DNA of 29,464 bases from a virus (IMGVR_UViG_3300035540_000137:1-29464), one strand, 5' to 3'. Counted from the stretch's first letter, positions 1 to 29,464 are shown. The notes: generated from the sequence alone by a model not told the origin. Numbers and translations are program-made.

Positions 1-62
1 AAAAACATTATAACAAGCATAACTGCGATTATATATCCTATGAAAGTTCCTAATTTTTTCAT
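1..62 (-). CDS. N-terminus of a membrane/exported protein (runs off window)
   Basis: RBS GAGGTG, then ATG at 62. Reads MKKLGTFIGYIIAVMLVIMF, a signal/TM-like segment. Not in the ORF track. Confidence 0.6.
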   Translation of the reverse strand, partial: MKKLGTFIGYIIAVMLVIMF

Positions 63-84
63 ACTAACACCTCTATTAATTATT

Positions 85-969
85 TTATATATTACCCTCA
101 GCGTGTTCTGCAATAATATAGTTTATGTAAGCTGAGCAAGTAACTATCATAAACTTAGCTTCATTGTAGTATTCTCTTGATGGCTTTTCTGAACTTCCAT
201 GTCTAATGTTTCCATCTGCTGAAGTCCATCCAAACAATTTATTTAAGGCTCCTTTAAATGCAGGGTGAACTTTTAATTTGTTTGTTAATTTACCTAAAGA
301 TTCTTTTTCCCCAGTAAGTATCATTGATAAAGATTCTACTGCACCTATAGCTTCTTTAATAGAATTTTCGTAGTCAGGATTTTCTCTATTTGATAATAAT
401 TCTAATGATTTGTTAATTAATATTTTTACATTTAAAAATTCATCATCTAAATTTAAAGCTTGTTCAATTTCATTTATTTCATTCTTATTGTTTAATGGAA
501 CGATTGATTTGTTAATAATATTATATTGAGCGTTATGCTTTTTAAAATCATCATTAATCATAACAATTAAATCAGATTTTAATTTTTCAGAAATATTATT
601 AGTTTTCAATAAGAATTCTATAAAATCAAATATTATATACCATTCTTCTATCTGTTTATAATATTCCATAATTAAAGTGGTCATTTTATTCATATTCAAT
701 TTGTTAATATCTATTGTGAATAAATTATAATTATATAAACTTGAATCATAGTAAAAATTATCCACTATCAAAAATAAATCAAAATCTGATAAATCTTCTT
801 CTAAAAAATTCCTGTATATATTTACTATCAAATAATAAAGATTATTTTTATCAATACTGTGCAAAATAATGTTGATAGAATTGGAAATTCTTGTCTTTAA
901 TTTTTTCGTTATATCATTTTTTATTTTTTTCTTTTTAACAAATCCGTTCCTTTCTGAAAAAGTACTCAC
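85..969 (-). CDS. AbiJ-like protein (AbiJ-NTD4-type N-terminus plus C-terminal HEPN-like domain); putative anti-phage cargo
   Basis: N-terminal FSERNG motif. C-terminal ENSIKEAIGAVES...HPAFKGALNKLFGWTS..GNIRHG...EAKFMIVTCSAYINY pattern. RBS AGGAGG before GTG. Confidence 0.7.
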   Translation of the reverse strand: MSTFSERNGFVKKKKIKNDITKKLKTRISNSINIILHSIDKNNLYYLIVNIYRNFLEEDLSDFDLFLIVDNFYYDSSLYNYNLFTIDINKLNMNKMTTLIMEYYKQIEEWYIIFDFIEFLLKTNNISEKLKSDLIVMINDDFKKHNAQYNIINKSIVPLNNKNEINEIEQALNLDDEFLNVKILINKSLELLSNRENPDYENSIKEAIGAVESLSMILTGEKESLGKLTNKLKVHPAFKGALNKLFGWTSADGNIRHGSSEKPSREYYNEAKFMIVTCSAYINYIIAEHAEGNI

Positions 970-1038
970 TTCAAATATCCCTCCTATATATTGATTATTT
1001 AATAACCCTTAATTCGTATAACACTTGATATATTAATT

Positions 1039-1068
1039 AAAAAATGGAGCCCCAATTAGGACTCCATT
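1039..1068 (-). terminator. Intrinsic terminator of the repressor gene
   Basis: Minus strand AATGGAGTCC-TAATTG-GGGCTCCATT followed by a T run; overlaps the stop codon. Confidence 0.7.
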
Positions 1069-1646
1069 CTTATTACCCCTATAAATCTTCCTATTATTTT
1101 ATAATCTTTTGAAATATCTTGTTTTTCAGTATCTATAGTTTGGAATAAGACTTCTTTATCATTTATTGGTAAAGCTCGCCTTATTTTTGCTTCATTATCT
1201 AAATATACATAGACAATATCATTTTTTTTGAAATTCTTTGTTGAAGTAAACAAAGCTAAATCATCTTTTTTTATTTTTGGTGCCATTTCATTGTCTTCTA
1301 CTGCAACAATAAAATCACAACCTTCTATATCTGGTAATGTTATTTTTTTGATCTCTTCTAATTGTAGCATTCCATCTTCGAAATATGCTCCCTTTATCAC
1401 TGGCTTCTCATAAAAACTCACATTTCCGACCTTTGCCACTTTTTTATCTTCATAACCAGTTAGATACTCAACAGTTGTATCTAAAGCATCTGCTATTTTT
1501 TTTAAATTTTCATTTGAAGGATTATCATACCCATTTTTATAGCGAGAAACTTGTGGTCTTGAAACCCCTATTTTTTTAGCTAATTCTTTTTGAGTATATC
1601 CACTTTTAATTAGAGCTATATTGAATCTTTCAGGATTAAGTTTCAT
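1056..1646 (-). CDS. CI/LexA-like repressor (Xre HTH plus S24-like domain with degenerate active site)
   Basis: HTH YTQKELAKKIGVSRPQVSRYKNG. C-terminal VAVEDNEMAPKIKKDD...IVYVYLDNEAKIRR...KIIG is S24-like. ATG 1646 follows RBS GAGGTGG; the track start of 1664 is probably too long. Confidence 0.85.
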   Translation of the reverse strand: MKLNPERFNIALIKSGYTQKELAKKIGVSRPQVSRYKNGYDNPSNENLKKIADALDTTVEYLTGYEDKKVAKVGNVSFYEKPVIKGAYFEDGMLQLEEIKKITLPDIEGCDFIVAVEDNEMAPKIKKDDLALFTSTKNFKKNDIVYVYLDNEAKIRRALPINDKEVLFQTIDTEKQDISKDYKIIGRFIGVIRMES

Positions 1647-1868
1647 TAAACCACCTCTCGACAAAATGGGTAATTATACTAACTTATGTTAATTTTACTA
1701 TTATGTGTCGTACAATAAGATTTCACGATGTAAACAAAAATAATCCTCTTTAATAAACTGTAAAAAGGTGTAGTTTGATTTTAAAAATCAGACAACCAAA
1801 TATATAAAGTAAGTGAAATTACGTATCATAACTAATGTATTTTTGAAAACAAAATAACTTAAATACAA

Positions 1869-1954
1869 GTCGAGGTAGCCAAATTGGAAAAAGGCGATAG
1901 AACTTGCCGGCCATGTGATTCTATTAATTGTAGGTTCGACTCCTACCCTTGACA
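1869..1954 (+). ncRNA. tRNA-like RNA with expanded 18-nt anticodon loop
   Basis: Acceptor stem GTCGAGG/CCTTGAC, T8-A9, D arm GCC..TGG..GGC, stem ATAGA/TCTAT, T arm GTAGG-TTCGACT-CCTAC, discriminator A, then TCA rather than CCA. Confidence 0.8.
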
Positions 1955-1975
1955 TCATAAAAAGGAGTTGATATT

Positions 1976-2248
1976 GTGGAAAATACTATTTCATTACAAG
2001 AAATGTTTGTTTTGAACAAAATATTTATGTTTCACGATCCTAAAGAAAAATTGTCTGATTATATAAAAAATCAACAAAATGCTTTAAAGGTACTCAAAAA
2101 GATAAATAAGAATAATTCTTCCATTACTATGAATGATGTTTATAAAGAAGTAAAAGAATTTCGAGCTGAATTTACAGAGTTAATAAAGGATATGGATCAA
2201 AAAGAAACAGCTGATTCTTCATCAGAATCTTCATCATATTCGGAATAA
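1976..2248 (+). CDS. Hypothetical protein, 90 aa (array module 1, plus)
   Basis: RBS AAGGAG before GTG; 3' end overlaps the opposite-strand gene by 52 nt. Confidence 0.65.
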   Translation: MENTISLQEMFVLNKIFMFHDPKEKLSDYIKNQQNALKVLKKINKNNSSITMNDVYKEVKEFRAEFTELIKDMDQKETADSSSESSSYSE

Positions 2249-2886
2249 TATTGATCATATAATTCAGCTTTATTATGTACTTCAATTTGTTCTTTAAAAA
2301 ACTTAGCAGTTTTAATAACCTCATTAAATGCTCTTTTATAGTTTTTTCTGTTTTCTAATTCAATATTCATATTACCTTTAGAGTCTTTTAAGTCAACATA
2401 AAAAATATCTTTTGGTTTATATTCATTTTCTATTGAATTTTTAATAATAAAAGACAAAAGAAAATCGATCTGATCATCTTTTAATTTTGATTTAGTGTTA
2501 TTCAACAAAAACATTCTATTACTTTCTTTGTCTATAAGAATATTTTTAGCAACTATAACTAAATTATTATCTTCTTTGTAGGTCATGTTTTTGAAGTATA
2601 AATTGTTTTTATCAATATTAGTAAGCTTTAAAAATTCGAGAAAATAATCAAAACTATCAACGTTGGCTTTCAAGACATCTGGTTTATGGTTCATGCTATT
2701 AATATAATTTTTAACTTCTTCTTTTGAAGTTCCGTTTATATACTTTTTCACACCATATATGAATGGAGTTTTCCACTTTGAACCATATTGTACTGTATTT
2801 TTAATATCTTTAAGTATTCTACTCCAATCTGGGACTTTTCCACTACATAATTTACTAATTGTAAGGATATTAAAAGGTTTGATAAT
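2197..2886 (-). CDS. Hypothetical protein, about 229 aa, acidic C-tail (array module 1, minus)
   Basis: Long ORF in AT-rich DNA. Strong RBS AAAGGAGGT at 2890-2898 is followed only by in-frame ATA/ATT/ATC, so the start is uncertain (track gives 2994). Confidence 0.7.
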   Translation of the reverse strand: MIKPFNILTISKLCSGKVPDWSRILKDIKNTVQYGSKWKTPFIYGVKKYINGTSKEEVKNYINSMNHKPDVLKANVDSFDYFLEFLKLTNIDKNNLYFKNMTYKEDNNLVIVAKNILIDKESNRMFLLNNTKSKLKDDQIDFLLSFIIKNSIENEYKPKDIFYVDLKDSKGNMNIELENRKNYKRAFNEVIKTAKFFKEQIEVHNKAELYDQYYSEYDEDSDEESAVSF

Positions 2887-2944
2887 TATACCTCCTTTAA
2901 TCAGAAACACCCCCTTTAGGGTCAAAAAATAAGGATGTGATCTT

Positions 2945-3172
2945 GTGAGTAAAATCGAGTCTCTTATGTCTGTTAGAGAGTTTTCTAAAAACAATAAATT
3001 AGATTATAGAACTTTTATAAGTGTTGTCAAGGCTACTAAGCTTAAACCTTTTATGAAAAAGGCTGGTAATTATGTTTTTTATAAAGAGTCTGATTTGATT
3101 GCTGTTAAGAATGTTTATGATTCTCTTCCTGGTCTCCTCAAAAAAGAGAAGAAAAGATTTTTCCAGGAATAA
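2945..3172 (+). CDS. Small basic protein, excisionase/MerR-like winged-HTH candidate (module 2, plus)
   Basis: RBS AAGGATGTGAT before GTG. LMSVREFSK...YRTF...LKP....GNYVFYKESDL pattern. Confidence 0.6.
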   Translation: MSKIESLMSVREFSKNNKLDYRTFISVVKATKLKPFMKKAGNYVFYKESDLIAVKNVYDSLPGLLKKEKKRFFQE

Positions 3173-3209
3173 ATATATTTTATGTTTTTTATTAAAGGAT
3201 GATACAAAA

Positions 3210-3593
3210 CTATTGCAACATACTTATTATTTGTAAAACAATTGAAGTCATTCCTGCCAAAACTTGTCTATGATCAACAAACCATTTTTTAATTTTCTTT
3301 AATTTTGATTCTTTAGGTTCTTGAATTTGTTCTTCTAACTCTTTAATTCTATATTCAGCATCATCTTTTATATCAGATTCAGGTAATTTACTAAATTCTT
3401 CTTTTAGTTTATTGAAAAGTTCGTTTATATCGTTATCACTTGAAATATTATTTTGAGTAAAACTACTATTTTCAATTTTATTAGCATTGATTTTTTGAAT
3501 GTTATTATTATTCCCATAATAATTCTCTTGATCATTATGGAAATTATTATTGATACTATTATGTGCGTTGCAACTATTTTCGTGATTATCCAT
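3210..3593 (-). CDS. Hypothetical protein, Asn-rich N-terminus and helical C-terminus (module 2, minus)
   Basis: RBS GGAGG at 3603-3607 (minus), ATG 3593, 127 aa. Confidence 0.75.
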   Translation of the reverse strand: MDNHENSCNAHNSINNNFHNDQENYYGNNNNIQKINANKIENSSFTQNNISSDNDINELFNKLKEEFSKLPESDIKDDAEYRIKELEEQIQEPKESKLKKIKKWFVDHRQVLAGMTSIVLQIISMLQ

Positions 3594-3621
3594 TTTATTA
3601 AACCTCCAGGAGTTGAATTAT

Positions 3622-3912
3622 ATGACAATTAATTCTTATAAAACTGCACACCCAGATAAAAATCTTGAAGATTCATTGAATGAAACTTTTTCTAATTTTT
3701 TTGAAAGGTTTCATTTATTGAAATCTGATGTTTCTGTTGAGTTTAAAGCAAAGATTGATTTAAAAAGAATTGCAAAATCTTTAAACCAAGAAATAAATAT
3801 TGACAATTTAGAAAAAAGAAAAGAGTTTATTTATAGTCTTTTTCAAAAAAATGGTTTTGAAATAAAAGATCTTGAAATAACAAAAGAACATATAATCATT
3901 AATTTTGTTTAA
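3622..3912 (+). CDS. Hypothetical protein, 96 aa (module 3, plus)
   Basis: RBS AGGAG at 3608-3612, ATG 3622; 3' overlap with the minus gene. Confidence 0.65.
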   Translation: MTINSYKTAHPDKNLEDSLNETFSNFFERFHLLKSDVSVEFKAKIDLKRIAKSLNQEINIDNLEKRKEFIYSLFQKNGFEIKDLEITKEHIIINFV

Positions 3913-4473
3913 ATTCGTTATTTTCCATTTTCTCACTATGAATATTTTGAACGTTGCTGTCAAATATATAGTTAATTATTGTTTTCTCATCAACTTTTTG
4001 ATTATTGTGTAAGGCATCTGTTTTTAAATCAATTAATAAACATTTTATATCAATATAAAAACGATAGAAAATATCATTAACAAATTTATTCCAGCATGTT
4101 TCAAAATCATTATCTGAATAAGAAGTCATAACTTTATCTATTTTGTTAGGATCTTTTTTTGATTCATTGATATATTCATAAATCAAGATAATTCTATTTG
4201 GCATTTTATCAGGTAAAATAAAGTTATTTTTAATTCCTATTGCCATATGCTTTACTTCATTTAACCAGCTATTTATATCTGTTTTGTCATTTTCTATATT
4301 TTTTCTGTAAGTTCAAACATATATTTTATAACTCTATCTCTATTTAAAAAGTCGTGTAATGCAACTATATGGTTTATTCCAGATTCCCATGATGAATTCA
4401 TAATACCATTTATAACTAATTCAAATTTTTCTATAGTTGATTCTATTTCGATTAATGATAATTCGTTTTTCAA
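3899..4473 (-). pseudogene. Frameshifted hypothetical protein, 191 aa if repaired (module 3, minus)
   Basis: RBS GGAGG and TTG at 4473 give LKNELSLIEIE...MFELTEKI*. Adding one A to the A6 tract at 4299-4304 joins this in frame (..EKNIENDKTDINSWLNEVKHMAIG..) to track ORF 3899..4246. Confidence 0.7.
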
Positions 4474-4504
4474 GAATATTCCTCCAATAAAAGGATGTGA
4501 TTTT

Positions 4505-4714
4505 ATGGCAAATATTAATGGTAAATCAATGAATAATGGTTTTTCTATTGATACAAATTCATTAGATTCTGTTTTAGATTGTATTAAAGCTCAAATGAAG
4601 TTTCATGATAAATCATCAATCGATTTTAGGATTGAAAGCAATTCTAATGAGCTTAATATAGGTAATGTTATCAATAAGTTAGTTACTGGAAAAGTTACTA
4701 TTCACTTTGAATAA
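4505..4714 (+). CDS. Hypothetical protein, 69 aa (module 4, plus)
   Basis: RBS AAGGATGTGAT before ATG; 3' overlap with the minus gene. Confidence 0.6.
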   Translation: MANINGKSMNNGFSIDTNSLDSVLDCIKAQMKFHDKSSIDFRIESNSNELNIGNVINKLVTGKVTIHFE

Positions 4715-5087
4715 ATATTTGATCTGTATCAATAACAAAAAGTATAAAGTTTGAATTTTTTAGTTTGTTTTTTATTATGTTTTTATATAAATCAATTTTT
4801 TGTTCTTCATTAAGAGATTTTGAAAGAATTTCATAATTATTTTTATCTTTTTCTTTCAATAAATGGTGGTTCAAGGCAACATCTATATTTTTTAATAGGA
4901 AAGAATATAGATTTCCTGAGAATCCTATGTTTTTAAAACTACCATTCATTATAAAACGATTTTCATAGATTTGCATTTGAGGAGTATCTGTTGTTATTCC
5001 TTTAACAAAACCAAGGTTTTCTTTAAGATAACTCTCATTAAAATCAAATTTTTCTTGATCTGGTAACAAAATTAATACTTTACTCAT
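4698..5087 (-). CDS. Hypothetical protein, 129 aa (module 4, minus)
   Basis: RBS GGAGGT before ATG. Confidence 0.75.
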   Translation of the reverse strand: MSKVLILLPDQEKFDFNESYLKENLGFVKGITTDTPQMQIYENRFIMNGSFKNIGFSGNLYSFLLKNIDVALNHHLLKEKDKNNYEILSKSLNEEQKIDLYKNIIKNKLKNSNFILFVIDTDQIFIQSE

Positions 5088-5168
5088 ACTAATACCTCCA
5101 TAATTTTTGGCTTTAAGCCATTTATTATAAAGGCTATGGATATTTTCCCTCTAGAATTCAACCATTAT

Positions 5169-5519
5169 TCAAAGATTTTTAAGTTTTTTTGATAAGTCCA
5201 GTAGTTCTTTAGCTATTGATTCTAATTTATCTGGTAGATTTTGTGTTTCTAAGTTTTCTAGTTTGTTTAGTTTGTTTTTTATGAAATCAGGCATTTCGTT
5301 GTTTTCGTTCAACGGATTGTCTGTTAGTCCCAATAAGTAGTCTGCTGAAACGTTAAGGGTTATAGCAATTTTTAATAAAATATCTGATCTTATAGATTGT
5401 CTTTTATTACCTTCTATTTCAGATAAAGATGATTGACCAATACCTGTACGTTTCGCAAACTCTTTTTGGTCAATATTCAATTGCTCACGTAAGGTTCTTA
5501 TTTTTTCCCCAATATTCAT
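5169..5519 (-). CDS. Xre-family HTH repressor (no peptidase domain)
   Basis: IGEKIRTLRE...QKEFAKRTGIGQSSLSEIEG...VSADYLLG; RBS GAGGTG; divergent from a Cro-like gene. Confidence 0.9.
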   Translation of the reverse strand: MNIGEKIRTLREQLNIDQKEFAKRTGIGQSSLSEIEGNKRQSIRSDILLKIAITLNVSADYLLGLTDNPLNENNEMPDFIKNKLNKLENLETQNLPDKLESIAKELLDLSKKLKNL

Positions 5520-5537
5520 TTTTTCACCTCAAATAAC

Positions 5538-5566
5538 ATTTTATCGAATTTACGATATTATGTCAA
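5538..5566 (-). promoter_or_regulatory. Sigma70-type promoter of the Xre repressor
   Basis: Minus strand TTGACA (5566-5561), 17-nt spacer, TAAAAT (5543-5538). Confidence 0.75.
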
Positions 5567-5645
5567 ACAAATCGTAATTAAGAATTTACGTTTTATTTAT
5601 TTTAAATATATCGGAAATACGATATAATAATATCGTTATTACGAA
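5543..5645. promoter_or_regulatory. Four operator sites, consensus ATCG-N6-CGAT, overlapping divergent promoters
   Basis: ATCG-AATTTA-CGAT 5543, ATCG-TAATTA-AGAA 5571, ATCG-GAAATA-CGAT 5610, ATCG-TTATTA-CGAA 5632. Rightward TATAAT at 5623-5628. Confidence 0.75.
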
Positions 5646-5669
5646 ACTACAAAAAGGAGGTTCGTTATT

Positions 5670-5888
5670 ATGATTAAATTAAAAGAAATAAGAATTAAAA
5701 AAAAGCTCACTCAGAATGAATTAAGTGAATTATCAAAAGTACCTCAATCCTCTATTAGCGATATTGAAAATAATAAAACTATTCCTTCGATATTGACACT
5801 AACTAAAATAGCAAAAGTATTAAATGTAAAAATAGAGGATTTAATAGAGTATCAAGAAGAAACCGTTGAAAAAGAAAAAGCTATTTAA
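5670..5888 (+). CDS. Cro-like Xre HTH regulator
   Basis: LKEIRIKKKLTQNELSELSKVPQSSISDIEN; RBS AAGGAGG. Confidence 0.9.
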   Translation: MIKLKEIRIKKKLTQNELSELSKVPQSSISDIENNKTIPSILTLTKIAKVLNVKIEDLIEYQEETVEKEKAI

Positions 5889-5907
5889 TCAATAAGGTGG
5901 TGATTAT

Positions 5908-6141
5908 ATGAAAAATTTTGATAATAATTTAAAGCAATACAGATTAAAAGCAAAAATGACGAGAGATGAACTTGTAACAGCTACAGGAATTTCTTCTACA
6001 ATGCTTTATTATCTGGAAAAAGGAAATAGAGGTGTTTCATATTTTTTAGCAGATAGAATTGCTTTTGTTTTGAATGTTCCTCTTGAAGAAGTATTTCCAG
6101 AATTCAAAAAAAGAAAATCTCCTATTTTAACTGCTAAATAG
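5908..6141 (+). CDS. Second small Xre HTH regulator
   Basis: NNLKQYRLKAKMTRDELVTATGISSTMLYYLEKG...LEEVFP. Confidence 0.85.
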   Translation: MKNFDNNLKQYRLKAKMTRDELVTATGISSTMLYYLEKGNRGVSYFLADRIAFVLNVPLEEVFPEFKKRKSPILTAK

Positions 6142-6201
6142 TTTTTATGATCTTATTAATTTTATAGTTTTTTTCAATACTTGATACAAGGAGGAATAAA
6201 T

Positions 6202-6957
6202 ATGAACAATTTAGATTTATTTAAAAATCAACAAATTATACCCCTGAAAGAAAATGAAAATGGTGAAGTTTTAGTAAGTGCAAGGGATTTACATGAATTT
6301 TTGGAAATAAGAACTGATTTTAGGCATTGGTTTCCAAGGATGTGTGGTTATGGTTTTGAAGAAAATGAAGATTATACCCCGGTCATTTTTGACCACCCCT
6401 TAAACAATCAACCAACAAAAGATTATGCAATGAAAATAGATATGGCAAAAGAAATAGCAATGATTCAAAGAAGCCGTAAAGGTAAAATGGCGAGAAAATA
6501 TTTTATCGAGGTAGAAAAAGCATGGAATAGTCCAGAGATGATAATGAAAAGAGCTCTTGAGATAGCAAATAAGAAAGTAGATAAATTATCTTATGAATTA
6601 GAAGTAGCAAGACCAAAAGCAATGTTTGCAGATAGTGTTTTTGCTTCAGAAAGTACTATTCTAATAAGAGATTTAGCAAAAATATTAAAAGGTAATGGGA
6701 TAGATATCGGAGAAAAAAGACTTTTTGTATGGATGAGGGAAAATGGATATCTCATAAAACAAAGAGGGAGAGACTATAATTCTCCTACTCAAAAAGCTAT
6801 GAACATGGGTTTATTTAGAATAAAAGAAAATACTATAACCCATTCAAACGGTAAAATCAGTATTAATAAAACACCATTAGTAACTGGAAAAGGGCAAACT
6901 TATTTTATTAAAAAATTCTTTCAACAAATGGAAGGATTAAAATTAAAACTTACATAA
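6202..6957 (+). CDS. Phage antirepressor (AntA/AntB N-terminus plus KilAC/ANT C-terminus)
   Basis: VSARDLHEFLE...DMAKEIAMIQR...ARKYFIEVEK and PKAMFADSV...GEKRLFVWMRENGYL...TPLVTGKGQ. ATG 6202 after AGGAGG. Confidence 0.92.
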   Translation: MNNLDLFKNQQIIPLKENENGEVLVSARDLHEFLEIRTDFRHWFPRMCGYGFEENEDYTPVIFDHPLNNQPTKDYAMKIDMAKEIAMIQRSRKGKMARKYFIEVEKAWNSPEMIMKRALEIANKKVDKLSYELEVARPKAMFADSVFASESTILIRDLAKILKGNGIDIGEKRLFVWMRENGYLIKQRGRDYNSPTQKAMNMGLFRIKENTITHSNGKISINKTPLVTGKGQTYFIKKFFQQMEGLKLKLT

Positions 6958-6984
6958 TTCTTGATCTTATAAAGGAGTGATTAT

Positions 6985-7131
6985 ATGCATAGAGTTACAC
7001 CTGAGGAAGCTGTCGCAGGATATCTTATACGTTCTGGGAAATTAGAAGAGAAGATGAAAGAGAAATGGAAAAAGCAAGAAGAGGAAAAAAAGAAATCTGA
7101 GAAAACGAAAGAAAAGGTTGAAACCACTTAG
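6985..7131 (+). CDS. Small charged hypothetical protein, 48 aa
   Basis: RBS AAGGAGTGA; MHRVTPEEAVAGYLIRSGKLEEK...; fills the operon gap; below the track cutoff. Confidence 0.65.
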   Translation: MHRVTPEEAVAGYLIRSGKLEEKMKEKWKKQEEEKKKSEKTKEKVETT

Positions 7132-7146
7132 AAAGGAGTGAGTCTT

Positions 7147-8478
7147 ATGAAAGAAGGAATAATTCAACAATTTAATGACATGGAAAAAGAAATTTATACT
7201 GAAGAGGTTAAAAAACACTTGCAATTTTTAGATGCTCCTTATCCAGAGCTTAAAGCTGCAGCTTTAAAAAATCTTGAAAGATTAAATTATGATTTGAATA
7301 ACAACATCATTGATTTGATTAATGATCCAAGTGAAAGAGTTAGAACAGCTGCTTATAAATTTATTTCTAAGAAGATGAATACCTTAGATGAAGAAAAAAA
7401 GAGAAGGTTTTTGTTTAAAAAGTTCAATGATTTTAGCCATAAATTAAGAAAAGCTGCAATCAACGAGATCATCTCAAATGAATATCTTACAGATGAAATA
7501 AAGGATAAAGCGATTAAGGATAGCAGCGGTAGTGTTAGGTATGAATTTCTTAAAAAATATGTTGAATTATATCCGGAAGAAAAAGAAAAGATTTCAAACA
7601 TTTTTAAAGACGACCCTTATACATATATTCAGAAGTTTATTAAAGGTATTAAAGATATCAGATCAATTTTGTTGAGCTCAGCAAGTGCAAAGATTAAAAC
7701 AGATTCATTATTTTTGTTTTTAGAGAATTCAGATTCAGAGAAACTGTTCAAAGTTATTTCAGATACATTTTTCAAAGTAAACAAAACAACTAAAATGACT
7801 CTTATAAAATTTTTTAAATTTCTACAACAAGATGACCTGGTTGGTTTTTGCAAGAAAATTATCAAAAACGAAAGCGATAGCGACGTTTTAGACAAAATAG
7901 CAAGAATTCTTTTAAAGATTGAAATCAAAGCTTTAGATGATGAATTAGCTAACTATTTAGAATCAAAAGATCCAAAGCTCATCAAACTGTTTTTCTTTGT
8001 GAATAAGAAGAAAGACAATATGAACTATGTTGAGAATGCAAGAGAATTTATGAAAGTGAATGATGATGACATTATTCTTTCTGCTGGAGATTATTTATTG
8101 CATTACCAGGATTATGAATTGACTCAATATGTGCATGACTTTTTAAATTCAAAAGACTCAAAAAGAATAGCTTTTGCTATTAAGATCATCAAAAAACTTA
8201 AATTAGAAAACATGATCCCAGAACTTGCAGAGATAGTAGCTAACAATATGTATAGTGCAACTATTAGAAAAGCAGCTTTAAAAACAATAAAGATGTTTAA
8301 AGGTAAGAATTTTATTTTTGTTGCTGAAGATATTTTGAAAAACAAAAAAGAAAACCATGGTTTAAGAAAAGAAGCTCTTCACACGTTACTCAAGCTAAAT
8401 GCTGAAAGATTTACGCAAGTTTATGAAGAATTACATTCAGAAGAAAAAGAAAACGCTCAGGAGGTGGCTAATGCATAA
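7147..8478 (+). CDS. HEAT/ARM-like helical repeat protein
   Basis: Recurrent HEAT-like motifs LDAPYPELKAAA, INDPSERVRTAA, IKDSSGSVR, FKDDPYTYIQ, LESKDPKLI, LNSKDSKRI, IRKAAL, LRKEAL. RBS AAGGAG, ATG 7147. Confidence 0.8.
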   Translation: MKEGIIQQFNDMEKEIYTEEVKKHLQFLDAPYPELKAAALKNLERLNYDLNNNIIDLINDPSERVRTAAYKFISKKMNTLDEEKKRRFLFKKFNDFSHKLRKAAINEIISNEYLTDEIKDKAIKDSSGSVRYEFLKKYVELYPEEKEKISNIFKDDPYTYIQKFIKGIKDIRSILLSSASAKIKTDSLFLFLENSDSEKLFKVISDTFFKVNKTTKMTLIKFFKFLQQDDLVGFCKKIIKNESDSDVLDKIARILLKIEIKALDDELANYLESKDPKLIKLFFFVNKKKDNMNYVENAREFMKVNDDDIILSAGDYLLHYQDYELTQYVHDFLNSKDSKRIAFAIKIIKKLKLENMIPELAEIVANNMYSATIRKAALKTIKMFKGKNFIFVAEDILKNKKENHGLRKEALHTLLKLNAERFTQVYEELHSEEKENAQEVANA

Positions 8479-9238
8479 GGCGAAAATGGTAACTCTACCA
8501 GCAAATACAAAAGAAAAAGTTTTGTCAGAAGACAGAATGAGTTATATCAAAGCAGAAACATGCTTGGATATTCTCAAAGCTTATGAGGATTTGGAGTTCA
8601 AAGAAGATGATTTGAAAGAATATATAGATACTGCAAAAACTTATTTTAATGATCCGTTTTTTAAAAACAAACTTGATTTTATACTTCATGAAATAAAGAG
8701 AATAGATGAATTACAGGATAAAGCGGTGAAACTTGTTAGAAGTTATTTTGTTCATATCAAAAAAGATAACTTTAGACTTAGTAAATACCTGGAAAGAGTA
8801 GAAAGAGTTATGATTTTTAAACCTGTTGAAGAGAACTGTGACACTATTTCAAACGCTTTTAGTATTATTAGAATTTTGAATTTGCATTTTGCAGCGGAAG
8901 AGATAGAAGATGATTTAAAAGCTATGATCAAAGATTATATAAAGAACGAAGAAAACAAAGCTTATAAAAATATTTTGATTTATATTGAAAAAACAATTAA
9001 TTCTATAGATAACGAGCAAGACAAATATTTTTTTCAGCTTGAAAGTCTTATAAAACAAATAAACATTTCTAACAGAAAAAGTAATGGAGTTTTGAAATTC
9101 TTTGATGTAGGTGGACCGTATAGAAAGTTTAAAATACTAAGAATTAAGAAGAATAACAAAGATAAACAAGCACTCAGATTAGCATTGTGGGAGGAGGAAG
9201 AAAAATATGGGCTATATAAAAAAAGAAAACGAAGTTGA
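8471..9238 (+). CDS. Hypothetical helical protein, 255 aa, coupled to the HEAT gene
   Basis: RBS GGAGGTG, ATG 8471 overlapping the HEAT gene end. Confidence 0.75.
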   Translation: MHKAKMVTLPANTKEKVLSEDRMSYIKAETCLDILKAYEDLEFKEDDLKEYIDTAKTYFNDPFFKNKLDFILHEIKRIDELQDKAVKLVRSYFVHIKKDNFRLSKYLERVERVMIFKPVEENCDTISNAFSIIRILNLHFAAEEIEDDLKAMIKDYIKNEENKAYKNILIYIEKTINSIDNEQDKYFFQLESLIKQINISNRKSNGVLKFFDVGGPYRKFKILRIKKNNKDKQALRLALWEEEEKYGLYKKRKRS

Positions 9239-9440
9239 CAGAACTTTAGCGAGAGATGCCAACTTCATTTCAGAAAAACTAAGGCTCTTTTTGACTGTGA
9301 AATCAATAAACCTCAATCTACATTTAAATTATAACACAATAGATGAATTAAGTAGTGAATTTACAGAATTTTTAAATAAAATTAGCACACAAGAAGTAAG
9401 TAATGCACCAGTTACCCCTGGTAAACCCCAAACCCCATAA
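9207..9440 (+). CDS. Hypothetical protein
   Basis: RBS GGAGG upstream; operon context. Confidence 0.6.
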   Translation: MGYIKKENEVDRTLARDANFISEKLRLFLTVKSINLNLHLNYNTIDELSSEFTEFLNKISTQEVSNAPVTPGKPQTP

Positions 9441-9541
9441 AGAGATGATTTCGGTATCGTCATTTGACCCTCCGAGTTGACTTGATGACACCAGGCGATA
9501 TCGAATGATTCTTTCTACTAAAAAACAAAGGAGAGTGTTCT

Positions 9542-9733
9542 ATGATTAGATATCTTGTAACCACAGATTTAAAGATAAAACCTCTTGGTTTAGGAAATGA
9601 TAGACCTAAAGAATTTAAAGCAATTTTTAAAAACTATAATAACGCTAGAGATTTTGTAAATAAATGCAAGGGGGAGTTTGAATGTACTTCAGCAGGAGAA
9701 AAGATTCAGAAAGAAAAAGACCTTTCGTTGTAG
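9542..9733 (+). CDS. Hypothetical protein
   Basis: RBS AAGGAG before ATG. Confidence 0.65.
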   Translation: MIRYLVTTDLKIKPLGLGNDRPKEFKAIFKNYNNARDFVNKCKGEFECTSAGEKIQKEKDLSL

Positions 9734-10638
9734 TAGATAAGCAATTTGTAAATAGAAAAGATTTATCCTGGAAAGCTAAAGGAATTTTACTTTATTTAAT
9801 GAGTTTGCCAGAAAATTGGAAATTATCTATGGAAGATTTAAAAAATAGAGCTACAGATGGAGCAGCTGCTCTCAGAACAGGTATTAAAGAACTTGAAGAA
9901 AAGAAGTATTTTAAAAAGATTTCTATAAGAGATCACAAAGGAAAGATCATCAAATGGGAGTATATATTTGATGAGATTCCTATTGAAGATGAACAAGAAG
10001 TATTAGAAAATGAAAATTCAGAAGAAACAAGCTCTGAAAAAGAAATTGATAACGATAACCCAGATTGCGAAAATCGAAATGTGGACTATCCAGAATGCGA
10101 TTATCCAGATGTTGAAAATCAACATGTAGAAAATCCACTAGTGGATAATCGAAGACTACAAAATAATAAATATACAGAACAAGAATATATACAAAGTAAT
10201 AATAATACAAATGATATTGTCGAGTTGTTTGATGTGAATGAAAAGAAAAGAGAAAAAACTAATGAGATCATTGATGAAATTATTGATTATCTCAACAAAA
10301 AAGTTGATTCTAATTTCAGATCATCTACCAGTAAAACGAGAATTATGATTAAGAGTTTGCTTAAAGATGGTTTTGAATTAAATGATTTTAAGAAGGTTAT
10401 AGACAAAAAAACAGAAGAATGGCTAAATACAAAAATGCAGAAGTATTTAAGGCCTATCACTCTTTTTAGAGCTTCTAACTTTGAAAATTATCTCAATGAA
10501 CTCATAGTTCCACCTGATAAACCTCAAAAATATGGAGGTGTGAATAATGCCAAAAACAAAAGATCTGAATTCTTTAGAGGACCAACAGAAGACTACTATC
10601 AGAAAGAATTTGACCCAACCAAAGCAAACATACAATAG
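9682..10638 (+). CDS. Phage replication initiator (N-terminal winged HTH; conserved phage C-terminal domain, Phg_2220_C-like)
   Basis: DLSWKAKGILLYLMSLPENW at the N-terminus; EIIDYLNKK...DFKKVID...YLRPITLF...FENYLN at the C-terminus; upstream of a DnaC-like gene. Confidence 0.85.
   Translation: MYFSRRKDSERKRPFVVVDKQFVNRKDLSWKAKGILLYLMSLPENWKLSMEDLKNRATDGAAALRTGIKELEEKKYFKKISIRDHKGKIIKWEYIFDEIPIEDEQEVLENENSEETSSEKEIDNDNPDCENRNVDYPECDYPDVENQHVENPLVDNRRLQNNKYTEQEYIQSNNNTNDIVELFDVNEKKREKTNEIIDEIIDYLNKKVDSNFRSSTSKTRIMIKSLLKDGFELNDFKKVIDKKTEEWLNTKMQKYLRPITLFRASNFENYLNELIVPPDKPQKYGGVNNAKNKRSEFFRGPTEDYYQKEFDPTKANIQ
10054..10158 (+). repeat. Seven degenerate 15-bp tandem repeats (likely origin iterons)
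   Basis: GATAACCCAGATTGC / GAAAATCGAAATGTG / GACTATCCAGAATGC / GATTATCCAGATGTT / GAAAATCAACATGTA / GAAAATCCACTAGTG / GATAATCGAAGACTA inside the initiator gene. Confidence 0.75.
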
Positions 10639-10675
10639 CAAGAACAATAGCTTACAACAAGGTTGTGATTGTACT

Positions 10676-11356
10676 ATGCCTTCAAAATGTCCTTATCAGG
10701 GCATGAGACAGGTGAACAAAGATGTTGTTATGTGTTCTAAATGGCTTGATTATAACAAGGGAATGAATGAGTTTTTATCTCTTGCACCAGCAGAGTTTCA
10801 TAATGTTTCTTTTGAATCTTTTGACCTTGTAAGTGAAGATTTAAAAATGGCTATTAGAAAAGCTAAATTATATATAAATAAACAATTATTTAAGAATAAT
10901 ATAGGGTTGTTTTTTTATGGGAACTACGGTACTGGAAAAACAAGATTGGCTTATACAGTAATTAAGGAAATAGCTCAACGAGGTTATAAGATTGGTATTT
11001 TTGATAGCTTCAAAGATTTGCAGACTATAAACGCAGCCCAGGAGAAAGCGTATAAACTTGAAGAAGCTGATGTTATCTTTATTGATGATCTTGGCTCAAA
11101 ACAAAATTATGATTGGGTTCTTGAAGCTTACAGAAGAATTATTATTAATGTTCATGACTCTGGTTATAAGGGGATAATTATTACATCAAATTTTGCTCCG
11201 GAACAAATTTTAAATACTGGAAAAGAAGAATCTTATCTAGATAAAAGAAGTAGTTCAAGGCTTTTGAAAATGCTCCCTACAAAATCTTTTCAGAGAATAC
11301 AAGGGAAAGACTATAGACTTAAAAAAGCTAATAAGCTGAACTCTTTATGGGATTAG
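10676..11356 (+). CDS. DnaC/IstB-like AAA+ helicase loader
   Basis: Walker A GNYGTGKT, Walker B IFIDDLG, IITSN, SRL, GKDYR. Start uncertain (track 10547; ATG 10676 avoids the overlap). Confidence 0.85.
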   Translation: MPSKCPYQGMRQVNKDVVMCSKWLDYNKGMNEFLSLAPAEFHNVSFESFDLVSEDLKMAIRKAKLYINKQLFKNNIGLFFYGNYGTGKTRLAYTVIKEIAQRGYKIGIFDSFKDLQTINAAQEKAYKLEEADVIFIDDLGSKQNYDWVLEAYRRIIINVHDSGYKGIIITSNFAPEQILNTGKEESYLDKRSSSRLLKMLPTKSFQRIQGKDYRLKKANKLNSLWD

Positions 11357-11368
11357 GAGGATAAAAAT

Positions 11369-12124
11369 ATGAATGATTTAAAAATATTCAATAATGATGA
11401 TTTTGGGAAAGTAAGAATGATGGTAAGGAATGATGAAAATTGGTGGATTGGTAAAGATATTGTTGATATCCTGGAGTACCAAAACGGTAGTCGAGATATT
11501 AAAAGGCATGTTGATACAGAAGATAGAGAAACTATATTTGTTCATGATGGTGTTCAAAAGAGACAAATGATAGTTATTAATGAATCTGGTCTATATAGCT
11601 TGATCTTAAATTCTAAATTGCCTAAGGCGAAACAATTTAAAAGATGGATTACAAGTGAAGTAATACCTTCAATTAGAAAAACTGGGGCTTATATGACTTC
11701 TGAAACGATAGAAAAAACAATCAATGATCCAGATTTTATTATACAATTAGCAACTCAATTAAAGAAAGAAAAAGAAGAAAAAGAAAAACTTGAAAATAAA
11801 AATAAGCAGTTAGAGCCTAAAGCATTGATTTATGATAAAACTATTAATTCAAAAGGGCTTATGACAATTAGAGAAGCTGCTCAAGTTTTAGGAACAGGAC
11901 AAAACAGAATGTTTAAATGGCTTGGGGATAATCATTATTTCTTCAGAGATAATGGAAGATGGATACCTAAACAAGATTATATTGATCAAAAACTTTTTGA
12001 AGTTAAAACCAGATCATTCAAAAAAATGGGAGAAGAAAAAGCATATACCAGAATTTATATAACTTCTAAGGGTTTTGGAAGAATTGCAAAAGAAATGAAT
12101 AAGTTAATTAAAGCTGGTGTTTGA
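11369..12124 (+). CDS. Bro-N plus KilAC/ANT antirepressor
   Basis: FGKVR...INESGLYSLILNSKLPKAKQFKRWITSEVIPSIRKTGAY; GTGQNRMFKWL...ITSKG. Confidence 0.92.
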   Translation: MNDLKIFNNDDFGKVRMMVRNDENWWIGKDIVDILEYQNGSRDIKRHVDTEDRETIFVHDGVQKRQMIVINESGLYSLILNSKLPKAKQFKRWITSEVIPSIRKTGAYMTSETIEKTINDPDFIIQLATQLKKEKEEKEKLENKNKQLEPKALIYDKTINSKGLMTIREAAQVLGTGQNRMFKWLGDNHYFFRDNGRWIPKQDYIDQKLFEVKTRSFKKMGEEKAYTRIYITSKGFGRIAKEMNKLIKAGV

Positions 12125-12125
12125 C

Positions 12126-12287
12126 ATGCAAGACTTGGTGAATAAATTGGAAAGTTTGTTGATTGAATCAAAGAGATTGAGAATGAAATATGCCAGGACT
12201 ATTGAAGAAAATAAAAATCTCAAAAGAAGAATTGATGATCTTGAAAAAAGAATTCTATTTTACGAAAGAAGGGATAAAAATGCTTAA
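12126..12287 (+). CDS. Small coiled-coil protein, 53 aa
   Basis: MQDLVNKLESLLIESKRLR...; abuts the upstream stop and overlaps the next ATG; below the track cutoff. Confidence 0.6.
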   Translation: MQDLVNKLESLLIESKRLRMKYARTIEENKNLKRRIDDLEKRILFYERRDKNA

Positions 12288-12492
12288 TTATTTTATAGTG
12301 TTCTTCAAAGGAAAAGCAAAAATCATGTCTAATGGTTTTAATAATAAAAATTATGCAATAACCTTTGCAAAAGCAGTTATTGAAAAAAGAAAATATTTTG
12401 ATAGTTACTCTCTCATTGCTGCAAAAAATAAAAAAGATGCAGAACAGATATTTTTAAACCAAGAAAAAGCGGTGATATCAAATGCGAGATAA
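12280..12492 (+). CDS. Hypothetical protein, 70 aa
   Basis: ATG 12280 after GAAGGGA; the track start of 12190 is probably overextended. Confidence 0.6.
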   Translation: MLNYFIVFFKGKAKIMSNGFNNKNYAITFAKAVIEKRKYFDSYSLIAAKNKKDAEQIFLNQEKAVISNAR

Positions 12493-12766
12493 AAGAATTG
12501 AAGCTTATCTTTTGAAAGCTGAAGAGCTAATGAAAAAAGAGTTAGAGGAAAAAGAAAAGCTAATGATTAAGTTGTATGACAGACTTGATCTTGCTGAAAG
12601 TGATGATGAGGCTAATTATTATATCATTAGAGTTTCCAGGTTGGAAAAAGAATTGAGTGATCTCAAAACATTTCTTGAAATGCCAAAAGATATTATAAAA
12701 GAATATCTGAAATCACTTACAAAATCTGGAGAAAAGAAAAGTATATGGGAGGCTTCTGCTACATGA
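12482..12766 (+). CDS. Hypothetical coiled-coil protein
   Basis: Overlaps both neighbours; RBS GCGGTGA. Confidence 0.7.
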   Translation: MRDKRIEAYLLKAEELMKKELEEKEKLMIKLYDRLDLAESDDEANYYIIRVSRLEKELSDLKTFLEMPKDIIKEYLKSLTKSGEKKSIWEASAT

Positions 12767-12876
12767 GCAAAAAGAAGTTAGCTGAAAAGGCTTACAAGAA
12801 AGGTGAGATAACCAGAAAACAATATTTGATTATTATGCATCATATTTTGAAGAAAGAGAAAGGAGAGCTTGTTTAA
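12763..12876 (+). CDS. Small basic protein, 37 aa (SHOCT-like KGEITRKQY motif)
   Basis: RBS GGAGG; ATGA and TAATG overlaps with its neighbours. Confidence 0.55.
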   Translation: MSKKKLAEKAYKKGEITRKQYLIIMHHILKKEKGELV

Positions 12877-13292
12877 TGGAGCATATATCTGCAAAAGAAT
12901 TTCGGAATAAATATTCTTTTAAAAAAGGTAGAGTTAAAGCTTCAAGAGCTAATAAACTAAATAATAAGAAAATTCAAATAGATGGTTTTACTTTTGATTC
13001 AATGCTGGAAGCTGATTATTATACTCATTTAAAATTACTGAAAAAATTAGGGGATGTTCTACATTTTCACCTGCAGCCAAAATACGTTTTGCAAGAAGGA
13101 TTTTATAAAGATGGGAAATATATAAGACCTATTACTTATAAGGCTGATTTTTTAGTGTTTTATGCTGATAAACATGTTGAGGTTGTAGATACAAAAGGAT
13201 TTGAAACTCAACAATTCAAAATAAAAAGAAAAATGTTTGAAGATAGATATCCTGAGCTTGAATTAAAAATAGTTAAATTAGGTGATTTTTAA
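12876..13292 (+). CDS. DUF1064-family PD-(D/E)XK-like nuclease
   Basis: IDGFTFDSMLEADYY...LQPKYVLQ...ITYKADF...VVDTKG...FKIKRKMF. Confidence 0.85.
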   Translation: MEHISAKEFRNKYSFKKGRVKASRANKLNNKKIQIDGFTFDSMLEADYYTHLKLLKKLGDVLHFHLQPKYVLQEGFYKDGKYIRPITYKADFLVFYADKHVEVVDTKGFETQQFKIKRKMFEDRYPELELKIVKLGDF

Positions 13293-13398
13293 AATAATTC
13301 CCAGCAAAAATCTAATATAAAAGTGAGGTGAATATCCCTCTTTTTATATATATACGCATTCATCCTCGAGCTGGGCGGGGATATTTAGGAGATAAATT

Positions 13399-13536
13399 AT
13401 GAAAAAAGATATTAGGGAAACTTTAGAAGAAAGTGTTTTGAATTCATTAGAAGGAATGGCAAAAGCATGGGATATGACAATAACTCCTGTTATAGAAAGT
13501 TTATATACAATATTTACAAAATTTATTAGTAGGTGA
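13399..13536 (+). CDS. Small hypothetical protein, 45 aa
   Basis: RBS AGGAG; MKKDIRETLEESVLNSLEGMAKAWD...; below the track cutoff. Confidence 0.55.
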   Translation: MKKDIRETLEESVLNSLEGMAKAWDMTITPVIESLYTIFTKFISR

Positions 13537-13540
13537 TTTT

Positions 13541-13882
13541 ATGATAAGAAATAATTTTGAGAAATATTTAAAAGATAAGAATATCGATATAGATGATCTT
13601 AAAAAAAGAAAAGAAGATTACGAAGACGATCTATATTGGTGGATTGGTGAAAAAATAGAAAAGAATATCAAAGAACAAAATATGGTGGAAGAAAGTTATT
13701 TTGATGTTGAATCTTGGGCTATTGATTTATTTGATCTTAGAGAAGAGATTAAAACAGAAACTGATGGTTATAACTATGCTTATATAATTGATGAAAAAGA
13801 TAGAATAAAAATTTTTTTGTTTATGGAAAGGAGTTATATATATAACTATGAAATAGATGAACTGGAGCCTTCATATGAGTGA
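13541..13882 (+). CDS. Acidic hypothetical protein
   Basis: RBS AGGTGA; operon context. Confidence 0.7.
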   Translation: MIRNNFEKYLKDKNIDIDDLKKRKEDYEDDLYWWIGEKIEKNIKEQNMVEESYFDVESWAIDLFDLREEIKTETDGYNYAYIIDEKDRIKIFLFMERSYIYNYEIDELEPSYE

Positions 13883-14093
13883 TTATAATTTTTATTTTGT
13901 AAAATTAATGGACTACGATAAGAACATTATTTTTAAAACAAAAAATACTCCAGATGATATTTTAAATATTAATTATTATATAGAGAAAAATTTTAGTAAT
14001 GATTCTGAACATGGATACGAAATCAAACCGATTAAAAAGAGTTTAGATCATTATAAAGATTCTGAAGATTATCAAATAATAGAGGTGGGATGA
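13875..14093 (+). CDS. Hypothetical protein
   Basis: RBS GGAG, ATG 13875; ATGA overlap with the methylase. Confidence 0.6.
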   Translation: MSDYNFYFVKLMDYDKNIIFKTKNTPDDILNINYYIEKNFSNDSEHGYEIKPIKKSLDHYKDSEDYQIIEVG

Positions 14094-14906
14094 TGGGATA
14101 TTATGGTTCAGTTTTAAGATATCCTGGTTCAAAATGGAAGATAGCTCCAGATATTGTAAAGAATATGCCCAAACATAAGGGATATATTGAGCCATTTTTT
14201 GGTTCCGGAGCAATACTTTTTAATAAACCAATATCAAAAATAGAAACAATTAATGATAAAGACAATGAAATAGTTAATTTATTTCGAGTTATAAGAGATT
14301 ATCCTAATAGATTATCCTAATAGATTATCCGATTTAATCAACTTAACTCCCTACTCAAGAGAGGAATACATGAGAAGTTTTGAACCTTCTAATAACGATA
14401 TTGAAAAGGCAAGAAAGTTTTTAGTTCGAATGTGGCAAAGTTTCGGACCTAAAACAGCAGGTTCAAATCCTGGGTGGGGAAGATCAAAGAAAATCACAGG
14501 ACCAAATAGACCTTATCAATGGTCAAAAGTACCCAAAATAATAATAAAGTTCTCAGAAAGACTTAAAAATATACAAATAGAAAATTGTGATGTTTTTGAT
14601 TTAATTTCAGAATATGATTATCCAGGTAATTTTATTTATTTAGATCCACCATATTTAATCAATACTCGAAATTCAAAATCAAGGGTATATAAATATGAAT
14701 TTGAAAGAGAAGATCATGAAAAATTACTTAGAATAATAAACAAGATAAAATATGCAAAAGTTATGATCTCGAGTTATGAAAATAATTTGTATAATAAATA
14801 TTTAAGAAGTTGGAATAAAGAAAATTTTGATTCTTATTCGTTGGGAGGTACTTTTAAGAAAGAAATCATTTACATGAATTATAATAACCAAAATAAACTA
14901 TTTTAA
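14090..14906 (+). pseudogene. Dam/D12-class N6-adenine DNA methyltransferase split by a 13-bp duplication (267 aa if repaired)
   Basis: The 5' part has LRYPGSKW, YIEPFFGSGA and ETIND; the 3' part has YLDPPY. Deleting one AGATTATCCTAAT gives IRDYPNRLSDLINLTPYSREEYMRSF in frame. Confidence 0.9.
14296..14330 (+). repeat. 13-bp tandem repeat, 2.7 copies
   Basis: AGATTATCCTAAT AGATTATCCTAAT AGATTATCC. Confidence 0.95.
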
Positions 14907-14910
14907 AAAG

Positions 14911-15363
14911 GTGATTCTTTTGATTAGAAGAAAATTCAAATACTCTGTAATTTTACCTAAGATTATTGATCTTATGAAGAAAAAGAAAACCACAAAAGAA
15001 ATTTTGGAAGAGTTAAATATATCTTCTTTTAACCTGCAACAATGGAAGAAAATGGGTAAAAAAGGAGATAAAAGATTTAAAGAATTTTATAACCAGGCAA
15101 AGAGATTAGGATATATTAATGAATATACCAACAGAGGATTTACTAAAGAATACTACAGAATAGATGAAGAATTAAAACGAAAGATAAAACAAGTTATTGA
15201 ATCCTCTGAATCTTATGAAGCATATGAGAATAAGCTGTATAAAGAAAGGTTATCTCACCCACAATATTGGGATGGCTGTTTTTGTACTAAATGTAAAACA
15301 AGAACTGTCGCTGAAAAAGAAAGCGACAAAATATCAGAAATGAAGTATATTTCAATGGTCTAA
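14911..15363 (+). CDS. HTH-like protein with C-terminal Cys cluster
   Basis: TTKEILEELNISSFNLQQWKK (HTH-like); H....GCFCTKC possible metal site. Confidence 0.65.
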   Translation: MILLIRRKFKYSVILPKIIDLMKKKKTTKEILEELNISSFNLQQWKKMGKKGDKRFKEFYNQAKRLGYINEYTNRGFTKEYYRIDEELKRKIKQVIESSESYEAYENKLYKERLSHPQYWDGCFCTKCKTRTVAEKESDKISEMKYISMV

Positions 15364-15422
15364 GATACCCCCATATCTTAGACCTATCCTCTTAATAAAA
15401 TTATATCATTAGGAGGATTAAT

Positions 15423-15905
15423 ATGAATTTCAAAGAGCTTATATCAAAAAGTCATTTCACAAAAAATGATATCATAGAAATTTGTAGAAGATACAAACAT
15501 TCGATAGCTGTTTTAGCAGAAAATAATTATATCCATCTTTATTTAGATAACTTTTTTAACATCAAAGAAGAATATGGTTATAAGTCTGTTAGGTATGAAA
15601 AGAAAATTGGTGAATCAAAAAATATTATGATTAATGATTTTTATAGTGATCTTGAAAAAGGAATTTCAGAAAAACTTCTTATTGCAAAATATATTATTAC
15701 CCAGGTAAATAAATGGTGGAAAGTTTTGAGATTCCAGGAAAGAGTTGTCATATTTTATAGGTTTATTGATTTGGAATTAGATCAGGGAAGTTTTAAAGAA
15801 ATTGGAGAAACTAGGAAGCAAATTTCTCAAAGATTAAATGTCTCAGAGAGAGAAGTAAGAACTATAGAAAATAAGGCAATTTCTAAGATTTTGAACCTCA
15901 ATTGA
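15423..15905 (+). CDS. Late transcription regulator (RinA/ArpU/sigma70 region 4-like HTH)
   Basis: ERVVIFYRF...TRKQISQRLNVSEREVRTIENKAISKI; last early gene before the packaging module. Confidence 0.75.
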   Translation: MNFKELISKSHFTKNDIIEICRRYKHSIAVLAENNYIHLYLDNFFNIKEEYGYKSVRYEKKIGESKNIMINDFYSDLEKGISEKLLIAKYIITQVNKWWKVLRFQERVVIFYRFIDLELDQGSFKEIGETRKQISQRLNVSEREVRTIENKAISKILNLN

Positions 15906-15931
15906 CATATATGTCACTGATATGGTATTAT
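15902..15931 (+). promoter_or_regulatory. Candidate late/moron promoter with a palindrome over the -35
   Basis: TTGACA 15902, 18-nt spacer, TGn-TATTAT 15926; perfect palindrome TGACATATATGTCA at 15903-15916. Confidence 0.65.
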
Positions 15932-15955
15932 TGTGATAGAATGTATTTCGTGTAT

Positions 15956-15980
15956 AAAGAGCCTAAAGGGGCTCTTTTTT
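15956..15980 (+). terminator. Intrinsic terminator
   Basis: AAAGAGCC-TAAAGG-GGCTCTTT plus T run. Confidence 0.7.
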
Positions 15981-16006
15981 ATATAAAATATATAGAGGTG
16001 GATCAT

Positions 16007-16729
16007 TTGAGTATTATTATTTTATTAATTATATTCATATCTATTAATTTTTTATTTATGTTTATTAATTCATTTTTTAAAAAAGGTAAAAAAATTACTC
16101 CGATTTGGATTTTTATTTTAATAGTCTTTATTTTTTCAATAATTATTATATTATTTATTATAAAATATTTTGGAATTGATTTAATTAATTTTGACTTAGT
16201 AGAAAAGAAAAAACCTTTATCTGACTTAGGTAATTCGATAGTTAGTGTTTTGGGATTGATGATTTCTTTTTTTTCTATAATTATTTCCACTATTACTTTA
16301 TATAAAGTATCAGATAAAAAAGATGCTTTAATAAAATCAGAAAATTTAAAAATATTTATAAAGAAAAAAGAGAATTTTTTGAGAGAATTAGATGCTACAA
16401 AAATAAAATTGTCAGATTTTTATAAGGCTAATGATTATCAAAAAGAAGTTGATTATGAGCAATTTATACAAAGTATTAAGGGTATTTTATTAGAAATAGA
16501 TCAGAATATTGCAACTTTTATAAATCATTATAATAGTATATTATCTAAAGAGTTCAATAAAAAAGTTAAAGACATTAATAAATTAATTAATTCTATAGAA
16601 AAAAATATTGATAGTAAAAATGAGAAAGATCTTAAAAATAAAATATATTATTTGCAAAAAGATGTTAGTCGGCTTCATATACTTTTACAATTAGAACCAA
16701 AAAAATCTGTGAATTTAGAATTAATCTAA
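16007..16729 (+). CDS. Moron: three-TM membrane protein with soluble helical C-domain
   Basis: Three hydrophobic segments; extremely AT-rich; RBS GAGGTG then TTG 16007 (the track start of 15902 runs through the promoter/terminator). Confidence 0.7.
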   Translation: MSIIILLIIFISINFLFMFINSFFKKGKKITPIWIFILIVFIFSIIIILFIIKYFGIDLINFDLVEKKKPLSDLGNSIVSVLGLMISFFSIIISTITLYKVSDKKDALIKSENLKIFIKKKENFLRELDATKIKLSDFYKANDYQKEVDYEQFIQSIKGILLEIDQNIATFINHYNSILSKEFNKKVKDINKLINSIEKNIDSKNEKDLKNKIYYLQKDVSRLHILLQLEPKKSVNLELI

Positions 16730-16743
16730 AGGAGTGGGAGAAA

Positions 16744-17250
16744 ATTAATAAAAAAAAACTATTAGAGTTTATTAATAAAATAATTGAAAAAACTCATAAT
16801 AATTTATTAGAATGGAAACAATTCAATAGATATGATATGAGTCCAAAAATAAAAAAAATAATTGAAAATTTTTATGAGAGTGAAATGCCTACTACCAAAC
16901 CCGGAACTGTTTTTTATACTTTTATTGATAAAAAAATGATATTTATTTTAGAGAAACGTATAATTGAAGAAATTGATTATGCGGATCCTTATGATATTGA
17001 AAGCAAATATTTAAAAGATCGAAAAGAAAAATTTGTTACTGTTTTTATCAATACAGATAATAATAATGGAGTTATTTATTATGATAACGATTATAATGAT
17101 AGTGGTATAATTTATAATAAAAAATTAAAAGAAAATCTATCTCCAGATGGTAAAACCACACTAAAAAGTCTTTATGAGTATGTAAATGAAATGATTATCG
17201 ATATTAATCATATTATTAATGATTTTTTAGATGAAAACAAAGATAAATAG
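16744..17250 (+). CDS. Moron: hypothetical protein (probable ATT start at 16744; first ATG at 16837)
   Basis: RBS AAGGAG at the upstream stop; the frame is open from ATT 16744 (INKKKLLEFINKIIEKTHNNLLEW...). Confidence 0.65.
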   Translation: MNKKKLLEFINKIIEKTHNNLLEWKQFNRYDMSPKIKKIIENFYESEMPTTKPGTVFYTFIDKKMIFILEKRIIEEIDYADPYDIESKYLKDRKEKFVTVFINTDNNNGVIYYDNDYNDSGIIYNKKLKENLSPDGKTTLKSLYEYVNEMIIDINHIINDFLDENKDK

Positions 17251-17261
17251 AAAAATCAATT

Positions 17262-17292
17262 AGCATCTTGCTTTTAGCAAGGTGCTTTTTTT
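17262..17292 (+). terminator. Intrinsic terminator closing the moron
   Basis: AGCATCTTGC-TTTTA-GCAAGGTGCT plus T run. Confidence 0.8.
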
Positions 17293-17303
17293 AATGTTAT
17301 ACA

Positions 17304-17359
17304 TTGTAAGTCTTACAACCCTGACAAAAGTCTTACAAGTCTTACAAAACACTGACAAA
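17304..17359. repeat. Direct/inverted repeat cluster upstream of the small terminase
   Basis: AAGTCTTACAA x3 (17308, 17328, 17337), CTGACAAA x2, inverted TTGTAAG-T-CTTACAA. Confidence 0.8.
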
Positions 17360-17379
17360 TTAATGTGTGGTGATCTAAA

Positions 17380-17958
17380 ATGGCTATAATAAACGATAAG
17401 AGATGTAAGGTGTGTAATTCTGAATATAGAAATAAGATAGAAAAATTACTCTCTGAAGGAATGAGTGCAAGAAAAATATCAGATTATATAAATGATGAGT
17501 ATGGAGAAAATATTTCTCATAATTCAATAAACACTCATAAGAAAAAACACTGGAATGTCAATAAAGAAGTTCAAAGAGTAAAAATTCAACAAGAGAGTAA
17601 AGAACTATTCCAGGAAAAAGTAAAAGAAGGATTGACTAGATTAGATTCTTTAAAACATGAAAGATCAGAAAATTTGAGTTTAGCAAATAAATTAAGATCA
17701 TTAATAGACAAAATAATAGATCAATTGACTGATTTTTTAGAAGGTAAAACGAAAAAACTCAAAATAAACCCAGAAGTTATTAAAGGAATACAAGCTCTAT
17801 ACAACACAGCTACTAATGGAGTAAGGTATTCAGCTTCAGAAGAATACAAACAACTTGAGGGAGGCAATGAAGATGATCCTTTCAAAATATTAATGGACCT
17901 TATGAGTGCTGCAGAGGATGATAAAGATGGACTTGAAGAGGATGAAGAAACAAGCTGA
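17380..17958 (+). CDS. Putative terminase small subunit
   Basis: Directly upstream of terL; N-terminal CKVC, HTH-like segment and H..H; acidic tail. The call is largely positional. Confidence 0.65.
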   Translation: MAIINDKRCKVCNSEYRNKIEKLLSEGMSARKISDYINDEYGENISHNSINTHKKKHWNVNKEVQRVKIQQESKELFQEKVKEGLTRLDSLKHERSENLSLANKLRSLIDKIIDQLTDFLEGKTKKLKINPEVIKGIQALYNTATNGVRYSASEEYKQLEGGNEDDPFKILMDLMSAAEDDKDGLEEDEETS

Positions 17959-19231
17959 AAAATTAAAAGATCCTATTTATTTTACTAAACTACTATATGG
18001 ATATGATAATCTTTCTCCTAAACAGGAAGAATTACTGAAGAATGATGCAATGGTTGAGGTAGATGTTGCTGGTAGAAGATTTGGTAAATCTGAATTAAAT
18101 TCTGCAAAAGCTTTGAGAAGAGCTGTTATGAATCCTAAAACAAAAACACTTATAGCAGGCCCTTCTTTAGATCAGGCTACAATATATTACGATGTTCTAA
18201 CAGAAGCATTAGAAGAAAGTGCTTTAAGAGGATTTTTAAAATCAGTAAAAATAAGTCCTTTTCCAACTATATTTTTGAAAAATGGATCTGAAATAACTTT
18301 TAGATCAACTGCATATAACGGTAAATATATGAGAGGTAGAAAAAAACATTATATATATCTTACTGAAGCTGCATTTATTAAAGATAAAATCTATGATGAA
18401 GTAGTTAAACCTATGCAATTAGATACAAATGCAAAAATAGTATTAGAATCAACTCCTTTTGGTATGAATTACTTTTATAAAGAATATCAGAAAGGGTTAC
18501 GCGATAAGACAGGTTTCAATAAATCGTTTCATGGTACTGTATATGATAATCCTATTATAAGCAAAATGATGATTGAAAAACTTAGAAAAGAAGTACCAGG
18601 TTATGTATGGAAGCAAGAATATCTTGGAGAGTTTGTAGATGACGATAGTAATTTTTTTAAATATGATCTTATTTTAAAAATATTTGAAGATTATAAGATC
18701 ACTAAGATATATGATAGACATAGAAAATACAAAATTGGAGCAGATATTGCTAAGTATAATGACTATACAGTTATTGTGGTAATGGATATAACTGAAAAAC
18801 CATATAAAATAGTTGAAAAATATAGATTTAATCAAAGATTGTATGATGAAGTTATATCAATAATAAATGATCTTCAAAGTAAATATAATTGTCAGGTTAA
18901 TCTTGATGCCACTGGCGTGGGTGATCCTGTATCTGAAAAAATTAATTCGTGTAATAGTTTTGTTTTCTCTCAAAAGAGTAAATCAGAATTGTTGCACAAT
19001 TTTTTATTGTTAGCAGAAAAGGAAGATATATTATTACCTTCATCCTGGATTGATCTTAGAGATGAAATGAGATATTTTAAAAGGTTTAAGTCTGGAAGTG
19101 GATTTAAACTCGAAGCACAACAAGGATATCACGATGATACTGTTATGGCTGTAGCTTTATCTCTGTTAGATTCTCAAAAGAATACCGAGGTTGAAGTTGC
19201 AAAGATACAAAATAATACATTTGGCTTTTAA
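17927..19231 (+). CDS. terL: Terminase large subunit
   Basis: Walker A AGRRFGKS, MRG, Walker B YIYLTEAAF, ESTPFG, QEYLGEF, GADIAK..D, DATGVG, HDDTVMA. Start approximate. Confidence 0.93.
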   Translation: MDLKRMKKQAEKLKDPIYFTKLLYGYDNLSPKQEELLKNDAMVEVDVAGRRFGKSELNSAKALRRAVMNPKTKTLIAGPSLDQATIYYDVLTEALEESALRGFLKSVKISPFPTIFLKNGSEITFRSTAYNGKYMRGRKKHYIYLTEAAFIKDKIYDEVVKPMQLDTNAKIVLESTPFGMNYFYKEYQKGLRDKTGFNKSFHGTVYDNPIISKMMIEKLRKEVPGYVWKQEYLGEFVDDDSNFFKYDLILKIFEDYKITKIYDRHRKYKIGADIAKYNDYTVIVVMDITEKPYKIVEKYRFNQRLYDEVISIINDLQSKYNCQVNLDATGVGDPVSEKINSCNSFVFSQKSKSELLHNFLLLAEKEDILLPSSWIDLRDEMRYFKRFKSGSGFKLEAQQGYHDDTVMAVALSLLDSQKNTEVEVAKIQNNTFGF

Positions 19232-19243
19232 GGAGCTGATCTT

Positions 19244-20338
19244 ATGAGTAAAAAAAGTCTTACTACAGAAATAGCTAATATAAATAATTGGCAATTTGAT
19301 GGAGAGATATTCAACTTTTCTGAGTTGACTTATGAAGATATAAATGAAATGCTTCATGATGACGCAGTAAAAAGTGCATTAACTTTCAGAAATTCTATAT
19401 CTCTTAATTTTTTAGGAGAATACAAGAACGAAGATAAAAAAATAGAACAATTTGTCAGAGATAATTTTGAAAATCTTCAAGATACACTCTCAATTACAAT
19501 AGATGATATTCTAAAAGATTATTTAGGGATAGGATTTTCCGTATCTGAATTAGTATGGGAGATCAAAGAATCAAAATTATATCTGAAAAAGATAAACAAA
19601 TTAGATCCCAGAGATATGACAATAAAAATAAAAAACAGTAAAATAGATCAATTTGTTCAAACTACGTTGCAGGGTAAAGTCGATATACCAGAAGAGAAAA
19701 TATTTTATATAAAAAATGGTTCTGGATATTATGGCCATTCAGAATTAGAAGCTGCAAAGAAATGGTTTTTATTTAAAAAATATATGATGAGATATTGGTT
19801 GCTTGGAGGGCAAAAATATGGTGTTCCTCCGCTAATAGGAAAAACAAAGGATAATGTAAGTACCTTTTTAAATAAGTTAGCTGCTTTATATAGTAATGGA
19901 GCTATGGCAACTGGAATAGATGATGAAGTAAAAGCATTAGAATTTAAAGATTCTTTCAATTTCCAAACTGCAATTGATTTTGCTAACACCTCTATTTACA
20001 GATCATTGTTATTACCGCAGTTATTAGTTAGTGTTGGCCAGAGTGGAGCATATGAGTTAGGTAAGATACATTTTGAAATGTTCTTGGAAATAGCAAAGAA
20101 AACTGCTATATTTACTGCAAATAAGTTAATAGATAAAATAGTAACTAAAATAATTGATTATAACTTCAACAATGTAAAAAGTTATGGCTCATTTATAATC
20201 AAAAAACAATTAACTGTAGATGATCTTGAAAAATATTCAAGAGTATTTCAAAATCTTACAAATGCTGGTATTATAGACCCTATTGAAGATAATGATATAG
20301 TAAGAGAACACATGGATCTCAACAAATCAAGTAAGTGA
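19244..20338 (+). CDS. Portal protein (DUF935/Mu gp29-like)
   Basis: After terL; GFSVSELVW, YGHSEL, QKYGVPPLIGK, GAYELGKIH, IIDYNF. Confidence 0.85.
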   Translation: MSKKSLTTEIANINNWQFDGEIFNFSELTYEDINEMLHDDAVKSALTFRNSISLNFLGEYKNEDKKIEQFVRDNFENLQDTLSITIDDILKDYLGIGFSVSELVWEIKESKLYLKKINKLDPRDMTIKIKNSKIDQFVQTTLQGKVDIPEEKIFYIKNGSGYYGHSELEAAKKWFLFKKYMMRYWLLGGQKYGVPPLIGKTKDNVSTFLNKLAALYSNGAMATGIDDEVKALEFKDSFNFQTAIDFANTSIYRSLLLPQLLVSVGQSGAYELGKIHFEMFLEIAKKTAIFTANKLIDKIVTKIIDYNFNNVKSYGSFIIKKQLTVDDLEKYSRVFQNLTNAGIIDPIEDNDIVREHMDLNKSSK

Positions 20339-20342
20339 TAGT

Positions 20343-21368
20343 ATGAATATAAAAGCTGCAGCAGAATCTTTTGATAAATCAGAAAGCTATATTCTTGAAT
20401 CTTTAAATTACTTTGATGAGATCATAAAGGATACTATAGATAATATAACTAAAAATGTAGATAAAATTATTAATAAATACAAAAAGTCTAGCAAAGAAGA
20501 TTTCAAAGAATATATAGAGAATGAAATAAAGATAGAAACTGAAAAACTATACAAATATCTCATAAAAGGCATATTGATCTCTTATCTATTTGGATATTTC
20601 AACAGTATTGGCCAAACAAAAAGAAAAATCAGAAAAATAAAAAAATATGAAGAGCCTTATTATGGTGAAAAAGAGATATTCAAGATCATGCTTTTGGCGA
20701 ATAAAAGGTTGTTAATGAGATTATCTTTGATTAAAAATCTAACTGTCGATGAAGCTATAGATACATATTTTAAACCTTCAAAATCTGCATTAGAGTTTTT
20801 AAATAACTATACAGTTGATCTTGCAGGAATACAGAGTAGAAACTTCAAAGAAAAAGTTACTAATTTAGTATCTAAAACAGTTGAAAAAGGTTTAAGTGAC
20901 AAACAAAGTTATGATTATATAAAAAAACAGTTAGGAGTATTATCCAGTGATCTAAAAAGATTCACTAAAAATAGAATGAAAATGGTAGCAAAAACAGAAG
21001 CTACAAGAAGTTTTAATGTTGGCACTCTAAATGAATCATATAAATCAAATATTGTTGTTGGTTATCAATTTGATGCAGTTCTGGATAAAAATACTACTAA
21101 CATATGTAGAAGTAGGTGGGGAAAGTTTATAAAAAAAGACGATACAAAATCTTTGGCCAGAAATACTCCACCATTACATATAAATTGTAGATCAGTATTA
21201 AGGGTAGTAACTAAATACGAGAAAAGCGATATGCCTTTAAACAAAGAGAATCTTAATAAAAATCTTGAACCATTCTTATGGGATTCTAAGAAAATACCTC
21301 AAGCAATACAAAGACAAAAAGATATAGATATATTAGAAAAATTACTCAATAAATGGAAAAATGAATAA
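20343..21368 (+). CDS. Minor head morphogenesis protein (Mu gpF/SPP1 gp7-like)
   Basis: VAKTEATRSFN, FDAVLDKNTTNIC, PPLHINCRS. Confidence 0.9.
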   Translation: MNIKAAAESFDKSESYILESLNYFDEIIKDTIDNITKNVDKIINKYKKSSKEDFKEYIENEIKIETEKLYKYLIKGILISYLFGYFNSIGQTKRKIRKIKKYEEPYYGEKEIFKIMLLANKRLLMRLSLIKNLTVDEAIDTYFKPSKSALEFLNNYTVDLAGIQSRNFKEKVTNLVSKTVEKGLSDKQSYDYIKKQLGVLSSDLKRFTKNRMKMVAKTEATRSFNVGTLNESYKSNIVVGYQFDAVLDKNTTNICRSRWGKFIKKDDTKSLARNTPPLHINCRSVLRVVTKYEKSDMPLNKENLNKNLEPFLWDSKKIPQAIQRQKDIDILEKLLNKWKNE

Positions 21369-21378
21369 GATGTAAGCT

Positions 21379-21406
21379 GAGCCTTTTATATAAAGGCTCT
21401 TTTTTT
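21379..21406 (+). terminator. Intrinsic terminator
   Basis: GAGCCTTT-TATAT-AAAGGCTC plus T run. Confidence 0.75.
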
Positions 21407-21434
21407 ATGTCAATTTATAAAGAGAGGTGATCTA

Positions 21435-22349
21435 ATGCTTAATACTATCAAGCTTGAAACTAAGCCAGATCAAAGTAAAAATACAGTCTGGTATAACGTA
21501 TTACCTATTAGAAAGTTTTCAGACAAGAGGTATGGAACTGTAGATATTAACTTTGATCTTATTAAAAAAATGGAAGAGAATTTCAAAAAAGGTATTCCAA
21601 CATATGAGCCACCTTTAAATCTAAGACACAATGATGATTCTGGTAAATATGGAAGAGCTTTGAAGTTAGAAGCAAGAAAAGAAGGACTTTTTGTTTTATG
21701 GGAATTCTTTGATAACGGAGTTAAAAAAATCAATGAAGATCATTTTGAATATATGTCTGCTGAATATGCAGATAGCTATTCAGATAAAAACACAGGTGAA
21801 GATGTAGGGCCAGTTTTCTTAGGAGCAGCTTTAACAAACAGACCAGCTCATCCAGGTGTATCAAAGATATTATTTGAAGATTTCAAAGAAGATTTTAAAC
21901 AATTTTTTCAAAATCTATTTTCATTCAAAAAAGAAGAGGAGGAAGATGAAACTATGGATAAAAAATTAGAAGAAAGAATTAATGCATTGGAAGATTCTTA
22001 CAAGAAATTAGAAGAGGAAAACAAAGATTTAAAAAAGGAATTGGAAGAGGCTAAAAAAGGTGAAAAAGAATCAAATAAAAAGAAATTTGAATCAGAAGTT
22101 GAAGCATGGGCCAAAGATCATATAAACAAAGGTGCTTTACCTTCTCAGGTTGAAGGACTTAAAAAGATAGTATTAGAAACAGAAAATCCAGAAATGATGA
22201 AAAAATTTGATGAAGTACTTAATCCAGGTAAAAAAAGTAATTTAACTAATCAATTGAGTAATGATGATTCTGATCCATATCCTAATGATCAAAAATCTCT
22301 GGAAGAAAGACTTAATAGGGTCAATAAACTTCAAGGAGGCGATGAATAA
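21435..22349 (+). CDS. Prohead protease/scaffold (Mu gpI-like)
   Basis: LNLRH, FEYMSAEY, GPVFLGAALTNRPA; coiled-coil C-terminal half. Confidence 0.85.
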   Translation: MLNTIKLETKPDQSKNTVWYNVLPIRKFSDKRYGTVDINFDLIKKMEENFKKGIPTYEPPLNLRHNDDSGKYGRALKLEARKEGLFVLWEFFDNGVKKINEDHFEYMSAEYADSYSDKNTGEDVGPVFLGAALTNRPAHPGVSKILFEDFKEDFKQFFQNLFSFKKEEEEDETMDKKLEERINALEDSYKKLEEENKDLKKELEEAKKGEKESNKKKFESEVEAWAKDHINKGALPSQVEGLKKIVLETENPEMMKKFDEVLNPGKKSNLTNQLSNDDSDPYPNDQKSLEERLNRVNKLQGGDE

Positions 22350-22651
22350 TGTTAGAGAAAAAAGAAGCTATAGTACCTTTTAATGTAACTGCAGATGTAA
22401 GTGCTTATACCTTAGTTGAATACGATTCAACAGCTCATAAATATACTAAGTATTCTTCTGGTTCAATCAAAGGAATTTTAATGGAAAATGTTGTTGCTAA
22501 TCAAGACCCAGAAACAGCAAAAGTCATGTTTCATGGTGTATTCTATTCAGATCAATTTGATGATTCAGTTACTCTTACTGAAGATATAAAAGCTGATCTT
22601 AGATCAATAGGTATATTTGTAGAAGATAGAGTTCCAGTAACTAATTACTAA
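22349..22651 (+). CDS. Head decoration protein (lambda gpD-like, putative)
   Basis: Size and position between protease and capsid; KGILME...HGVF...DLRSIGIFV pattern. Confidence 0.65.
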   Translation: MLEKKEAIVPFNVTADVSAYTLVEYDSTAHKYTKYSSGSIKGILMENVVANQDPETAKVMFHGVFYSDQFDDSVTLTEDIKADLRSIGIFVEDRVPVTNY

Positions 22652-22669
22652 TAAAATGGAGGGATAAAA

Positions 22670-23692
22670 ATGCCAAATTTCGATTTTCAATTTTTAACTG
22701 AGTTATATAAAACACAAAAGATAGAAAAGTTATTCTTTACTGAAAAATATGGAAAAAACAAAAAGTTTTCTCATATGCCAGAAATAAGAGTTGTTACTGA
22801 AGACAAAGGAATGTCTATTTCTACTCTTGGTAAAAGAGGAGATCCTAATACAACAATTAACACTCAAAAAAATGTAACTGAAAAGATCATTGACCCAGCA
22901 CAAATCTGGGAAACAGATATGATAGATGAACAAACTATATACACAAATCAAAATCCAGCAAATATCATGGCCACATCATCTAAAGACATTAAAACAAATG
23001 CAGATTATATAAGAGCATTGAAATTAGGAGCTCTTAAAGAAAGAAAAAACAGAAGAGAAGAAAAAATGTTGGCTGATCTTATTGCTACTGGAAAAATTGA
23101 GTACAAAGATTCAAAAAGATCATATACAAGTCTTGATTTTGGTATTACTAAAGATACTCAATCTATATCTACATCTACTAAATTATACGAGTACTTAATA
23201 AGTTTAACTGATGGAGTAAGAAAATCAGGTCATGCTCCAACAGAAATAGTAATAAGTCCAGGAATGGAAACAGCGATTTTAAACAACACTCAAATAAAAG
23301 ATATGATTAAGAAAAATGAAGCTAATATAGGAACTCTACAAATGAATACAGCTCCTAATGTTAGAGAGGTGATAAGACTTAAAGGATTACCACCTATCTA
23401 TGTTTATTTTGGCGAATATACAGATGAAAATGGAACAACTAAGCCTTATTTCCCAACAGAATCTGGAAAAGAAAGAATTTCTGTTATATCTGCTTCAGCT
23501 ATCCAAGTAGCTTATGGAGCTTTTGTCAATTTCAAAATCAATAAAAGTGGATACCCTATTATGGGTGAAGCATTCAGTTGGGAAACTATTCCAGAAAGTG
23601 GAATGTATAAAGAACTAAATCTTTATTCAAGACCTGGATTCTATATAAGAAATGGTAAAGCTATAGCTTCAGTTAGCGTTACATTAGGATAA
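22670..23692 (+). CDS. Major capsid protein (capsid E-like)
   Basis: 340 aa, position, RREEKMLADLIATGKI...LDFG; followed by a terminator. Confidence 0.85.
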   Translation: MPNFDFQFLTELYKTQKIEKLFFTEKYGKNKKFSHMPEIRVVTEDKGMSISTLGKRGDPNTTINTQKNVTEKIIDPAQIWETDMIDEQTIYTNQNPANIMATSSKDIKTNADYIRALKLGALKERKNRREEKMLADLIATGKIEYKDSKRSYTSLDFGITKDTQSISTSTKLYEYLISLTDGVRKSGHAPTEIVISPGMETAILNNTQIKDMIKKNEANIGTLQMNTAPNVREVIRLKGLPPIYVYFGEYTDENGTTKPYFPTESGKERISVISASAIQVAYGAFVNFKINKSGYPIMGEAFSWETIPESGMYKELNLYSRPGFYIRNGKAIASVSVTLG

Positions 23693-23700
23693 TCAATAAT

Positions 23701-23738
23701 AAAAAGCTCAGATTTTATGATCTGGGCTTTTCTTTTTT
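23701..23738 (+). terminator. Intrinsic terminator after the capsid gene
   Basis: AAAAGCTCAGAT-TTTATG-ATCTGGGCTTTT plus T-rich tail. Confidence 0.8.
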
Positions 23739-23750
23739 GGAGTGATTTCT

Positions 23751-24095
23751 ATGGCAATTGAATTAACACCTACACAAATTAAAAATAGAGCTCCAGATAC
23801 TTTAATTGGATCACTTTCAGATGGAGATCAAGATTTACAACAACTAATAGATGACGGGATAAGTATTGTAGCCTCATTAATACCTACAAAATCAGAACAA
23901 ATACAAAAAGAAGCAGTAATTAACTATATCTTCTATAATCTTTGGTTAGGAATAGGAAATGTTGAAGCAGCAGAGCCTTATATTTCAACGTATAGAGCTT
24001 TAACAACAAATATTGAAGAAACTATCAATTCTAATGTAGAAGTTTCCTCTCCTGAGCCCATATCTACAGAAGAATTAGAAAAATGGGGTTATTAG
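23751..24095 (+). CDS. Putative head-tail adaptor (Mu gp36-like position)
   Basis: RBS GGAGTGA, ATG 23751; positional call. Confidence 0.55.
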   Translation: MAIELTPTQIKNRAPDTLIGSLSDGDQDLQQLIDDGISIVASLIPTKSEQIQKEAVINYIFYNLWLGIGNVEAAEPYISTYRALTTNIEETINSNVEVSSPEPISTEELEKWGY

Positions 24096-24096
24096 T

Positions 24097-24531
24097 ATGG
24101 AGATCAGAGTCGAAGATGAACAAATTATAAGAAAATTATCTAAATTACAAAATAGAACTTCTAATATGACCTCAGTAATGAGAGATAGCAGTATTATAAT
24201 GAAAAATTCTGTTCTTCATTCTTTTGATACTCAAAGTGATGGTAAAAGAAAATGGAAAGATTTAAGCCCTGGATATAAAAAATATAAACAAAAGAAAAAA
24301 GGTACTGCCTATCCTATACTTGTATTTCATAACAGACTTAAACAGAGTATAAATACAAGACATGGGAAGCATTTCGCTCAAGTTTATACCGGAGTTAAGT
24401 ATGGAGTAGTTCATCAATTAGGAAGTAAAAAGAAAAATATTCCTGCAAGACCTTTTATGGTTATACATAAAAATTATAAAGATATTATTATTAAAAGAAT
24501 AAGAGAAGCTTTAAAGGAGGCTTCAAAATGA
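24097..24531 (+). CDS. Virion morphogenesis protein (Mu gpG-like)
   Basis: F..QSDG..KWKDLS...IL....RLKQSI...YGVVHQLG....IPARPF. Confidence 0.88.
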   Translation: MEIRVEDEQIIRKLSKLQNRTSNMTSVMRDSSIIMKNSVLHSFDTQSDGKRKWKDLSPGYKKYKQKKKGTAYPILVFHNRLKQSINTRHGKHFAQVYTGVKYGVVHQLGSKKKNIPARPFMVIHKNYKDIIIKRIREALKEASK

Positions 24532-24872
24532 CAGTAAAAGAAGAAATTAAAAGTGTTTTATCTTCTTTAAATGTGAGTATATCAAGCTCGCTTCTTAAAG
24601 ATCAAGCAGTTGGTAATGTTCTTTTACCCTTAAAAGGACAATTAAATCCTTTAACCCCTGGAATGAATGAAATTGAAAAAGAAATAGTTTTAATTATAAA
24701 AGGTAGAAACGAAAATGATCTTGAAGAGTTATCAGATCAAATAATGAATGACTTCTATAATTTGACAACAAATGATATTGATTTTCCAGAATATCAAATT
24801 ATACATACTGATAATAACGTACAATCAGAAATTGTTTTTAAATATCGAAAGGAGGTAACAAGCAATGCCTAA
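24528..24872 (+). CDS. Putative tail terminator/completion protein
   Basis: Position before the tail tube; coupled overlaps with neighbours. Confidence 0.5.
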   Translation: MTVKEEIKSVLSSLNVSISSSLLKDQAVGNVLLPLKGQLNPLTPGMNEIEKEIVLIIKGRNENDLEELSDQIMNDFYNLTTNDIDFPEYQIIHTDNNVQSEIVFKYRKEVTSNA

Positions 24873-25821
24873 AATAACAGGAGCTTCAACTAAAGTAAAA
24901 ATAGGGAAAGAGAGTTCTTTTGGAACAGCTGCAGATTTAACTAACTTGCTCCCTATAACTTCAGAAGCATTATCTGATAATGTTGAAATGGAGTCGTCAG
25001 AAGCACTTTACGGGAAAAGAGGTAAAAAAGATTTAAACAGAAATAAAGAAGCAGCAGGGGGAAACATTGATTTAGAAGTGTGGAGTAAATCAATAGGATT
25101 AATTCTCTTTGGTGCTTTAGGTAAGGCAACATTAGATACAGATAAAACAATACTTACTCCAATAGATCAGATAGCAAATCCTACAGATGATTTACCGAGC
25201 TTTACTATCGAAAAGAATCAAGGTGGCCAAACATTTTTATATCCAGGTTCAAAAATAAACACACTTGACATTGATCTCACAGTTGGCCAAAGACCAAAGT
25301 TATCTATAAGCGTTGAATCTAAAAAAGAAGAAATTGCTTCTGGTACAGATGCAGCAACAGTTGAAGATTTTGGAAATAAATTCGTTTTTAAAGATTTGAG
25401 ATTTTATAAAGACGAGTTCGTTACCAGTGCCTCAAGGTGGAGTAATATGAAAATCAGTTTAAACAACAACCTTGATGGTGATGATTATAGACCTGATGGA
25501 ACTAATGAAAGATCAGCTATAGATCCACAAGATTTAGAAATCACTGGTTCACTTGATTTGATTTTTGATTCTACTTCAGTATCTGGAGAATACACATCAT
25601 TTAAAAATGATCAAGATTTTAGCATAGGTGTTCTCTTAGAAAATGGAACCGGTGAAAAAATAGAAATATTTATACCAAAAGCTAAATTTACAAGTATAAA
25701 ACATGATACCGGAGGAAAAGAAAAGATAAATCTTTCTGGTGAATGGGAAGCTATTCTTCCAGACGATGGAACTGATCTTATAAAAATCACAGACTACATG
25801 AATACAACAGGCACTTATTAA
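24865..25821 (+). CDS. Major tail tube protein
   Basis: IGKESSFGT, GLILFGALG, LPSFTIEK, EITGSLDL; beta-rich; position. Confidence 0.8.
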   Translation: MPKITGASTKVKIGKESSFGTAADLTNLLPITSEALSDNVEMESSEALYGKRGKKDLNRNKEAAGGNIDLEVWSKSIGLILFGALGKATLDTDKTILTPIDQIANPTDDLPSFTIEKNQGGQTFLYPGSKINTLDIDLTVGQRPKLSISVESKKEEIASGTDAATVEDFGNKFVFKDLRFYKDEFVTSASRWSNMKISLNNNLDGDDYRPDGTNERSAIDPQDLEITGSLDLIFDSTSVSGEYTSFKNDQDFSIGVLLENGTGEKIEIFIPKAKFTSIKHDTGGKEKINLSGEWEAILPDDGTDLIKITDYMNTTGTY

Positions 25822-25841
25822 AATAAACAGGAGGAATTTAA

Positions 25842-26267
25842 ATGATTAATTCACTATTTGTAGATGAAAATGCAAAAATAAAATTGTTTTTAGTTGAGAG
25901 AGATTCAGAAGTAAAGGTTATAGCAGAAGATGAAATCGAAGAAAACGAAAAAAATGGTATTTGGATAGAAGTCAAGAGAGATTTTTCAGCTAAACAATTG
26001 GATGAATATCAATCAGCAACAAGTTCAGATATGAGAGTAGATACAGAATCAGGAGAGGCTTTTATAAACACAAAAGATGCAATAAAAGCTTCTAACAGTT
26101 TACTTCAGTTATCTATTACTTCATGGAAGCCAAAAATCTCTGGAAGTCCTGAAGCTTTTGACCCTAAAATGTTGGCTTCAATGAAATCAGAGCTCAGAGA
26201 CAAAATAGTTACTAAGATAGAAGAAATATATGGAATAAAGAAAAAATTAAAAAAAGATAAGAAGTAA
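25842..26267 (+). CDS. Putative tail assembly chaperone
   Basis: Follows the tail tube; RBS AGGAGG; positional call. Confidence 0.6.
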   Translation: MINSLFVDENAKIKLFLVERDSEVKVIAEDEIEENEKNGIWIEVKRDFSAKQLDEYQSATSSDMRVDTESGEAFINTKDAIKASNSLLQLSITSWKPKISGSPEAFDPKMLASMKSELRDKIVTKIEEIYGIKKKLKKDKK

Positions 26268-26271
26268 TTTT

Positions 26272-26309
26272 AAGGGGTTCTTTAATCGAGCCCCTTTTTA
26301 TTATATAAT
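26272..26309 (+). terminator. Intrinsic terminator overlapping a candidate moron promoter
   Basis: AAGGGGTTC-TTTAATC-GAGCCCCTT plus T run; TTTAAT (26281)-17-TATAAT (26304). Confidence 0.7.
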
Positions 26310-26326
26310 AGGTTCGGGGTGATTGC

Positions 26327-27409
26327 ATGAATTTAATTGATGAATTTAAATGGGAAGCCTTAGAGCCTATTAAATCAGATAAAGTAAATAATCAAGATGC
26401 CGTGGAAGGTATTAGTTCATTCATAAATGGTATTATAAACAATAAAGTTGCTTACGTTGAAACATATAATATAAGCATTAGATTTTTAAATACTAAAAAA
26501 ATAACGTTAAACAATAAATTAAACAAAAAAATTTATTGTAAAAAGTGTAGTATGAATCAAAATCATACTATTATAATAAAAAATGATGTTAAAATACATA
26601 ATTTAAATAATATAAAATTATTTAATAAACTAAGTTCTATCTATAATAAAAATAAAGCAATTAAATATGCTAATAATTATTTAAAAAATATATTTAATTG
26701 TACTTTTTGGGATTTTACTTGTAATAAATGCGATAATCAATTTTCAATTGAGTTTTTTGACGATGAACTGATTGAATATCGAATTTATGATAAAAGTAAT
26801 TTTTCAAAATTCAAAGAATATTTAACTACTATAGAATATAATATTTTAGAAGAAATTGAGAAAAATAAATCTATTGGGAATAATTTATCTGTTATGATCT
26901 TATTTAGAAATTTATTAGAAAGTATATTTAAAAGATTGACTGAAAAAGATAAATTTAAAAGTTCTTTAGATCATATATCTAAAATTTCTAAAGAATTTCA
27001 TAAATATGATTGGATGTATAAAACAAATGAAGAAGATATAAAAGAGTTAAAAAGTTTTCTAAAGAATTTTTATTCTAAAAATAAAGAACATGATATAAGT
27101 TTATTTAATAAAAATATATCAAATTCTGAATTAGCGAATAAAATTATAAATAATATAAAAGGTAATAATTTAGAAGATAAAATTAAAGAAGTAATTTCAA
27201 ACTATGAATTAAAAAATAATTCAAAAATCTTATTGAAATTTGATTTATCAGAAATTAGAAATTTGAATGATTATTTAAGTAAATTTGTGCACAATAATTT
27301 GATTTATGAAGAGTATATAAATTTTGGAATTGAAGATGTTTGGAAAGTTGAAAATAAAGTATATAAAATTTTGAATATATTGAAAGAATACGATAAAAGA
27401 CCTGATTAA
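26327..27409 (+). CDS. Moron: Zn-ribbon plus possible HEPN-like helical domain protein
   Basis: CKKC and CNKC pairs; MILFRNLLESIF and YLSKFVH resemble the two HEPN motifs; very AT-rich; flanked by terminators. Confidence 0.6.
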   Translation: MNLIDEFKWEALEPIKSDKVNNQDAVEGISSFINGIINNKVAYVETYNISIRFLNTKKITLNNKLNKKIYCKKCSMNQNHTIIIKNDVKIHNLNNIKLFNKLSSIYNKNKAIKYANNYLKNIFNCTFWDFTCNKCDNQFSIEFFDDELIEYRIYDKSNFSKFKEYLTTIEYNILEEIEKNKSIGNNLSVMILFRNLLESIFKRLTEKDKFKSSLDHISKISKEFHKYDWMYKTNEEDIKELKSFLKNFYSKNKEHDISLFNKNISNSELANKIINNIKGNNLEDKIKEVISNYELKNNSKILLKFDLSEIRNLNDYLSKFVHNNLIYEEYINFGIEDVWKVENKVYKILNILKEYDKRPD

Positions 27410-27424
27410 TTGGGTCTTTTTTTT
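27395..27424 (+). terminator. Intrinsic terminator closing the moron
   Basis: AAAAGACCTGA-TTAA-TTGGGTCTTTT plus T run. Confidence 0.75.
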
Positions 27425-27491
27425 ATTTTAATTGGGAGATAAATTTCAATAACAAATAAGACAAAATAATAACAAAAATGAGGAGATAATT

Positions 27492-28019
27492 ATGGATTTT
27501 AAAGTATATAAGCATGAAAAAGATACTTTGATAACAAAAAGCCCAAGAAATATAACAATCTACGAATTCAATCAGCTTATTAATAAATCTAATATAGTTA
27601 ATTTTCTTACCTCATATATTGAATACATTAATGATCTTAAAATAATAGATTATAAAAAAAGGAAAGTTGTCTCTCAATTAAAGTATGAAGTAGTTAAAGA
27701 AATTGTTGAAGATGCTTTGAAAGAGTTTAGATTATTTCAGAATTTAATCATAAAAAACAATGATGCAGTAGTAAATATGATTATGTTTGCAATGCAATCA
27801 GGAGATATGGAAGATGTTCAGCTCTTAGATAACGAAAAAGAAATATTTGAGTACATAAAAAAATACCAGGGGAAAATTGATCTTTATTTAGACCATAATG
27901 GAAATATTATACATTTTCCAGTTAAAGGAGCTATAGAAGATCAACCTTACTATGAAATAGAAATAATAAAAAGAATTAAACATGCAAAGCTCAAATTAAA
28001 AGAACGAGAAGGGGGATAA
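27492..28019 (+). CDS. Hypothetical protein preceding the tape measure gene (possible second chaperone)
   Basis: RBS GAGGAG; stop lies 2 nt before the tape measure ATG. Confidence 0.65.
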   Translation: MDFKVYKHEKDTLITKSPRNITIYEFNQLINKSNIVNFLTSYIEYINDLKIIDYKKRKVVSQLKYEVVKEIVEDALKEFRLFQNLIIKNNDAVVNMIMFAMQSGDMEDVQLLDNEKEIFEYIKKYQGKIDLYLDHNGNIIHFPVKGAIEDQPYYEIEIIKRIKHAKLKLKEREGG

Positions 28020-28021
28020 TT

Positions 28022-29464
28022 ATGACATTAACCCAAGATCAATTGAATATAATACTAAAAGCTAAAGATCAAGCTTCAGGAGAAATAAATAAAGTTAGAA
28101 ATAATATATCTAAAATAAAACAAACTGCAGAATTAGCAAGAAAAGCAGTATCAGTATCCTTAGCTGCAGTAGTTGCAACTGTTGGTTCTGCTGCTAAATC
28201 TTTTATGAAATTAGAAGAGGCAATATCAAACGTTCAAACAATGTCAGATATGTCTTTTAAAACAATAGAAAAAAATGTAGTTAATCTATCTAATAAATAT
28301 GGAAGAGCTGCTACAGATTTAGCAAGTGCGACTTATGATATCGTATCTGCTGGATATGATGCTAAAAAAGCCTTTGATATTTTAGAAGCTTCTACGAAAG
28401 GTAGTATTGTAGGTAATGCAGATGTTGCTACTACTACATCAGCAACACTGACAATATTGAGACATTATAGAGATGAAATCAAAAATGTTGATGATGTTCA
28501 AAAAGTTATGTTCGCAGGTGTTGAAAAAGGTCGTATTACACTTAAAGAATTAGCTACTGATATAGGTGGACCTCTTAATGCAGCTAAAGCTTTTGGAGAA
28601 GAATTAAATACTGTAATGATGACTTATGCAATGGGTACTCAAATATTTGGTGGTAAGAGTGCAGAAGTATCTACAATGCTTGAAAGTGTATATGAAGATT
28701 TAAGAGAAAAAGGTGATCTTGTAGAAAAAGCAGGGATAAAAATATACGATAGTCAGGGAAATTTTAAGGGTTTATTAGATATATTAACTCAAATAAATAA
28801 AGTAACTGAAGGTAAAAGTGTTAAAGAAATCAACACTTATATGAATTCATTGGGCTTGACTGATAGAGCAAATGCTCTTCTTATTGGTTTAGTCAACAAT
28901 TTTGATGAATATAAAGAAACTATAGAAGAAATTGGTAACTCGAGTTTTGAAGAAAAATTAAAACAAAAGATGAGTAATCTACATGAAGCCTGGAACAGAT
29001 TTTTTCAAAGTGCTATTAACTCTTTTAGAAGATTAGGCGGAGTTTTTGCAGGTAATTTCACAAAAATACTTGATTATCTTACTGAAGGAGTTCAAAAAAT
29101 TGGTGAATGGATAAAACAAAATGAAGTTTTTGTCAGAAGTTTTGTATCTGGTATTGCAAAAATTCTTTCTGCAACACTTGGAATTCTCATGATACCAAAA
29201 GCTATAGCTTTAATAATGAATCCAGTTACCTGGTTAATGATTGGAATTACACTCTTAGCTGCAGCATGGACCTTAAATTGGAATGGAATAAGAGATACAG
29301 TAAAAAACACTTGGGAAAGTATGAAACAATGGCTTAATCCATTAAAAGATACAATAGAAGGCTTAATATCTTTAGACTATAGTAAAATGTCTACTGGTTT
29401 TAAAAACCTTGAAGAATTAGCAAGTAAATCTGATACAAAAATAGATGATTTTGTGGTTGATGTA
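28022..29464 (+). CDS. Tail tape measure protein (TP901-like core), truncated by the window end
   Basis: Not in the track. MTLTQDQLNIILKAKDQASG...ATDLASATYDIVSAG...GVEKGRITLKELA...GIKIYDSQGNFKGLLDIL; open at the positions checked through to the end. Confidence 0.9.
   Translation, partial: MTLTQDQLNIILKAKDQASGEINKVRNNISKIKQTAELARKAVSVSLAAVVATVGSAAKSFMKLEEAISNVQTMSDMSFKTIEKNVVNLSNKYGRAATDLASATYDIVSAGYDAKKAFDILEASTKGSIVGNADVATTTSATLTILRHYRDEIKNVDDVQKVMFAGVEKGRITLKELATDIGGPLNAAKAFGEELNTVMMTYAMGTQIFGGKSAEVSTMLESVYEDLREKGDLVEKAGIKIYDSQGNFKGLLDILTQINKVTEGKSVKEINTYMNSLGLTDRANALLIGLVNNFDEYKETIEEIGNSSFEEKLKQKMSNLHEAWNRFFQSAINSFRRLGGVFAGNFTKILDYLTEGVQKIGEWIKQNEVFVRSFVSGIAKILSATLGILMIPKAIALIMNPVTWLMIGITLLAAAWTLNWNGIRDTVKNTWESMKQWLNPLKDTIEGLISLDYSKMSTGFKNLEELASKSDTKIDDFVVDV

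Follow-up and report, generated by a model that had tools for sequence, protein, structure and literature searches.

The question raised by this locus is why eight genes of a temperate phage, enclosed between two repressor genes, should alternate strictly between the two DNA strands. The window, by which the whole analysed stretch of 29,464 nucleotides is meant, is a partial temperate-phage record with a GC content of about 25-30%. An earlier sequence-only reading had proposed two interleaved antiparallel operons forming an excludon-like switch or, alternatively, an array of effector/antidote cassettes. Genes on the plus strand are called P1-P4 and those on the minus strand M1-M4, numbered from left to right. 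The features of the block and its flanks are as follows.

85..969, minus: candidate defence gene, AbiJ_NTD4 / PADLOC PDC-S32 (Pfam E 6.5e-17; PADLOC E 3.9e-64)
1056..1646, minus: CI-like repressor (HTH_3 + S24, by family matches), left bracket of the block; homologs face P2 in genomes G001 and G031
1869..1954, plus: tRNA-like RNA (Rfam RF00005, 49.5 bits; 18-nt anticodon loop; CCA not encoded)
1976..2248, plus: P1, 90 aa, an orphan with a coding score, overlapping M1 by 52 nt
2197..2883, minus: M1, about 228 aa, putatively of SocB-like / PD-(D/E)XK-like fold (ESM Atlas features, predicted structure)
2922-2909, minus: predicted weak terminator-like hairpin
2945..3172, plus: P2, 75 aa, faces the CI-like repressor as the first early gene and is conserved (G001 and G031 have homologs)
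3030-3003, minus: predicted promoter inside P2, aimed at M1 (12/12 sigma-70 consensus, consensus scan)
3210..3593, minus: M2, 127 aa, an N-terminal N/Q/G motif and a predicted helical hairpin (homolog comparison)
3594..3621, between divergent genes: conserved back-to-back RBS junction of 28 nt (24-28 nt in 4/4 triads)
3622..3912, plus: P3, 96 aa, lies antisense inside the triad (homologs of 83-100 aa in the equivalent position in G085, G015 and G062)
3899..4473, minus: M3, of a family of about 190 aa, a helical bundle with a disordered C-terminal motif, frameshifted here (homologs, AF2)
4505..4714, plus: P4, 69 aa, partner of M4 (small-ORF comparison with G037)
4698..5087, minus: M4, 129 aa, no family (homolog in G037)
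5108-5120, plus: predicted weak terminator-like hairpin, which would halt rightward transcripts before the Xre gene
5169..5519, minus: Xre repressor (family match), right bracket of the block, with an 11/12 promoter consensus at 5566-5538

The following observations show that the alternating pattern is real. A codon score with 10 lytic genes as its training set placed the correct frame first among six for 9/9 tested coding pieces. Seven open reading frames of at least 59 codons carry a Shine-Dalgarno sequence, compared with a mean of 0.005 (maximum 2) in 84,856 mononucleotide shuffles. By these measures all eight genes are real coding genes. The probability of strict alternation of four plus and four minus genes, calculated post hoc, is 2/70. 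Remeasurement returned the 3' overlaps of 52, 14 and 17 nt that had been described for the convergent pairs, and it placed the divergent gaps, said to be short, at 61, 28 and 31 nt; the P2/M2 pair is separated by a 37-nt gap with no overlap. The two ribosome binding sites reported to abut at 3603-3612 are present. The description of each gene as having a good RBS of its own needs one amendment: the sites are there, but that of M1 is followed by ATC/ATT instead of ATG, GTG or TTG. ATC/ATT is the probable start codon of M1, and the residues of the start region are the same in a homolog that is 81% identical.

None of the eight proteins has a convincing family match in Pfam, PHROGs, PADLOC or NCBIfam, and family scans of their homologs were likewise without one. 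The whole block, M1 and an M3 homolog gave no match in phage and plasmid collections, an initial genome scan gave none either, and a metagenome scan returned two weak loci.

The closest relative of the phage, G001, has structural genes that are 94-96% identical to those in the window. It begins with two host tRNAs and, by inspection, encodes a large serine-recombinase-like integrase. The tRNA-Asp is matched in five genomes, all five of which are labelled Thermotogota, and the sequencing runs that contain the region are mainly oil-field metagenomes; for both reasons the host is inferred to be a member of the Thermotogota.

The core module of the block is the M3-P3-M2 triad. A profile made from M3 alone matched 3/151 genomes, and all three hold the complete triad. 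Downstream of an Xre gene, G085, G015 and G062 each have an M3 homolog, next to it a P3 homolog in antisense orientation, and then an M2 homolog. The orientation of the triad is the operon direction of the upstream Xre gene in every genome found. The homologs are only 20-33% identical between loci, and M3 and P3 overlap or abut in all four (14, -1, 14 and 23 nt). Between P3 and M2 all four have a short gap (28, 26, 24 and 26 nt) in which the RBSs stand back to back. Such a junction is too short to hold a promoter, and the mRNAs of M2 and P3 would therefore each run antisense through the other gene. The proposal of long antisense transcripts thus suits the M3-P3-M2 junctions, although the block as a whole does not behave as one eight-gene switch. 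Marginal matches near E 1e-3 were seen in G083, G061 and G052, and a database protein, P0025, carries a CI-type HTH fused to an M3-like domain.

In the window itself, a frameshift close to position 4300, within an A-run, splits M3 into pieces of 59 and 115/135 aa. Contig X2 from a second sequencing run spans 4239-4996 with zero differences, which makes an assembly slip an unlikely cause of the frameshift. Elsewhere the M3 family is intact (187-220 aa), and a sibling protein, P0016, reads through the 4300 site but seems to change frame further on. The breaks at different points of the gene, here and in P0016, may represent decay. Because its M3 is frameshifted, the triad of this phage is probably inactive or altered.

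AF2 modelling of a relative's M3 from a 16-row alignment gave a helical domain predicted with confidence (mean pLDDT 83), followed by a tail that is disordered, with pLDDT below 50 for residues 168-186. A fold search with this model found nothing at E<=0.001 in BFVD or PDB; the matches obtained are generic helical bundles, the best with Z 8.1, and the lack of a specific match is not proof of a new fold. Scans of the homolog families matched neither M2 nor M3 to any Bell, NLR, TIR, TGP or HEPN family.

The last 25 or so residues of M3 and the first residues of M2 share an N/Q/G-rich motif, and this motif is matched locus by locus. When each M3 tail was compared with each M2 head, the cognate scores of 56, 69, 68 and 67 were the row maxima, the off-diagonal scores being 21-61. 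The cognate diagonal ranks first of 24 permutations; with four loci the permutation test has a floor of p=0.04. Shuffled sequences reach the cognate scores 0-2 times in 2000. By inspection, the motif stands at the end of 11/12 M3 homologs compared. A motif HMM searched over 229 kb (the window and related loci) found one match outside its training set, in the C-terminal linker of the single-stranded DNA-binding protein (SSB) of the G085 prophage, 7 kb from the triad (iE 1e-4). The motif of this SSB scores 119 against the M2 head of its own locus and 37-53 against the other heads. In G062 an extra gene of 379 aa follows M2; its start resembles that of M3, and its motif matches that of its own locus (z 8.1, versus 1.5-2.3 for the others). 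The motif is missing from four of five SSB-like genes, including the SSB of the triad-bearing G062, and neither an SSB nor a third motif copy was found in the partial window.

The main rival to a working pair of motif partners is that the triad arose by the splitting or partial duplication of one gene, in which an ancestral N-domain, N-rich linker and helical hairpin stood beside P3 and the linker was left on both halves. The match would then reflect shared descent or conversion, the halves would either reassemble or include one relic, and amyloid-type signalling would play no part. Tail and head are also similar in DNA at all four loci, with many synonymous-looking differences (uncounted), and duplication with conversion could therefore produce the match. 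G064 has a fifth P3 homolog (hhalign 70%, E 4e-5; junction 34 nt), which faces one protein of 257 aa with a single motif and an M2 hairpin. The reading of this protein as an M3-M2 fusion is unconfirmed, its N-domain showing no clear likeness to M3 (hhalign 3%, z 0.4-3.9). Among proteins of 74-377 aa the M3 profile found 11 matches, every one of 187-220 aa and none fused; the split state is kept across loci that are about 25-30% identical, and the motif also occurs in an unrelated SSB. We therefore regard a split gene as a serious but rather improbable account of the triad.

The other genes of the block show different patterns of conservation. M4 has one clear homolog, in G037 (127 aa, 34% identity over 100 aa, z 9.5), which a small plus-strand gene overlaps by 4 nt. 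Among 124 small ORFs that gene is the best match of P4 (z 3.7-4.1, reached in 1/1000 shuffles), at 21% identity and with no BLASTP match. P4/M4 can thus be taken as a module that recurs together once. An Atlas match (0.86) suggested that M4 is a truncated Schlafen-group-3 helicase, a reading ruled out by the standalone homolog of the same length, and its AF2 model from a single sequence is poor (pLDDT 46). A relationship of P4 to P3 as paralogs is unsupported (z -0.1 to 2.6).

P2 has homologs in 5/151 genomes; those in G001 and G031 are 45-51% identical to it. In G001 the corresponding CI-S24 and Xre genes enclose just a P2 homolog and an unrelated pair (42-aa plus and 113-aa minus genes with a 4-nt overlap), and the order in G031 is CI-S24, P2 and then an antirepressor. 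As both keep P2 at this place, P2 is an ordinary first early gene; it matches PADLOC mad1 weakly (E 2e-4) and is likely a small winged-helix DNA binder. Homology between the window and the G031 leader upstream of P2 was not significant (score 38; shuffle mean 30, maximum 50). P1, used as a single-protein query, found homologs in 0/151 genomes.

M1 homologs occur in 3/151 genomes, one of them part of the query alignment. In G036 and G040 the homolog comes directly after Xre and is followed by a zinc-ribbon gene on the same strand, with no P1-like partner beside it; the homolog in G129 carries an internal stop. In the ESM Atlas M1 is close (features 0.94, TM 0.72) to a cluster in which 25% of the members carry PF26318, the SocB family. 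Because the share of such members in its nearest clusters is just 15-25%, a SocB-like protein of PD-(D/E)XK fold is a lead for M1, and hmmscan gave no match to PF26318 in a Pfam copy that may lack the SocB model.

The scan for promoters found 42 sites, which is the chance level (shuffle mean 39.3); the sole 12/12 site is that at 3030-3003. Upstream of P3 and P4, the plus strand has nothing better than 9/12 sites, again at chance level. The claim that the junctions leave little or no room for promoters is thus borne out by the 24-28 nt junction of all four triads but has to be qualified for M1, whose promoter consensus lies inside P2. Likewise, the reported absence of terminators gives way to two weak terminator-like hairpins, at 2922-2909 on the minus strand and 5108-5120 on the plus strand.

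From the pattern of homology, the modules of the block are P2 alone, P4/M4, M3-P3-M2 and M1. The expectation that plus/minus pairs would be exchanged as units between related prophages was checked: it holds for P4/M4, but M1 travels without P1, and M2 with M3 and P3. The cassette-array idea accordingly survives for one recurring pair and not for four. The block is a hotspot mosaic whose architecture is of a known kind, and its strands alternate because several separately mobile accessory modules have been stacked between two repressor switches. That all eight genes evolved as a unit, be it one excludon-like switch or four effector/antidote pairs, would agree with the strict alternation, the short junctions, the few terminator-like sites and the joint movement of P4 and M4. 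It is nevertheless very doubtful, given that the block occurs in no relative examined and only P2 is kept in G031 and G001, that M1 occurs without P1 and M2 with M3, and that M1 has a candidate promoter of its own. Equally hard to credit is a set of functionally uncoupled morons in an early operon, overlapping through AT-rich compaction. The early regions of G036, G037 and G040 often contain genes on opposite strands, and P1 and P2 lack partner conservation, but uncoupled morons would not explain why three genes keep their order and their junction, nor why the motif is matched locus by locus.

By combining these observations it is possible to outline how the stacked modules might work. The reading that we favour, at slightly better than even chances, is that the modules are mobile, that the minus-strand genes are defence or accessory genes expressed in the lysogen and silenced at induction, and that the triad pairs its proteins through the motif. 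In the lysogen, the Xre promoter (11/12, 5566-5538) would drive M4, M3 and M2 through the antisense genes P4 and P3, and the promoter inside P2 would drive M1. Once the prophage is induced, transcription running rightward from the CI-S24 switch would turn on P1-P4 and shut down the minus-strand genes, which the small plus-strand proteins would help to silence. The rightward transcript might end at the hairpin at 5108-5120. These transcription steps are modelled on the tha/ith genes.

Within the triad, the helical domain of M3 would detect a signal and relay it to M2 through homotypic β-stacking of the shared motif, with the M2 hairpin as the effector and P3 as a self-protection factor or inhibitor. 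The amyloid-type homotypic step is tentative and less likely than not; the direction of signalling and the role of P3 are the least certain steps. A further speculation, to which we attach a rather low probability, is that the triad represents an undescribed minimal amyloid-type defence cassette of Thermotogota prophages with an antisense-nested inhibitor, and that some phages graft its motif onto their SSB as a decoy or trigger. Such a graft would be the bacterial counterpart of viral RHIM mimicry.

Two known systems come close to the triad. In the Staphylococcus aureus phage 80alpha, the tha/ith arrangement places a small gene antisense within the cI operon; it inhibits a defence gene, the expression of the two being mutually exclusive (PMC11087260), and the same phage has four noncontiguous operons (PMC11034616). 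The likeness is that a small antisense gene is nested in an operon downstream of a temperate-phage repressor (in the window, G085, G015 and G062); by analogy, mutual exclusion of lysogenic and lytic expression may also be the logic here. Unlike tha/ith, the present block has four alternating antisense genes, its nested gene lies between two genes that share a motif, and it has no detectable HEPN family or sequence link. M3 has no HEPN match in Pfam or PADLOC and no conserved His in the 16-row alignment; HEPN bundles occur among its generic fold matches only (Z 6.5-6.8).

The second system is Bab/Agp, in which adjacent prophage genes share amyloid motifs (bioRxiv 10.1101/2024.11.07.622273). The triad resembles the BASS pairs in that the upstream product carries the motif at its C-terminus and the downstream product at its N-terminus, and in the helical domain with its disordered tail. 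It departs from them in having no recognised Bell, NLR or TPR-GreA-PIN partner, an antisense gene between the motif partners, a downstream protein of just 109-127 aa and, in one relative, a phage SSB that bears the motif; any amyloid character of the triad would be predicted by analogy. M2 (109-127 aa) and M3 (187-220 aa) are too short for an NLR or a TGP, and the triad falls outside the BASS class on partner domains.

The noncontiguous prophage operon architecture is already known (PMC11087260, PMC11034616). The apparently undescribed part is the conserved three-gene cassette with its locus-matched motif; a literature search with little coverage of subscription journals found no paper describing antisense nesting combined with a motif-sharing triad. 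If the proposed mechanism is true, antisense self-protection of a prophage and amyloid-motif antiphage signalling are united in one three-gene unit of less than 1.4 kb, built of proteins without a known family. Both specificity and phage mimicry could be tested directly, through the motifs matched by locus and the SSB that carries one, and hidden prophage defence modules could be sought by a rule, the presence downstream of a repressor of small antisense genes whose RBSs lie back to back.

For M1 the comparison is with SocAB (PMC12795458 for SocB, PMC8832971 for SocA). The Atlas clusters nearest to M1 include PF26318 members, with a predicted PD-(D/E)XK-like fold. Unlike SocAB, M1 has no adjacent SocA/Panacea (DUF4065) antitoxin, P1 and P2 being without such a match; it has no HMM match itself and probably a non-AUG start.

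Two observations concern the left flank of the block. Defence candidates neighbour the block both here (AbiJ_NTD4 / PDC-S32) and in G001. At the place that corresponds in G001 the tRNA-like RNA was not found; ARAGORN with default settings calls no tRNA at 1869..1954, and its relaxed output is noise. The acceptor, D and T arms of this RNA match those of a tRNA, and its anticodon loop has 18 nt, not 7 nt.

The N/Q/G-rich motif common to the C-terminal tail of M3 and the N-terminal head of M2 is also carried by two genes outside the triad (M3, antisense P3 and M2), both in prophages that have the triad:

L059 1426-1914, minus strand: prophage SSB of G085, with the motif in its C-terminal linker
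L056 1863-3002, plus strand: 379-aa gene of G062, directly after M2

The motif of the SSB linker matches the M2 head of the same locus, and the 379-aa gene, the N-terminus of which is M3-like, provides a third locus-matched motif in G062. The motif is absent from the four other SSB-like genes looked at. The G085 prophage with the motif-bearing SSB also encodes, by eye, a candidate antitoxin domain:

L059 218-670, minus strand: 150-aa gene, candidate Panacea/SocA (DUF4065)

Parts of the triad occur in other arrangements, of which one lies downstream of Xre genes:

L057 663-1821: P3 homolog and facing 257-aa protein of G064

The 257-aa protein combines a single motif with the M2 hairpin. In protein P0025, an M3-like domain is fused to a CI-type HTH, replacing the S24 domain; this HTH is closely similar to that of the window repressor.

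The number of repressor switches differs between the window phage and its relative G037:

window 1056-1646 and 5169-6141: two switches
L035 7358-12983: three switches of G037

Between relatives, including record 14 of the second sequencing run (X2), the C-terminal halves of Xre are near-identical and the HTH differs, and these sequences therefore suggest that immunity has been swapped. Additional, unrelated genes form convergent overlaps adjoining Xre:

L035 11397-11933 (G037) and L001 8362-8828 (G001, the closest relative): small plus-strand gene over zinc-ribbon minus-strand gene

The apparent start of the minus-strand gene M1 is ATC/ATT, preceded by a strong RBS (window 2881-2900, minus strand), and the residues there are conserved in one homolog. 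Such a start may hold expression low.

The remaining features are an RNA and accessory genes:

window 1869-1954, plus strand: tRNA-like RNA, the 18-nt anticodon loop of which is able to form an additional stem
window 15902-17250 and 26327-27409: insertions in the late region, with genes of very low GC content that are missing or substituted in G001
window 7138-8478, plus strand: 444-aa early gene, HEAT-repeat-like, with only one relative in the database (55%)
L001 10067-16309, plus strand: accessory hotspot after CI-S24 in G001

This hotspot includes HicA-like, GmrSD_N and methyltransferase-like genes and stands in place of the window PDC-S32 gene.
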